Positions 1 to 64,000 of a DNA stretch of 64,000 nt are shown here, piece after piece (positions within the stretch are counted from its first letter, which is position 1; the number at the start of each line of letters is the position of its first letter). This DNA is from Leptospirales bacterium (lineage in GTDB: Bacteria; Spirochaetota; Leptospiria; Turneriellales; JAOUFE01). The stretch lies in contig JBEQLE010000004.1 of the NCBI GenBank assembly GCA_040326155.1, positions 11,639-75,638 on the forward strand, given 5' to 3'. Under the pieces are notes generated by a model. The model saw only the letters and a program-made list of their open reading frames with translations, was not told where the DNA came from and did no database searches. A program made the position numbers and the translations under genes.

Positions 1-417
1 ACCCAGAGTCTACTCTCTTTGCTGCAAGATATGCGCCTGAAAAGGCAACATATGATGCTTACGGCAAATGAATTTGGAGAGATTACCGGGTTAATTACGA
101 TGGAAGATATTCTCGAAGAAATTGTAGGCGAAATTAAAGATGAATACGACAGTCTGGCGCTGCCAATTAAAGAAGTTGGTCACCACCTGTTTAACGTTGA
201 TGGTTCTATTAACTTGACCGACTTAAACAAAGAACTGATGCTGAATCTGCCCGAAGAAAAATTTAACACTCTGGCCGGGTTCTTGTTGCATGAACTAAAA
301 GGGAAAATTTCCGATCAAAAAGAAGTTGTGTATGGCAACGTGACCTTGAAAATTGTCGAGTTCGAAGCCAGACAGATTAAAAAAGTTCAAATATTTATAC
401 CGCCTTCTAAAATTTAA
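1..417 (+). CDS. HlyC/CorC family CBS + transporter-associated domain protein (5'-truncated by window)
   Basis: Frame open from position 1; CBS motif NEFGEITGLITMEDILEEIVGEIKDEYD followed by a CorC_HlyC domain (VDGS..L.DLN..L...LPEE.FNTLAGFL). Confidence 0.9.
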   Translation, partial: TQSLLSLLQDMRLKRQHMMLTANEFGEITGLITMEDILEEIVGEIKDEYDSLALPIKEVGHHLFNVDGSINLTDLNKELMLNLPEEKFNTLAGFLLHELKGKISDQKEVVYGNVTLKIVEFEARQIKKVQIFIPPSKI

Positions 418-430
418 TCCTGGTTTTAAA

Positions 431-1102
431 ATGCAAAATATTCTCTATTTTCGTAAAGAGATTTCAGGTGCAACCTTACTTGTCGGGGGCCTGGGTGAAG
501 ACGGAAATTTAAGAAAATATAAATTCCCAGGTATCTTAAAATCTAAAAAAAGAAGTTCCTTATTTCTTGTCCCCGGTACTATCTGGGACTTTACCGTAAC
601 AGGAAATTTGCAAGAGTTTATAATACCAAAAGAATTTAATCTTCAACTCGCCCCGTTTGACGCTGAAGCTGCTTACCAGGAATTACTACCCCTGGGCTTT
701 TTAATGAAACCCCTGGCCAGCCTGAAAGCTTCCCATCTGAACCAACCTCTTTTTATGGAGCTCCGTAAAATTCTATCGAAATGGCAGGGTCTGAATGAGT
801 TTAAAAAAGATTATGTTCTAAATCGGTTTTACCTGCGTTTTCTGGATATTATGGGGCTACTGCACTACTCTGAGAATTGCGTTGATTGCAACAATACGGT
901 TCACCGGCAAACTCCCTATCTTTTAAACGAAGGAAGCTTATGCCAACTATGTATAAAAAAAGTTTCCACTTACCGTGAACTTACTCTGCCGGGCGAATGG
1001 GTAAATACCTATTACCGTTCTTACCAGGATAATTATAAAAAAGACACCGAGTCCAAACTCTACCGCGAAAATATACTGAAATTTGTAAACCTGAACATTT
1101 AA
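431..1102 (+). CDS. recO: Probable DNA repair protein RecO (divergent)
   Basis: ATG at 431 just after the corC stop; about 223 aa; GILKSKKRS motif, helical middle, C-terminal CVDC...CQLC zinc finger; corC-recO adjacency is common. Confidence 0.6.
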   Translation: MQNILYFRKEISGATLLVGGLGEDGNLRKYKFPGILKSKKRSSLFLVPGTIWDFTVTGNLQEFIIPKEFNLQLAPFDAEAAYQELLPLGFLMKPLASLKASHLNQPLFMELRKILSKWQGLNEFKKDYVLNRFYLRFLDIMGLLHYSENCVDCNNTVHRQTPYLLNEGSLCQLCIKKVSTYRELTLPGEWVNTYYRSYQDNYKKDTESKLYRENILKFVNLNI

Positions 1103-1117
1103 ACTGCCCCAGAGCGT

Positions 1118-3451
1118 TTACATGGAGTACCGGAGACCAAAAAGAAGTTCGATACCCGGTTGAGGATGATAAGGCGGAATAAATCCATTCGGGTTTTGTA
1201 TGGATGATTGTTGTGAATTCACCGGTCTAACCCCGTCAGCGCTTTGCCGGCCCATGGTCGCATACTTCGTGTTAAATAAATTCTTAATAACAATTTGCGG
1301 CTCTATCTGTGTATTCTTAAAAATATTTTTACCTGTCAACGTCAAATTAAACACAAAAAATTCTTCCAGATACCCATCCGGGTTTTTTTCCGTCACATAA
1401 TTATAACCTACGTCTGAAATAGTCTGGGCTGTTTTCGGGTAATAATATAACGCCGTCCTGGGAGCTTTGGTCTGTCCATACCATATGCCGGTAAAATTAA
1501 TATTCAATTTTTCGAAGAAAAAATAATTCACTCCCATAAAAACCTTATGAGACGGCATGCCATAGATTTCATATGCAAGATCTTTTCCTATTGTATAGGT
1601 ATAATGGCCAAACAGCCTGAAATTCTTGAAAATTTCAAAATCGACGCCTGCACTTACTCCCGAATAATTTGTTTTACCTGTGTTCTGGTATATATTTGTT
1701 TTTGCGGATGATACATTTGGGTTCGGCACAACTGTAATTAGATTTTCCAATCTACTATGAAATATATTTACTTTAAAAAGCATAGTCTGGGTTATATAAA
1801 AATTCACCTCTGTTTCAGCAGTGCGAATTTTTTCCGGTTCCAGACGGGTATTTCCTCTCCACTCATCGTATAACTCAAATGCGCTGGGCGCTTTGAACGC
1901 TTCTCCATATAAAAATTTCATACCGATCATTTTATTTGGGACGGCCACAAAAGAAGCCCGAGGGTTAATCGAATAACCATAATCGGTGTTATAGTCGAAT
2001 CTTCCGCCACCGGTTAAGATATAATTTTCCGAAAACTTGTGTTCATCCTGAAGAAAAACACCTGCTTCGTATGAATAGTAGACCGGTGTTACACTTTGCT
2101 TTTCGTCCGAATATGTAGAAGAAACGATCGATGAGTCCGTACTCTGGCCCTGACCAAGCCCTATTCCGTAATATTGTTGCACGTTTCGTTCCAGCAGAAA
2201 ACCGGTAATCAGCTCATTATCTTCAGAAATTGCTATGTCGAACTGCTGTTCAAGCCCAATAGAAGAACCTTCGCCATGATAGTTTTTCTTCTTGTTTTTG
2301 GTACGGTTGGTCCCATCATCAACACTTTGGTATTTATATGTATAAACAAACCGTGTTCCGGGTAAAATAGCAGAACCTCTGTAGATTAGTCTGGTTTTTG
2401 AGGAAAATTCGCTTGTAAAATCAAGAGTCTGCTGGGTGTATATAGTATATCCCATATGCTGTGCTCGAAAAGGTATATTCGGGGATGCCGCAAAATATTC
2501 ATACCCAACGACCTCGCTACCGAGTCCTTCTTCTCTGAGCCACCAGTTCCAACCGACCTCAAAATTATCTGCTACATATTTACCTCTAATATAATAATCG
2601 TTCAAACCGGTATCAAAACCATTTGGCAGGCGTATGGCAGAACCATCCGGGTTTTGATTCACCATGTCACCATACTCTGTTGTTGTTACCGTCTCCGGTT
2701 CATAATTCTTATGGAAATAATTACCTGGGTCGTAGCGACCAAGACCTCTGTCCCCCTCACTGTAATACCAGCGCCCGGTCAGCCATAAGGCATTATTACT
2801 GCCCCACGTATAACCGATTAGAATTTCGGGAGAAAATGTATTATAAAGCCCATAGTAAATTGCGGTGTCTAAAACGAGACCATTCTCTCTGCCTGAAAAA
2901 ATAGAAGACGATGAGCGGGTTATAATATTAACAATGCCTGCATACGCGTCCGCTCCATATAACGTAGAGCCCGGTCCGCTAATAATTTCTACTCTTGCAA
3001 CATCTAAAAAGGCAAAGTTATAACCAAGGTTTTGCGCCCAGTGACTGGAAATTTCATTTTGTTCGATACCATCAACAAGAATAAGAAGTTTGGTTTGACC
3101 GACATCGCCCATTCCCCTGACCATAATATGCGTAGGGTACTCACCGGAAGGTTGCCCGCTGGCGACATGAAACCCAGGAAGATCGTTCAACAATTCCGAT
3201 AAATTTCGATATCCTCTGTTTTTAATTTTTTCGCGATCGACGACAATAATATTTGCTGGAGCCAACATAATTTGTTGAGGCTTTTTGGAGGCTGATACAA
3301 CTTTAACTTTAAGCAGGTCTTCAATACTGGGGTTTTCATTCAGAAGTTTTTCCAACTCCTCGTCTTGAGAATTTTGAGCTGCAAGATTCTGAACACAAAG
3401 TAACATAATAAATAATATAGCTATCTTATTAACCAATCTCATAATTTTCAT
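1118..3451 (-). CDS. TonB-dependent outer membrane receptor
   Basis: Signal peptide, SIEDLLKVKVVSASKK start of plug, RVEIISGPGSTLYGADAYAGIVNIIT plug motif, LEPEK barrel motif, C-terminal beta strand FGLRYSM. Confidence 0.93.
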   Translation of the reverse strand: MKIMRLVNKIAILFIMLLCVQNLAAQNSQDEELEKLLNENPSIEDLLKVKVVSASKKPQQIMLAPANIIVVDREKIKNRGYRNLSELLNDLPGFHVASGQPSGEYPTHIMVRGMGDVGQTKLLILVDGIEQNEISSHWAQNLGYNFAFLDVARVEIISGPGSTLYGADAYAGIVNIITRSSSSIFSGRENGLVLDTAIYYGLYNTFSPEILIGYTWGSNNALWLTGRWYYSEGDRGLGRYDPGNYFHKNYEPETVTTTEYGDMVNQNPDGSAIRLPNGFDTGLNDYYIRGKYVADNFEVGWNWWLREEGLGSEVVGYEYFAASPNIPFRAQHMGYTIYTQQTLDFTSEFSSKTRLIYRGSAILPGTRFVYTYKYQSVDDGTNRTKNKKKNYHGEGSSIGLEQQFDIAISEDNELITGFLLERNVQQYYGIGLGQGQSTDSSIVSSTYSDEKQSVTPVYYSYEAGVFLQDEHKFSENYILTGGGRFDYNTDYGYSINPRASFVAVPNKMIGMKFLYGEAFKAPSAFELYDEWRGNTRLEPEKIRTAETEVNFYITQTMLFKVNIFHSRLENLITVVPNPNVSSAKTNIYQNTGKTNYSGVSAGVDFEIFKNFRLFGHYTYTIGKDLAYEIYGMPSHKVFMGVNYFFFEKLNINFTGIWYGQTKAPRTALYYYPKTAQTISDVGYNYVTEKNPDGYLEEFFVFNLTLTGKNIFKNTQIEPQIVIKNLFNTKYATMGRQSADGVRPVNSQQSSIQNPNGFIPPYHPQPGIELLFGLRYSM

Positions 3452-3987
3452 TCTCCATAAACCTCTACAGCAAGTCTCAATAAACGCGAACTGATATATA
3501 AATTATTCTTCTTAAAAGACTCTAAATTAATTTCAAACCCGATTTTATTACCTACCAGTACAAAGTTAATGGCAGATCCTTTTTTTGCCATACCGTTTTT
3601 TTCCGTAATTACAACAATATGCTTATTTTCTAATGCGTTTAAAATTGTCGGCAGCATGTCCGAATGTTCTTTCGGAATAAAAAGTATATGTACTGCGCTG
3701 AGTTTTTCCACTTTTTCAACGGTATTTACAACGAGTTTTTGCCCTGGCTCCGATTTCTCACTTGCAATAATCTGCAATGGTTTGGTAATTTCACTATGGC
3801 CCCAGACTGCAATTACCAGTGGGTCCACCTGTACGCTACTCGGCCATTCGATAAATTTAGTAAATTGGTAAATAAAATAGGCTTTTACATTTGTTTCTTC
3901 TAAAGAGAAAATAGCTTTAGGCGGTAACAGTAAAGAGACAAAAGTGATTCCAACGAATAAGCTGATTTTAAATATTTGTTTCGACAT
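3448..3987 (-). CDS. YfiR/HmsC (DUF4154) family periplasmic protein
   Basis: VKAYFIYQFTKFIEWP, HILFI, INFV...KIGFEINL...ISSRLLRLA motifs; ATG at 3987 gives a signal peptide; overlaps the receptor start by 4 nt. Confidence 0.9.
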   Translation of the reverse strand: MSKQIFKISLFVGITFVSLLLPPKAIFSLEETNVKAYFIYQFTKFIEWPSSVQVDPLVIAVWGHSEITKPLQIIASEKSEPGQKLVVNTVEKVEKLSAVHILFIPKEHSDMLPTILNALENKHIVVITEKNGMAKKGSAINFVLVGNKIGFEINLESFKKNNLYISSRLLRLAVEVYGE

Positions 3988-4085
3988 CTTTTCTTTTTTT
4001 CTTATAATATTGTTGCGAACGAGCAAGCGAACAAATAATTATTCATTTCTTTCTCATTCGGTCAACGTTAATTTGACTTTACTGT

Positions 4086-6404
4086 ATGAGTATCGAACCA
4101 AATGATATGAACGTGCTATTGGACAAATATCAAAAATGGATGAACAATAAATCGCTCCGCGTGAAATATACTCTGGGTCTTGTAGCTACTTCCGTTCTGG
4201 TATTGTTGATATCAGGGATAAGTTTTCTAGTCCTTTTTTTTATAACTTCAAAAAATGTCTATCTATCTACAACAAATTCAAGTGCTCACTCCTTAATCTC
4301 GAATATCGCTCCCGCAGTTATGTTTAACGACAAACAAGCTGCGGAAGAAACCCTGCAATCGGCAATAGAGCATCACCCCTTTATTCGCGGGGGTTGCGTA
4401 ATAATATCGTCAGGCAACTCGCAAGAAGAAGTCTTTGCAGCATACTTTAAAATCGGAAAGAATAAACTCTCTTGTGAAAATACAGACCTGAATTCCGGGA
4501 ATAATAGTTCATATACTATTATTCGGTCTAAACTTGATACCAGAGACGATATTGGCGACCTGATTATCTTTGCGGATTTTTCGCAATTAAGAGATACCCT
4601 GTGGCTTTATATAGGCATATCCCTGATTATTTTTGGAATTTCTATTATTATATCGATAGCGCTGGCGAAATATATGAAAAAAATATTTCTAAACCCTATT
4701 CAGGACTTAATTAAGTTTGTACGGCGCGTGATCACTAATAATGAATATTCAGAAAAAATAATAAAAATTAATGATGATGAAATCGGAGTGCTGACCGATG
4801 AGTTCAACCATATGATGAAGATGATTCATCAAAGAGAAAAAACTCTGCAAAAATACCAGAATGAACTGGAAAACAAAGTAATAGAAAGAACCAAAGAGCT
4901 GCAAACTTCGAAAGAAAATGCAGAGAAAGCAAATGCCTTCAAATCTGACTTTTTGGCAAATATGAGTCATGAAATTCGAACACCTATGAATGCAATTCTG
5001 GGTTTTACCCAGATTCTTTCTAAGAAAGATCAAAACATTGAAGATCAACATTATCTAGAAACCATTTTGAAAAATGGAAAAACCCTGCTCGCTTTAATTA
5101 ATGAGATTCTCGATCTTTCTAAAGTGGAAGCCGGGAAAATGAAAATAGAATATGAGCCGGGTTCTCTTATTGGCATTTTGTATGATATGAGCAGCACCTT
5201 TGATACGAAAATTACCGAAGGTATTCAAATGATAATTGAAGCGGATGATAATGTTCCTGAATATATATGGCTTGATGACACCCGCATTCGTCAAATTTTA
5301 ATCAATTTAATTGGCAATGCTTTTAAATTCACGGAAAAAGGACATGTGAAAGTTCGTGCCCAACTAGAAAGAAACAACGTAGATGAAACCGTAGATCTGT
5401 CCATTTCAGTTGAGGACACCGGTATCGGAATTCCGAAAAATATGCTGGAAACGATTTTTGAGTCCTTTACGCAAAAAGAGGGCCAGGACATTAATAAATA
5501 CGGCGGTACCGGACTCGGCCTGGCAATTACCAGGCAACTCATTCAATTAATGAATGGGGAAATCTCATTAACCAGTAAAGTGAACCATGGCAGCGTTTTT
5601 ACTGTGCTCTTGCGAAATGTGAAAATTGCCTCTACGAAAGACATTGTGCCGGAAACCCCGGATACACTTGCGCTCGATATTTACCAATGGAATGGCGAGA
5701 AAATTCTGGTGGTGGATGATATTGAAGCTAACCGAAGCATTATTCAGGCTTATTTTGCACATACAGATGTAGAGGTTTTGTTAGCCGAAAATGGAAAAGA
5801 AGCCATTGACATTGCTCTAGAAAAACAACCTAATTTTATTTTTATGGATATTAAAATGCCTGTTATGGATGGAAGAAGGGCTATTGAAATTTTATCAGAA
5901 AACCCTCAGACAGCAGATATTCCTATTGTAGTAATTACCGCTAGTTTAATGGACTCAGAGGTGGATGCGGTTCGAGAAAGCTGCGTTGAGGTATTAAGAA
6001 AACCTGTTGAACTAGACGCCGTAAAAGATATATTAGTTCAACATTTGAATATTAAACCAAAGCCATTAGAAGAAAATGAGAAAACATCTGACGTTGATAA
6101 AACGAGGAAATCGTCACCGGCGAAGAAAATCGACGGGCGCGAACTTCATCAATACCTGCTCCATGAAATTTCTCCTTTGATTCAGGAAATTCAAAATGAT
6201 TACGATCTGGTACAGTTGAAACAAATAATTACAAATCTGGATAATGAAGTTCATGTTGATAATAAAATTTTCAACTCCTGGTTAAGCGACATACGGCAGG
6301 CTATGCACTCTTTTGACAATGATCGAATCGACAAATGTCTTCATTCCTACTTCGAAATCTTAGAGACGTTGTCCGGCTCGAAGTCGGAACCATCAAACCA
6401 ATAG
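4086..6404 (+). CDS. Hybrid sensor histidine kinase (2 TM, CHASE8-like periplasmic domain, HAMP, HisKA, HATPase, REC)
   Basis: PAVMFNDKQAAEETL (CHASE8/YfiN-like), DEIGVL HAMP, FLANMSHEIRTPMN H-box, GGTGLGL G-box, ILVVDD...MDIKMP receiver. Confidence 0.95.
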   Translation: MSIEPNDMNVLLDKYQKWMNNKSLRVKYTLGLVATSVLVLLISGISFLVLFFITSKNVYLSTTNSSAHSLISNIAPAVMFNDKQAAEETLQSAIEHHPFIRGGCVIISSGNSQEEVFAAYFKIGKNKLSCENTDLNSGNNSSYTIIRSKLDTRDDIGDLIIFADFSQLRDTLWLYIGISLIIFGISIIISIALAKYMKKIFLNPIQDLIKFVRRVITNNEYSEKIIKINDDEIGVLTDEFNHMMKMIHQREKTLQKYQNELENKVIERTKELQTSKENAEKANAFKSDFLANMSHEIRTPMNAILGFTQILSKKDQNIEDQHYLETILKNGKTLLALINEILDLSKVEAGKMKIEYEPGSLIGILYDMSSTFDTKITEGIQMIIEADDNVPEYIWLDDTRIRQILINLIGNAFKFTEKGHVKVRAQLERNNVDETVDLSISVEDTGIGIPKNMLETIFESFTQKEGQDINKYGGTGLGLAITRQLIQLMNGEISLTSKVNHGSVFTVLLRNVKIASTKDIVPETPDTLALDIYQWNGEKILVVDDIEANRSIIQAYFAHTDVEVLLAENGKEAIDIALEKQPNFIFMDIKMPVMDGRRAIEILSENPQTADIPIVVITASLMDSEVDAVRESCVEVLRKPVELDAVKDILVQHLNIKPKPLEENEKTSDVDKTRKSSPAKKIDGRELHQYLLHEISPLIQEIQNDYDLVQLKQIITNLDNEVHVDNKIFNSWLSDIRQAMHSFDNDRIDKCLHSYFEILETLSGSKSEPSNQ

Positions 6405-6447
6405 AAACTCTTTACATAGTATCTAATTTCACTTTTGTGTACAGGTT

Positions 6448-7635
6448 ATGAGCTCTTCTAAGAAGAAACCTATGATTTTAATTGTCGATGATACTTCGGC
6501 AAATATTGAAGTGTTAATGGGTATTCTTGGCGGGGGTGAATATAAAATATCCGCAGCGGTGAATGGAAAAGAGGGCATTGAAATGGCCGAAAAACTTCTT
6601 CCCGATCTAATTTTGCTTGATGTTATGATGCCCGTGATGGATGGTTATACGGCGTGTCGTCATCTGAAAAACAGTATAAATACAAAACATATTCCAGTCA
6701 TATTTTTAACCGCTAAAATTCAACCGGAAGATATAACGAAAGGGTTCGAAGCGGGAGCGGTCGACTATATCGTTAAACCGTTTAATGAATCTGAATTGCT
6801 GGCGCGAATTGAAAATCATCTGGAACTAAAGCAAAACAGAGAAGAGCTTAAAGAGGAACGTAACGAGCTAAGAATAATAAATAAAACTATTGAAGAAGAT
6901 TTGAACATGGCAAGAAGTATTCAGGAGATGGCGATGCCTTCGCAGCCTCCCAATGCATCTATCGCATTTCACTACGCTTCCATGGCCCAGGTGGGTGGAG
7001 ATTTTTACACTTTTTTTGAATTGTCGGATGGAAAACTGGGGTTGTTTATCAGTGATGTCTCAGGACATGGAATCGCCGCAGCTTTTATTACTTTGCTGAT
7101 TAAAAACACATTGCAGCATAATCAAAACCATCTTGATGATCCGGAAACATTAATGGGTGCCTTGAATGAAAACTTATACGGTCAAACTGCCGGTAATTTT
7201 TTTACGGCAATTTATGCCATTATAGACTTTAAAAACAGTGAAATAGAATATGTTACTGCCGGGCACAACCAACCCTATATTATTGGAGAAGAAATTGAAG
7301 AGTTAGGTTGCGATCATAAAAGCCTTCCTATGGGAATTGTAAATAATACATATTTAAAAAAGATAAACAAATATTATAAATCTCAAAAATCCTTTCTGAC
7401 AAAAGGGTCTCGACTTTTATTTTATACGGATGGTTTAACAGAAGCCATTCGTCTCAGTGAAAAAGATAACCCGGACGCTCTGGACTTTGAATCTTCAAAT
7501 TTATTAGATACGCTACTTCAAAATCGAAACGAAAGTGCTGAAAAAATTGTTCACAATGTTATGGAAGATTTAAAACAATTTCGAGAGACTGACCATTTTG
7601 ATGATGATGTCTGTATTATCTGCGCAGAGATGTAG
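6448..7635 (+). CDS. Response regulator with SpoIIE/PP2C phosphatase output (RsbU-like)
   Basis: ILIVDD/LLDVMMP receiver; VGGDFY, ISDVSGHG, AGHN, YTDGLTE, DDVC PP2C motifs. Confidence 0.95.
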   Translation: MSSSKKKPMILIVDDTSANIEVLMGILGGGEYKISAAVNGKEGIEMAEKLLPDLILLDVMMPVMDGYTACRHLKNSINTKHIPVIFLTAKIQPEDITKGFEAGAVDYIVKPFNESELLARIENHLELKQNREELKEERNELRIINKTIEEDLNMARSIQEMAMPSQPPNASIAFHYASMAQVGGDFYTFFELSDGKLGLFISDVSGHGIAAAFITLLIKNTLQHNQNHLDDPETLMGALNENLYGQTAGNFFTAIYAIIDFKNSEIEYVTAGHNQPYIIGEEIEELGCDHKSLPMGIVNNTYLKKINKYYKSQKSFLTKGSRLLFYTDGLTEAIRLSEKDNPDALDFESSNLLDTLLQNRNESAEKIVHNVMEDLKQFRETDHFDDDVCIICAEM

Positions 7636-7697
7636 AACTTATATCTTTTTCTATCCTTTTTCTATATACAGGGCAATTCGATTTCAGATGATCTTCC

Positions 7698-8792
7698 ATG
7701 CAGACTGAACCCGACGATTTTACCGATACAAGTGAATATTTTTTTCGCCTTACGCCCGATGTTGTTATGGACGCCGTTGAAGAGGCGGGACTCTACCCTT
7801 CGGGACATTGCCGGGCTTTGAACTCTCTGGAAAACAGAGTTTTCGATATCGGACTCGATGACGGTTCTCATATTGTCGCCAAGTTTTATCGCCCCGGACG
7901 CTGGAACGATAAACAAATTCTCGAAGAGCATAAGTTCTTGGTGGACCTTCGAGATGATGAGGTTCCGGTGTTGTTTCCGCTACCCTTTCCTAATGGCTCT
8001 ACTATTTCACAACGAAAGGGAATTTATTATGCCATATGGCCTTTTTCAGGCGGGCGTGAGCCAGCCGAATTTTCTGACACCGAACTCGAAATTGTAGGAC
8101 GCCTGATTGCCCGCATTCACAATACCGGCGCCGGTTCTGCAGCTCCGGAACGCCCTGCGTTATCTTCTAAACGTATGGGTTTAGAACCCTACAATTTTTT
8201 AGTCGAAAACCGATTTATACCGCCCGAACTTACGAACCGCTATGAATACGCTGTAAAAAAAACAGTAGAAGTCTACGACAAACTTTCTGAAGATATTCCA
8301 ACCCACCGCATTCACGGCGATTGCCATCTTGGGAATCTACTGTTCGGTACTCACGGATGGTATTTTCTCGACTTCGATGATTTTAGTGAGGGGCCCGCAG
8401 TGCAAGACATCTGGCTGATTGTCTCTGAACGCGATGAAGATTCTGATCGTCGTCTTAACATATTCCTGGACGCTTATCGCACTTTTCGAGATTTTGACGA
8501 TAGGTGGTTAATGCTGCTAGAACCCTTACGAACTCTACGGTATATTCATTATACATCATGGATAGCCAGACGGTGGAAAGATCCTTCTTTTCCTGCGGCA
8601 TTTCCCCATTTCGGCGATAACGAGTTTTGGATAAAAGAAGTAAATGACCTGGAACACCAACTGACCCTTTACGCGAAACCAGATGCAAGTCAAATTATTC
8701 TCGAAAATAACCCTTTGTCTAATTCCACGGATGATGCTCCGAAAGAAGAAGAACCGCTAACAAATAAAGATTTCTTCTGGGATATGGAATAA
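7698..8792 (+). CDS. srkA: Stress response Ser/Thr kinase SrkA (RdoA/YihE)
   Basis: ALNSLENRV, KFYRPGRW, RIHGDCHLGN, DFDD, GPAVQDIW, WIARRWKDPSFPAAFP. Confidence 0.92.
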   Translation: MQTEPDDFTDTSEYFFRLTPDVVMDAVEEAGLYPSGHCRALNSLENRVFDIGLDDGSHIVAKFYRPGRWNDKQILEEHKFLVDLRDDEVPVLFPLPFPNGSTISQRKGIYYAIWPFSGGREPAEFSDTELEIVGRLIARIHNTGAGSAAPERPALSSKRMGLEPYNFLVENRFIPPELTNRYEYAVKKTVEVYDKLSEDIPTHRIHGDCHLGNLLFGTHGWYFLDFDDFSEGPAVQDIWLIVSERDEDSDRRLNIFLDAYRTFRDFDDRWLMLLEPLRTLRYIHYTSWIARRWKDPSFPAAFPHFGDNEFWIKEVNDLEHQLTLYAKPDASQIILENNPLSNSTDDAPKEEEPLTNKDFFWDME

Positions 8793-8804
8793 GTTTCGTT
8801 AAAT

Positions 8805-9551
8805 TCAACGAATGTAATTTTCATAATAGTCAACCGCAATATCGGAGTAGTTGTATTGCTCTGAAAAACCCATGGCGCCATTCGGGAAAAAACGTTTGTT
8901 ACGAAACGCCAGTATCGTTTTAAAGTCTGCTTGAAAACCAGCATTGTATGCAGCGGCAAAGAACGCTATTTTCTTTACTGTATTGAACGACGCCAGTTTA
9001 TTCGAAAATTTGTCTTGAACAATATGATAAAAACAAGCCAGATAATACGTCTGCCAGGATGGATTTTCTAAGCGACGAACTCTTTGGCGACGAATCGATT
9101 TTTGCAAGTTCTTTTCAGATTTTGAATACTGTCTTAAAGTTGTGCACTCTTTACGCGGGTGCTTTATAAAATAGCTCTCGATATTTTCTGCAAAGGAGGG
9201 TTTCATTTGAAAATAACCTATGGAAAAATCGGCATAGTCCTCACCATAATTTACATAGAAAATTTTCAGCCCAGTCGTTTCCATTTCATCTTGTATTAAA
9301 GAGTATCGAATAAGCTCAGGAAAAATAACCGGTACTAAGATATCGGGGTCGGCACCATAACCTTTAAGCTGTTGAGCTACTTGAGGTCCATTCTCTTCAA
9401 TAAAAAGTAACGCCGTTTGATAATCCGATCCGAATATTTCTTTATACACGGATTTTGCAAAAAGGCTGCCTGATATAATGCAAAAAACAGCGGCGGTAAA
9501 TAACCATTTTGTAAAATAAATTCGTTTAAACGTCATTATATCTAATCTCAT
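8805..9551 (-). CDS. Secreted hypothetical protein, possible lysozyme-fold/lytic transglycosylase
   Basis: Signal peptide; FPE..., SIGYFQMK and AAYNAG resemble SLT motifs I-III. Confidence 0.55.
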   Translation of the reverse strand: MRLDIMTFKRIYFTKWLFTAAVFCIISGSLFAKSVYKEIFGSDYQTALLFIEENGPQVAQQLKGYGADPDILVPVIFPELIRYSLIQDEMETTGLKIFYVNYGEDYADFSIGYFQMKPSFAENIESYFIKHPRKECTTLRQYSKSEKNLQKSIRRQRVRRLENPSWQTYYLACFYHIVQDKFSNKLASFNTVKKIAFFAAAYNAGFQADFKTILAFRNKRFFPNGAMGFSEQYNYSDIAVDYYENYIR

Positions 9552-9673
9552 ATACTATTACGCCCTTCCAGGGTAAGCCACGTAAAGGTTTTTTCAACTG
9601 GCGAACCACACGTAGATATTGAAAGCGACCATAAAAAACCACTTTTGACTTTATCTACTACGTCATTTAGACA

Positions 9674-10015
9674 ATGTGTCCCATGGTCTATATGACGTTT
9701 GCAGTTACCGGAGCCTGGATTGGGGCCAGCCTGGGAATCATCATACTATTCGTTTTCCCATTTCAAGGAACAGTAAAAGAAAACCTGTGGACCGCCTTAA
9801 TTATTTCACACTCCGCATTAGGTTTAATCTCAGTTTACCTGATCGGCGAATTGTTATTGTTAGTCACCGTTGGTCCAGTCTTACTTTTTATCGGTTTTGC
9901 AAATATTCGCTGGCTCCATTTTTGCCGAACATGCGGACAATCCTATTTTATGGTCGAGTTCCACAAAACATCGTCACAAAAGATTTGCCCGGCATGTAAT
10001 GGCATTATCGGATAA
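9674..10015 (+). CDS. Small membrane protein with C-terminal zinc ribbon
   Basis: Three hydrophobic segments then CRTC...CPAC. Confidence 0.6.
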   Translation: MCPMVYMTFAVTGAWIGASLGIIILFVFPFQGTVKENLWTALIISHSALGLISVYLIGELLLLVTVGPVLLFIGFANIRWLHFCRTCGQSYFMVEFHKTSSQKICPACNGIIG

Positions 10016-10083
10016 ACTCAATTTCGGTTTTATTCAAGATTTTTTTAAAAATACCGATAAGCAGGTATCGGGAGAATTTACTT

Positions 10084-10602
10084 ATGCACAAGTTTTTCAT
10101 TGCTTTTCTTTTTTTAACATCCGCCCATTTTCTATACCCTGAATGTCCTACGCACTATTCAGAAATGACAATGCAAGACCATATTAAACTGTTCCCGATT
10201 AACGAGCATGAGTGGTGGACCAAAGAACAAACTGTCAACGACGGTCGAGTCACACTTGCCATCTCGCCAGTTGACGCATTACCAGACGGAGCGGGAGTAT
10301 CTGCCCTGATAAAATTCTCGGGAAAGTTTCGCGTAATTACCCCCGACGCTTTTATCGCATTAGGTAGTTTCGGCGGCCCCAAGATGAAAGCATTATATTC
10401 ACACGAACTCAGAATTAGCGAACAAGGTTTTGACGGTTGGGTCGCGGTACAATACAATCTGGTGGATAAAATAAAAAAACAAATAAAAAAGGGAGAGAAC
10501 TTCTATGTCTGCATGGTTTTAATCGGTGTTATCAATGACCGACACTTTTATTTAATGAACAATTTTTCCACTGAAAATGACGAAAGCGAAACAAAACAGT
10601 AG
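10084..10602 (+). CDS. Secreted hypothetical protein
   Basis: GGAG RBS, signal peptide, 172 aa. Confidence 0.7.
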   Translation: MHKFFIAFLFLTSAHFLYPECPTHYSEMTMQDHIKLFPINEHEWWTKEQTVNDGRVTLAISPVDALPDGAGVSALIKFSGKFRVITPDAFIALGSFGGPKMKALYSHELRISEQGFDGWVAVQYNLVDKIKKQIKKGENFYVCMVLIGVINDRHFYLMNNFSTENDESETKQ

Positions 10603-10606
10603 ATTT

Positions 10607-11119
10607 CTATTTTTTCCCTTTCTTTTCAAGTTCCGAAAAAACCCACTCCCAGTCACTCACCGGTTTCTCCTCGGAAGCAGACTTCATATAAGAAGGCAGC
10701 GACGACGCCTTTTTTGCCATACTTTTTTTATCCAGATTTAAAATATGATCGACAAGCCACACATTCAAATAGCCAAGCAAATCTTTTACAATCGTATGGT
10801 CCCCTGAGCGAAACTTCTTTTCATAATCACGCAAACCATCTACAAAGGTTCGGTGCGCCATGCGGTGTATTTCCAGATTTGGTTTATCTACCTGTTCAAT
10901 AACCATCTCTTCCGCTTTAAAATGAAATTTAGTATAACTCGCCAGCTGCCCAAAAATCAACGAAATACCGGTCAAATCAACCTTCGTATCAACCGCAGTT
11001 TGCAAACGATTAATAATTCCAATTAAAGTTTTATGTTGAACATCGACTCTATCAATACCGGTCTTCATCTCTTCAGACCATTGAATATTACCTTTACTGT
11101 CCCAGCTATCATCACTCAT
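10607..11119 (-). CDS. Bacteriohemerythrin
   Basis: W..EMKTGI..VD.QHK.L, HFKAEE, H...H, WLVDHI..LD iron-binding pattern. Confidence 0.92.
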   Translation of the reverse strand: MSDDSWDSKGNIQWSEEMKTGIDRVDVQHKTLIGIINRLQTAVDTKVDLTGISLIFGQLASYTKFHFKAEEMVIEQVDKPNLEIHRMAHRTFVDGLRDYEKKFRSGDHTIVKDLLGYLNVWLVDHILNLDKKSMAKKASSLPSYMKSASEEKPVSDWEWVFSELEKKGKK

Positions 11120-11242
11120 ACAATATTATAATTACCCCATCTACTAAGTAATGAATTTGCCTTACTTTGTCTATATGTATTTACATTCAGCAGACAAACA
11201 AAAGATTTTTCCCCGGCAAATCGTAGCAATCAAACGAAGCAA

Positions 11243-11396
11243 AAATAACGTGGTAATTTTATCTGACGCTTTCATGCTGCCAGAGCCAGCCATGGGAGCA
11301 CAAAAACCCTTTAATGTCAATACAATTGTTGCAAAATTTCATTGTGAGGCATGAGGGGCAGCGAAGGCTGGCCTGAACAGATAAAATTTGTTAGGC
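11243..11396 (-). mobile_element. attC-like recombination site closing the toxin-antitoxin cassette
   Basis: On the minus strand GCCTAAC (RYYYAAC) lies 10 nt after the toxin stop, with AATTTTATCTG...CAGATAAAATT and GCCAGCC...GGCTGGC inverted arms, ending in GTTATTT. Confidence 0.65.
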
Positions 11397-11406
11397 GAAA
11401 TAATGG

Positions 11407-11700
11407 TTATAGATATTTCTGAATATCCATAGCGCCGTGGTACACCCCCAAAACAGAGATTATACTTTGCTCCAGTATGTAAGTATACGCTATTTTATAA
11501 TGACCATATAGTATAATTCTAATCTCTTTGGAAGCCTGTGTTTTATATACAAAACCGATATTAGGTTGATTTTCTAATAATTGAACTTTAGCATATATTC
11601 CGTCGATAGTGTCGGAGGCCGCTACAGGATTATTTTCTGCAATATAATCGAAGATAGACTTTAAATTTGCACTGGCTTCATCGGCCCATTCTATTTCCAT
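11407..11700 (-). CDS. Type II toxin, RelE/ParE family
   Basis: IEWADEASANLKSIFDYIAENNPVAA...LENQPNIG...YKIAY...VLGVYHGAMD. Confidence 0.92.
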   Translation of the reverse strand: MEIEWADEASANLKSIFDYIAENNPVAASDTIDGIYAKVQLLENQPNIGFVYKTQASKEIRIILYGHYKIAYTYILEQSIISVLGVYHGAMDIQKYL

Positions 11701-11876
11701 TGCTTATCGATTCTGTTTTTCATTTCTATATTACTTATTGTATTGCCTTCTTCTACATCAAGTAAACCACGTTCTACAATATTCGAAAAGGCTAGTTCTT
11801 TAATAATTTCCTCTGGTGTGCTATCTTCAGGTTGTTCATTAATTATCTCTATGAATTTCTCTTTTACTGCTGACAT
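11691..11876 (-). CDS. Cognate antitoxin
   Basis: 61-aa acidic ORF overlapping the toxin start; EQPEDST.EEII....VERGL.DVEEG.TIS pattern typical of ParE-linked antitoxins. Confidence 0.85.
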   Translation of the reverse strand: MSAVKEKFIEIINEQPEDSTPEEIIKELAFSNIVERGLLDVEEGNTISNIEMKNRIDKQWK

Positions 11877-11882
11877 AAAGAC

Positions 11883-11911
11883 AGTTTATTAAGATATCTT
11901 GACGGGGTCAA
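11883..11911 (-). promoter_or_regulatory. Sigma70 promoter of the TA operon with overlapping palindromes (likely autorepression operator)
   Basis: TTGACC-N17-TAAACT-N6-ATG; TTGAC-CCC-GTCAA and AAGATATCTT palindromes within it. Confidence 0.6.
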
Positions 11912-12244
11912 ATTCATTTTATTTTTCTCCGGTATATCATATCCCGTTGGGAATTATCCGACTAATCGGAATCTGAAGATTAACTCGAATCGAGAAAAGG
12001 TTATCCATTTAAAACTAAATATTCGATAACTGTGAAAACTATAGTTATCCTGGTTTGTTAGGATCAGATTTATCTAAATAAATATTCATCGAATTTCACC
12101 TCTTGAATATTTAAATGTTAAAAAATTATATTTTGGCATGGATAATTCCTCTTTCAGGAGGATATTGAAATCATAGGTATCAATATGAAAAGTCAATTTA
12201 TGATTCTGCAGGCCCGACATCGATGGCAGGCGTTTATTTCGTAT

Positions 12245-12292
12245 TCATATCGCTGTCTTCACCGGCTTATCCGGTGCAATGCTTTGTTATGT
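12245..12292 (-). mobile_element. Short canonical attC site with mutated R' box
   Basis: ACATAAC-AAAGC-ATTGCACC-GGATAAGCC-GGTGAAG-ACAGC-GATATGA = R''-5-L''(extra G)-VTS-L'-5-R' (GTT changed to GAT). Confidence 0.75.
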
Positions 12293-13017
12293 TTTGGTAC
12301 ACCGAAATGTAACTCACGATGACAGTTGGGGCACAGTGCGGTAGCATTTTGAACTGTATCTTCTCCGCCATCAGCCAATCTAACCTTGTGATGCACCTCT
12401 AAATACGGGCTATTATCTTTCTTTCTCGCAAATGGGGCTGATGAATCGCATCTTTCGCATTTCCCACTTGCTCGCTCAAGAATTTCTGCAACGACGTAAG
12501 GATTACGCTCATATACATTCGCTACAATTGCCCTGACTTGTGGAGTTTTATTCGACGTTGAAAGTATTTTTTGTCGCTCTTCTTTTGGAGTTTTCAATGC
12601 TTTTTCGACAGCTTTATCAAAAGATTTATCAAAAGATTTATTCGAATCTTCAAAGCTGACAATGCCTTGTGAAATAGCTAAGTACGAAGAGTGTAAATCT
12701 CGTAAAGACTTCAACGTGACATTGTTCTTCGCTTCATAGTACTCAATATGTTTCCACAAAGCGTTAACCGAATTAAGTAAAGAACTAGAGCTATCTTCGG
12801 TCATGATGCGGGCTAAGTAATAACTCATATCCGACGCACTCAAAGCACGTTTAAATTCAAGCCCATTAATCATTTTTTCGTATACAGCAATCATGATTTT
12901 TGCAGAATTAATATTAACTCCATATTCACGATTTAGCTGTTAAGCGCCTTCAGTTGGGTTTAACTCGCCATCAAAAACCTTTTTTGCAGTAGTGTAGACT
13001 GCTTCAATGTTCGACAT
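12259..13017 (-). pseudogene. HNH endonuclease (McrA-like) gene cassette with an in-frame nonsense codon
   Basis: AGGAG RBS then ATG at 13017; MSNIEAVYTTAKKVFDGELNPTEGA*QLNREYG... continues in frame into the 211-aa ORF; TAA at 12940-12942; CERC...YLEVHH...GGEDT..N..ALCPNCHRELH. Confidence 0.85.
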
Positions 13018-13127
13018 TCAGTTTGCTCCTACAAAAAACATAACATCGTAATATATAGCTTTTCGTATATTAAGGAATAACTAATGATATACAGAATTTT
13101 TATATAATCCGATTTAAAGTATATGCT

Positions 13128-13277
13128 TTAATTTTTGCACCCATTCTTATCACAAGTAATTTTTTGTGATGATGAAACCCAATGGTCAGGGTGTTTTCTT
13201 GTGTCAACGCCACATCCAGTACGACCACCTTTAGTTCCTTTATGTATCTCACCTGTCGGTGTATGCTTTACGGCCAT
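13128..13277 (-). CDS. 49-aa Cys/His-rich small protein (below the ORF-track cutoff)
   Basis: AGGGA RBS; MAVKHTPTGEIHKGTKGGRTGCGVDTRKHPDHWVSSSQKITCDKNGCKN; upstream TTGACA promoter. Confidence 0.75.
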   Translation of the reverse strand: MAVKHTPTGEIHKGTKGGRTGCGVDTRKHPDHWVSSSQKITCDKNGCKN

Positions 13278-13558
13278 ATTTAATCCCTTTAAAATAGATA
13301 TACGGAAAGATGTATATTGATCTTAAAATGTCAATACTAATCTTTGTCTTGCGAGCACACGATGTGCGGCGTCAGAATAATATGGCCGCCATTTCCCCCT
13401 AACACTATACACCTGATCTAACCCGACCATACTTGTGCGGTAATGTTGCAGGTGCCATTGTATTACATGAAAAACGAAAACTTACATTTATTCCGGCGAA
13501 AGCCGAAAAAACTGCTATTGTATGAAAACTTCAAAGAAAAGCCATCTCCCGTAAAATA

Positions 13559-13633
13559 CGTAGGGGGTAGCAGGATAAGTTTTTGCTTTGCCAAAAACTT
13601 ATCCTGCTAGGGAAACTTCCACCACCCTTCCTT
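13559..13633 (+). repeat. Structured intergenic repeat, family 3 (GGGGGT-stem-GGG..CCCTTCC), copy 1
   Basis: Perfect 18-bp inverted repeat 13568-13585/13592-13609; ends shared with the copies at 39489 and 50825. Confidence 0.6.
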
Positions 13634-13706
13634 TTTCATTTGAGAAAAAAGACACGCGAAGCATTGAACATACTTGACAATAAGATGGATATATGTAAAC
13701 AGAGTA

Positions 13707-14072
13707 ATGGCTACCATATTGCTGGTTGATGATATATCATTTATAAAGCGAATTGAAAAAAAAGTTCTGGAAGAGAACGGGCATAGCATAGTTGGCGACG
13801 CCTCTGATGGAGAACAGGCGATAGAGCTTTTTGAAAAGACCAGACCTGATATCGTTTTAATGGATATTACTATGCCAAAAGTGGACGGAATTGTAGCGCT
13901 TGAAGCAATACTGGAAAAGCACCCGGAAGCAAAAATTATTATGTGTTCAGCTCTGTCTCACAAGCATGTTCTTTTTAAAGCTGTAAAAGCGGGAGCTAAA
14001 GATTATCTGGTGAAGCCCTACACAATGGAAAGGCTGCTGGAAACCATTTCAAGAGTATTGAAACACCCTTAA
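13707..14072 (+). CDS. cheY: Chemotaxis response regulator CheY
   Basis: Single receiver domain: ILLVDD, MDITMP, MCSA, GAKDYLVKP; ATG at 13707. Confidence 0.85.
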   Translation: MATILLVDDISFIKRIEKKVLEENGHSIVGDASDGEQAIELFEKTRPDIVLMDITMPKVDGIVALEAILEKHPEAKIIMCSALSHKHVLFKAVKAGAKDYLVKPYTMERLLETISRVLKHP

Positions 14073-14086
14073 CGCAGTAAATTAGC

Positions 14087-15622
14087 ATGCATCTCTCCAT
14101 CTATCCACAGAAAAAATATACATCTCGTCTATATTCCCGCGCTCTCTATTTTCTGACTTTATTCCTGGTTTGTTTATGGACCGGTTCCTCTTTAAGCGCC
14201 CAAAGCCCCCCGCTCGAAAAGAAGCACCCGGAAGGGTTAAAATTAAAATATAAAGCAAATTATGAGATTGTGGTTTTTCCCACCATCTACCGACTCAATC
14301 GTAAAAACATTTACCTGAAAAATATTTACGAAGGGGTCGTCGTTGACCGACTGCGACTACTGTCCAAAGGGTATGTTAAAAAACCGACTCCGGTTGAATT
14401 TTTCTACCCCGTCGAAGGTGTTGAAACCGGAGGAGAGATACTCGAAAACCCCCGGCAATATATTCTGGAAAACTTTATTTCACAAAGCGCATACTTTCCT
14501 ATGAAAATAGTTCGCGCCGACAACCTGCCTGCGGAAATCACCTCTGCTGAATATTTTTTCAGTAATTACAACGCGTTGCGTTCACTCGATTCCGAAACAT
14601 TTTACCTGTTTTTAACGCTCGAACCCGCCGAACAAACCACACTCGATGCCGGTGTGTATTTTTACCGAGGGAATAAGCTATTATATCACACTATAAAAAC
14701 CATTGTCACTGAAAACCTTCACGTTGAAATATCCCTCTTAACCTCTGGCGTTCGAAAATGGATGGCTGGGCCTCAATCTGGTAACCTTTCTGTTCAAACA
14801 ATTAAGGAGGGAGCCTCCGTTTATATCGATAAAATCTTTTCAGGCAAAACCCCGCTTTTTATGCAGCACCTGCCGGCCGGCCCACACGAAATCGATGTCT
14901 ATAAAACCGGCCATAAACCGTGGAAAGAAAAAGTAACCATCGAACCCGGCAAAACAAAATCAATAACAGGCAAACTCGTCGAAAAATGGAGCGAGGGTGT
15001 CCTGCGAATAAGCTCAAACCCACCCGAAGCTGACGTATATGTCGATCTCGAATACCGGGGGAAAACCCCAATAGATGTTTCCGGCCTTGAAACTGGGAAT
15101 CACAGAATTCAATTGGTAAAAGAAGGGTTTATCGACAATTATAAAATGGTGAAAATTTCTTACGTTCAAAAACGACGTGAAATAAAATTATTACTAAAAC
15201 CCGGCAATTCTGAAAAACATTTTGAAACGAACCCTGCCGTACTTGGCAAAATAACAAACCAGGGTTTCTTTAAAGGTTTTACAATTGGAGCGGGAGGGTT
15301 TGCCATTACCGGTTTATATTTTTTAATGCAGGCGGAAAACTTTCAAACAAACATAGCATCCATAAAAAAGAACTCTGGCTCCAATTTGAGCGCGCATGAA
15401 CAAAAAAAAATAAAAAACCTGAACACTAAAATTACCAATTATACCGGATATTACACCGGCTCGTTTATTACCTCCGGAGTATCGATCGGAATTGCAACTT
15501 ATTTCTTTATTAAATATTTATCTTCTTATAACCCAAAAATAGTATCGAACCCGAAGTTAGGTTTTTTTGCTTCGGTAGATTTAAATGGCGGTTTTTCAGG
15601 TAAGTTCGTCTATCGCTGGTAA
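14087..15622 (+). CDS. PEGA domain-containing exported/membrane protein
   Basis: Signal peptide; two PEGA repeats (GASVYID...GKTPL...G.H.I.V.K.G; SNPPEADVYVD..YRGKTP); C-terminal TM helices. Confidence 0.85.
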   Translation: MHLSIYPQKKYTSRLYSRALYFLTLFLVCLWTGSSLSAQSPPLEKKHPEGLKLKYKANYEIVVFPTIYRLNRKNIYLKNIYEGVVVDRLRLLSKGYVKKPTPVEFFYPVEGVETGGEILENPRQYILENFISQSAYFPMKIVRADNLPAEITSAEYFFSNYNALRSLDSETFYLFLTLEPAEQTTLDAGVYFYRGNKLLYHTIKTIVTENLHVEISLLTSGVRKWMAGPQSGNLSVQTIKEGASVYIDKIFSGKTPLFMQHLPAGPHEIDVYKTGHKPWKEKVTIEPGKTKSITGKLVEKWSEGVLRISSNPPEADVYVDLEYRGKTPIDVSGLETGNHRIQLVKEGFIDNYKMVKISYVQKRREIKLLLKPGNSEKHFETNPAVLGKITNQGFFKGFTIGAGGFAITGLYFLMQAENFQTNIASIKKNSGSNLSAHEQKKIKNLNTKITNYTGYYTGSFITSGVSIGIATYFFIKYLSSYNPKIVSNPKLGFFASVDLNGGFSGKFVYRW

Positions 15623-16789
15623 CCTGACCGGTTCGTGTTGTAACAGTGAGTCAAGATCGGGCGTAGCCCCTTGAAAATAAAAACAGGGAATCTCTTCGGC
15701 CTTTATATTAAACATGGCGTAAGCCCTGCTCGTTGCCGCTTTCCAGATAAACTCAGGCTTCCAGACACCCTCTTTCAATAATGCTGATATCTCGTGTAGC
15801 ATAGAAACATCGGGTGATGTCCCTTTAGAGTCTGTCCCCATTAATACCGGTAAGTTTGTTTTTTCCAAAGCACGCCAGTTTTTTCTAATATATCCTAAAA
15901 AACGACTGGAACGATGACAAATAACAATCGCCCCGCGCTCGCTTTTTTTCTCGAGAAAATCGATATCAAAGTCCGTTGCTTCATTTAAATGGACCAGAAG
16001 CGTTCCACCTTTGCCGGGCCGTTTCAATATTCCCGTTTTTTCAATATAGGGCAACAACTCACTGTTTTTGCTGATTTCATGAATAAAATTTTGACCTATA
16101 TCCGATAAAAACTGAACTGCCTCCCCTTGAGCCCGACCCAGATTATTTTCAGAAATATCTTCCAGCAAATGTACCGAAACCCAATTGCTTTCCTGCGTAT
16201 TCGCACAAAACTTCCAGATTTTCGGAGAACTGCCATACGGGGAGTGAACCGTAGGATGCAATTCTCGGTCCTGTTTCAAAGCCTCAACGGCAACCTGCAG
16301 CCGCATATCGTCATTAGGAGGGGAATACCCCAATATTTCAAGAAAACGCAGACCCGAAAATTCTCTTAAACCACCCAGATTCCGTGAAAATTCAGCATCA
16401 TTGGATACATCGCAGTAGTAAAAAGTTCCCCAGCGATTGGCAAACCGTATGGCTTGTTGAGCCTTCTCTATGGATTCTTTTATATCTGGTTTTTTTATAG
16501 CAGCCATCGCTCTAATAAATTTAAAAACCCCACCGCCGGGACCGGGTTGCGAGAGATAAGAGAGTCCCAGATGTGTATGGGCATTCACCAAACCCGGCAA
16601 TAATACCCCTTCTGGAGCAACAATGGTTTTATACCCTTTGGGAACCGTTTTAAACCCTTTTTGGACCGGAACCCCATTGTGAAAAACCACCCATGGATCG
16701 GGCTTAAATACACCGTCATCATCCAGGCCCCATTGTCCGATTATTGCGATATTTCCGCTGTTTCCGTTATTTTTCTGCGTTTTTAACAT
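15596..16789 (-). CDS. Metal-dependent amidohydrolase
   Basis: LLPGLVNAHTHL, HSPY, VHLLE, LVHL, MGTDS. Confidence 0.88.
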   Translation of the reverse strand: MLKTQKNNGNSGNIAIIGQWGLDDDGVFKPDPWVVFHNGVPVQKGFKTVPKGYKTIVAPEGVLLPGLVNAHTHLGLSYLSQPGPGGGVFKFIRAMAAIKKPDIKESIEKAQQAIRFANRWGTFYYCDVSNDAEFSRNLGGLREFSGLRFLEILGYSPPNDDMRLQVAVEALKQDRELHPTVHSPYGSSPKIWKFCANTQESNWVSVHLLEDISENNLGRAQGEAVQFLSDIGQNFIHEISKNSELLPYIEKTGILKRPGKGGTLLVHLNEATDFDIDFLEKKSERGAIVICHRSSRFLGYIRKNWRALEKTNLPVLMGTDSKGTSPDVSMLHEISALLKEGVWKPEFIWKAATSRAYAMFNIKAEEIPCFYFQGATPDLDSLLQHEPVRLPAIDELT

Positions 16790-16867
16790 GCAATTTTTAT
16801 ACCAATAGTCAAAAAATCCGAATAATATAACTTGACAACTGAAGTATTCAAACCGATAATTTTAAAT

Positions 16868-19800
16868 ATGGTCTCTGTTCAAGACAAAGAAGAAGTTAAG
16901 TTTTTCTTAGACGAATTAAATGAAAACCTGGTTTACCTGGATGAAGCAATTATCACTCTCGAAGAGAACCCCTCTGACGCTGAGACGATTGAAGAAATAT
17001 TTCGTGTAGCCCACACAATTAAAGGTAGCGCAGGGTTTTTAGACCTGAAAAACCTTGTTTCCCTTGGTCACGCCATGGAAAGCGTCTTTCAGGAATTTAA
17101 AGATGGCAAAATACAGGTTAACACCGAAGTAATCACTACTGTCCTGGAGTGTAAAGACGCCATAGGTGAAATTGGAAAGCTTCTCGGGCAAGGCGAAAAT
17201 ACCGAAACAGTAGATACCGAAGCCTTAATTCAAAAAATAAATACATTTTTACATGCTGACTCTGGCAAGAAGAGTCCAGCGGTAAAAAAAGCCGATCCGA
17301 TCTCCGACAACAGCAAAAATGGTGGGGAGTTAACTGCGAGTGACTACCTGCCCGGAACGGTATTGCTTCGAGTCTGGGTTTCGACGGAAGAGCCAGCCCC
17401 GGCTATTCGAGCTTTCCTTGTTCAAAAAAACATATCGGAAGTTGCGGAAATTATTAAACAAAAACCAACCGAAGAAGAGATGGACTCGGAAGATTTTGTT
17501 TTTCCAGAACACTGTGAACTAAAATTCTGGGTAGAAACGGACGCCTCTGACGTCACACTCAGCAATGCTGCAAAAGTAGACTTGATCGATGATGTAAAAG
17601 TTGTTTCTGAAGAAACATTGAAAAGTATTGCCGAAAAGGAAAAACCCAGCGGGTCGTCAGATCAAAAAACAGGCGCTTCGACTCGTGAAGAGATTGAACT
17701 TTCAGACACAGTCCGTATTCCGGTTCAACGCCTCGATATTATGCTCAATCTCGTGGGAGAGTTGGTAATCGCCAATAGTGGTTTCTCTCAGATTCAAGAA
17801 CATCTACGCGATTCTTCCGGTTTTGATGAACTTTACCGGAATGTACGAGATCGAACCAAAGATCTTGTCCGTATTTCAGCCGATATTCAAGATCTCGTCA
17901 TGAAATCTCGGCTCGTTCCCGTAAGCCAGGTATTTAACCGTTTTAAACGATTTATTCGCGACTACTCCTTTCGAAGCGGCAAGAAAATTCAACTTGTTAT
18001 GACTGGAGAATCAACTGAAATCGATAAAAAAATTATCGATGAAATGATTAAGCCACTTACCCACCTTGTACGTAACTCTCTTGATCACGGAATAGAATCG
18101 CCTGAAGAACGCCGTAAAAGTGGCAAGAATCCGGTCGGGCGACTGCACCTTATTGCCAGCCAGGAAGGTAACTATATAAATGTTGTAATTGAAGATGACG
18201 GTAAAGGACTCGATTATGTAAAGATTGTACAGACAGCTGTCGATCGCGAGATTATTACCTATTCTGAAGCAGAGCAAATTACAGAAGATGAAATTAAAAA
18301 ATTAATTTTTCACCCCGGCTTTTCAACAAAAGAAGAAATCGATGAGATGTCAGGACGTGGCGTTGGAATGGATGTTGTAAAAACCTCCGTCGAAGATCTG
18401 AATGGAACGATTATTCTGGATACGACTCCCGGTGCTGGAACAAGGTTAACGATTAAGTTACCTTTAACTCTGGCCATTCTAAATGCACTAATTGTCCGTG
18501 TCGCAAAAGATCGTTTTTGTATTCCTATGTCCTCCATTGTGGAAACACAAAAAGTCGCCATGAAAAACTTTCTTTCCGTAGAGAACAACGAGATGGTTCG
18601 CTTGCGCGATAGTCTTATACCAATTGTTCGACTCGAAAAAATATTTCCAGCCGAAATGCTTGATGTAGAAGGCGAAAACGGTGAAACTTCTGAAGTAGAA
18701 AACGAATCGGAATACAGCGGAGGAATCATTCAAACTCAGGATGAGCTGCCGGTTATTGTGGTAGACTATCATGGGTCCCATGTTGCCATTTTAGTGGATC
18801 AGTTTATTAATCGCCAGGAGATGGTAATTAAGTCATTATCTGAACACTACAGATCCATTGAAGGTATCTCCGGAGCTTCTATTCTGGGTGACGGTAGTAT
18901 TATTTTAATTATCGACGTACATGGTGTAATACAACTTCATCAGAAAAAAAGATCGAAAACATTTCAAGACATTGGTCCGGGTTTTGGAGCAGGCGGTGAC
19001 CTTACACCACCACAGATTATTCAGAAACCTATAAAATCCCCGATTGTCAAACCTCCGAAAAAAACGAAGGCACCTGAACCAGCAGAACCTGTAACGATGG
19101 CCAATTTGTCGTCCATGACTGCCGAACAGTTCGAAAGTCTCGAAGATGCGGAAACAAACATACCGGAAGAACCCGAATCTGAAGATGTAAACGCGCAGGA
19201 AGAACAAAGACTCGAACAGAGCGACGATACAGCAGAAACTCCGGTTGTCGATGACATCGATTCCGATCTTAAAGATCAAATGATCGAAGATGGTACGGCC
19301 GATGAATTGATTGAACAAGTCCTCGAAATGAATGTATTGCATACAAAAATTGAAGGCGAAGTCCAGGATACTTCCCCATTAACTTTACAGGACCAGAAGC
19401 TGCGAGAAGAAGAACCCGAGCCTATAGCTGAAGAGCCGACAGAAATGGAAGAACCCGAAGCAATAGCCGAAGACGACGGTGAATTAAGCGAATTTGAAAA
19501 AATGAAGCAAATGATTAATGCTTCAGACGAAGAGCCGACAGAAATGGAAGAACCCGAGCCTATAGCTGAAGACGACGGTGAATTAAGCGAATTTGAAAAA
19601 ATGAAGCAAATGATTGATGTTTCAGACGAAGTCTTTCCAGATCAAAATCTGGCTCTTTCTCATTTTGACGCTTCTACATTAGATTTTAGTCTAATAAATC
19701 GTATTCTGGACGGACATGATGAGGAAAACTTGAAAAACTGGTTAAAACAAGCAAACAAAAGAGCAATCGAAGGCATTATCAGCCTGACTGGTCGTGAAGA

Positions 19801-20272
19801 TATAAAATCAGGGAAAATCAGGGCAAAAAAGTTTTCCCAGAAAAAGGTGATGAAGCACTTTGACGATCTTAAAATGCTGCAAGAGGAAATTATTGCCTTG
19901 AAGTTACCCATTTTGCCATTATCAGGAATGATATACCTCATTTTTACTAAAAAAAATGCACTCTCTGTTTGTAATTTATTGTTTGAGACGGCGCAATTAC
20001 CAGCCCCGGATGAATTAGACTATGAACCACTCCTGGAAGTAACCAATATACTCGGTAGCGCTTATACAAACACCCTTACACAAATTACGGACATCCCTGT
20101 GGAGCCCGGATTGCCGGAAATTATCGAAAACCGGGAAGAAGTAGAAAAGTCACTGATGGACGATCTCACAAAACAGAAACATCGTATTTTATTTGTTGAA
20201 AACCAGTTTTTATGGGATAATAAGTCCGTTCTTGCTGATATATTATTAATGATTCCCCAAATAAATGATTAA
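16868..20272 (+). CDS. cheA: Chemotaxis histidine kinase CheA with acidic linker and C-terminal CheC-like domain
   Basis: FRVAHTIKGSA Hpt, LNLVGELVI dimerisation, HLVRNSLDHG/SGRGVGMDVV HATPase, CheW domain, then EVTNILGSAY CheC motif; ATG at 16868. Confidence 0.95.
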   Translation: MVSVQDKEEVKFFLDELNENLVYLDEAIITLEENPSDAETIEEIFRVAHTIKGSAGFLDLKNLVSLGHAMESVFQEFKDGKIQVNTEVITTVLECKDAIGEIGKLLGQGENTETVDTEALIQKINTFLHADSGKKSPAVKKADPISDNSKNGGELTASDYLPGTVLLRVWVSTEEPAPAIRAFLVQKNISEVAEIIKQKPTEEEMDSEDFVFPEHCELKFWVETDASDVTLSNAAKVDLIDDVKVVSEETLKSIAEKEKPSGSSDQKTGASTREEIELSDTVRIPVQRLDIMLNLVGELVIANSGFSQIQEHLRDSSGFDELYRNVRDRTKDLVRISADIQDLVMKSRLVPVSQVFNRFKRFIRDYSFRSGKKIQLVMTGESTEIDKKIIDEMIKPLTHLVRNSLDHGIESPEERRKSGKNPVGRLHLIASQEGNYINVVIEDDGKGLDYVKIVQTAVDREIITYSEAEQITEDEIKKLIFHPGFSTKEEIDEMSGRGVGMDVVKTSVEDLNGTIILDTTPGAGTRLTIKLPLTLAILNALIVRVAKDRFCIPMSSIVETQKVAMKNFLSVENNEMVRLRDSLIPIVRLEKIFPAEMLDVEGENGETSEVENESEYSGGIIQTQDELPVIVVDYHGSHVAILVDQFINRQEMVIKSLSEHYRSIEGISGASILGDGSIILIIDVHGVIQLHQKKRSKTFQDIGPGFGAGGDLTPPQIIQKPIKSPIVKPPKKTKAPEPAEPVTMANLSSMTAEQFESLEDAETNIPEEPESEDVNAQEEQRLEQSDDTAETPVVDDIDSDLKDQMIEDGTADELIEQVLEMNVLHTKIEGEVQDTSPLTLQDQKLREEEPEPIAEEPTEMEEPEAIAEDDGELSEFEKMKQMINASDEEPTEMEEPEPIAEDDGELSEFEKMKQMIDVSDEVFPDQNLALSHFDASTLDFSLINRILDGHDEENLKNWLKQANKRAIEGIISLTGREDIKSGKIRAKKFSQKKVMKHFDDLKMLQEEIIALKLPILPLSGMIYLIFTKKNALSVCNLLFETAQLPAPDELDYEPLLEVTNILGSAYTNTLTQITDIPVEPGLPEIIENREEVEKSLMDDLTKQKHRILFVENQFLWDNKSVLADILLMIPQIND
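19430..19631 (+). repeat. 99-bp in-frame tandem duplication in the CheA linker
   Basis: EEPTEMEEPE.IAEDDGELSEFEKMKQMI..SD occurs twice; copies start at 19430 and 19529. Confidence 0.95.
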
Positions 20273-20310
20273 TCGTTTTACAATTTATGTAGACATGCAT
20301 TATTTGACAT

Positions 20311-20694
20311 ATGGCTTCTGCTAAAGTTGAGGGAACGAAAGTACTGATTGTCGATGATTCGGGCTACATGCGACAAGTTATTCGTAAATATCTTGAACCA
20401 AAAGGGTTTGTTATTATTGGTGAAGCTCAAGATGGGTGGGAAGCCATTCAGCTTTTTGATCAACTTCGACCAGACGTTGTTACAATGGACATCTCTATGA
20501 AAAAAATGGGTGGTATTGAAGCGACTAAAAAAATTAAAGCTATAGACAGCAAAGCTAAAGTGATCATGGTCTCTGCTTTGGGCGAAGCGAGATTTATAAA
20601 AGAAGCAATTAAAGCCGGAGCAAACGACTTTATTATTAAACCCTTCGCCGAAGAACGACTTGTTGGTTCCATTACCAATGTCGTTGGCAAATAA
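20311..20694 (+). CDS. cheY: Chemotaxis response regulator CheY
   Basis: Single receiver domain immediately after cheA. Confidence 0.85.
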   Translation: MASAKVEGTKVLIVDDSGYMRQVIRKYLEPKGFVIIGEAQDGWEAIQLFDQLRPDVVTMDISMKKMGGIEATKKIKAIDSKAKVIMVSALGEARFIKEAIKAGANDFIIKPFAEERLVGSITNVVGK

Positions 20695-20727
20695 TACTAG
20701 CTCAACTTTATATTATTGGAGATCTGA

Positions 20728-21096
20728 ATGACCACTATCCTGATTGTAGATGATGCAACATTTATTCGAAACATGGTTAAAAAATCTTTACTTCCGCCAG
20801 ATTTTACGGTCGTTGGGGAAGCTGCAAACGGTTTTGAAGCCATAAAATTATACAACGAACTTAAGCCCGATCTTATAACTATGGATATTACAATGCGTGG
20901 AATGGACGGATTGACAGCATTAGAAGAGATATTAAAAAGCAACCCTGAAGCAAAAATTATTATGCTCAGTTCACTGGGTGAAGAAAAGTTTATTAAAAAG
21001 GCGATTAGTCTGGGGGCTAAAGATTTTATTACAAAACCATTTAAACCCGCCCGACTGGTGAATGCAATTCGCGCGATTGTAGATAAAGAGGACTAG
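20728..21096 (+). CDS. cheY: Chemotaxis response regulator CheY
   Basis: GGAG RBS; ILIVDDATFIR, TMDITM, GAKDFITKPF. Confidence 0.88.
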   Translation: MTTILIVDDATFIRNMVKKSLLPPDFTVVGEAANGFEAIKLYNELKPDLITMDITMRGMDGLTALEEILKSNPEAKIIMLSSLGEEKFIKKAISLGAKDFITKPFKPARLVNAIRAIVDKED

Positions 21097-21272
21097 TGCT
21101 GTGTCTGGATAATAAGTTATTTTATTATTCAATAAAAACCTTATCCAGAGGCAGCTAAGTCATAGACTCTGAGTGCAAAAGGCACTTCGAGTGGCGTTTC
21201 CGCTTGAATTTGTTCCGCTAGCCGTTGGCTAGCCGACGGCTAGCGGAACAAATTAAACAGACACGGCACTAG
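21093..21272 (+). mobile_element. 180-bp MITE-like element (family 1), complete copy
   Basis: Terminal inverted repeats CTAGTGCTGTGTCT / AGACACGGCACTAG; internal 48-bp palindrome; other copies at 24967 and 35760. Confidence 0.85.
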
Positions 21273-21276
21273 CCAA

Positions 21277-22506
21277 CTATGGCTGCTCCTTCTTTTTCGA
21301 TCTAAATACCTTTTGCCAGTTTATTTCCGAAGTTTTCAGCAGGTTTATGGCTACGGCAAAAATCAAAATCGTTATATTTCCAAACCAGGCTGTTAGAAAC
21401 GGCGGTATCTGTGGAAAGTTGACAGCCATGGCATCACTCGATAAAAATAAGCCAAAGTAAATAAAAATAAATATAACCGACTGCCCCAGGCCCAGCCCTT
21501 TACCGCTGCGTTTATTAATAATTCCCATGGGGAAACCCAGGTACAAAAATAAAAATGTAGCAAATGAAAGCGCAATACGTTTGTGTAATTCACTTTTCAG
21601 ACGAATAAGGTCTTTTTCCCCGTGTTTTTCTTCTTCTGAATTATAATTATCTATTCTATCTAAAAGTTCGCTTAAACTCAGTCCATTAAATTCCCTCTTC
21701 TTTTCCAGGGCAAAGTTATTTATATCATTTTGTATATTAATATCGAGATACCCATTGGTAAAATCAACAGTTTGATAAACGCCCGATTTATTATCTTCAG
21801 TAAAAATATATCCGTTGTGCAACCGAATAGCTTTTATCCAAACGCCCCCTTCGAGCTCTTTTAAAATTTTGTATCCTTTTTCGGCTACTATAAATTCACT
21901 CAAGCGATAAACCTTTGTAATTTTATCGGACTTTTTAATTTGAACATTCTTTAAAATATCCATACCTGGGTGATCGGGGTCTGGTTCAATGGAACCTACA
22001 TAAATATGGCGCTGGCTCTTTTTGCCTTCTTCTAAAAGTGAAAACTGTCCCTCTTCGATAATAGCAGTTGGGTTATACTTATAGATATTATACGCTATAA
22101 CTTTCATCTCTCGCGCACAATACGGAACAACCTCAAGGTGAAAAAGAAGCAAAACAGCAATCATACCCCCGCCAAAATAGACAAAAGGACGAAAAATGGT
22201 AGTGTACTTCATTCCCCCGGCTCTCATGGCAATAATTTCAGAATCACCATTCATAGTGCCAACGGCCATAATAATCGCTAGCAGCGCCGACATAGGAATA
22301 GTCATACCCAGAGTCCACCCCATAGAGTATGTCAATAGCTCCAAAATATAAAAAACATCGATATTCTTTTCAATAGCGGCTTTAATCGCCTCACGCATGC
22401 TAAATAGCAATACGATAAATGTAAAAAATATCAATCCCACAATAAAAGGGGGTATAAAATTGGATAGGGTATACCGCGAAAGTATCGTGGGTTTAAAAAA
22501 TTTCAC
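21277..22506 (-). CDS. lptF: LPS export ABC permease LptF/LptG
   Basis: TIPMSALLA...G.MNGDSEIIAMRAGG, ELHKRIALSF...LGFPMG...RSG, AWFGN. Confidence 0.88.
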   Translation of the reverse strand: MKFFKPTILSRYTLSNFIPPFIVGLIFFTFIVLLFSMREAIKAAIEKNIDVFYILELLTYSMGWTLGMTIPMSALLAIIMAVGTMNGDSEIIAMRAGGMKYTTIFRPFVYFGGGMIAVLLLFHLEVVPYCAREMKVIAYNIYKYNPTAIIEEGQFSLLEEGKKSQRHIYVGSIEPDPDHPGMDILKNVQIKKSDKITKVYRLSEFIVAEKGYKILKELEGGVWIKAIRLHNGYIFTEDNKSGVYQTVDFTNGYLDINIQNDINNFALEKKREFNGLSLSELLDRIDNYNSEEEKHGEKDLIRLKSELHKRIALSFATFLFLYLGFPMGIINKRSGKGLGLGQSVIFIFIYFGLFLSSDAMAVNFPQIPPFLTAWFGNITILIFAVAINLLKTSEINWQKVFRSKKKEQP

Positions 22507-22521
22507 TATTACACCGGATTA

Positions 22522-22911
22522 TTACAATTGGACCTTCATCGTATATGCAATATATTCTTCTTTTAACTCGTAAATGTAAACCTTGTAACCGGGCAACTCA
22601 ATAGTGTTATCTTTTATTGGATAGGCTTTTAATTCGCTTAAATCAGCAGTCTCTTTATTTGTATCATACCTTTCTTCATATCGAAAATGTACTGCCTGCT
22701 CGTCAGCTTTTATGAAAAACCACTTTTTGTATACCATACGTCGTTTTCCCATCTTCAGTTGTATTTCGGTCGAACTAAACATCAACTGATCTGTAACAAC
22801 CCTGCTTAGCTTTACGCCCTCAGACTCTTCTTTAATTATATAAGCTCCACCGCCACAATAACCAAAAAAACCGAGACTCAATACAAATAATATTATAACG
22901 CTCTTTTTCAT
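22522..22911 (-). CDS. Hypothetical lipoprotein
   Basis: MKK + hydrophobic + FFGY-C spirochaetal lipobox; coupled to coaX. Confidence 0.7.
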   Translation of the reverse strand: MKKSVIILFVLSLGFFGYCGGGAYIIKEESEGVKLSRVVTDQLMFSSTEIQLKMGKRRMVYKKWFFIKADEQAVHFRYEERYDTNKETADLSELKAYPIKDNTIELPGYKVYIYELKEEYIAYTMKVQL

Positions 22912-23684
22912 GCTACCTCTAGGTCTCTATTATTTAACTCGTATAAACGGTGTAACCCTTTTAATGTCAACGCAGGGTCTACCACATCAAAAAATTCATG
23001 TGTAAAACCGAGTTCTGTGATGATCCCTCCGGTTGCTATGACCACAAGGTTAGATGCATCGACAGCGGCTATCTCTCGGCCAAGTTCCCGAAGAATTTCC
23101 CGAACCATTCCTTTGGTTGAGAAATAAACACCGCACTCTATGGACTCTTGTGAACTTTCACCCAGTATTTTATCTTTATTACGATACTCAACCTGTGGCA
23201 ATTTTGCGGCTTTCTGACTCAAAGCTGAAAGAGTTGTATGAATTCCCGGAACAATTACCCCACCTTGGTAAATATTATCGCTGATGAGGCAAAATGTTAT
23301 TGCTGTGCCAAAATCGACTACAACTACATGAGGGCCAAAACCTGCCGCCGCAGTTAGGTTGGCCAGGCGGTCGGCCCCTATCGTTGGAAATTTTTCAGGG
23401 TTAAATTCAAAAGGGAATTGTAACCCGCCATCGACCAAAAGAATATCCTGTGTTCCCAGAAAGTGAAACGCCTCGCACAAGGGAGTATTGATGCTTGGGG
23501 CTACCGAACACATAACCACTCGAAACTTCTCATCCACTTCGTCGGCCCAATTTCTAATAAAAACAGCCCATCCATCTCGGGAATTATCGGAAAGTGTTGG
23601 CGTCCTTGTCGTTTTCAACAAAGAACGCCCATTCCACAAACCAAACACCGTTTCCGAATTGCCAACATCGACCGTAATGATCAT
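22908..23684 (-). CDS. coaX: Type III pantothenate kinase
   Basis: VDVGNS, IGADR, VVVDFGTAIT, GGVIVPG, IATGG, LTLKGL. Confidence 0.95.
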   Translation of the reverse strand: MIITVDVGNSETVFGLWNGRSLLKTTRTPTLSDNSRDGWAVFIRNWADEVDEKFRVVMCSVAPSINTPLCEAFHFLGTQDILLVDGGLQFPFEFNPEKFPTIGADRLANLTAAAGFGPHVVVVDFGTAITFCLISDNIYQGGVIVPGIHTTLSALSQKAAKLPQVEYRNKDKILGESSQESIECGVYFSTKGMVREILRELGREIAAVDASNLVVIATGGIITELGFTHEFFDVVDPALTLKGLHRLYELNNRDLEVA

Positions 23685-24823
23685 CTTCGGCGTGGAATTT
23701 CCTTCAAAGTAACCTTTGTTTTATAAATCTTTCCATCTCGAATATACTCAATATCAATGATCGCCCCGGCCCCTTTTCGCAAAACCGTCGACTTTAAAAC
23801 AGATAGACTTTCTGCCGAATCTCCATTGACTTTAATAATAAAATCGTTGGAACGCAAGCCCGCTTCCCAGGCAGGGGAACCCTGGTTGACATGAGAAATT
23901 AAAAGTCCTACATTGTCTTCCAGTTTAAGTTTATTTCGGGTTCTATCGGAGATACTGCCTTCGATTACTACACCGATATAACCAGGTTTAATTGTTTTTC
24001 CTGATTTTAAAACCTCAATTACATCTTTAGCATAATTTATGGGTATAGCAAAACCGATACCGACAGAACCTCCGCTTTGCGAATAGATCATCTGGTTAAT
24101 ACCGACCACTTCGCCTTTAATATTCAGCAATGGCCCACCTGAATTTCCAGGATTAATTGCCGCGTCTGTCTGAATACGAGGTTGTCCATCGGCAGCGTGA
24201 ATATCCTGACCGGTGGATGAGATTACTCCGAAGGTAAAAGTTGATTGTAAACCAAATGGGTTGCCAATGGCAATGCCAAAATCGCCAACTCTTGTTTCGT
24301 CAGAATTGCCTAGGTGGACTACCTTAATTTCTTCTTTGGCTTCTATTTTTAATAAAACGATATCGGAAATTTCATCGCTGCCGATCAACTTTGCTTCATA
24401 AAAATTTCCATTTTGTAGTTTAACGGTAATCTTGTCGACTCCTTTGACAACATGATAATTCGTTACAATAAAACCATCTGAACTGATAATAAAACCCGAA
24501 CCCAACCCTTGTCTTGTTCTTTCTTTCGGAGTTCCAAAAAATTGTTTAAAAATCGGGTCAACTTTAACAATTTGCTCTGTTTCAATTCGGACTACCGCCG
24601 GGCTCACCTCTTCGTATATTTCACGAAGCGCTTGTTGTAGCTTTATAGCGCCTACAACCGAATTACTTTGCAACAGAGGGTTTTGTTCCGAAGCAAAAAT
24701 TTGTGAATCTGTAGATTCTTTACAGTTTCCTATAAAAGGAGAAAAGAAAGCGCCAATTAGAAACACAAATAACACAAGATTTGTTAACCCAATAGGCGAT
24801 ATTTTCCATTGTTTTTTATCCAT
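23681..24823 (-). CDS. htrA: HtrA/DegP family serine protease with one PDZ domain
   Basis: GSGFII, VTNYHVV, IQTDAAINPGNSGGPL, C-terminal PDZ. Confidence 0.93.
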   Translation of the reverse strand: MDKKQWKISPIGLTNLVLFVFLIGAFFSPFIGNCKESTDSQIFASEQNPLLQSNSVVGAIKLQQALREIYEEVSPAVVRIETEQIVKVDPIFKQFFGTPKERTRQGLGSGFIISSDGFIVTNYHVVKGVDKITVKLQNGNFYEAKLIGSDEISDIVLLKIEAKEEIKVVHLGNSDETRVGDFGIAIGNPFGLQSTFTFGVISSTGQDIHAADGQPRIQTDAAINPGNSGGPLLNIKGEVVGINQMIYSQSGGSVGIGFAIPINYAKDVIEVLKSGKTIKPGYIGVVIEGSISDRTRNKLKLEDNVGLLISHVNQGSPAWEAGLRSNDFIIKVNGDSAESLSVLKSTVLRKGAGAIIDIEYIRDGKIYKTKVTLKEIPRRR

Positions 24824-24966
24824 TTAGACCTCTTAAGTGCAAAATTGCAAATTCCCCGAAAATGGGGTAAATTAATAGTACTTTGTATTATTCCACTAAA
24901 TTTAAGATCGCAAGTCAAGTAAAATATTCGAAAAAAACAAGCAATCGAAGGAAGGAAGGAAGGAGG

Positions 24967-25149
24967 TGAGTGCCGTGTCTTTTTAATTTGTTCCGCTAGC
25001 CGTCGGCTAGCCAACGGCTACCGCTTCACAAATTCAAGTGGAAACGCCACTCGAAGTGCCTTTTGCACTCAGAGTCTATGACTTAAGCTGTGACTAGATA
25101 GATTATATTAAAATAAGCTAATGTAACATCTATCCAGTCACAGCACTAG
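24967..25149 (-). mobile_element. MITE-like element (family 1), inverted variant copy
   Basis: Reverse complement of 21093-21272 in the central and palindrome modules; terminal hairpin module has a different loop. Confidence 0.85.
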
Positions 25150-25172
25150 TGTAGATTACTGGTGCTCGCTTA

Positions 25173-25973
25173 TTACTTCTTACCTTTCTTCTTTTTGGTT
25201 TCAACGGCAATTCTGGCCTTGTAAGACTCGATACCCGATTTGCATTTTTTACTGAGTTCCATGTCGCCTGTCATGCTGGCAATTCGCCGCAAATCTTCGA
25301 GCATTTTCATGGCATAAACAAGGTCGTTGGTTGATTTTGTGGATATTTCAAATTTACTGCGGTATTGACTGGAGGCGTCAAACAGTGTTTCTTTTACTGT
25401 ATTTAACAACTCCTGGCGGTCATAAAAAAATTCCTCTCTGGGGTCTCGTATCGCCTGCATTTCTCGATAATCAGTCATATTCTTAAGCGTTATGGCCAGT
25501 TTGCCCCAAAGCTCAGGAAAAGACCATTTCCACTTGGTGCTTTCGCCATACCCTTTTATGAGCCTTTGAATAGTTTTTTGTATATGCTTATAAAAATTAA
25601 GACGCTGTTTGGGAGTAAAAGGTTTCAGTTTATCGAGTTCTTCACGGTTATGGTTTAAAGGAGCATCTACATTCATGGTCACAACTGGCTCAATTTCTTG
25701 AAAAATTTTACCGACCATTCTTTTTGCCGTATCAAGGTAATTGTTATTTTTTATACCCATCATACGCTCAGACATATCGTTCATGTCCAGGTTGAGGTTA
25801 ATCTGGCGTAACATTTTAGATACGATTCCTATATAAAAAAAAGGCTGCAATTTTTCATTTTGACCCATTGCTTTTTTTATTGCCGCAATATCTTTATCTA
25901 TTTCGGCAATGGCTTTTTTTTGTTCTGAAATTCTATCGTTGTATCTTCTTTTCGTACCGGCGTCTACTGCCAT
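25173..25973 (-). CDS. Conserved spirochaetal helical hypothetical protein
   Basis: AGAGG RBS; YGESTKWKWSFPEL motif recalled from spirochaete conserved hypotheticals. Confidence 0.75.
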   Translation of the reverse strand: MAVDAGTKRRYNDRISEQKKAIAEIDKDIAAIKKAMGQNEKLQPFFYIGIVSKMLRQINLNLDMNDMSERMMGIKNNNYLDTAKRMVGKIFQEIEPVVTMNVDAPLNHNREELDKLKPFTPKQRLNFYKHIQKTIQRLIKGYGESTKWKWSFPELWGKLAITLKNMTDYREMQAIRDPREEFFYDRQELLNTVKETLFDASSQYRSKFEISTKSTNDLVYAMKMLEDLRRIASMTGDMELSKKCKSGIESYKARIAVETKKKKGKK

Positions 25974-25998
25974 AGTTTTACCTCTTATTTATATAACC

Positions 25999-26199
25999 CT
26001 ATGCATAAGTATCGACAACTGATTGGGGCATACTTGACCCGGCTTCATCGAGCGCAGGTTCACGAGGTGGCTCGCTGGCCGGTTCTGAGGCAGAAAGTTC
26101 CGGCGTTTCCGGCGGTGGTTCGTGTAGAACCCTTGTTACAGTCTGGCTGGGTAATGTGTTTTGATTTTCACCGATTATATTATTTATTTCCTGTACCAT
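25999..26199 (-). CDS. Small acidic/Pro-rich protein ending VDTYA
   Basis: AGGAG RBS inside the lgt 3' end; 66 aa. Confidence 0.6.
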   Translation of the reverse strand: MVQEINNIIGENQNTLPSQTVTRVLHEPPPETPELSASEPASEPPREPALDEAGSSMPQSVVDTYA

Positions 26200-27112
26200 A
26201 GGGCTCGGCTCCTCTTATCCACTTCATAATTTCACCTCGCTGTTTTATCAGGTAGAAAAAAGAAACGGCAATAAATACCAGAGAAATAAACTGTCCCTGG
26301 GTAATCGGAATTTCCCCGAAAGGCAAGGTAACGGGGGGGTTTAACCGAATAATTTCAACCAAAAAGCGAACTAAACTATGAAGTATAATAAAAGTAACAA
26401 ATTTTACCCCTACCGGCCACTCTCTGGTCCGCTTCAAAAAGAAGAAAGCAAAAAGTAAAAGTGAAAAAGTGGCTTCATAAAAAGGAGTATTATACACAAC
26501 AACATCGGGACCGTGGTCTCGAACAAGTTCGGCCCAGGTATCCTGAGCGGCGCCGTTTGGAAAAGACATTGCAAAAGGAGCGCGCCAACCTAAATCGCAT
26601 GCTATTCCATAACATCCATCCCCGGAAAACAAGCAACCTAAACGTCCAAACATATACCCAATAGCCAAAGAAGGGGTAACAATATCACCCATTCTAAGAT
26701 ACGGAATTTTTACATATCGTAAATAAAAAACCATGGCCAGACTGGCTACGAGAGCTCCACCATACCAGGTCAATCCACCCAGACTGAATAGCTGTTTAAA
26801 AAACCCACTGAAGCCATACCAACTATCGGAAGTTTCCCAGACAAAGAACAGTTTGGCTCCGGCAATGCCACCAAGAACCAGTATAATAATAATCGTGTCG
26901 GCCATAGGTACGGGCATACCAAGCCGATGAAACTCTTTTTGAAGAAGGAAGTTTGCGGTAAGAAAACCACAGGCCATCATTAAGCCATAAGTAGATAGAC
27001 GAATCCAGCTATCTTCAGCTAGAAAATCGGCGGTAATAAATCCGCCTTTATAATGACATCCGGCAAGAAAAAGAACCGAAACGAGTGCAAATAAGAGTGT
27101 TTTCAGACGCAT
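26180..27112 (-). CDS. lgt: Prolipoprotein diacylglyceryl transferase
   Basis: TYGLM, GAKL, GGLTWYGG, GRLGCLFSGDGCYG, TPFYE, RFLVEIIR, TQGQFIS. Confidence 0.93.
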   Translation of the reverse strand: MRLKTLLFALVSVLFLAGCHYKGGFITADFLAEDSWIRLSTYGLMMACGFLTANFLLQKEFHRLGMPVPMADTIIIILVLGGIAGAKLFFVWETSDSWYGFSGFFKQLFSLGGLTWYGGALVASLAMVFYLRYVKIPYLRMGDIVTPSLAIGYMFGRLGCLFSGDGCYGIACDLGWRAPFAMSFPNGAAQDTWAELVRDHGPDVVVYNTPFYEATFSLLLFAFFFLKRTREWPVGVKFVTFIILHSLVRFLVEIIRLNPPVTLPFGEIPITQGQFISLVFIAVSFFYLIKQRGEIMKWIRGAEPYGTGNK

Positions 27113-27150
27113 GATAATAAATGAATTTTCCAAATGGGTGGTCAAGGACT

Positions 27151-29898
27151 TTATACGCGAACACCAAGAGATTCTTTTACAATTCGATTTTGTTCTTTTT
27201 CATGTAATTTATAGATTCCTTCTGCAGGCACCGCCGAAGATGGGCGTGAAACAACTGAAAGACCTGCCCTCTCAGGAATAAGTTTTATAAGCTGATCTCG
27301 AATATAAGAGTTCGCTCCCATGTTTTCAGGTTCTTCTTGAGCCCACACAAACTCGGTAGCATTCGAATATTGGTTTATGACTTGCTTTAACTCAACTTCG
27401 GGAAAAGGATACAATTGTTCGACTCTTACAAGGGAAACATGAACCAGATTTTTTTCATCCCGAACTTTTTGAATGTCGTAATAAATTTTACCCGAACAAA
27501 AAATTACCCTTTTCGGATTTAGCAGCCTATCCCAGATAACGGGTAAAAAACCATCGTTATAAAAATCTTTAAGTTCGGAGAACGACTCTGTATAACGCAA
27601 AAGACTTTTCGGAGTAAACACCAGCAGAGGTTTTCGGTCGTGTAAAACCATCTGACGGCGTAGCGCGTGAAAATACTGCGCCGGGGTGGTTAAATTCACT
27701 ATGCGCATATTCTCTTGAGAGGCCATCTGTAAAAAACGTTCGAGCCGGGCGCTGGAGTGTTCAGGCCCCTGCCCCTCATAACCATGCGGCAATAACATCG
27801 TCAAAGCGCTTTTTCTGTGCCATTTTTGTTCTGCAGAAGAGATAAACTGGTCAAAAATTACCTGGGCTCCGTTTGCAAAATCACCAAACTGAGCTTCCCA
27901 GATTACTAAACCGTATGGGTCAACAAGTGAATACCCAAACTCGTACCCGAGCACGGCAAATTCAGAGAGAGGGGAATTTACAAATTCTACTCCCCTCTCT
28001 GTGATGTTCTCAAAAGGAGAAAATTTTGTTCCCGTGTTATAATCAGCTAAAACAGCATGCCTGTGTGAAAAAGTTCCACGGCTGACATCTTGTCCGCTGA
28101 ATCTAACCCAAAATTTATCTTTCAATAGTCCCGCCAGAGCCAATGACTCTGCGGCAGCCCAATCAAGAGGTTTTTTTTCTTGAACCATCTGTTCCCGGGT
28201 AGTATAATAACGTTCGAGTTTAGGGTGTAATTTGAATCCGTCTGGAAATTGTACAAGTGTTCGTCCCAGCTCTTTTAGTTCCATTTTCGAGGGTATAACA
28301 GATATTTTATTTGAATTATGAATAGAACTCCAATTGCCTTTCATTGTATCGACTTCCATTTTTACATCTTGTTCACGCTGGTCATGTAACCCGTTTTTAA
28401 GTTCTTTTTGGTATTTTTCCTTTGCTAAAGTAATAAATTCATCCGAATTTCCTCTTTCTTTTAAAATTTTTTCATAACCTGCTAAAGCGCCCGGATGTTT
28501 TTTAATAATTTTATAAAGAAAAGGCTGAGTAAAAGAGGGTTCATCAGTTTCATTGTGTCCCAGTTTTCGATATACGACCAAGTCAATTACAATATCTTTA
28601 TGAAATGTATGACGGTAGCGAATAGCGAGCAAGGCCGCTTTATAAACCGCTTCGGCGTCGTCTCCATTTACATGAATAACCGGTACATGGTATCCCCTCG
28701 CAGGGTCAGTTGCGTGAGGCCCTCCTCGCGAATCACTCGGATCGGTGGTAAACCCAATCTGGTTATTCAATACAATATGGATGGTACCGCCTGTGCTGAA
28801 GCCCTCTACTTTTGACAGGTTCAACGCCTCGGCAACAACCCCCTGGCCGGCAAAAGCTGCGTCGCCATGTATTACAATACCATAATACTTATTTCGCAGG
28901 GTATCTTTTGCCAGTGTCTGTCTGGCTCTTACAGAACCATTCACGACGGGGTGAACAGCTTCAAGATGAGAAGGATTAAACATTAAAGTCACTTTAAGGT
29001 TTTTAGTTTCGGAAAGTTTTCTGATGGCAGAATACCCAAGGTGGTATTTTACATCGGAATAATCGGGAGTCGCGGGGTCAAAATTTTCGTTAAATTCGGC
29101 AAAGATTTTAGAAAGAGGTTTTTCCAATACGTTCGCCAGAACATTCAGACGACCCCGGTGGGCCATGCCCAGAACGACCCCTTCTGCGGAAGAAAATTCT
29201 GCTTCTCTTAGTAGACTGTTCAATAGAACGATCAGACTTTCACCCCCTTCCAGAGAAAAACGTTTTTTACCCGGAAATTTATTGCCTGAAAACTTTTCAA
29301 AATATTCAGCCTTAATAAGGTCGAGAAATATTTGTTTTTGTATAGAGGTTTCAGGAACACTGAAAAATGAATCTGATTCCACTTGTTTATAAAACCATGA
29401 CTTCTCTGCTTGTTTATCAAGATGAGAAATTTCCAACCCGATGGTGTCGCAATAAATTCTCTCAAACATAGAAATTAATTTTTCGAGAGAGGATGTTCCA
29501 AATGCGACGTGGGTAACACTCTTTTTCAACTCTTCGGGGGAAAAACTTTCAATACTTTTTTTGAGCCATGTTCGCTCGGGCATACGCATTCCCAGGGGGT
29601 CAATGCCGGCGGCATAATGGCCGTAATTTCGATACGTGTTCAGTAAAAGTTCTACCCTGGAAAGCTCCAGCGTACCAGTTGGTGCGACAGTTTGGCTTAC
29701 AACAGGGGAGCCCGATAATGAAAAACTGTCTCTATTTGACTCATAGGCAGAAAAGAGCGCCCTCCATTCAGAATCGACTGAAAGTGTATCTTTTCGGTAG
29801 CTGGCATAAAGGTCTTCTAATAAAGACAGATTCTCCCCGGAGAATGCTGGTAATATTGATTTGTCAGTAATGTTCACCGGTTCGGACTCCTTAGACAT
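27151..29898 (-). CDS. sucA: 2-oxoglutarate dehydrogenase E1
   Basis: KRFSLEGGE, GMAHRGRLNVL, DVKYHLG, NPSHLE, HGDAAFAGQG, WEAQFGDFANGAQ, HGYEGQGPEHSSARLERFLQ. Confidence 0.97.
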   Translation of the reverse strand: MSKESEPVNITDKSILPAFSGENLSLLEDLYASYRKDTLSVDSEWRALFSAYESNRDSFSLSGSPVVSQTVAPTGTLELSRVELLLNTYRNYGHYAAGIDPLGMRMPERTWLKKSIESFSPEELKKSVTHVAFGTSSLEKLISMFERIYCDTIGLEISHLDKQAEKSWFYKQVESDSFFSVPETSIQKQIFLDLIKAEYFEKFSGNKFPGKKRFSLEGGESLIVLLNSLLREAEFSSAEGVVLGMAHRGRLNVLANVLEKPLSKIFAEFNENFDPATPDYSDVKYHLGYSAIRKLSETKNLKVTLMFNPSHLEAVHPVVNGSVRARQTLAKDTLRNKYYGIVIHGDAAFAGQGVVAEALNLSKVEGFSTGGTIHIVLNNQIGFTTDPSDSRGGPHATDPARGYHVPVIHVNGDDAEAVYKAALLAIRYRHTFHKDIVIDLVVYRKLGHNETDEPSFTQPFLYKIIKKHPGALAGYEKILKERGNSDEFITLAKEKYQKELKNGLHDQREQDVKMEVDTMKGNWSSIHNSNKISVIPSKMELKELGRTLVQFPDGFKLHPKLERYYTTREQMVQEKKPLDWAAAESLALAGLLKDKFWVRFSGQDVSRGTFSHRHAVLADYNTGTKFSPFENITERGVEFVNSPLSEFAVLGYEFGYSLVDPYGLVIWEAQFGDFANGAQVIFDQFISSAEQKWHRKSALTMLLPHGYEGQGPEHSSARLERFLQMASQENMRIVNLTTPAQYFHALRRQMVLHDRKPLLVFTPKSLLRYTESFSELKDFYNDGFLPVIWDRLLNPKRVIFCSGKIYYDIQKVRDEKNLVHVSLVRVEQLYPFPEVELKQVINQYSNATEFVWAQEEPENMGANSYIRDQLIKLIPERAGLSVVSRPSSAVPAEGIYKLHEKEQNRIVKESLGVRV

Positions 29899-29967
29899 AG
29901 GACGAACCAAATTAGTTTTTTATAATATATGGATATTAAAATGCAAGATAAAAGTGAAATAAAATTT

Positions 29968-30008
29968 TTTCATTAAAAAACCGGGATTAACCCGGTTTTT
30001 TAATGAAA
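29968..30008. terminator. Bidirectional intrinsic terminator
   Basis: TTTCATTAAAAAACCGGG-ATTAA-CCCGGTTTTTTAATGAAA, a perfect 18-bp stem with A/T tracts, downstream of the 30071 gene. Confidence 0.8.
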
Positions 30009-30070
30009 TGAATCGACGACAAACAGTAAGAATTTGTTCCTGCTGTTTGTTTCTATATATTATTGTCGCC

Positions 30071-30940
30071 CTAATTTGTTTTTTTGGTCTTAACCTCAAC
30101 TTCTTTATCGTACACCAGATTCTTTGCGTCACTGGCATCTCTTTTAAATTCTTCTGGAATTCTCGGGTCCAATACCGGGGGCATATTGGCCTCGACTGCA
30201 AAACGATTATCGCGTAGGTCAGTTTGAACCGTATATATATCGTTTCTATTCAACAACTGATATATTCTTACAACATTCAGTTTAGACTTTCTACAATAGT
30301 TAATCGCAGCAAGGTATCTTTCAATTCGCATAGCATGATATCTGGGGTCTGGTTTTTTACCATCTTCAAACCATTTCTCAAGATCGATTCCCGCTTTACG
30401 AATTCGACGCGCTTCAGTAAGCCGCTCGTAACCCATTTCAATATTACGGAAAATAGTATAACGGTCATACGTGAGGTGAAACTCAGTAGGGTCATAAGAG
30501 CGGGCTTCGCCGGGGTCAATATCAACCCCATACCGGCGTACAAGCTCTGAGTTTTTATCAAACTTAACACGCAAGTCGACGAAATTCTTAATTACCCTTT
30601 GCAACATGGTTGACGTACGCTCGATATAATTAAGACTCATTTGCTCAAAAAGTTTTTCGAGCTTTTGCTGGGTTGCCAGCTGAGTTTTATATGAATCAAC
30701 ATAGTTTCTTTCTAAAAACAAAGAAAGTCCGGCAAGGTAGTCATTTTTAATTACTTCAAACTCTTTTTTTTGATCTTCCGTACCGAAATTTAGTATAGCC
30801 ACTTCAATACCGACTATAAATTTTTGATTTTCGGCAGTCTTTTCTTTTGCTTTTTGACTGGGCGGAACCGCCACAACCGAGCCGATGTATCCGAAAAATA
30901 CGGAAACTAATATAATAGCTTTAATTTTTTTTATATTCAT
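30071..30940 (-). CDS. Exported helical protein resembling the Leptospira LIC11274 family
   Basis: Signal peptide from ATG 30940; YDP.E.H.TYD.Y.I..N.EMGY..L..AR, RI..Y..AIN..R.SK.N, DPRIPE motifs recalled from that family. Confidence 0.7.
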   Translation of the reverse strand: MNIKKIKAIILVSVFFGYIGSVVAVPPSQKAKEKTAENQKFIVGIEVAILNFGTEDQKKEFEVIKNDYLAGLSLFLERNYVDSYKTQLATQQKLEKLFEQMSLNYIERTSTMLQRVIKNFVDLRVKFDKNSELVRRYGVDIDPGEARSYDPTEFHLTYDRYTIFRNIEMGYERLTEARRIRKAGIDLEKWFEDGKKPDPRYHAMRIERYLAAINYCRKSKLNVVRIYQLLNRNDIYTVQTDLRDNRFAVEANMPPVLDPRIPEEFKRDASDAKNLVYDKEVEVKTKKTN

Positions 30941-30990
30941 TGTAATCCCCTTCACTTTAATCTATTGCTTTAATAGAATCCTACGTTTCA

Positions 30991-31018
30991 TTATCGACCT
31001 GAATACGTAAACTTCTTA
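30991..31018 (-). promoter_or_regulatory. Candidate sigma28 (FliA) promoter
   Basis: TAAG-N16-GTCGATAA upstream of the LIC11274-like gene. Confidence 0.45.
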
Positions 31019-31122
31019 AATGTATTATTAGAAAATAATGTCAACATTTTTATTATGAACAAATGACAATTAAATGGCTAAATAGCGAAGATCCGAGATA
31101 AAACATTCGATAATAAAAATAA

Positions 31123-32457
31123 ATGCTGAAAAACAGAGTCATATTACCGGAAAATCGTTACAAAGAAATATGGGATATCTATATAATATTAATTACCCTG
31201 TTTACAGCAATAGAAGTTCCGCTTCGCCTGGCCTTTTCTTACACTACCGGAACGTCAATTTTTCAGATAGAAGTATTAATCAGCATTTCATTTGCTTTTG
31301 ATATTATTATGAATTTTCATATGGCATATAAGTCGGGAACCGGGTACATTACATCGAAATCAAAAATTGCGTCGAGGTATCTGCGCGGGTGGTTTACCAT
31401 GGACCTTCTTGCGACGATTCCCTTTTTTCTATTCACCGGAGTTTTAGCAGCAGAAGGCGCTCACTCCTTACGCATATTAAGGCTTTTTCAGCTGAATCGC
31501 ATTATAAAGTTGCTGGGAATTGCTCGTTTTACAAAAAACTGGGAAAGACACCACTCACTGAATCCATCGATGTACAGGCTAATTTTCTTTATTATTTTTA
31601 TCTCATTGGCAGCTCACTGGATAGCTTGCGGCTGGATGCTTCTTGGCGGGGTTTCTGATTTTTCAGGAACTCTGTTTGAAACCTATACCTGGGCACTGTA
31701 TTGGGCCATAACTACGTTAACAACAGTGGGGTACGGGGATGTAACTCCTACCACTGTGGGGCAGCAATATTATACCATGATGGTTATGATTGCAGGGGTT
31801 GGCACGTATGGATATGTTATTGGTAACGTGGCGAGTTTTTTAGCAAACATGGATCTTGTTAAAGCAGGATACCGTAAAAAAATGGAAGAAATTACAGCTT
31901 TCTTAAATTACCGATCTGTTCCGCCGGAACTACAACAGAGGGTGCATGAATATTATGAACACCTCTGGGAAAGCCGTCTCGGTCACGACGAAGAGAGTGT
32001 ATTAAACGATATTCCGAATCCCCTGAAAACAGACTTAGCTTTATATATGCGACAAGATTTAATAAAAAAGGTTCCGTTTTTTGCCGAGGGAAGTGAGTCG
32101 CTTTTAAGAGATCTGGTTATGGCGCTACGTCCACGGGTCTATCTGCCCGGAGCGTATATTATTCGAAAAGGTGATATGGGAACATGCATGTATATTATCA
32201 GTACGGGAACGGTAGAAGTTGTTTCGGAAGATGAAAAAAAGATATATGCAACACTCAACGAGGGTACTTTTGTCGGGGAGATGGCTCTGGTTCTGGAGCA
32301 ACCTCGAACGGCTAATGTACGAACACGAGAATATTGCGATTTGTACATTCTAGAAAAAGAAGATTTTGATGATGTCCTGAAAAATCACCCCTCCTTTGCA
32401 AAATTCATACGCAAAGTAACAAATGAAAGATTAAAAGAATATAAAAAACGACATTAA
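31123..32457 (+). CDS. Cyclic nucleotide-gated potassium channel (SthK/LliK-like)
   Basis: Six TM with S4 LRILRLFQLNRIIK, TTVGYGD filter, C-linker, GEMAL...PRTANV cNMP-binding domain. Confidence 0.95.
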   Translation: MLKNRVILPENRYKEIWDIYIILITLFTAIEVPLRLAFSYTTGTSIFQIEVLISISFAFDIIMNFHMAYKSGTGYITSKSKIASRYLRGWFTMDLLATIPFFLFTGVLAAEGAHSLRILRLFQLNRIIKLLGIARFTKNWERHHSLNPSMYRLIFFIIFISLAAHWIACGWMLLGGVSDFSGTLFETYTWALYWAITTLTTVGYGDVTPTTVGQQYYTMMVMIAGVGTYGYVIGNVASFLANMDLVKAGYRKKMEEITAFLNYRSVPPELQQRVHEYYEHLWESRLGHDEESVLNDIPNPLKTDLALYMRQDLIKKVPFFAEGSESLLRDLVMALRPRVYLPGAYIIRKGDMGTCMYIISTGTVEVVSEDEKKIYATLNEGTFVGEMALVLEQPRTANVRTREYCDLYILEKEDFDDVLKNHPSFAKFIRKVTNERLKEYKKRH

Positions 32458-32554
32458 TGCGAAGTTACCGACCATACGGGCAGAGAATTCCCTATTTTCC
32501 CCGCATAATGTCCAAAACAGCTTTACATAGGGGCGGCAAGCTTCACGTAAGCAA

Positions 32555-33754
32555 ATGAACGCAGACAAGCTCGGTTATTTTGGTCATTTTGGCGGACGAT
32601 ATGTTTCGGAACTACTCATGCCAGCGCTTATTGAACTTGAAGCGGCTTATAATAAATTTCGAAAAGATAAAGACTTTCGCAAAGAATACGATTTTATACT
32701 ACGTGAATATGCAGGACGTCCCACAAACCTATACCTTGCGCCACGAATTTCTGAGAAATGGAAAGCTAAGGTTTATTTAAAAAGAGAAGACACCTTACAT
32801 ACAGGTGCTCATAAAATAAATAACACGCTCGGGCAAACTTTGTTAGCGAGTAAAATGAATAAAAAAAGAATTATCGCAGAAACAGGTGCGGGTCAACACG
32901 GAGTTGCAACGGCCACAGCGTGCAGCTTATTCAATTTACCATGCACTATATATATGGGCGAAGAAGATTTAAGACGCCAGGCCCTCAATGGATTTCGAAT
33001 TGGTCTGCTGGGCGCCGAAATTATCGGAGCCGGGGGAAAAAAGGGAACATTACGTGACGCAGTTTCTGAGGCCCTTCGCGACTGGGCAAAAAACGTAGGC
33101 GATACCCATTACGTTCTTGGTTCAGCCGTCGGCCCCCACCCCTTTCCTACTATGGTTCGAGATTTTCAATCTGTTATCGGTAAAGAAACCAGAAAACAGA
33201 TTATTACAAAGGAAGGAACACTACCACACGCTGTAATTGCCTGCGTTGGCGGGGGCTCGAATGCAATCGGAATGTTCCATGGGTTCTTAAAAGACACCAA
33301 AGTAAAACTAATCGGCGTGGAAGCAGCAGGACATGGTTTAAACAAAGGTTTACACTCAGCAAAACTCGCAAAAGGAAAGCCGGGCATATTTCAAGGCTCA
33401 CTCAGCTATGTTTTACAAAATGGAGACGGGCTGGTACAACCGGTTCACTCGGTTTCTGCGGGTCTCGATTACCCCGGCGTTGGGCCCGAACACGCCTATT
33501 TAAAAGACAGCGGACGCGCCGTATATGAGTCCATTACGGACGATGAAGCGCTCGCTGCATTTTGTGAACTTTCCGAACAAGAAGGAATAATACCAGCTCT
33601 TGAAAGTTCCCATGCCATTGCGTATGCCAAAAAGTGGATTCGTAAATCTCAAAAATCGGGACTAAAACAACCTGTTGTCATTGTAAACCTTTCGGGTCGA
33701 GGGGACAAAGACGTAGCCGAAGTTCAAAGAGTTCTGTCAGAAAAAAACAAATAG
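32555..33754 (+). CDS. trpB: Tryptophan synthase beta chain
   Basis: [60 protein letters not shown]. Confidence 0.98.
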
Positions 33755-33759
33755 GCAGT

Positions 33760-34512
33760 TTGGAATTGGCCCTGCATATATATAAACTCGATTCAACAAA
33801 CCCGTTTTTAAACCTGGCTACAGAGGAGTACTTTCTAAACCAGGTTAATAAATTAGATGAGAACGCTTACCTGTTTTTCTATGAAAATTCCTCGTCCGTC
33901 ATTCTGGGAAAAACCCTGGACCTACCCAAAGAAGTCTACAGCCATAAAAAACTCCCGTTTACAATACGACGCTCCTCCGGTGGAGGCAGTGTCGCACACT
34001 TCCCGGGAAATCTCAATTACGGAATATTACTTAGCCTTGAACATTACCCCGAGCTGAACAATATCTCAAATTCATACCAGATTATACTCCAGACATTGGC
34101 CAAAGCCATCTACCCTGCCTTAGCCGTACAGGTAGCCGGTATATCCGATTTATCGATTGCCCAAAAAGGAGAGTTAAAAAAAATCTCAGGAAATGCTCAA
34201 ACACGAAAAAGAAAATGGCTTTTACACCACGGAACTCTAATATACGATACTACTCATTTGTCGCAAATATCATACTACTTAAAGCCACCGCCCAAAGAAC
34301 CCGATTACAGGCAATCTCGAAAACATAATGACTTCTTATTGAAAAAAGTTCCACAGCAAGGCAAACATAGAATTATTCGGTCCATTATAGCCGCATTTTC
34401 CCAAAAATTCGACCAAACCCCGGCATGCAAAAAACTCATTCCTGAACAAAAACAGGAAATTCGCAAATACTGTACATCCTTCATACAAGAACGTCGGTTA
34501 TCCTTGAAATAG
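33760..34512 (+). CDS. lplA: Lipoate-protein ligase family protein
   Basis: NLATEE, RRSSGGGSVAH..GNLNY, KKISGNAQ, HHGTL. Confidence 0.88.
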   Translation: MELALHIYKLDSTNPFLNLATEEYFLNQVNKLDENAYLFFYENSSSVILGKTLDLPKEVYSHKKLPFTIRRSSGGGSVAHFPGNLNYGILLSLEHYPELNNISNSYQIILQTLAKAIYPALAVQVAGISDLSIAQKGELKKISGNAQTRKRKWLLHHGTLIYDTTHLSQISYYLKPPPKEPDYRQSRKHNDFLLKKVPQQGKHRIIRSIIAAFSQKFDQTPACKKLIPEQKQEIRKYCTSFIQERRLSLK

Positions 34513-34655
34513 TCCAATTTTGAACCCGATTCAGATCAAAAATCGATTAAGGGGAAAAGCTAGTAGCCAACTCTACGCGAATTCACCCCTTTTCCCTGAC
34601 TCCGACCACCGTAAAAAACGGCGTTCTCCATCACCCAATACGAAATTTCATTGGC

Positions 34656-34824
34656 GTCGTTCAAAAACCAAGCTTTTTGGCCACAAATAACTTCAAACCA
34701 AAATCGAACGAAGCGACGAAAGTTCCCCGAAGCGAGCTGGCAAAAACCACGTTTTTTGACAGCGTAAAAACTTCAAACGAACATCGAACGAAGCGACACA
34801 AAATAACCGAAGGATTATTTTGTG
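34656..34824 (-). repeat. Structured intergenic repeat, family 2: one full copy (34824-34725) plus a tandem partial copy
   Basis: CACAAAATAA-TCCTTCGG-TTATTTTGTG...GCTTCGTTCGAT...TTTGAAGTT...AAAAAACGTGGTTTTT...CGCTTCGGGG; matches copies at 40761 and 42061. Confidence 0.85.
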
Positions 34825-34835
34825 CACTAAAATGT

Positions 34836-35177
34836 CTAGTTTCTGTAACTATACTTCAGCTGATCGGCTTTAGCAAACCACATGCCAGCCTCAACCTCGT
34901 CACCTAGAAGCTCTTCGTAATAGTATCCAATATCTTCGTATGTTTGTACATTCAGTGGATTAATTTTTAGAGCTCTTTTATAACTCAGTAGAGCATCCGT
35001 AATATCGTTCGAGTCTTTCGTACAAAGAACAATCAGGTGTCCTCGTAGTACCCACAACCGTTCTGAAGATGGGTTTTCCACAATACCTTCTTCAATCAGC
35101 TCTATGACTTCATACGGGACATCACCCTCATCAGGAAAAATCGAACGTATTTGATCTATATAATCTTCTTCACTCAT
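34836..35177 (-). CDS. Small TPR protein
   Basis: LWVLRG...DALLSYKRALKINP...YEDIGYYY TPR pattern. Confidence 0.75.
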   Translation of the reverse strand: MSEEDYIDQIRSIFPDEGDVPYEVIELIEEGIVENPSSERLWVLRGHLIVLCTKDSNDITDALLSYKRALKINPLNVQTYEDIGYYYEELLGDEVEAGMWFAKADQLKYSYRN

Positions 35178-35596
35178 ATTCTTTACAAATAAAAGCTTAT
35201 AGAAGCTTAAGCTGATCGCATACAGTCAGTGTGCTTGAAAGAAAGTGCCCCTGGAGAGTCGTCCGTGTAACCTGTTTTTTAATTTTCCGCATATCTTTAC
35301 CCCTTGTACCGAAAATAGCTACTTTTCGATGTTTTTATATTTTTTAAACAAATAAGATGCGCGTAACGAATTTTATTTATATAAAGGAGTATGACCCATT
35401 TCTTTTTACTCAGTCAACATTTTTTTTCAATATTTGACAGCATTTTCAAAAATATTAAAAACCGATACGCCCTGAAATTAGCATAAATTTGATCAATTTA
35501 ATAGACAATCTGCTCTATTTAGCTTACCATGTGAGTAAGCATTTACTTACATGGTATAGCCCTGAAAACTAAAAGCACCTAAGTACGGAGAAAAAC

Positions 35597-35779
35597 ATGT
35601 ATTACCATTATAAATTCTTTAAAAATGAAGACGACCATTGGCCCGACTTCTCCGATGAAAAACAATTGAAACCAGACCAACCCACCAACACCGAAAAAAC
35701 CAAAAGAATCGAACTTGATGTTGCCAGCGACAACCAAACATCAAACGAAGCGACTAACTCTAGTGCTGTGTCTGGATAA
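35597..35779 (+). CDS. Small ORF whose 3' end runs into a MITE copy
   Basis: GGAG RBS then ATG; last codons and stop lie in the element starting at 35760. Confidence 0.4.
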   Translation: MYYHYKFFKNEDDHWPDFSDEKQLKPDQPTNTEKTKRIELDVASDNQTSNEATNSSAVSG

Positions 35780-35872
35780 TAAGTTATTTTATTATTCAAT
35801 AAAAACCTTATCCAGAGACAGCTAAGTCATAGACTCTGAGTGCAAAAGGCACTTCGAGTGGCGTTTCCGCTT
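35760..35872 (+). mobile_element. MITE-like element (family 1), truncated copy
   Basis: Nearly identical to 21093-21205; lacks the palindrome module and right inverted repeat. Confidence 0.85.
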
Positions 35873-36323
35873 ACTCTTTTTCTGCCCAGTCTTTCATTTT
35901 TCTTTTTAGTTTTTCTTCCACTTTTTTTGCAATTTCTCGCCACTCTTCGTCATCTTCTTCTTCGGCCCACTCGTGACAATATTCCGAAAATTTTCTTTCA
36001 AACTTTTGCCACTCTCGTGTTTTTTTTCGAGACTTTACCTGTCCGCCTTTACTTGCTCCGCCCCAGATAGAAACAGCTCCCATTAAAAATCCGAAATCAT
36101 ACCATCCTCCGGTATTATTAATTTCGTAGACTCGAACCGTATCAGAAAAAATTCCAATAATCAGAGTCACAATACTAATGGCCCCGTGCCAAAGTCCTGC
36201 CCAGAACCCAGCCGGAGCCTCGGACACATATTTTGGATCGCCGGCAGCGCATCCAGAAAATACAATTAAAATAAAAAATAAGAAAAACGGCAATACCATT
36301 CTACGTTTTTTATAAAAACTCAT
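35871..36323 (-). CDS. Hypothetical membrane protein/lipoprotein
   Basis: Strong GGAG RBS; FSG-C lipobox; PAGFWAGLWHG...VYE.NNTGGWYDFGFLMG motif; charged tail. Confidence 0.8.
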   Translation of the reverse strand: MSFYKKRRMVLPFFLFFILIVFSGCAAGDPKYVSEAPAGFWAGLWHGAISIVTLIIGIFSDTVRVYEINNTGGWYDFGFLMGAVSIWGGASKGGQVKSRKKTREWQKFERKFSEYCHEWAEEEDDEEWREIAKKVEEKLKRKMKDWAEKE

Positions 36324-36499
36324 ATACTCCCCCTCCATCAGTCAAAAATAACCTGAGCTAAAAAATAGAATTATTTAAAATGCTCCAGCCAATACCAATA
36401 TACATATATTTTTTATCATGGGAATCTCTTTTTTTTATATCCCATCTTGCTTAAGACAATAACTTGACTTCAAATGTTTAAATTAATATATTTCTACTT

Positions 36500-39358
36500 A
36501 TGAGCAATAATAAAATAAAACTGGGTTTAATGCCGCCACTAACGGGACTCGTAGCTCTATACGGTGAAGAAATTGTCCGAGCGGCAAAGATAGCAGTAGA
36601 CGAAATCAATGAAAGTGGAGGCCTGTTAGGCAATGAGCTAGAGCTGATTATTGAAGATGATGGCAGTTTACCGGACACGGCAGTTCCGGCAGCTCATAAA
36701 CTTGTCGATTTGGGCTGCACTGCTATTATTGGTAATCTTTTATCTAATTCCCGAATATCGGTGGCAAATCAGGTTGCAGATAAAAGGAAAATACCATATT
36801 TAAATTTTTCTTTTTATGAAGGTAGTATATATTCACCTTATTTTTTTCATTTTGCCGCATTGCCAAACCAGCAAATAGATAAGATGATACCATATATGGC
36901 TAATAAATATGGATCGAAGTTTTTCTTTGCCGGAAGCAACTATGAATGGCCACGAGGCTCCATTGACGCCGCTAAAATGGCTCTTTCTTCTGTTGATGGT
37001 GAAGTAGTTGGCGAAGAATATTTACCAATCGGGAGCGAAAAAATGGATTCACTGCTGGATAAAGTGAAAAAATCAGGCGCCGATGTTTTTGTTCCGTATT
37101 TTGCCGGCCAAGACCAAGTCAACCTGCTAACCGGTTTCACGGAATTAGGTCTAAAAAATAGAATGGCAGTTGTTATGGGACATTATGATGAGACCATGGT
37201 CAGCAATCTTTCCGCTGAGGTCAGAGAAGGGTTTTATTCATCTAATACCTATTTCATGGATGTTGAAACGCCTGAAAACAAAGATCTGTTATCTCGTCTC
37301 AAAAATTGTCTGGGAGTAAATGAGTTATGGCCCAAAGGTAACGGAATTATTACAAATTTTGGAGAAGGTACATATATTTGTGTTAAAGCTTTTGGCGAAG
37401 CCGTTAAACTTGCTGGAAGCCTGGATGTTGATATAATTCTAAAGTCTCTGGAGAATATTCAAATTGCAGGACCCCAGGGAAAAGTTACGATGGACCCTGA
37501 AACACATCACGCAACTGTAAATTCCTATTTGTCCAAATGCAATAAAGACGGCTCTTTCAGAATTATAGAAAAATTTGGAGAGATTAAACCGATTATTCCG
37601 AAGCGCTATCATACAGAAATGATGTCCAGAAAATTACGCCATAAAGACAAAAAAAGTACGGAAGCACTTACCAGTTTAGATGAAAATAATAATAAATCCT
37701 CCATGGGTCAAATATTGGCCATTACCGATGTTTCCGTTATTGCAATTGGCAGTGATGGCAACATCATGTATGTAAACCGAAATACCTGTGAACTGTTTAA
37801 ATATAAGGCAGATGAGCTTATAGGAAAATCTGTAAATATTCTTCTACCGCCTCGCTATCGTAATTCTCACGGAAAAAGTATTATGGATTTTTTACATTCT
37901 GATGAAACCGATCAGCGCATGAGCCACAGAGGAGAGATTTCTGGTTATACTAAAAATGGCGAAGAATTTCCGGCGCAGGCCAGTCTTTCTAAAATTATTA
38001 CTAAAGAGGGAACTTTAATGGTGGCCTCTTTAAAAGATGTCAGTGAAAGAAAAAAAATGGAGGAAGAACTTACCTGGAAGGCAACGCATGATCCACTGAC
38101 GAAGCTGGCGAACCGCAATTTAATGAAAGAGCGTATAAAAAATGCGTTGGCCAGAACATTACGTTCAAATACGGAAATTGCACTTCTATTCTTAGACCTG
38201 GACAACTTTAAAAGAATCAATGATACACATGGCCAAGAAGAAGGTGACAATCTTCTTCTTGGAGTAACTGATCGACTTGTAAATGCAGTGCGACCCGGTG
38301 ATACGATTGCTCGTGTTGGAGGCGATGAGTTTGTTCTCTTATGTGAACAGATTGAACATGAAAATGAAGCTGTCGTTATAGCAAATCGCTTGGTTATAGC
38401 GCTTCGTGATAAAGTCGAAATTGCGAACACGAGTCACTACATCAGTGGCAGTATCGGATTGGCTTTTGGCAACGGTTATACTCATAGCGCAGAGGAGCTT
38501 TTGAAAAATGCGGACATTGCCATGTATGAAGCTAAAAATAAAGGGCGAGATAGTTGGAGAATATTCAGCGCCGATCTGGAAGAATCGGTGAAAATGGAGT
38601 TGGAAATAGCGAACGGACTTCACACTGCATTAGAGAATCATGAAATTAAAGCTTTTTTTCAGCCAATTTATGATATTACCGGAAATGAAATGATCGGCGC
38701 AGAACTGTTGGCGCGTTGGATAAAACAGGACAAAATGATTCCTCCGGATCTGTTTATTCCGATTGCAGAAAAAAGTGGAGTAATTAATGAATTGGGATAT
38801 TTTGTTTTTCGTGAGGGCTGTTTTGCTCAGGTCAAAACATCAAAAATGTCACCGCCTGGCAAAGAACCGTTTATTTCAATCAATGTCTCTACAAAACAAT
38901 TGGACGATCCTCATTTTATAAATAAAATCAATGGAATATTGTCTGAAACAGGCGCAAAACCTGAGCTGCTGATACTGGAAATTACGGAGTCCAGTCTAAT
39001 GTCAAATGCAGATAAAAACATACAAACTTTAGCCTGTTTAAAAGAGATTGGTCTGAGTACCGCGGTGGATGATTTTGGTACAGGTTATTCTTCTCTCAGT
39101 TATCTAAGTAAAATGCCCGTAAAAAAAATAAAAATCGATAAATCTTTTATTGATTATATCGACACGCAAAAAGATCAAAAAACAATCGTAAATGCAGTTA
39201 TAATGATGGCAAAAACAATGAATATTGAAATTGTTGCAGAAGGGGTCGAGACAAAAGAGCAATTGAATATTCTAAATGAACTTGGCTGCGATAATATACA
39301 AGGCTACCTGTTTTCAAAACCACTGCCTTCAAAAGATTTTTTCAACATGTTCAGTTAA
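36500..39358 (+). CDS. AmiC/UrtA-like ligand-binding domain fused to PAS-GGDEF-EAL
   Basis: AVDEINESGGLLG, FYEG, ALPNQQI, GSNYEWPR binding domain; PAS; HDPLTKLANR, RVGGDEF; FQPI, ELLARW, DDFGTGYSSLSYL, AEGVET, QGYLFSKP. Confidence 0.92.
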   Translation: MSNNKIKLGLMPPLTGLVALYGEEIVRAAKIAVDEINESGGLLGNELELIIEDDGSLPDTAVPAAHKLVDLGCTAIIGNLLSNSRISVANQVADKRKIPYLNFSFYEGSIYSPYFFHFAALPNQQIDKMIPYMANKYGSKFFFAGSNYEWPRGSIDAAKMALSSVDGEVVGEEYLPIGSEKMDSLLDKVKKSGADVFVPYFAGQDQVNLLTGFTELGLKNRMAVVMGHYDETMVSNLSAEVREGFYSSNTYFMDVETPENKDLLSRLKNCLGVNELWPKGNGIITNFGEGTYICVKAFGEAVKLAGSLDVDIILKSLENIQIAGPQGKVTMDPETHHATVNSYLSKCNKDGSFRIIEKFGEIKPIIPKRYHTEMMSRKLRHKDKKSTEALTSLDENNNKSSMGQILAITDVSVIAIGSDGNIMYVNRNTCELFKYKADELIGKSVNILLPPRYRNSHGKSIMDFLHSDETDQRMSHRGEISGYTKNGEEFPAQASLSKIITKEGTLMVASLKDVSERKKMEEELTWKATHDPLTKLANRNLMKERIKNALARTLRSNTEIALLFLDLDNFKRINDTHGQEEGDNLLLGVTDRLVNAVRPGDTIARVGGDEFVLLCEQIEHENEAVVIANRLVIALRDKVEIANTSHYISGSIGLAFGNGYTHSAEELLKNADIAMYEAKNKGRDSWRIFSADLEESVKMELEIANGLHTALENHEIKAFFQPIYDITGNEMIGAELLARWIKQDKMIPPDLFIPIAEKSGVINELGYFVFREGCFAQVKTSKMSPPGKEPFISINVSTKQLDDPHFINKINGILSETGAKPELLILEITESSLMSNADKNIQTLACLKEIGLSTAVDDFGTGYSSLSYLSKMPVKKIKIDKSFIDYIDTQKDQKTIVNAVIMMAKTMNIEIVAEGVETKEQLNILNELGCDNIQGYLFSKPLPSKDFFNMFS

Positions 39359-39488
39359 ATCAAACCAGATTTTAATAACAGTTATTTAAAATCACCAGTG
39401 GCAACACCTCTACGACTTCCGTCGAAAAGTAAATATTAATATTGTATATATAAAAACTTCAAACAAATTCTACAATTTCAGTTATCAA

Positions 39489-39574
39489 CGTTGGGGGTAG
39501 CAAAAACCTGGGCGGGGCTTGCCCCGCTTTGGTTGGTGCGAGGGGGAAGACTTTTCCCCTTTAAACCTTCCTTT
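39489..39574 (+). repeat. Structured intergenic repeat, family 3, copy 2
   Basis: CGTTGGGGGTAGCA...GCGGGGCTTGCCCCGC hairpin...TGCGAGGGGGAAGACTTTTCCCCT...CCTTCCTTT. Confidence 0.55.
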
Positions 39575-39646
39575 AGTCGCAACAACTCATGCGTTTTTAT
39601 AGTTTTGCACTTTTTTTCACTTTTTTGTAATATCGTAAAAAAATGC

Positions 39647-39813
39647 TAAAAGATTTCCAGGAACATACGAGAATCTACCATGCAATTGGACTTAAATAAA
39701 ACATTCGCGGCGCAACTAACGCTGTTTGGATGAAAAGCTATTATGTATAAAAAAAGGCAGGGAAGCCAAAATATGTTAAAAACAAATAAAGCGATGTTTC
39801 AAGGAGGAGACAT
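39647..39813 (+). promoter_or_regulatory. flaB leader: candidate sigma28 promoter and GGA-loop hairpins (CsrA-type sites)
   Basis: TAAA-N15-TACGAGAA; TTT-GGATG-AAA and GGC-AGGGAA-GCC mini-hairpins; CAAGGAGG RBS. Confidence 0.5.
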
Positions 39814-40662
39814 ATGATTATCAACCACAACCTCAGCGCGGTTTTCGCACACAGAACCCTTAAATTTAAAAATTGGGATATGCAAAAAAATATAGAGAAA
39901 TTGTCCAGCGGTGAAAGAATTAACCGCGGTGGCGATGACGCTTCGGGACTAGCAGTCTCAGAAAAAATGAGGACCCAGATTCGCGGTCTTCGCAGGGCAG
40001 AGCAAAATACCGAAGACGGTATGAGTTTTATCCAGACTACGGAAGGATATCTCTCACAAACATCGAATATTATCCAGAGAGTCCGTGAGCTTGCCATTCA
40101 AGCGGCCAACGGCATTTACTCTGAGGGAGACAGGCAACTTATTCAGGTAGAGGTTTCGGAACTGATCGATGAGATCGACCGAATTGCCTCGCAAGCAGAG
40201 TTCAATAAAATGACACTGATGACCGGATCGTTTGGCCGATTAAACCCGACCGCAAGTATGTGGTTCCACATGGGAGCCAACATGCACCAACGCGAGAGAG
40301 TTTATGTAGAGACAATGACAACGGCAGCGTTGAAATTGAGAAACCCGACCACAATGACTTTTATCTCTATCTCGACACCTGGCAAAGCCAATGGTGTTAT
40401 CGGTCTTGCCGATGAAGCCTTGCACATTATCGGCAAACAACGCGCCGACCTTGGGGCTTACTACAATCGCCTCGAATATGCAGCTAAAGGTTTAATGAAC
40501 GCCTATGAAAATATAACGGCGGCAGAATCTAGAATTCGCGATACAGACATGGCGGAGGAAATGGTGGATTTCACCAAGAACCAGATTCTAACCCAGGCCG
40601 GAACGGCAATGCTGGCACAGGCAAACCAGGTTCCTCAGAACATACTTCAACTATTGAGGTAA
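39814..40662 (+). CDS. flaB: Flagellar filament core protein FlaB
   Basis: [65 protein letters not shown]; 282 aa, spirochaete type. Confidence 0.98.
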
Positions 40663-40700
40663 GCAGGAAAAGAACACATATATATCGCCGTACAACTCTG

Positions 40701-40744
40701 AGCCTCCAGCGGTTGCCAATAACCGCTGGAGGCTTTTCTTTTTT
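40701..40744 (+). terminator. Rho-independent terminator of flaB
   Basis: AGCCTCCAGCGGTT-GCCAAT-AACCGCTGGAGGCT followed by a T tract. Confidence 0.9.
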
Positions 40745-40760
40745 AGGCCCTTTGTTTATC

Positions 40761-40955
40761 CACAAAAAAATCCTGCGGTTTTTTTGTGCTCCTTCGTTCG
40801 ATTTTATTTTAAAGTTTATTTCGAAAAAAAAGCGTGGTTTTTTTTCGACCGCTTCGGGGTATTCTTTTACAAATCCTTCCTTTATCCACAAAAAAAAATT
40901 CGCTTTTCGTCTTTAGGTCACAAAAAAATCCTCCGGTTGTTTTATATTCCTTCGC
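40761..40955 (+). repeat. Structured intergenic repeat, family 2: full copy 40761-40860 plus degenerate starts at 40887 and 40919
   Basis: CACAAAAAAA-TCCTGCGG-TTTTTTTGTG...CTTCGTTCGAT...TCGAAAAAAAA-GCGTGG-TTTTTTTTCGA-CCGCTTCGGGGT. Confidence 0.85.
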
Positions 40956-41031
40956 TCTGAGCGAGAGGTGCATATTACCAGGAGCAAAGTAAATATACTT
41001 GCTTAGTCAACTGGTCGTTTCACTCTACCAT

Positions 41032-41925
41032 ATGCAAAAATTTATATTTCACCCGGGCTTGGTGATTATCAGCACTCTATTATTCTTTTCACAGTCCTGC
41101 ACAGGCTCAATCAAATCGCATAACGCCTCTTGCCTTTCAAAAAACAATGCAGGCGTTGTTCCATGTGGTACGAGTTTTGTACGCCTGGCTTCCTCGTCGA
41201 ATTCAAGCTCCCTTGAAAATCTGGAAGCGGAAGATTCCTTCGCTTTGCTACCACCCGATTTCGATATAAAACGAGCAGAAAAATACCCGGTACTGATTAC
41301 TCTGCCCTATACCGGTGGAGGTGGCGCAGATTTCATTCGTTCTTATCTATATAATGCCTGGCCCTATGCTGATAAAGGAAAATTCGAATGGAGTAAGGCC
41401 CATAGGTATTTTACCAAAACCCATTTCGAAAAAAACAATACCCGCTTTATTATATTAATTCCGCCGGGTTCCGGCGCCAAAAGAGATCATGACTGGACTG
41501 GTTTTATGGCTTCCATCGATCGTTACGAAAGAAGAATTGCAGAAAATCTGGCTTTACTGAAACAAAACTATAATGCGGATACGAGCCGTGTTGTTCTTTC
41601 GGGTTACTCTCTGGGCGGTGATATTTCGTGGGCTTTAGCGTTGAAGTATCCCGGGCGATATTTCGGCGCGATTATAATGGGAACTCGAATCGGCTACCGC
41701 AATAGAAAAGCCTACAATATATTGAAAAAAACAGGGTTCCGTTTTTACATTGGCATGGGCGAGTTCGAACTGGAACATCGGAAAAAAGGAAATTCCGAAG
41801 GAAGGAAAATTCTGGACCAGCATAAAATATCGTATATTTATAAAACAATACCGGCGGGCGGCCATACCACATTGAAACATTCAGAATTTATAGACGCTCT
41901 TTATTACACGTTCCGGTTTCAATAA
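41032..41925 (+). CDS. Alpha/beta hydrolase (esterase) lipoprotein
   Basis: LLPPDF...KYPVLI.L, GYSLGG nucleophile elbow, GGH catalytic His; N-terminal lipobox. Confidence 0.82.
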   Translation: MQKFIFHPGLVIISTLLFFSQSCTGSIKSHNASCLSKNNAGVVPCGTSFVRLASSSNSSSLENLEAEDSFALLPPDFDIKRAEKYPVLITLPYTGGGGADFIRSYLYNAWPYADKGKFEWSKAHRYFTKTHFEKNNTRFIILIPPGSGAKRDHDWTGFMASIDRYERRIAENLALLKQNYNADTSRVVLSGYSLGGDISWALALKYPGRYFGAIIMGTRIGYRNRKAYNILKKTGFRFYIGMGEFELEHRKKGNSEGRKILDQHKISYIYKTIPAGGHTTLKHSEFIDALYYTFRFQ

Positions 41926-42060
41926 ATTTCTGGATACGCGAGAAACAACCGTTTCGTGGTCTGTTTTTCAAATAATGATTGTCAATGCAGTTAAGGCAAA
42001 GCAAATTGCTTCATTAAATTCTATTCGGAAGGTTCTATATGAAAAAATTCGTTTTTGGTT

Positions 42061-42160
42061 CACAAATAAATCCTGCGGTTTATTTGTGCTGCTTCGTTCG
42101 ATTTACGTTTAAAGTTTTCTTTGTAAAAAAACGTGGTTTTTTTACAACCGCTTCGTGGTA
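42061..42160 (+). repeat. Structured intergenic repeat, family 2, full copy
   Basis: CACAAATAAA-TCCTGCGG-TTTATTTGTG...GCTTCGTTCGAT...TTGTAAAAAAA-CGTGG-TTTTTTTACAA-CCGCTTCGTGGT. Confidence 0.85.
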
Positions 42161-42247
42161 TAATCTGGTTTCTCTTCCAAATAATGATTGTCAAAATACT
42201 CTAAACAATACTCATTGCTTCATTAAATTCTATCCAGAAGGTCATAT

Positions 42248-43477
42248 ATGAAAAAATTCGTTTTTAGTTCGTCTTTGGTTCTATTTTTATTAACCGCTGC
42301 CGCTATTGATTCTATTACTCTGCAATTAAACGGTAATTTTGCAATTTCTATAGATAGGAATGTCTGGGAAGCGGAAAAATATCATGAATGGGTGGAACAA
42401 GACGGGGGATACGAGAGTGAAATGCAGCTTATTGAAGATCCTGCCTATATAGTCTCGATATTCATGGCCGACATACATGAGTATAATAAAAGAATGGAAA
42501 CTGTAGAGGAAGAATCCCATAAACCGCCACCAAGGCCGGACGCTTTTATTTCATGGATCGAAAGAACTGCGAAAAAAAAAGGTAAAAAGTTTGTTTTCTC
42601 AGATCCTATTGAAAAATACGGATTTATCTATATCCGTGGAACAGAAGAAAGCGAAGATGGTAGCGTCAAGTTTGCCATCCATCTTGGAATGCAGGCTACC
42701 GAACACGGTGTTATATTTATTTTTCACATGTTCGATAAATCTCGATCGAATGACAACGTACCCTATTCCGATGAATTGTTTAATACCCAATACGAAGAAA
42801 TCCTGGAGACATTTGAAATCAGGCACGAAACTCCAGAAGAAACGGAAAATACCTCCGGGCAGGATGATGAAATCGACTTACCCAAAGACGGCGCAAAAAC
42901 CGATGATAATAAATTATACGTATTCGATTTTCCTGACTCTTTTATTCTAACCATTAATAAAGAGAAATGGGAATTGATTGCGAACAATATAAAAAAAGAG
43001 AGTCTAAAGGTAAAAAGACGGTATAATTTAAAACAAGACACTGGTTATAAATTAGAGATGATGGTATCTGCAACCACCGAAAGGGACAGACAAGAGCTAA
43101 GCGACCCTGAAATTTTTTTCAACGCTCTTACCGACGGTCTTGAAGAACATGGAATACCCCCTGTTTTTTCCAAAATAAAACATAAAAATGGGATGTATTA
43201 TATCCAGGGAATTGTCCGCGATGAAAGCGAGGTCTTACTTGCTTTTCACATGGCCTATTATTTAAATGACAAACACTTTGTTTTTTTAAGTCACAGTTAC
43301 GAAATAGAGCATTCCACCGGAGACGTGGCTTTTAACCCGGAAATTTTCACCGCTCAATTCGAAGAAATTGTTGACAGTTTTCATCCCTACCCTGCTGTTG
43401 AGTCGAATAATGAAAACGGTCCTGAGATTGAAGAAGAAAACACAACCGAAACCGACTTGCAAAACGAACAGGAATAA
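42248..43477 (+). CDS. Secreted acidic protein with two internally repeated domains
   Basis: Signal peptide; halves align (F.I.I....WE; VFS......G..YI.G; V.Y/F..E.F..Q.EEI...F). Confidence 0.8.
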   Translation: MKKFVFSSSLVLFLLTAAAIDSITLQLNGNFAISIDRNVWEAEKYHEWVEQDGGYESEMQLIEDPAYIVSIFMADIHEYNKRMETVEEESHKPPPRPDAFISWIERTAKKKGKKFVFSDPIEKYGFIYIRGTEESEDGSVKFAIHLGMQATEHGVIFIFHMFDKSRSNDNVPYSDELFNTQYEEILETFEIRHETPEETENTSGQDDEIDLPKDGAKTDDNKLYVFDFPDSFILTINKEKWELIANNIKKESLKVKRRYNLKQDTGYKLEMMVSATTERDRQELSDPEIFFNALTDGLEEHGIPPVFSKIKHKNGMYYIQGIVRDESEVLLAFHMAYYLNDKHFVFLSHSYEIEHSTGDVAFNPEIFTAQFEEIVDSFHPYPAVESNNENGPEIEEENTTETDLQNEQE

Positions 43478-43485
43478 ACGAACAA

Positions 43486-44046
43486 ATGAGACTTACATTT
43501 TTAGTAAAATTATTTTATATAGCAAACATACTATTCTTGATTACAGCCTGTAATAAAAAAACAGAACCCCCTTTTGGCGGATATTTCACAGTTCAAGTCG
43601 ATACAAACGAATGGAAAATTATTCAACAATCGGAGAACAAACTGGATGAAGGACCGGTTAAATACTTATACCAGATGAAAGCAGATTCGGGGTATTTTCT
43701 CGATATCACTGTTTATAACGTGCAAGAGGAATATACCATGTCCTCCGATTCGATTGAGTTTTTTGAGCAAACTCGACACTCTAAATCAGGTGAAGGACAA
43801 AAATTTATTCTCGGCGAAATAAAAGTTATAAACAATATTCATTACCGAAGTTCATTGTTCTACCAAAAAGAGAATCTGGAACGAGCCACTTTTACAGGTC
43901 ATTTGGGAAAAAAAACTTATGTAACTTTGTTCAACTTATTTTATAACCACGGGGCCTCAGACGGAGCAGTTAGATACAACCACGATTCCATGACTTCTCA
44001 GTTTGTAAAAATTCTGAAGTCATTTAAAGATCTCTCAAACGAATAG
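43486..44046 (+). CDS. Lipoprotein with one copy of the same domain
   Basis: LITA-C lipobox; FTVQVDTNEWK, DSGYFLDI, GAVRYN...SQFVKILKSF align with the 42248 halves. Confidence 0.75.
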   Translation: MRLTFLVKLFYIANILFLITACNKKTEPPFGGYFTVQVDTNEWKIIQQSENKLDEGPVKYLYQMKADSGYFLDITVYNVQEEYTMSSDSIEFFEQTRHSKSGEGQKFILGEIKVINNIHYRSSLFYQKENLERATFTGHLGKKTYVTLFNLFYNHGASDGAVRYNHDSMTSQFVKILKSFKDLSNE

Positions 44047-44047
44047 A

Positions 44048-44611
44048 ATGATTATAAAATTAAAAACCCCTCAATACATTTTCATGTTGCTCACTCTTTT
44101 TATTCTGCTCAGTACTGCAAGATGCGCTGGAAAAAACGCACTGGTCACCAATACTGGTACTCCGGGAATTTACAACAAAGCCGGAGTCTACTTTGAATAC
44201 CCTGCGACATGGAATGTTACAGAAGACTATATGGCATCGGATGCCAGGGTTATATATATAGAAACTCCGGGCAGCGCTATTTTATTTATCTATATTTTAT
44301 CCGAAAAAAACTCAAGTAGGCTAACTCAATTTGCCCGAAAATTCGCCATATCAATCCGCTCGTCAGATTCAGACAGTTTAATAGGCGAATCGACATTCGG
44401 CTCGCCTGAAAAACAAGATCCATATGAAGTTTTAACGGAGCGTTTTCTGGTGACGTTTTTAAAAAAGAGAATCGCTTACCAAAGGGTTTACCGCAGAAGA
44501 GTTTTTCACGAATATGCCTGCACTTTAATTGCCCAATATGCGCTTGAAAATCGATACAATTTAGAAAAAAAGTTTAATGTAATCTCCTCGACTTTTCGCT
44601 ATTCTGAATAG
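44048..44611 (+). CDS. Exported protein, possibly PsbP/DcrB-like fold
   Basis: GVYFEYPATWNV start and F..I.STFRY end. Confidence 0.65.
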   Translation: MIIKLKTPQYIFMLLTLFILLSTARCAGKNALVTNTGTPGIYNKAGVYFEYPATWNVTEDYMASDARVIYIETPGSAILFIYILSEKNSSRLTQFARKFAISIRSSDSDSLIGESTFGSPEKQDPYEVLTERFLVTFLKKRIAYQRVYRRRVFHEYACTLIAQYALENRYNLEKKFNVISSTFRYSE

Positions 44612-44676
44612 CAATGGATTGTAACATGTATTGTTAAAATCCGATGCATTACAACATGTATTGATTAAATCTAAAA

Positions 44677-45369
44677 TTATGGTCTACCTACGACATCAAC
44701 ATATGCAAAAAACATATTGTCTGACAGGTACTTGGTGCGGTCATTATCCGAAGATGGACGGCGCCGAAGAAAATCGTTAAACAAAACTCCGCCTTCCATA
44801 TAAATCCCTTTTTTATTCAGGTTCATACGATACCTTTGAATTCCCTTACTCACATGATGAATATAAACAATGCTCCCGTTTTCTTCCACACCCGTTACCA
44901 CCGAAACATGGGTATACTTATCATCCCACCTTCCATTGTCGTTTTTGTCGTAAGTATTATTGAAAATAATCAGATCGCCCGTTTTGGGAGTTCGGCTCGA
45001 ATTTTGCCACGATTGTCTTCGGTACGTTTTGTAAATAATTTCTACGCCATTCGTCCCGGAAGGAAACTGAGATGCCTCTGAAAAAACATCAATACCGATG
45101 TTGTCAAAAACTGCGCGAACCATTCCCGAACAATCATTAATGTATTTTTTACCATTCAAATATAGGTATGGACCGCTTTTACCCAAAAGAGATTGCGACA
45201 CCTCACGAATTTTCAACCGAATATCGCTTTGCTCCGTCTGTATTTCAGTACCCGGAAGGCGAGAGGTCGTTTCGGAGGAACCAGATGAACCACTCGCCCC
45301 AGCATGCAGGTACGTCAAAGAAAAAACTAATGAGAATAGAAATATGAATACATAAATTAGTTTACGCAA
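44677..45369 (-). CDS. NlpC/P60 family cell-wall peptidase
   Basis: AGGAG RBS, signal peptide, NDCSGMV, PKTGDLIIFNNTYD, THVSVV, YIHH. Confidence 0.88.
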   Translation of the reverse strand: MRKLIYVFIFLFSLVFSLTYLHAGASGSSGSSETTSRLPGTEIQTEQSDIRLKIREVSQSLLGKSGPYLYLNGKKYINDCSGMVRAVFDNIGIDVFSEASQFPSGTNGVEIIYKTYRRQSWQNSSRTPKTGDLIIFNNTYDKNDNGRWDDKYTHVSVVTGVEENGSIVYIHHVSKGIQRYRMNLNKKGIYMEGGVLFNDFLRRRPSSDNDRTKYLSDNMFFAYVDVVGRP

Positions 45370-45495
45370 AATTTAGCTCCTCTGAATCCCTAGTCCTATA
45401 ACAATATAAAGAAGTTAATTGATCGGCAAATAATTTTGCAACCATATACCCGATAGTGTGACTGCAATTGAATTCCGTTGAAATTTCGGCTTATT

Positions 45496-46185
45496 TTAGA
45501 TATATTTTATGACCATAATCACCAGGCCAGAGCTAGACATCATCGCGGCGAAAGACCAACGCATAAAACGCTCGATACGATTACTTTGCTCATCGAATCT
45601 TCGGTTCATCTCCGTCCTCAGGCTGTCAAATTTTAGTTCCTGACTTTCAAAACGAAAATTTATATTTTCAAACCGCTTATCGAAGTGATTGAATTGATAA
45701 TCTACCTGTTCAAACCGTGCGACTACCTGATCGAATCGTTTGTCTACTTGAGCAAGCTGTGTGTCCATCTGATCGAGTCGTTTATCTACCTGATCTAGTC
45801 GTGTGTCTACCTGATCTAGTCGTGTGTCCATCTGCTCAAGTCGTTTATCTACCTGTTCAAGCCGTGTGTCTATCTGCTCAAGTCGTTTATCTACATGTTC
45901 GAGCCGTGTGTCCATCTGCTCAAGTCGTTTATCTACATATTCAAGCCGTGTGTCTATCTGCTCAAGTCGTTTATCTACCTGAGCAAACCGTGTGTCCATC
46001 TGCTCAAAACCGTTAATCATTAATTCCCGCTGGTTTTTTAGTTCGTTTTCAAACCGGGCCAATCGTTCCAATTCAATATTATTGTGTAGTTGAACACTCT
46101 CGGATTCATTTATCCATTCGTTCAAGTGAGATTTAACATAATCTCCGATAACGATTAATTCACTCTTTGAAATTGGCACTGGCAT
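45496..46185 (-). CDS. Heptad-repeat coiled-coil protein with C-terminal membrane anchor (Bdr/DUF1640-like architecture)
   Basis: AAGGAG RBS; about 14 consecutive (E/D)Q(V/M/I)D(K/T)RL heptads; RFMRWSF + hydrophobic tail. Confidence 0.85.
   Translation of the reverse strand: MPVPISKSELIVIGDYVKSHLNEWINESESVQLHNNIELERLARFENELKNQRELMINGFEQMDTRFAQVDKRLEQIDTRLEYVDKRLEQMDTRLEHVDKRLEQIDTRLEQVDKRLEQMDTRLDQVDTRLDQVDKRLDQMDTQLAQVDKRFDQVVARFEQVDYQFNHFDKRFENINFRFESQELKFDSLRTEMNRRFDEQSNRIERFMRWSFAAMMSSSGLVIMVIKYI
45700..46010. repeat. 21-bp (42-bp higher-order) tandem repeat array
   Basis: ATCTGCTCAAGTCGTTTATCT alternating with ACCTGTTCAAGCCGTGTGTCT variants. Confidence 0.92.
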
Positions 46186-46351
46186 AAAAAGCTCCTTCTA
46201 CTTTGTTTGTCAAGAAATTATTTCCGTATTCGTTTCTTATTAGTGTAATAGGCAAAAATCTGTTTTTTTTTCAATATCTGCGTTTTTTTTTCAATAAAAA
46301 GATTGACTGAGAAATAAATTGTCCATACATTCTATTTGTACAATAACCAAT

Positions 46352-47989
46352 ATGGAAAACCTCATTTTAATTGTCCTGATCGCCGCTTTATGCTCCACGG
46401 TGTTAAATGTATTTTTTAAACGTTTTAATATGCCCCCTATATTGGGTTATATTTTATCTGGGGTAATTATTACATCTATTTTTAATTTACAAAATTCAAA
46501 CCGACAAATGCTGTCTGAAATAGCCGAGTTCGGAATCGTTTTTTTACTTTTTACGATTGGCCTTGAATTCTCAGTTCAGAATTTAAAGAAAATGAAAAAA
46601 GAGGTTTTTGTTCATGGAACAATCCAATTTTTGTTAACATCACTTGTATTTTTTCTCATAGCGCACTATTTTTTTTCCATCCCTCTAAAAGGGGCTATTG
46701 TATCGGGAGCAGCGCTTGCCCTCTCTTCAACCGCAATTGTATTGAAATTTTTTCAAGAAAATAGAGAGATGGGCCGGGCTTATGCAAGAGAATCGCTCGG
46801 TATTTTAATCTTACAGGATATTGCCGTAATTCCGGTACTTATTATGATCGGAATTTTTACAAAAACCGGTGATGTCAATATCGGTACGTTGCTTGCCCGA
46901 ACTGTTTTAGAAGCGGCAATTGTTTTAGCCTTGTTATGGGTATTTGGCAAATACGTATTAAACATAGCTTTGTCCTGGGTAACCAGTGTTCACTCCCATG
47001 AGATCTTTATTTCATCCATTTTACTTCTCGTTGTTGGCGCCTCCTACCTCGCCCACTCCTTCGGATTTTCTTACTCCTTAGGCGCATTTATTGCCGGACT
47101 CATGATTGCTGAAACCCAGTATAAATACCAGATTGAAGCCGATCTGACTCCCTTTCGAGATATTTTACTGGGGGTATTTTTTGTCTCTGTTGGAATGCAG
47201 ATTGATATCCGGTTTATGTTCCTACACCTAGCCGACATTCTAACGCTGATGACTATGATTATGCTGATTAAAGCCGCTCTAATATTTCTGGTTTTACGCT
47301 TTAGTCATTGGAGTTCAACTTCATTAAAAACGGCCGTGGCTCTATCTCAGGTTGGTGAATTTTCATTTGTAATATTTGAACTTGCCCAAGATGGAAAATT
47401 ACTGAGCGGCGATATATCGAAAACGATGATTATAGCGGTTGTCTTTTCTCTTATGTTAACGCCATTCATATTGCGCTACCTCGAATTAATAATTCGCTTT
47501 ACCCGAAGGCAAAGCAATACGCAAGAATCAGTATTAATTGAACCGAAACCCGAAAAAATGAAAGGTCATATTCTGGTTTGTGGATATGGTTTCCAAGGAC
47601 GCCAGGTGGTGGAACAACTGATAAAAATGAATATCCCTTATCTTGCCATTGAATTTCAAAGACAACTCGTAGACAAGGGCAAGGCAGCCGGTAGGAATAT
47701 TATGTTTGGTAATGCATCTCAGAAATCTATATTAAAAAAAGCGGGATTACGTAATGCAATTGCCGCCATCGTTGCTATTGAAGACGAAAAAAAAGCCGCA
47801 TTAGTTGGCAGAAGAGTAACTGAAGCCGCAGCAAACATTAACGTTGTAATCAAGGTCTCTCATGAAAACCTTTTTGCAGATTTAAAAGATATGGACGGCG
47901 TACATATAATTAACGAACACGCGGCTCTTGCCAAAACCCTCGTAAACTATGCCATCACCTGTGATATTGACCAAAACCAGAGTCAATAA
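46352..47989 (+). CDS. CPA2 (Kef-type) K+/H+ antiporter with TrkA-N domain
   Basis: AEFGIVFLLFTIGLEFS, ALSSTAIV, LILQDIAV, LGAFIAG, LSQVGEFSFV, CGYG..G RCK domain. Confidence 0.93.
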   Translation: MENLILIVLIAALCSTVLNVFFKRFNMPPILGYILSGVIITSIFNLQNSNRQMLSEIAEFGIVFLLFTIGLEFSVQNLKKMKKEVFVHGTIQFLLTSLVFFLIAHYFFSIPLKGAIVSGAALALSSTAIVLKFFQENREMGRAYARESLGILILQDIAVIPVLIMIGIFTKTGDVNIGTLLARTVLEAAIVLALLWVFGKYVLNIALSWVTSVHSHEIFISSILLLVVGASYLAHSFGFSYSLGAFIAGLMIAETQYKYQIEADLTPFRDILLGVFFVSVGMQIDIRFMFLHLADILTLMTMIMLIKAALIFLVLRFSHWSSTSLKTAVALSQVGEFSFVIFELAQDGKLLSGDISKTMIIAVVFSLMLTPFILRYLELIIRFTRRQSNTQESVLIEPKPEKMKGHILVCGYGFQGRQVVEQLIKMNIPYLAIEFQRQLVDKGKAAGRNIMFGNASQKSILKKAGLRNAIAAIVAIEDEKKAALVGRRVTEAAANINVVIKVSHENLFADLKDMDGVHIINEHAALAKTLVNYAITCDIDQNQSQ

Positions 47990-48399
47990 ACATCAATTGA
48001 GTAATCTGCCCCCGAACTATTGCCCATATATACAACTCGTATAAACAACGAGGTACCCGAGGCTGTTGCCAGACAAGACTCAGTATTGGTTCCCGAGTTT
48101 GTACCGTTGCAAACCTGGTTTGTAAAATCTGCATCAGTAAAAACCTCAAGGTCCACATCACCGTTTAAATTATATAAATCTATATAATAAGATGAACTTG
48201 CGTTTACTCCATCTATTTCGTAATACCATTCATCAGATGTATAATCTGTATATGGAATATCGTCAAAAGCGGTTCCATCGTAATAAATGTAAACAGGGTT
48301 ATCCTTACTGCCTTCTGACACAGACACGGTGACTGTACAAGTTGCTCGCACAGCAAAGATAAATACAAATAAGGTAAAAATTAATAATTTGAGTTTCAT
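47983..48399 (-). CDS. Secreted PPC (pre-peptidase C-terminal)-like beta domain protein
   Basis: GAGG RBS, signal peptide, GDVDLEV...C...NSGTNTESC...LFIRV motif. Confidence 0.7.
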   Translation of the reverse strand: MKLKLLIFTLFVFIFAVRATCTVTVSVSEGSKDNPVYIYYDGTAFDDIPYTDYTSDEWYYEIDGVNASSSYYIDLYNLNGDVDLEVFTDADFTNQVCNGTNSGTNTESCLATASGTSLFIRVVYMGNSSGADYSIDVY

Positions 48400-48443
48400 T
48401 TAACAACCCCTCATGAGAACAATAATAGAATCGTACTGCTTTG

Positions 48444-49766
48444 TCAATTTTTTTTCAGTCGCATATATCGGTATAAAAAAACAGCAGCTATTGAAAAAGC
48501 GACTGCCGGGCCAAATGCGTATAAAGTACGTATGGCCAGCGCCGACTCATAAGTTTGTTCCACATTTGCTATATACCCGCCCCACCATAAAACAACACCG
48601 AGCAAGGCGGCGGAAAACCCCATAGCACTTTTATTTATGAAAGTGTATAATGCAAAATATGTTCCTTCACGACTCTGGTTCTCCTGTACTCCGTCAGAAG
48701 AAATTGTGTCGGCTAAAGCCGCAGGGTTTATCATAATGATTGCCCCGGCGGCAACACCGGCGATTGTCGCCAAGATCGCCATTTGTACAACATCTCCGGC
48801 GCTTAAATACATGGTGAAAATAAAAATCAACGCTGCTGTAATATTAGCCCCCATCCATAATTTTAGTTTATCAACTCGTTTAGCAATGAATATCCAGCCG
48901 GGAATCGAAAGTGTGGCGGCCAGCATGAACAGTCCGATTACGATGGCCTCACTACCAGGGGCATTTAGAATATATTCTGTATAATAAAATGTAGCTGTCA
49001 AAATGATGGCTCCGCCGACCTGACTGAAAAAACCAACAATTAGTATACTTCGAGCCTGACGATTTTTCAACACAGCACCATAGGTTTTAAATATACCATG
49101 CTTTGCACTTGTCTGGTCTTGACCGCGCGGGGTTTTTAAAACCATAATCCATATTACGGCGATTGTAAAAATTCCCACTCCGCCCATAACCCAGGGAGTA
49201 ACTTCTTTTGCCGTCGCCCCGGAACCTGGTTCAAAAATAACCATCTGTAAAACGGCAACTCCCAGAAAATTTCCAATATTTTCCCAAAGAGCTCTGTTTC
49301 CATATATTCTATTTCTGTCGTGATAATCAGCCGAAAGTTCAGCCCCTAAAGAGTAATGTGGAATATAAAAAGCTGTCAAAGCAGTATAAAAAACCGGAAT
49401 TGCAATAATCATCCAGAGTATCTTATAATTCTCGGCGGGAGTCCATAAAAAATAAAATAACACACCTGTGGGAATCGCCGAAGCGGCAATCCATAACCGG
49501 CGTCTACCCATACGGGAGGTGGTATGGTCGCTTAAATAACCACAAATGGGATCGTTTATAGCGTCCCAGATGCGAGCGCCAAGAAAAATCATTCCCATTG
49601 TTAAGCTGCCGATAAATAAAACATCAGTAGCATACTTCATTAAGTAAGTTCCGGTAAGAAAATTCAACATCGACGCCCCGGTCATGGGCAGCCCGTAAAA
49701 GAAAAGTAATTTCCTTGAAATCGGACCTGAAGAGGCAGCCCGAGCGTGATCAACATCTGGTTTCAT
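48444..49766 (-). CDS. GPH/MelB family MFS sugar transporter
   Basis: ARIWDAINDPICGYLSD.T.SRMGRRR.W, IPHYSLGAELS.DYHDR, REG.YF...TFINK. Confidence 0.92.
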   Translation of the reverse strand: MKPDVDHARAASSGPISRKLLFFYGLPMTGASMLNFLTGTYLMKYATDVLFIGSLTMGMIFLGARIWDAINDPICGYLSDHTTSRMGRRRLWIAASAIPTGVLFYFLWTPAENYKILWMIIAIPVFYTALTAFYIPHYSLGAELSADYHDRNRIYGNRALWENIGNFLGVAVLQMVIFEPGSGATAKEVTPWVMGGVGIFTIAVIWIMVLKTPRGQDQTSAKHGIFKTYGAVLKNRQARSILIVGFFSQVGGAIILTATFYYTEYILNAPGSEAIVIGLFMLAATLSIPGWIFIAKRVDKLKLWMGANITAALIFIFTMYLSAGDVVQMAILATIAGVAAGAIIMINPAALADTISSDGVQENQSREGTYFALYTFINKSAMGFSAALLGVVLWWGGYIANVEQTYESALAIRTLYAFGPAVAFSIAAVFLYRYMRLKKN

Positions 49767-49845
49767 AGAGACCCAGAAATAAAATAAAAGCATTGCAGGC
49801 ATAGTCCTTTTTTTGTTTTATCATTTGAAAACATCGGAGTCCAAT

Positions 49846-50769
49846 TTGAGATCAAATATTGTATTATTTAACCCTTCTTCCGGTAAAGGTCGTTCGCTGA
49901 AAAAAAAAGAACACCTGAGTAGCGCTTTAAATAAATATTCCATTGAACACGAATTTATTATTACAAAAAGTGAGGCGCATCTACGGGAACTTGTTCATAC
50001 CCATGCAGACGCAAAATCAATTATAGCTGTCGGGGGAGATTCGACGATTACAATTGCTGCCGATGAAATTATAAAAGGAAAACATAACGTAACCCTCGGG
50101 TTAATCCCTCTCGGTTCGTCAGACGATATAGCGCTGGATTACGGAATTACCGATCTTGAAAAAGCGGTCTCCGTTATTCACAAAGCAGAAACCCGGCAAA
50201 CCGATATCGGTAAAATAACGGAAAATGGGAATACTGTATGCCATTTTCTGGGTCAGGCAAATATAGGAATCGGAGTCGCGGTTAACCGTTATGTGGCAAA
50301 TGCCGTTCATAAGAATAGATTTCTTTCTAAAAACCAGACTTTAGCGGGTCTGGCCGGAATGATGCATGCCTATAAAAAACACGAAGTTCCCGTGCAAGCC
50401 CATATTGTTCATCCAGAAGAAAACATGGATGGGGAATTTACCAGCCTATTGTTCAGTAAAATTCGATACTGGGCCTCAGGGTTGCTATATGCACCAAGCG
50501 CAAAACCCGATGATGGTGATTTACATGCTGTGTTTATTAAGTCCTGCCCACTGCTCCGGTTACTGCGTTTGACTCAACTGGCTGCAAACGGAAGGCATGT
50601 GAAGCAAGAAGAGACAGTGACAGTTTCTGCAAATAAATTTCGCGTTCGTTTAAACTCCCCGTTTCAAATTCAAGTCGACGGCGACATTCTGCAACAATCG
50701 AATCAAGAAAGAAATTTTACAGAAGTTGAATTTTCAACGTTACCTTTGGCTATAAAAGTCTTTCGGTAA
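49846..50769 (+). CDS. Diacylglycerol kinase family lipid kinase
   Basis: FNPSSG, VGGDST, LGLIPLGS.DDIA, A.PDDG.L, QVDGD; TTG start after GGAG. Confidence 0.85.
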   Translation: MRSNIVLFNPSSGKGRSLKKKEHLSSALNKYSIEHEFIITKSEAHLRELVHTHADAKSIIAVGGDSTITIAADEIIKGKHNVTLGLIPLGSSDDIALDYGITDLEKAVSVIHKAETRQTDIGKITENGNTVCHFLGQANIGIGVAVNRYVANAVHKNRFLSKNQTLAGLAGMMHAYKKHEVPVQAHIVHPEENMDGEFTSLLFSKIRYWASGLLYAPSAKPDDGDLHAVFIKSCPLLRLLRLTQLAANGRHVKQEETVTVSANKFRVRLNSPFQIQVDGDILQQSNQERNFTEVEFSTLPLAIKVFR

Positions 50770-50824
50770 TTTATGTCTTGTATTGATCATTTCATCCTGT
50801 AATATTATTCCAACAAAGAATTTC

Positions 50825-50924
50825 AGGAAGGGGGCGGATGGTTTTTTACCCACCGGGAAAACCACAATCCCCCTTGTCTGCGAATTTTTTTGGAAGCCAA
50901 AAAAGATTCTTCGACAACCCCCCG
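50825..50924 (-). repeat. Structured intergenic repeat, family 3, copy 3
   Basis: Minus strand: CGGGGGGTTGTC...TTTTTTGG-CTT-CCAAAAAA...GACAAGGGGG...CCCCCTTCCT. Confidence 0.5.
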
Positions 50925-51036
50925 TTATTATAATTTTATTTCGACAACACTATTAATGAATTCGTTATCAGGGTATTCATAGACGAATAATTTTTTAATA
51001 ATGGACAACCCTTCTCTTTTTTAGTTATTATACAAC

Positions 51037-51207
51037 GTGGCTGTATCATACCTGGAACCAATACCTGAACTAACCGGCAATAAGGCTAAAGAGTTCGAAG
51101 AGAAAATGAAATCAATTAAACCTAAGGTATTATCGAAAGATGAAAAGGATTGGCTGAAAACTGTCAAAATTGGCGGCCAGCATATTTTTGATAAAAATCA
51201 TAAATGA
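51037..51207 (+). CDS. Putative antitoxin of a GNAT toxin-antitoxin pair (56 aa)
   Basis: GTG start; PIPELTGNKAKEFEEKMK motif; stop overlaps the next ATG (ATGA). Confidence 0.6.
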   Translation: MAVSYLEPIPELTGNKAKEFEEKMKSIKPKVLSKDEKDWLKTVKIGGQHIFDKNHK

Positions 51208-51484
51208 TACTTCATTTTCCTGAAGAATAGGCCGTTTTGCAGTACATACAGAACTGGCCAGCAAAGGTATCGGCAGCAAACTTATAAATTTTATTAAACT
51301 TTGGTTTACTGTAACCAATAAAACCGGGTGCAGGTTTTTAATCGTCGATGCTAGAAACTCAGACCCTGTTATCAAATTCTATCGAAAAAATGGTTTTGAA
51401 GATTATCCAGAGACTTCAAGAGACAGCAATACTGTTCTTATGTTTTATGATCTATTAGCTTTCCAGTTAGCATTTGATAAATAA
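51204..51484 (+). pseudogene. GNAT acetyltransferase toxin remnant with internal deletion and frameshift
   Basis: MILHFPEE* then, in another frame from 51224, RIGRFAVHTELASKGIGSKL...KTGCRFLIVDA...VIKFYRKNGF...MFYDL. Confidence 0.8.
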
Positions 51485-51586
51485 ATTATTAGAAAGCCGG
51501 CAGCTGACTTTAAACTCAAATTTCACATACCAGATTTTCATCTGCTCTACCGCACTACGCACGACTGCAAGGCTAAATAATATCTA

Positions 51587-51985
51587 TTGACATCAGAGAA
51601 TTATGATGAGAAGAAAATTTCAAGCCTGGAAACACAAGCCAAGAAACTTAATGATGCAAGTACGAAGAACTTGTTATCAAATTTGTTCTACAACTGGGGA
51701 ACTTGCTTAATGAATCTGGCAAAAACCAAGCAAGGCAAAGAAGCGGAAGAGTTGTACAACCAGGCAATCGAGAAGTACCAAAAAGCTATTGAATTTGGCG
51801 GCAGTCCTTACAATCTTGCTTGTTTATATGCAATAACAGGAGATGAGAAGAACGCATTACATTTCTTAGATATTAGTTTGAAAAACAAGGAAATTTCTAC
51901 TGATTTTGTACTTGAAGACGAAGATTGGAAAAATCTTTTAGAACATGAAAAGTTTAAAGCAATCATTCAAAAATACAAGACTTGA
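51587..51985 (+). pseudogene. C-terminal TPR fragment, probably a 5'-truncated gene
   Basis: No ATG or RBS; YNWG..L..LAK...AEELY.QAIEKYQKA...YNLACLYA...D.D...L. Confidence 0.6.
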
Positions 51986-52041
51986 AACAGGAAGCATACT
52001 TGACTTTTATTCGGCCATTGGGGGAAACCAGTTCGCCACTG

Positions 52042-52659
52042 TTAGCGAGATTTCAAGTGGAACCGAAAATCACAAGAATCACCTCCTTTTGAAATTGTTT
52101 GAGTTCTCTTTAAATTGCAATGCCAGAGTTCAGCTAAAGGGTAATCCATATTGCACGCAGCAAACGCAGTAAGTTCGGGAGACTCATTTTCGATAAAGAA
52201 ATTTGAGATTGGACATTTGACAACATCAAAACCAACGTCACATTCCCCGTCTTTTTTTACTCGCTGAAAAGGTTTTCTGAAAATGATGAACCAAAGAAGG
52301 CCATTCACCAAGCCCAACCTGCGTTTACGATTCGAGCCAATTAATCTTGTGAGTTTATAACTAAAAACACTTATATTTTTAAAGATTGTCCAACCGATTT
52401 CTTCTATATGTTTTTGCGCAATCTCAACCTCGATATTATTTTTAATCATCGCCTTGTAAAGAGCCAAATCTCTTTTCATGTATGCCAAAAGTAGTTTGAC
52501 GCCGAATGAAAATCCGGTAGGTGTATTTTTATTTTTTTTCATAAAATCGTCCATATCGTTGAAAAGAGTGTTTAGCTTCTTCTTCGAGTAAATAACATTC
52601 AGTATTTTTGATGAAACTCTTGTAAAGTTATAGTTGGGAAAAAAGAATAATATAGTCAC
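52042..52659 (-). CDS. L-2-amino-thiazoline-4-carboxylic acid hydrolase-like protein
   Basis: FDVVKCP...F...PEL....C..D.......L.RTQTISKGGDSCDFRF. Confidence 0.8.
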   Translation of the reverse strand: MTILFFFPNYNFTRVSSKILNVIYSKKKLNTLFNDMDDFMKKNKNTPTGFSFGVKLLLAYMKRDLALYKAMIKNNIEVEIAQKHIEEIGWTIFKNISVFSYKLTRLIGSNRKRRLGLVNGLLWFIIFRKPFQRVKKDGECDVGFDVVKCPISNFFIENESPELTAFAACNMDYPLAELWHCNLKRTQTISKGGDSCDFRFHLKSR

Positions 52660-52802
52660 TTTATGCCTCTTTAAAGATGTTCGCTACAGAAAATATTTTA
52701 ATTATTCAATATCTGATTTTAAAAGCAAATGCGCCACTCTTTTTTATTCCATAAAAGAGTTTGCATTTTACATGCACTTTTTCATATTGTAATATTCTGT
52801 CT

Positions 52803-54074
52803 ATGGAACCTTTAGCTGAAAGAATGCGCCCCGCAACTCTTGATGAGTATATTGGACAAGAACATCTGGTCGGAGATGGCGCCGTTTTGCGTAATGCAAT
52901 CGATAACGGAAATCTGCCCAGTATTATTCTCTGGGGACCGCCCGGTGTCGGTAAAACTACTCTTGCCAGAATAATTGCGAATCATTTGAAACGCCCTTTT
53001 TATAATTTAAGCGCTATAAATTCAGGGGTAAAGGATGTTCGAGAAGTCATTGATCGAGCTCAAAAATCGGGACTATTTGATGCAAAAAACCCTTTAATGT
53101 TTATCGATGAAATTCACCGTTTCTCAAAGTCACAACAAGATTCACTGCTTGGAGCCGTAGAAAAAGGAACGGTCACTTTAATAGGGGCTACGACAGAAAA
53201 CCCTTCTTTTGAAGTCATTTCACCCCTGCTTTCCCGGTGCCAGGTCTACCTGTTGAAACCACTTACCGATGAACATCTTCAAACAATGTTACAATCGGTC
53301 CTTGAAAAAGATCCGCTTCTGAGTTCAAAAAATATAGTTTTGCAACAAACTTCTGCGCTACTACAGATGGCTGGCGGAGACGCACGACGCCTCCTAAACC
53401 ACTTTGAACTGGTCGTCCAAAATACGAAAACAAAGGAAGTTATAATTACGGATGAACTTGTTTTAACCTGTCTGCAACAAAATCCGGTACGCTACGACAA
53501 AGATGGTGAACAACACTACGATATTATTTCTGCCTTTATAAAATCTTTGCGCGGTAGTGACCCCAACGCAGCAGTTTACTGGCTTGCTCGCATGGTGGAA
53601 GGCGGTGAAAAACCAGAATTTATTGCACGTCGATTGCTGATACTGGCTTCCGAAGATATTGGCAATGCAAACCCTACAGCTCTGGTTGTCGCCAACAGTT
53701 GTTTTCAGGCAGTCCACGTATTGGGATGGCCCGAGGCTAGAATCGTTCTGTCGCAATGCGCTATTTATCTGGCAACCAGCCCGAAAAGTAATGCCTCCTA
53801 TGTGGCCATTAAACAAGCCCAGGAAACTGTGAAAAAAACAGGGAACGCTGAAGTACCGCTCTGGATTCGCAATGCCCCTACCGAAATGATGAAACAGTTT
53901 GATTATGGCAAAGGGTATAAATATTCCCACGATTTTGATGGAAATTTTATTCAACAAGAGTACCTTCCCGATCAACTGAAAGGTACACTCTTTTATATAC
54001 CAGGTAATAATCCGCGTGAAAAGGAGATAAAAACCAGACTAAGCAATTGGTGGAAAGGCAAATATAAATATTAG
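52803..54074 (+). CDS. rarA: Replication-associated recombination protein A (MgsA)
   Basis: PLAERMRP, WGPPGVGKTTLA, FIDEIHRFSKSQQD, GATTENPSF, ISAFIKSLRGSDP, ASEDIGNA, GKGYKYSHD. Confidence 0.97.
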   Translation: MEPLAERMRPATLDEYIGQEHLVGDGAVLRNAIDNGNLPSIILWGPPGVGKTTLARIIANHLKRPFYNLSAINSGVKDVREVIDRAQKSGLFDAKNPLMFIDEIHRFSKSQQDSLLGAVEKGTVTLIGATTENPSFEVISPLLSRCQVYLLKPLTDEHLQTMLQSVLEKDPLLSSKNIVLQQTSALLQMAGGDARRLLNHFELVVQNTKTKEVIITDELVLTCLQQNPVRYDKDGEQHYDIISAFIKSLRGSDPNAAVYWLARMVEGGEKPEFIARRLLILASEDIGNANPTALVVANSCFQAVHVLGWPEARIVLSQCAIYLATSPKSNASYVAIKQAQETVKKTGNAEVPLWIRNAPTEMMKQFDYGKGYKYSHDFDGNFIQQEYLPDQLKGTLFYIPGNNPREKEIKTRLSNWWKGKYKY

Positions 54075-54082
54075 GCAGAGAG

Positions 54083-54112
54083 TTATCCACAAATGTGGAA
54101 AACTGTGGATAA
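54083..54112. promoter_or_regulatory. Cluster of three DnaA boxes
   Basis: TTATCCACA-AA-TGTGGAAAA-C-TGTGGATAA (two perfect, one single-mismatch). Confidence 0.75.
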
Positions 54113-54143
54113 CCTGTCGAAAGACGCTGATAAAATTTGATTG

Positions 54144-54758
54144 TTACATGAAAAATGTAGCGCGAAGTTTACCGTTTTCACGTACAATATAAATATACAT
54201 GAGGTCTTCCCATAGATCCAGCTTCCTTTTTCCCCGTTTTGTTCTGGTGACCCAGATAAAATACTCACCTGCTGCGGGTTTATGTTCCAGCTCATTTAAA
54301 TAGGGGTTTAGCGGACGCTTTTTCTTTTTACCGTCAATTACATCATCAAACTGGTCTATCGAATAAATATCAATGTAATATGTCTCAAAAAAAACATTCG
54401 CCGAGTAATTCCCCCGATTGAACTTTGTGATTACATTACACCACTCTTTTTTATATTCAGAAGTAATGTCTTCGCCATCCAGAGTTTTTTTTGCCAACAA
54501 CTTCTGACCATAAGAACATTTCTTCTCGAATAAAGCCTGGTACCAGGCAATCGTAAACTCTCTTATCTCTTTGCGTTCTTTATCATCCGTTCGTTCGTGT
54601 AATTTGCCATTCGATTTATTTTTTGCCGCTAAGCGAACACTCTCCACATTTTGCCCGAACTCAACAACCGCGATTTCTTTTGCAATAATCTCGGAAGTAA
54701 CAAGCGTACCCAGGCTCAAAGATGATAAAAACAAAACCAAAGCGCTGATTTTATTCAT
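54144..54758 (-). CDS. Secreted hypothetical protein
   Basis: AGGAGG RBS, signal peptide, 204 aa. Confidence 0.75.
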   Translation of the reverse strand: MNKISALVLFLSSLSLGTLVTSEIIAKEIAVVEFGQNVESVRLAAKNKSNGKLHERTDDKERKEIREFTIAWYQALFEKKCSYGQKLLAKKTLDGEDITSEYKKEWCNVITKFNRGNYSANVFFETYYIDIYSIDQFDDVIDGKKKKRPLNPYLNELEHKPAAGEYFIWVTRTKRGKRKLDLWEDLMYIYIVRENGKLRATFFM

Positions 54759-55008
54759 ATTCTACCTCCTTTTTTCGAATATAATCTAGGTCCGTAAGAG
54801 AGGTTGTCAAGCTTTAGTGATATTTTTTTAAGAAATTTTCAATTCACACTATTTATCATCAACCTGACATATATTTGTACATGCATTACACAAAAACGCC
54901 AAAATATCGGTGTAAAATTACGCACAACGCCTGTCTAATTCTGGAATACGAGTCTGGTAGCCTGGATTTTGCTGTACAACAAAAGATAGAGTCCGAATAT
55001 GTATAAAT

Positions 55009-55470
55009 ATGCGGCGAAATGATAGGAAAAAAACGGACCCAAAGGTTATCCAAAAGATGGTTAAAGCAGCCCAGGTTCTAAGACTGGGGCTTGTTGACAA
55101 AGAAAATCCTTATATAGTTCCCTTGAATTTCGGAGTTGAGTTTAATCCGATGGTTTTTTACTTTCACTGTGCTTCCTATGGCAGAAAAGTTGATATTTTG
55201 CAACGTAACAACAGTGTCTGTTTTCAAATTGACGAAGGACGACTGGTCACGGCAAATGTGCCTTGTGACTGGGGTATGGAATACAAAAGCATTCTGGGTT
55301 ACGGAAAAATTCTTTTTATCGAAGAACCTAATGATAAAATATTTGCTCTGAATCGAATTATGGAACACTACGGTAGTAAAAAAAAAGGAAATTACCCACC
55401 AGTTCAAATTCAAAAAATAACAGTCTTGAAACTGGTTGTAGACTCTTTATCATGTAAGATTTCAAAGTAG
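55009..55470 (+). CDS. Pyridoxamine 5'-phosphate oxidase/NimA-like flavin-binding protein
   Basis: MRRNDR, PYIVPLNF, YFHCA..GRK...L..N..VCF, YKSILG.G. Confidence 0.88.
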   Translation: MRRNDRKKTDPKVIQKMVKAAQVLRLGLVDKENPYIVPLNFGVEFNPMVFYFHCASYGRKVDILQRNNSVCFQIDEGRLVTANVPCDWGMEYKSILGYGKILFIEEPNDKIFALNRIMEHYGSKKKGNYPPVQIQKITVLKLVVDSLSCKISK

Positions 55471-55690
55471 AAAAAAAATATAAACCTGTAAGGTTTTAAT
55501 AAAAAAACTCTGGAAAAGATACCCCACATATATTAAGTTACTATAGCCAACAAAGAATAAGCTGCAATTGCCGCTTTTGAAAGCAGTCAATATGATACCA
55601 GGAAAACGTAAAATCGGAAATATCCCCCAAAAAACCGACCAAAAACCGGAAATTCCGAAATCTCTCGAAAAATTCTTAGACAATTTTTCT

Positions 55691-57829
55691 ATGACTCCTG
55701 CTAAAAACAGCGCCGTCGAATCTCGGGGTTCCTTTGAAGATCTAACCCTTCGAGATTATACCTGGCCTGAAGATTCACCTTTTGCACAAGAACGAATTGT
55801 TCGGTATGCGAAAATTGGCAAGGCAATTGACAAAATGTCTCTGACCAAAGCGCCAGATTTTTTCATACTGGAGACGGCGCGTACCAAAGCAGGAGAACCT
55901 TTTCGCGTTCAGTATGCCCGCGATTTAAATGAACCTCAACTGGCTGCCATTTCTACAACAAAAGGTCCGTTACTTGTAATTGCGGGAGCAGGTTCGGGAA
56001 AAACCAGAACGTTAACCTACAGAGCCAGTTTCCTTCTTGAAAACGGAGTCGACCCATCCAAAATTCTTTTATTGACATTTACTCGAAAAGCGGCCCAGGA
56101 GATGCTCAACCGTACCCAGGAACTTTTACAAAACAAAAAGGCAAGCCAGATTATGGGCGGAACCTTTCACTCCTTTGCGAATTATGCCTTACGCCGTTAT
56201 TCCGGTCTACTCAACCTGGCGCCCTCTTTTTCGATTATCGATACAACCGACTCAGAAGATATTATTGCTTTAATTCGAGATGAAGAGCACTTTCAAACCG
56301 GTAAACGAGCGTTTCCCAAAAAAGGACGCATTCACGAGATTATTTCCAAATCTCGAAATACGCGGTTGAGCATTGAAGCGATTATTGAACGATATTTTTC
56401 GGGGCTGGCCGATTTTGCCGAAGCCATTATTTTAATTGCCGAAATTTACGATCGGTATAAAAAAGCAAACCGACTATTCGATTATGACGACTTAATCGAT
56501 GTTCTGGTCGAATCGTTGCAAACGAATGAAAGATTTCGAAAAAAAATTCAAGAGACCTATGAATATGTTATGGTCGACGAATACCAGGATACAAATATTC
56601 CCCAAAAAGAGTTGGTCGACCTGTTGGCCGGACTTCATAAAAATATAATGGTGGTCGGCGACGACTCCCAGTCCATCTACTCGTTTCGCGGAGCCAATTT
56701 CGAAAATATTTTAACCTTTCCCGAAACATGGCCGGATTGCCGAGTAGTCAAAGTAGAAGAAAATTACCGTTCAAACCAGGGTCTTCTCGATTTTTCAAAT
56801 GATATCATTCATAATGCAAAACTCGGGTATCGAAAAAAACTTTTTTCGGCTAATAAAGAAAAATTTCTCCCGGTGTATCGATCGTTTTACGACCAGGAGG
56901 CCGAGGCCGAATGGATTGTTTCTAAAATTCTGGAATCCCGGGAAAATAGTATTGAACTATCTTCTATTGCGATTCTCGTTCGGGCTATGTTTCATTCAAA
57001 TTACATACAGATCGAATTGACGAAAAGGGCTATTCCCTATGTTGTCGTAGGCGGTATTAAATTTTCTGAAAGAAAACACGTTCGCGATATTGTATCTTTT
57101 TTAAAGGTTTCAGCTAACGGTTATGACGCCCCCGCCTGGATGAGAATTTTAAAGCTCATTGACGGTGTTGGCGATACGACGGCCAAGAAAATTATAATGG
57201 ATATTCGAGAAAGCGGGGGCGTTGCAAAACACGAACCATATAAAAACACAAGGTACTACAATGATTTAAAATCTTTATTTAGAACGATACTGACCATTGC
57301 AAAAGAGGACATGCCGGTCTCGCAAAAAATCGATAAAATACGTGAATTTTATGGTCCTGTATTAAAGAAACGTGAAGACGATTACGAGCTGAGAATGCGC
57401 GATATCGAGGTACTTTATAATTATTCTGGAAATTACGATGACACTGAAAGTTTTCTTTCGGACTTTGCCCTGGACCCACCTTCCACAAAATTCCAGAACA
57501 GAAACATTCCCTTAATTGACGAGGGAGAAGAAAAACCCCTGGTCATCAGCACCGTCCATTCGGCAAAAGGGCTGGAATGGCACACAGTGTTTGTTCCCCA
57601 TCTGCTCGACGGCTTGTTTCCTTCGATCAGATCAATTGAAACTCTCGACGAAATCGAAGAAGAAAGACGACTTTTCTACGTGGCATGCACACGCGCAAAA
57701 GCCCGGTTATATTTAACCGCCCCATCCTACTTTGCAGCGTGGGGGGCGGTTATGACATTGCCAACCAGGTTTCTTGTCGAGGTCAATCCGAAACTCTGGA
57801 AGGTAGAAAGAAATAAGCCAATTAGATAA
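55691..57829 (+). CDS. UvrD/PcrA/Rep family DNA helicase (start uncertain; frame open from 55568)
   Basis: LNEPQ, AGAGSGKT, LTFTRKAA, VDEYQDTN, VVGDDSQSIYSFRGA, ENYRS, TVHSAKGLEW, EEERRLFYVACTRAK. Confidence 0.95.
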   Translation: MTPAKNSAVESRGSFEDLTLRDYTWPEDSPFAQERIVRYAKIGKAIDKMSLTKAPDFFILETARTKAGEPFRVQYARDLNEPQLAAISTTKGPLLVIAGAGSGKTRTLTYRASFLLENGVDPSKILLLTFTRKAAQEMLNRTQELLQNKKASQIMGGTFHSFANYALRRYSGLLNLAPSFSIIDTTDSEDIIALIRDEEHFQTGKRAFPKKGRIHEIISKSRNTRLSIEAIIERYFSGLADFAEAIILIAEIYDRYKKANRLFDYDDLIDVLVESLQTNERFRKKIQETYEYVMVDEYQDTNIPQKELVDLLAGLHKNIMVVGDDSQSIYSFRGANFENILTFPETWPDCRVVKVEENYRSNQGLLDFSNDIIHNAKLGYRKKLFSANKEKFLPVYRSFYDQEAEAEWIVSKILESRENSIELSSIAILVRAMFHSNYIQIELTKRAIPYVVVGGIKFSERKHVRDIVSFLKVSANGYDAPAWMRILKLIDGVGDTTAKKIIMDIRESGGVAKHEPYKNTRYYNDLKSLFRTILTIAKEDMPVSQKIDKIREFYGPVLKKREDDYELRMRDIEVLYNYSGNYDDTESFLSDFALDPPSTKFQNRNIPLIDEGEEKPLVISTVHSAKGLEWHTVFVPHLLDGLFPSIRSIETLDEIEEERRLFYVACTRAKARLYLTAPSYFAAWGAVMTLPTRFLVEVNPKLWKVERNKPIR

Positions 57830-57850
57830 AATTTAATTTAATGCTCAAGC

Positions 57851-58705
57851 TTATTTTCCTTGTAAATCATTTCTTGTACTACCTGAAAGTATGGGAGTCA
57901 GAATCGATCCGACATATTTCGCTTCCGGGTCAATTAGATACTCGTTTTCATCGTCTTCGTATTCTACAAGCTCATTAGCTTCAACATCAAGATAAATAGT
58001 TGTTAAATATCCTTCTCGAACGATAACAGGTTTAAAGTGTTTTATTTTGAAACGATGCCCTTTGTCACCAGATGCATCTATTTCATCTTCATCATCTTCA
58101 TCGTCCTGTTCAAAATAGAGTTGGTGGAAAGTTCCAGGGTCCGTCGAGAAAGTTACATAATTATCATCAGTAAGATAAACTTTTATCTTGGTATACTCGC
58201 CTGCCTCTACTGCCATCTGGGCGATCTCCACTTCTGTTCCAGGTTGAATTGGTATTTTAAGCGTTCTGGCCTGACCGGGTTTGGCCTGAATTATGGTCCA
58301 CCCCTGAGAAGGGGTCAAAACTTCAATTCTGCCAAAGCTCAAATAAATTTGCTCTATATCGAGCGCTTCAGAGTCTGAATCTTCATGGTGGCGATTATGT
58401 CGATCATCCTTTTGTTTGTGATGTTCTTCATGATCTTGCCCATGGTGATCTTTATCGCTTTTATGATCTTCTTCAATAATGGTACGTAAAACGATACGCA
58501 AATTATCTCGAATTATCTCGTCTTTTTTCTTTTGTTGAGTGGTGTCTTTTTGTGAGAGTTCTGCACCGTTTTTGGTGAGAGCGGGGGATTCATCAGGTTC
58601 TTCTAATCCAGAAGTATTGGAGCAGTTTAATAAAAATACCCCCGAAATTAATAGACTGAGCGCATATATAATGGCTATGCGTGAGCCACTTTGTGTTTTA
58701 TTCAT
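57851..58705 (-). CDS. DUF4382-like lipoprotein with His/Asp-rich insert
   Basis: FLLN-C lipobox; HHGQDHEEHH...RHNRHHED tract; AG.YTKI.V.L and TTIYLD motifs. Confidence 0.65.
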   Translation of the reverse strand: MNKTQSGSRIAIIYALSLLISGVFLLNCSNTSGLEEPDESPALTKNGAELSQKDTTQQKKKDEIIRDNLRIVLRTIIEEDHKSDKDHHGQDHEEHHKQKDDRHNRHHEDSDSEALDIEQIYLSFGRIEVLTPSQGWTIIQAKPGQARTLKIPIQPGTEVEIAQMAVEAGEYTKIKVYLTDDNYVTFSTDPGTFHQLYFEQDDEDDEDEIDASGDKGHRFKIKHFKPVIVREGYLTTIYLDVEANELVEYEDDENEYLIDPEAKYVGSILTPILSGSTRNDLQGK

Positions 58706-58990
58706 TTTTTTAACCTTTCCTTATTGTTATCTCCTCATCACATGTAATTGCCCCCGACCTCTATAGAGCGCCGGGACAATATTTACTTATCCGGTTTTTG
58801 CCGAATCCACCTTCGGGATTTGACCCGAAAGCATTTTAAAGGTAATAATAGAAAATACCTTCGACTACAATAATATGAATTTTATTAGAAAAGAACCGGG
58901 TCTATATTTTCGTTTCTTTTGAAAATAATAAAGATATGAACAAAAATATATTTGTTTATGAAGAGTTTATATAAATTAATTATACCACAG

Positions 58991-60067
58991 ATGATCAGTC
59001 CGAACAAATACTACACTATAATCTTTGTCTTTGTCTTTGCATTTATTGGAGTATCTATTTACACTCAAGATACCAATTTGGAAAACACGATAGGTACGAT
59101 AACTGACAAAGGAGTTCCTGTGCTTGCCTACCACCAGATTGTTTCTGACAAGTGGGCTGCTCAAAGAAATAATCCATATGTTCTCGGTGTGGGAAATTTT
59201 AAAAAACAGATTCAATGGCTCAAAGAAGAGGGGTATACAACGATTACTCTGAAAACTTTAAACGAATTTATTGCCGGAGAAAAAGCGGTATATCCTGAAA
59301 AACCTGTCGTTATAACTTTTGACGATGGAACAAAAGGATTTACCCGGTATGCAAACGATATTCTTAAAAACGCAGGGTTCAAAGCGGCGCTCTTCATTTT
59401 TCCAAATGCCATGGGAAAAGATAAAAATTACCTGAATTGGGCAGAACTAGAGAAAATTAAGAAAGAAGGACATGAGATAGAAGCGCACGGATATACTCAC
59501 CCACTGTTAACACGAATGAGTTTGAAACAACAATTAGAAGAGTTCAAAAAAGCCAAATCTGCAATTAAAAACAAACTGGGAGTAGACGCAAAATGGATGG
59601 CCTACCCCTTCGGTGTTTATAATGAGCATACCGTTAAAGCGCTAGAAGACACGGGTTATACAGGCGCATTTACCGTATACGAAGGAGATAACCGGCAAGG
59701 CCAGAATTCTTTTTTTCTAAACCGTTACCTTGTTTTGCATGGCCAGACAATGCAAACGTTTTCCAAAAAAATAAGACAAAAAAGTCTGCTCGCTAAAGTG
59801 GTCTCTTTGCCACCCGGATCTCGGATCCATAAAGGTTCGGAAATAAAAATAAAAATACCGAGTGGGTTGATAAAAGAGAACCTGAGGGTCGAAATGGGAA
59901 GATCGTTTATTAGAAAAAACAAGAAAAGAATTTTTTCTTATGATATAAAAACCGGTATAATAAGTTTCAAGGCAGGCGAAAAAAATGGAAAATACCTGAC
60001 TGTGACAACCCTTGTAACCGGTGAAAATCAAGAAACCAGACGAGCTTCTTTTTTATACCTTTGGTAA
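58991..60067 (+). CDS. Polysaccharide deacetylase (NodB/CE4)
   Basis: VPVLAYHQI, VITFDDG, EAHGYTHP.L, AYPFG.YN. Confidence 0.92.
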   Translation: MISPNKYYTIIFVFVFAFIGVSIYTQDTNLENTIGTITDKGVPVLAYHQIVSDKWAAQRNNPYVLGVGNFKKQIQWLKEEGYTTITLKTLNEFIAGEKAVYPEKPVVITFDDGTKGFTRYANDILKNAGFKAALFIFPNAMGKDKNYLNWAELEKIKKEGHEIEAHGYTHPLLTRMSLKQQLEEFKKAKSAIKNKLGVDAKWMAYPFGVYNEHTVKALEDTGYTGAFTVYEGDNRQGQNSFFLNRYLVLHGQTMQTFSKKIRQKSLLAKVVSLPPGSRIHKGSEIKIKIPSGLIKENLRVEMGRSFIRKNKKRIFSYDIKTGIISFKAGEKNGKYLTVTTLVTGENQETRRASFLYLW

Positions 60068-60152
60068 ATAAAACCAAGAAAGCCTGCTCAACGGTTCTAT
60101 CCTCTGGTGAAATAATGGATTACAGCTTGTCCCGGAAATAATAAATGTTCGT

Positions 60153-61736
60153 ATGATCGCGACACATAAGGTTAGTCTAAATTACGGCCAAAAGATATTA
60201 TTCGAAAACGTTAATATAAAATTTACCCCTGGTAACTGCTACGGTTTAATCGGCGCAAACGGAGCCGGGAAATCAACATTTTTAAAAATTCTCTCAGGAG
60301 AAATTGATGATTATTCCGGTGAAATTGAGATACCACAAAAGTGCCGCCTCTCTACCTTAAAACAAGAGCATAACGCTTTTGACGATAAGGTAGTTCTGGA
60401 AACCGTAATCATGGGTGACACTGCTCTAAGCGGCCTTATTCAGGAACGAGATATTATTTATGCGAAAGAAGATTTCAGCGACGCAGACGGTTTAAAAGCG
60501 GGGGAACTCGAAGAATCGATCGAAGAACATGGTGGTTACGAAGCTGAGTCAAACGCCAAACAGTTACTTTCGGGGCTGGGTGTAAAAGAGAATCTGCATA
60601 GCGAGAAAATGGGTAACCTTCGCGGGTCCGACAAAGTGAAAGTACTTCTGGCTCAATCTCTTTTTGGCTCCCCTGATATTTTATTACTGGATGAGCCGAC
60701 AAACAATCTTGATCTTTTTGCCATTAAATGGCTCGAAGAGTTTTTATTACGTTTTGACAAAACAGTGATTGTGGTAAGTCATGATAGACACTTTTTAAAT
60801 AAAGTCTGTACTCATATGGCTGATATCGATTTCAGTAAAATTACTTTGTTTGTGGGAAACTACGACTTCTGGTATGAATCGTCACAGTTGGTTCGTAAAC
60901 TTCAAAAAGACCAAAAGCAAAAAGCCGAAGATAAGGCGGCTCAACTGAAAGATTTTATCGCCCGATTCTCGGCAAACGCTTCGAAATCGAAACAGGCTAC
61001 GGGTCGAAAAAAAGAACTCGCTAAATTAAATCTCGATAATATAAAAGCCTCTACACGAAAATTTCCATTTATAGACTTTAAACCCGAACGCGAAGCAGGT
61101 AACGACTTGTTACATGTAGACTCCTTCACAATTGCAGAAGGCGATAAAAAATTCATTGAAAAAACTGGTTTTGAAATACGTAAAAATGATAAGGTCGCTT
61201 GTATGGGCGATGAATTGGCCATTTCCAAACTCTTTGAAGCGCTCGCCCAAAAAGAGTCTCCTGATGGAATAAAGTGGGGAGTAACAACGTCGAGGGCATG
61301 GTTCCCGGCAGATTATTCCGGTCTGTTTTCAGGCGCCGCAGGTGAACTTTCTTTAATTGACTGGTTGCGTCAATATTCCACCGAAAAGGATGAATCTTAT
61401 ATTCGGGGTTTTCTTGGCCGTATGCTTTTTGCCGGTGAAGAAGGAACAAAGCAAGTTAAAGTATTATCGGGTGGAGAAAAAGTCAGGATGATGTTTTCAA
61501 AATTGATGATGACCGGAGCCAACGTTCTTATCTTTGATAACCCTACAGCTCACCTGGACCTGGAGGCCATCCAGACCTTAAACGATGCAATGGTGCGGTT
61601 TCCCGGGACGATTATTTTTACCTCCCATGACCACCAGTTTCTGGATACAATAGCCAATAGAATCGCCGAAATTAAAGACGGTCATCTGAAAATGATCGAC
61701 AAATCATTCGACGAATATGTGGGCATTCAACAATAA
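60153..61736 (+). CDS. ABC-F family ATPase (YbiT/YkpA-like)
   Basis: GNCYGLIGANGAGKST, LLLDEPTNNLD, VSHDRHFLN, RFSANASKSKQAT, LSGGEKVR; no TM segments. Confidence 0.93.
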   Translation: MIATHKVSLNYGQKILFENVNIKFTPGNCYGLIGANGAGKSTFLKILSGEIDDYSGEIEIPQKCRLSTLKQEHNAFDDKVVLETVIMGDTALSGLIQERDIIYAKEDFSDADGLKAGELEESIEEHGGYEAESNAKQLLSGLGVKENLHSEKMGNLRGSDKVKVLLAQSLFGSPDILLLDEPTNNLDLFAIKWLEEFLLRFDKTVIVVSHDRHFLNKVCTHMADIDFSKITLFVGNYDFWYESSQLVRKLQKDQKQKAEDKAAQLKDFIARFSANASKSKQATGRKKELAKLNLDNIKASTRKFPFIDFKPEREAGNDLLHVDSFTIAEGDKKFIEKTGFEIRKNDKVACMGDELAISKLFEALAQKESPDGIKWGVTTSRAWFPADYSGLFSGAAGELSLIDWLRQYSTEKDESYIRGFLGRMLFAGEEGTKQVKVLSGGEKVRMMFSKLMMTGANVLIFDNPTAHLDLEAIQTLNDAMVRFPGTIIFTSHDHQFLDTIANRIAEIKDGHLKMIDKSFDEYVGIQQ

Positions 61737-61743
61737 GGCAAGA

Positions 61744-62109
61744 TTACGTTTTAAGTTTTCCCGCGATTGCCCAGGCACCGGATGCGATCATGACATCTTT
61801 CATAAATTGCATCATTTCGCCCTGGTTACCTTCCAGCATTGGTGGCAAATGAAGGGAAAATGCAAATATGAATATCATCACCCCGAGCAAAAATGCGGCA
61901 AGCCTGGCCATTTTGTTTATAATAATTCCTAACCCGCCGGCAATTAACGCGACGCCTGTCAAGTAAACCCAGAAAATTCCCCCGGGTAGAGGAACCATAG
62001 CTGCCATACCTTTGGCAGCCATAAAGTGACCAGCCCCAAAAACTAACATCGGCAAGGCAAACATAATATTGGCGACTCGCCCCGTAACCATAGTTATATA
62101 CTTATCCAT
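61744..62109 (-). CDS. DoxX family membrane protein
   Basis: AAGGAG RBS; FG.GHF...GM..MVP.PGG.FWVYLTG, KD...A.GA. Confidence 0.85.
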   Translation of the reverse strand: MDKYITMVTGRVANIMFALPMLVFGAGHFMAAKGMAAMVPLPGGIFWVYLTGVALIAGGLGIIINKMARLAAFLLGVMIFIFAFSLHLPPMLEGNQGEMMQFMKDVMIASGAWAIAGKLKT

Positions 62110-62308
62110 TGTACTCTCCTTAAATTAAAGACATTTTGAACATTGCTGCAAATGTACGAACGGAACAGAGTAAGGACCAATAAAAGTTGTACAATTATTA
62201 AAAAGTACAATAACCTCCTGGCGATCGTAATGTTCGGTTAGCCAAAAGAACCTCGGAACGGGTTGACAACAAGGCGGTAATTGAATCAACTGTTAATGGT
62301 TTTATTAT

Positions 62309-63178
62309 ATGAAACGCATTCTATATTTAACACTTCTGTATTTACTATTTTGTTATGCTCCGGCGATATTTTCGTCTTCACCTTCCGGGAGCGAAAAAAA
62401 CAGACAAATAGTTTCAGATTATCTGGTCACTTCGGGTTTTGAACATGTTTTAAATGAATATATAACAATGCTCTTTACGTATCAGGAAAACAGTTTATCG
62501 ACCTTTATAAAAAATGATTCGGTTTTTGCCTCAGAATCTTCTAAGCTGTTTTATAAGTATTTCAATATTACATCTTTATATTATGATATTCTTAGTATGT
62601 TGTCAAATTCAGGTAAAAGACCAATCGAAGGTTTTTTGACATTAGGTAATTACCAGAAAACTAAAACCGGTAAAAGAATGACATATTTTGAGAACCTTGC
62701 ATTTCAACCTTCCGAACTCGCCAAACTACCGGAATATATTGAATCGTTAAAAAATTCCCCGCCTGCCAAAAACCGGGTGAACTTGATCACTCGTCTCGAC
62801 AAAGCCGTTGAGGGTTCCCGAATTTCTACGCTGATGACAATGGGTTTTTTAAAGAATATTTTAATCGCTGTAAACAACGCCCTTCCGGAAAAAGAACAAA
62901 CGGACTCGGCTGCGATCGATGAATTGATTCAAGCACATTATCAAAAAAACCTTCCGGAATTTGAATCGGCAATGCAATCTGTGTATTTGTTTACGTATAG
63001 AATGGCCGGGGACGACGAGCTGAAAAAATATGTGGAACACTGTGAATCTCGCTCTGCCAGGCTGGCATCTCTTTCACTTGCAACGACCTTGTTGAAAGTA
63101 TTTCAAGATGTCGGTAACTCTTTTTCCGGCGAGTTGACCAAAGCTCTGGACCGGCATAGAACGAGAATGACGGAATAA
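62309..63178 (+). CDS. Secreted helical hypothetical protein
   Basis: Signal peptide; R..LI.RLD.A and FTYR...DDEL..Y..H.ES motifs. Confidence 0.75.
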   Translation: MKRILYLTLLYLLFCYAPAIFSSSPSGSEKNRQIVSDYLVTSGFEHVLNEYITMLFTYQENSLSTFIKNDSVFASESSKLFYKYFNITSLYYDILSMLSNSGKRPIEGFLTLGNYQKTKTGKRMTYFENLAFQPSELAKLPEYIESLKNSPPAKNRVNLITRLDKAVEGSRISTLMTMGFLKNILIAVNNALPEKEQTDSAAIDELIQAHYQKNLPEFESAMQSVYLFTYRMAGDDELKKYVEHCESRSARLASLSLATTLLKVFQDVGNSFSGELTKALDRHRTRMTE

Positions 63179-63227
63179 TATAAAAACTGTTTTACATAAC
63201 AACCTTGTTTTGTTTCGTTCCTTTATT

Positions 63228-63476
63228 ATGGAAGTAGGACTTGTATTATTAGTACTTTTTTTGTTTATGTTTGTCCAAGGGGTACTCTTGGCGATGATCA
63301 TGATGAAATTAAGTGACCTAAGTAATAGTCACGCAAGCTTGGAAGATCTGGATCATTTATCCAGGCAAATAGAAGAGTTACGTGACACTATAGCGCAATC
63401 GCAAAAGCCCCAGGCTAAGGAAAAAAGTAAGACGAAAAAGAAACCGGTTACGCGTGCAAAAAAAACAACCAAATAG
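63228..63476 (+). CDS. Small single-TM coiled-coil protein with basic tail
   Basis: MEVGLVLLVLFLFMFVQGVLLAMIMMKLSD... Confidence 0.7.
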   Translation: MEVGLVLLVLFLFMFVQGVLLAMIMMKLSDLSNSHASLEDLDHLSRQIEELRDTIAQSQKPQAKEKSKTKKKPVTRAKKTTK

Positions 63477-63479
63477 AAT

Positions 63480-63635
63480 TCACTTTTCTATTTGGTTCGT
63501 AAGTTTATCAATTTTTTCTTCTACCTGTGCCAGGGTATTTTTCACATCACCCAGCTTTATCAAAAGAATTGTCATAATGACACCGTGAATCAACATATAC
63601 AAAAATAAAACAACCAATACAAATAATACTTCCAT
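63480..63635 (-). CDS. 51-aa single-TM coiled-coil protein, paralog of 63228
   Basis: MEVLFVLVVLFLYMLIHGVIMTILLIKLGDVKNTLAQVEEKIDKLTNQIEK; GGTGG RBS. Confidence 0.75.
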   Translation of the reverse strand: MEVLFVLVVLFLYMLIHGVIMTILLIKLGDVKNTLAQVEEKIDKLTNQIEK

Positions 63636-63889
63636 TCTATTCCACCCATTCCTGTAATAAAGCTATAACAAATCTACGGGTTATGCTATAAAGTGAATTT
63701 TTTGCTTTACAATTTTACTGCACTTCTTATGTTTGTCAAAATTAATATATTTGGCTCAGCCAAATGAACTATTAACCAGAACTTCCTCCGTTGTGGGGAG
63801 CCGTTGCAGAGCGGGCCCTACGACACTTATCTGCATTTACAAACTATAAAACTCTTTACCGCAAAGGCGCAGTCTATTCTCTTCCATGT

Positions 63890-64000
63890 ATGAAGGTAAC
63901 TCTGGTTGAACCTTTTTACGGGGGCTCCCATAAGCAGTGGGCCGATGAGATTATGGAAAATCTCCCTTTTGATTTTTCCTTAATTTCGCTGCCCCCCAAA
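63890..64000 (+). CDS. DUF3524 (GTDC1-like) glycosyltransferase, N-terminus cut by the window end
   Basis: MKVTLVEPFYGGSHKQWAD...LISLPPK. Confidence 0.8.
   Translation, partial: MKVTLVEPFYGGSHKQWADEIMENLPFDFSLISLPPK

Follow-up and report, generated by a model that had tools for sequence, protein, structure and literature searches.

A probable CALIN-type cassette block in a Leptospirales chromosome, bearing a widespread short attC and a long, lineage-specific one

Sedentary chromosomal integrons carry species-specific attC repeats, as exemplified by the VCR arrays of Vibrio. Clusters of attC sites, or single sites, without an integron integrase have been described as CALIN and SALIN, respectively (PMC4889954), and cassette insertion has been reported at genomic attG sites with a GWT insertion consensus (bioRxiv 10.1101/2022.09.11.507474). 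An extra domain in contact with the folded attC serves both to define integron integrases and to find them, and surveys drop recombinases without this domain even when they lie beside attC sites (PMC4889954). The genome table of the 2016 survey enters the named spirochaete Turneriella parva, placed there in Leptospiraceae, with no element. Our literature searches found no paper for Turneriella with integron and unrelated papers only for Leptonema with integron; among the matches listed, none combined Leptospirales, integron and attC, and none described an integron-like tyrosine recombinase or cassette system, which is not proof that such a system is unpublished.

Here we analysed a 64,000-nt stretch of DNA (the window) from a Leptospirales genome that is the sole member of its genus (G000). 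A block of ~2.2 kb, composed of three co-oriented minus-strand units, occupies the divergent intergenic region between a hemerythrin gene (10607..11119, minus strand; PF01814 at 3e-13) and a CheY-like receiver gene (13674..14072, plus strand; PF00072 at 2.5e-28), both of which lie outside the element. With a probability of about 0.7, we read 13403-11243 (minus strand) as an integron-type gene cassette block of the CALIN type. Unit 1 comprises a conserved cassette leader and a 49-aa gene, together with a module that bears TTGACA; unit 2, an HNH pseudogene with a widespread 48-bp attC; and unit 3, a ParE toxin-antitoxin pair ending in a 154-bp attC, the type native to this host. The motifs quoted in the first-pass annotation (GTTATGT, ACATAAC, GTTAGGG, and GCCTAAC...GTTATTT with its 11-bp arms) were all recovered in place.

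A CALIN was taken here to require two or more attC sites near one another with no integrase in the vicinity; judged by hand, the two sites of the block are separated by 848 nt (12245 to 11396) and have no integrase near them. Domain searches revealed four tyrosine recombinase matches (PF00589) in the genome, none of them on the 91.8-kb contig of the block, and neither phage nor integrase genes were found near the block on that contig. The absence of intI from the window and the CALIN label, both proposed at first pass, are consistent with these results. The description of the cluster as integrase-less holds for its contig but not for the genome, which encodes an IntI-like recombinase on contig C12. 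An Rfam scan of 10000-15000 (E <= 10) yielded two chance-level matches only, Rfam having no attC family, and no sequencing runs covering 10700-14000 were found. In relatives, DNA-level matches were obtained for cheY only; its right-hand synteny is kept in G001 and G002, where the hemerythrin side is different.

The block opens with GTTAGGG (13397..13403, minus strand). Leader homology with 12 other copies starts exactly at the GTT of 13403, and the flanks upstream are unrelated, which places the left crossover presumably between G13403 and T13402. GTTAGGG agrees with the reverse complement of R'' of the 154-bp attC at 6/7 positions, or 8/10 when extended without gaps. The cassette leader and the first part of the P-module follow (13296..13396, minus strand; model positions 1-75 at 13367-13296) and include a conserved TTGACA. 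An nhmmer search with a model built from genome copies of this leader/P-module gave 20 genome-wide matches, and in G001 the same leader comes after the attI-like site, opening the first cassette. The module may function as a promoter; a sigma-70 scan showed no enrichment (10 found versus 10.3 expected), and a terminator scan found none.

The 49-aa gene (13128..13277, minus strand) encodes a conserved small protein of unknown function, with no match in a Pfam search and 72 homologues at E <= 0.001 that are 65-94% identical, mostly exactly 49 aa long and, where named, found in Bacteroidota. This unit has no attC of its own and sits inside the duplicated leader module, whose second, partial P-module (13042..13115, minus strand; model positions 45-117) ends in GTT at 13044-13042. 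P-module homology ends right after GTT in 7 of the 12 copies listed (model end at position 100 or beyond), with diverse genes beyond. When P-module ends were tested for a downstream 10/10 partner, one of nine was positive, namely that of the window's HNH unit.

This HNH cassette starts with GTTATGTTTT (13035..13044, minus strand), the exact reverse complement of 12295-12286 at 10/10 positions, which bears out the proposal of integron-type units with complementary core sites. Within these segments, GTTATGT (13044-13038) lies 21 nt upstream of the ATG at 13017, and its exact complement ACATAAC (12292-12286) falls within the end of the HNH frame. Across 73,743 GTT positions, 0.3% have an exact reverse-complement 10-mer 300-1500 nt downstream, and the chance rate is ~0.3-0.5%. 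The frame itself (12259..13017, minus strand; 252 codons) is an HNH (McrA-like) endonuclease pseudogene with an in-frame TAA at 12942-12940 (codon 26). It matches PF01844 at 6.5e-11, and the alignment with its homologues of 240-253 aa runs across the stop. Identity to relatives is 66-86%, the named members being mostly gammaproteobacterial, and a Shewanella homologue is the cargo of a classical cassette, preceded by GTTAGGT and followed by ACCTAAC.

The 48-bp attC of this unit (12245..12292, minus strand) belongs to a widespread short type and consists of R'' ACATAAC (12292-12286), a 6-bp stem (12276-12271 / 12265-12260) and a degenerate R' GATATGA (12251-12245). Tested against the attC core pattern RYYYAAC/GTTRRRY, ACATAAC is a near fit and GATATGA has no GTT. 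We considered that the site might not be real, given the missing GTT and a fold that gives a hairpin only; this was overturned by 13 matching sites in other genomes of diverse phyla (Shewanella, Alteromonas, Zhongshania, Rheinheimera and others), to which it aligns column for column without gaps. In its first 35 columns, the window copy carries the majority base at 29/31 non-R'' positions (27 are pattern-fixed and not independent), and four of its last 12 positions, which are otherwise conserved, carry substitutions, among them GAT for a GTT that belongs to a GTTA end in 10 of the 13 matching sites. The cassette is decaying, with an in-frame TAA at codon 26 and GAT for GTT in its attC. The site itself is of an imported, foreign type: it occurs only once in the genome, and the HNH relatives, where named, are mostly gammaproteobacterial.

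The toxin-antitoxin unit opens with a leader-like module (12160..12251, minus strand), a weaker assignment that draws on its resemblance to the leader consensus and an 83% match to C89:5042-5116. It encodes a 61-aa putative antitoxin (11691..11876, minus strand), assigned by position only, which overlaps the ParE start by 10 nt, has no Pfam or NCBIfam match and finds its nearest relatives in unnamed proteins of 60-61 aa. The 97-aa toxin (11407..11700, minus strand) belongs to the ParE/RelE family (PF05016 at 1.8e-14, 54.5 bits versus a cut-off of 23). Together with the HNH nuclease (PF01844), the pair represents the typical cassette cargo anticipated at first pass, and it would stabilise the block. 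ParE relatives were found at 11 metagenome loci (32-53% identity); in the 230 nt downstream of nine of these 11, none matched the long-site or P-module models. Metagenome ParE loci L146 and L150 have a canonical-looking attC-like sequence downstream. It is the left end of the block, and not the start of the toxin-antitoxin unit, that pairs with the attC of this unit.

The block terminates in the 154-bp attC (11243..11396, minus strand), which starts with GCCTAAC and ends with GTTATTT. Its 5' side carries R'' (11396-11390) and L'' (11389-11378), and its 3' side L' (11265-11255), a 5-nt spacer (11254-11250) and R' GTTATTT (11249-11243), the 11-bp arms being at 11388-11378 and 11265-11255. The right crossover would fall at G11249|T11248. 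GCCTAAC fits the core pattern, and GTTATTT fits it at GTT but not at RRRY. The site is a short variant of its family from which some of the family centre is missing, as is the bulged base carried by many copies. Folding supported the arm duplex, but the whole-site energy was only weakly better than that of shuffles (z -1.2 for the top strand, -1.7 for the bottom strand).

A genomic survey with nhmmer revealed 91 matches of this long-site family on 54 contigs of G000. The 5' arm motif, at no more than one mismatch, occurs 42 times in G000 versus once in a reversed control, and 0-6 times in each of 60 relatives; the exact 3'-arm pattern, searched in the contigs of other genomes, had one unrelated match, in Floricoccus. 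Conservation extends on the 5' side as far as RYYYAAC and on the 3' side as far as GTT, family ends reading NNNYAAC and GTT[AG]NNN. The long attC is the host lineage's own type. Two attC styles are indeed present, as the first-pass annotation had noticed, one a 154-bp member of a genome-specific family and the other a widespread 48-bp type; its suggestion of different donors is retained for the short, foreign site and dropped for the long one.

The long sites have the palindromic organisation of attC, with R and L boxes and unpaired bases. A terminal arm duplex is present in 27/27 sites (15 from G000, 8 from G012 and 4 from G018), with an L box of 9-12 bp in most (weakest in C157 and C29) and an R box where the cores pair. 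Compensatory changes keep the stem across lineages (ATCTG/CAGAT, ACCTG/CAGGT, ACGAG/CTCGT, ACAAG/CTTGT). Unlike the textbook layout, 0-2 nt are unpaired on the 5' arm versus 3-5 nt on the 3' arm. Many members exceed 200 nt, a length that may lie beyond the default attC limits of IntegronFinder. Both ends are present in only ~27 of the 91 matches, many being half copies, and 27/91 are no more than 1 kb from the end of a contig. Half copies are expected for decaying or MITE-like repeats. Among neighbouring sites less than 5 kb apart, 17 are co-oriented and 5 opposed; the ORF beside the 5' core at 69 G000 sites is co-oriented in 26, reversed in 33 and absent in 10, unlike in classical arrays.

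Perfect 10-nt complementarity between a cassette start and its attC is a hallmark of integron recombination at G|TT. In the related complete genome G012, all 11 junctions are perfect at 10/10, including that of the attI-like site, and same-site pairs score only 4-9 of 10; G018 has three perfect junctions of five. In G000, 4/13 adjacent pairs are perfect at the four variable bases, compared with 4.8% of random pairs, and an upstream partner at 9/10 or better exists for 14 of 49 sites (200 permutations: mean 5.0, maximum 11), although 4 of these 14 represent two inverted site pairs (C106, C135) and not cassette starts. The starts in the window that are complementary to an inverse core are those of the HNH unit (10/10) and the left end (6/7). 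In G012 and G018, from the same order, long-site arrays follow a conserved attI-like site and a divergent recombinase; in G001, from the same family, the array has the same neighbours, and in all three the recombinase gene is divergent from the array-opening attI. A further complete relative, G021, has a recombinase orthologue with no repeats nearby.

Contig C12 of G000 encodes an intact 352-aa IntI-like recombinase, an orthologue of this array-linked enzyme. An attI-like GTT and leader lie 154 nt upstream of its start codon, and the contig ends 100 nt further. Orthologues at >=172 bits were found in 19 of 30 relatives. The protein scores 150.4 bits against PF00589 and has the catalytic residues R-K-H-R-H-Y; R209, K234, H302, R305, H328 and Y337 do not vary across 48 sequences. 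Structural comparison of the predicted model identified VchIntIA (2a3v) as the best solved match (E 4.5e-15, TM 0.63/0.70). The genome search for intI proposed at first pass led to an IntI-like orthologue, but one whose TIGR02249 score of 181.8 bits lies below the cut-off of 265, the match falling into two pieces that skip model positions 185-237. The IntI-specific domain near patch III is absent (25 aa versus 66 aa in VchIntIA), and the predicted structure has no additional helix in the stretch from residue 255 to residue 279; integron function is reported to require this insertion. The model instead contains an extra N-terminal helical region of ~60-80 aa. The best NCBIfam match is NF040815 (XerA) at 206 bits, below its cut-off of 220.

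A TIGR02249 search of 61 genomes at E <= 1e-40 gave no match, and control genomes were also empty at this threshold, so the result is not proof of absence. A recombinase profile scan of the contigs of other genomes recovered no named spirochaete among the matches listed, which were mostly recombinases from candidate phyla and others. The recombinase beside the three-site array on C106 was rejected as an integrase, being Xer-like (299-307 aa) and convergent at the 3' end of the array. Judged from sequence and genomic context, the C12 recombinase is the likely enzyme acting on the long attC.

In the mechanism that we propose, a tyrosine recombinase would bind attC folded as a single strand, with the R and L boxes paired and the asymmetric spacer left unpaired. 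Strand exchange would occur at G|TT with attI or with a secondary genomic G|TT site, and the circular cassette, whose attC has a 5' core complementary to the cassette's first bases, would thereby be inserted. The 352-aa C12 enzyme, whose orthologues adjoin attI-like sites and arrays in relatives, would be the probable catalyst; both its activity and the single-strand folding of attC are presumed from sequence features.

Several other origins of the block were weighed against recombinase insertion. The block could be a fragment of the main cassette array that reached this locus through rearrangement or through homologous recombination between repeats. Short segments are common to the leader and attC modules, fused forms join an attC 5' half to the P-module on C91 and C166, the window's own P-module is duplicated around the 49-aa gene, and the assembly is broken at repeats, as the proximity of 27/91 matches to contig ends indicates. 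We nevertheless consider such a transfer unlikely, since G|TT marks both outer borders precisely, the left one pairing with R'' of the terminal attC, and the flanks are ordinary chromosomal genes with cheY-side synteny kept in relatives. We infer insertion at a secondary site rather than array fragmentation.

The long repeats might alternatively be MITE- or REP-like elements spread by a transposase, their attC likeness convergent and the units not mobile cassettes. Such an origin would accommodate the 91 dispersed and often partial matches on 54 contigs, the reversal of about half of the neighbouring ORFs, the two ORFs enclosed by inverted site pairs (C106, C135) and the absence of the family from 60 relatives. 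It is nonetheless improbable: the long sites do end in inverted repeats, but between neighbours the flanking bases are complementary in inverted orientation rather than directly duplicated, with a 3' core complementary to the 5' core of the next site 0.8-2.2 kb away, which is unexpected for MITEs. Neighbouring sites are moreover mostly co-oriented (17 versus 5), and in three relatives homologous sites stand in arrays with a recombinase and an attI-like site alongside. Phages and genomic islands often carry HNH and ParE genes, and 7-mers such as ACATAAC (452 copies in the genome) are common enough for core motifs to be chance matches, as they would have to be if the nuclease and toxin-antitoxin pair were a prophage or island remnant. 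That explanation is very improbable in view of the missing phage and integrase genes around the block, the membership of both attC sites in defined families, the ~0.3-0.5% chance rate of the 10-nt complementarity and the coincidence of the left border with leader homology.

If the cassette reading of the block is correct, a classical and a lineage-specific cassette can apparently lie side by side in one chromosome. We further see about even odds that an integron class not recognised so far is present in this spirochaete order, in the family of G000 and one or more others. Its integrase would have an IntI-like fold and tail, with extra N-terminal helices in place of the domain regarded as essential; its attC would measure 150-300 nt and have the unpaired spacer located on the other arm; each cassette would come with a leader of its own, which may be a promoter, and cassettes would often be reversed; and in G000 they would have spread to dozens of chromosomal loci, where they also lie beside a classical-type cassette. 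Should these arrays have been made by a recombinase without the domain, the definition of integron integrases would be too narrow, and current tools would miss integrons in whole lineages. The system would also provide a natural experiment on single-stranded attC recognition with a different site layout, and the mixed cassettes of the window would bear on how cassettes cross phyla.

Compared with described CALIN and SALIN elements, the block shares attC-bounded cassettes far from an integrase, ordinary flanking genes and G|TT borders that fit the GWT consensus. It differs in the 154-bp length of one attC (up to ~300 bp in its family), in the asymmetric unpaired spacer, in the conserved TTGACA leader of the cassettes and in a candidate integrase that is not a canonical IntI. 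With the sedentary chromosomal integrons, the wider system has in common homogeneous lineage-specific attC sites, arrays beside a divergent integrase and attI, toxin-antitoxin cassettes and cassette starts complementary to the 5' core of their own attC, whereas its integrase has no IntI insertion, its attC sites span 150-300 nt, and the G000 cassettes are dispersed across 54 or more contigs with about half of the neighbouring ORFs reversed. XerA and Xer-like proteins (NF040815) provide the best NCBIfam match to the C12 recombinase and a catalytic domain of equal length, but the C12-type gene scores below their cut-off, has an N-terminal extension and is linked to cassette arrays, not to a dif-type site. 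VchIntIA (2a3v) differs from it by ~40 residues at the IntI-specific domain, which the C12 enzyme misses, and by the latter's extra N-terminal helical region, yet it remains the best structural match, with a shared C-terminal ...SPL tail and catalytic residues, and both enzymes adjoin an attI-like site and an array.

Between a CheY-like receiver gene on the plus strand (13674-14072) and a hemerythrin gene on the minus strand (11119-10607) lies a 2.55-kb gap with four genes, all on the minus strand. The 49-aa gene occupies 13277-13128 and the HNH gene runs from an ATG at 13017 to a stop at 12259; behind them come a 61-aa gene encoding a putative antitoxin (11876-11691) and a ParE-family toxin gene (11700-11407; PF05016, 1.8e-14), the last two overlapping by 10 nt at the 3′ end of the former. 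All motifs quoted in the first-pass annotation were found in place, namely GTTATGT (13044-13038), ACATAAC (12292-12286), GTTAGGG (13403-13397) and, at 11396-11243, GCCTAAC...GTTATTT with 11-bp inverted arms. Its statement that the window lacks intI extends to the whole 91.8-kb contig, where a PF00589 search returned no tyrosine recombinase. In the first unit (13402 to ~13042), which has no attC, the 49-aa gene is preceded by a leader and P-module positions 1-75 and followed by P-module positions 45-117. The second consists of an HNH pseudogene and a degenerate 48-bp site; the third opens with a leader-like stretch and, after ~280 nt, carries the genes for the putative antitoxin and ParE ahead of the 154-bp site. 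The 49-aa gene is real, since its product has 72 homologues (65-94% identity), mostly of exactly 49 aa. Upstream of cheY, a strong palindrome (13525-13609) belongs to a third repeat family, with partial copies on at least seven other contigs (C11, C22, C99, C117, C131, C145 and C160).

The view that the 48-bp site (12292-12245) is not real, based on the lack of GTT within its 48 nt and a fold of only a 6-bp hairpin, was overturned by the HNH homologues, 13 matching sites and the cassette start. The site is real and foreign. Homologues of the HNH protein (66-86% identical, 240-253 aa; named ones mostly from Gammaproteobacteria) extend in alignment through codon 26, which in the present gene is an in-frame TAA (12942-12940) that breaks it; compared with theirs, its frame also contains KSFDK twice, a tandem duplication of 5 residues at 12600-12640. 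One homologue, from Shewanella, resides in a classical cassette: GTTAGGT lies upstream of it, and the attC on its downstream side begins with ACCTAAC. A 29-letter pattern from the window's site retrieved the 13 sites from genomes of very different phyla; these form a gap-free alignment of 48 columns, with GTTA at the end of 10, the first 29 letters being fixed by the search and independent agreement confined to the remaining columns. In those columns, the window's site differs by four substitutions, one of them GTT to GAT. The site, annotated as a well-formed attC, aligns with its counterparts but has a degenerate 3′ core, and its type occurs once in this genome. The proposed complementarity of the HNH-unit borders proved longer than described: the 5′ core is exactly complementary to 13044-13035 over 10 nt (chance rate ~0.3-0.5%), and this unit's was the only one of nine P-module ends tested to have such a partner.

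BLAST of the region against its own genome revealed that 11242-11425 recurs on many contigs, and iterated nhmmer searches defined a long-site family of 91 matches on 54 contigs. Among the genomes searched, the family is specific to this one: allowing at most one mismatch, its 5′-arm motif has 42 occurrences here, against one for the reversed control, and 0-6 per genome in 60 relatives. In 22 full-length copies, the 5′ end reads RYYYAAC joined directly to AAATTTT, often with one additional base, then ATCTG; the centre is variable, with indels; and the 3′ end consists of CAGATAAAATT, a ~5-nt spacer, GTT and variable bases. Conservation ceases at the RYYYAAC and GTT ends. The window copy is a short variant missing part of the family centre. 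Its terminal arms pair in the centroid structures of both strands, and its whole-site energy only weakly beats that of shuffled sequences (z -1.2 and -1.7). Elsewhere in the genome, C106 6923-12335 holds a 587-aa and a 264-aa ORF separated by three long sites of one orientation, as well as a 450-aa ORF between two inverted long sites whose 5′ cores differ at 1 of 10 bases; contig C135 shows the same inverted-pair arrangement, with identical cores.

Four PF00589 matches occur in this genome (C12, C83, C106 and C141). The C12 protein, a 352-aa IntI-like tyrosine recombinase, scores below the cut-offs of its three nearest NCBIfam models: NF040815 (XerA/'integron integrase'; 206 bits, cut-off 220), XerC (183.6, cut-off 335.15) and TIGR02249 (IntI; 181.8, cut-off 265), the last aligning in two segments on either side of positions 185-237, which are left unmatched. 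Its catalytic residues are invariant among the sequences compared. The best solved-structure match of its model is VchIntIA, in which 66 residues lie opposite 25 of the C12 enzyme; both tails end in ...SPL. The predicted structure (pLDDT 90) has no helix at residues 255-279 and four extra helices within the first 62 residues. Relatives of the enzyme in Spirochaetota and Leptospiraceae genomes carry only the public names 'tyrosine-type recombinase' or 'XerD'. Among the matches listed, Patescibacteria (L050-L059) have recombinases of ~270-280 aa, 38-49% identical to the spirochaete enzyme across the catalytic and core-binding parts, many of them within 1 kb of a contig end.

Orthologues of the C12 recombinase (at least 172 bits, 36-46% identical) were detected in 19 of 30 relatives, several with the 5′ end near a contig end, and homologues of the long site form true integron arrays in relatives. 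In a complete genome of the same order (G012), the orthologue diverges from an attI-like site ending in GTT, followed by eleven sites of ~225 nt with small, mostly co-oriented ORFs between them. Complementarity between cassette start and site core is the signature historically used to place integron crossover at G|TT. For each junction, we set the 10 bases from the 3′ GTT against the reverse-complemented 10 bases that end at the following 5′ AAC. In G012 all 11 junctions were identical, the attI-like one included, against 4-9 of 10 bases for same-site pairs. G018, of the same genus, shares the attI-like sequence, and its five junctions comprise three perfect, one 9/10 and one 6/10. In G001, from the family of the window's genome, an attI-like GTT comes after the recombinase; a TTGACA leader, two ORFs and a long site then follow. 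The 5′ core of this site is complementary to the cassette start at 10/11, and the contig ends after the site. No repeats were found near the G021 orthologue. Within the G012 array (L029, 1379-2001), two small overlapping ORFs (130 and 77 aa) look, from their N-termini, like a toxin-antitoxin pair. In G009 (L032, 12325-13511), repeats with a 600-nt period run from ~1.8 kb past the orthologue start to the contig end, with a second tyrosine recombinase gene between them.

Folding revealed the terminal arm duplex in 27 of 27 sites across the window's genome, G012 and G018, with the C157 and C29 sites weakest. Most have a 9-12-bp L box, an R box where the cores pair, and an asymmetric unpaired spacer (0-2 nt in the 5′ arm versus 3-5 nt in the 3′ arm). 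The stem of the long sites is maintained by compensatory changes.

Junction complementarity also extends to the window's own genome. Where neighbouring sites share an orientation, all 4 variable bases agree in 4 of 13 junctions, compared with an expected 4.8% for random pairs and, for same-site pairs, 1 of 27. A GTT-anchored partner of at least 9/10 was found within 5 kb upstream for 14 of 49 5′ cores (200 permutations: mean 5.0, maximum 11); four of these matches represent two inverted site pairs and not cassette starts. On C7, C112 and C138, this partner coincides with the opening 10 bases of the conserved leader, which continues into the P-module (117 nt, with TTGACA; 20 matches). Leader homology (13 copies) begins exactly at GTT irrespective of the upstream sequence. 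On C12, a GTT lying 154 nt ahead of the recombinase start codon, on its upstream side, opens the leader, and the contig ends 100 nt further. Just past this attI-like site lies a ~44-nt element with two direct copies of a 12-nt word (C12 9490-9561), recurring on C1 (23-91), C82, C137 and C150 and, as a half copy, on C99; it may represent two paired binding sites or a further repeat.

The best partner of the 5′ core of the 154-bp site is the left end of the block (6/7), not the start of the third unit, and on this ground the block may have entered as a single cassette and been enlarged later. It may have arisen by insertion at a secondary site or by fragmentation of an array. Single attC sites without an integrase (SALIN) and a GWT consensus for cassette insertion at secondary genomic (attG) sites have been described (10.1101/2022.09.11.507474), and the supplementary genome table of one survey (PMC4889954) lists no element for Turneriella parva.

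As first annotated, the block works like a CALIN and is classed there. The underlying system works like an integron, with a putative role for the C12 recombinase; we set it apart as a variant because two defining IntI tests were negative for the enzyme and because its attC-like sites differ from those of canonical integrons in length and spacer layout. Compared with classical arrays, the genome has few two-ended sites (both ends in only ~27 matches), many reversed ORFs (of the 69 sites with a 5′ core, 26 have a co-oriented adjoining ORF, 33 a reversed one and 10 none) and fused forms in which half a long site is joined to a P-module.
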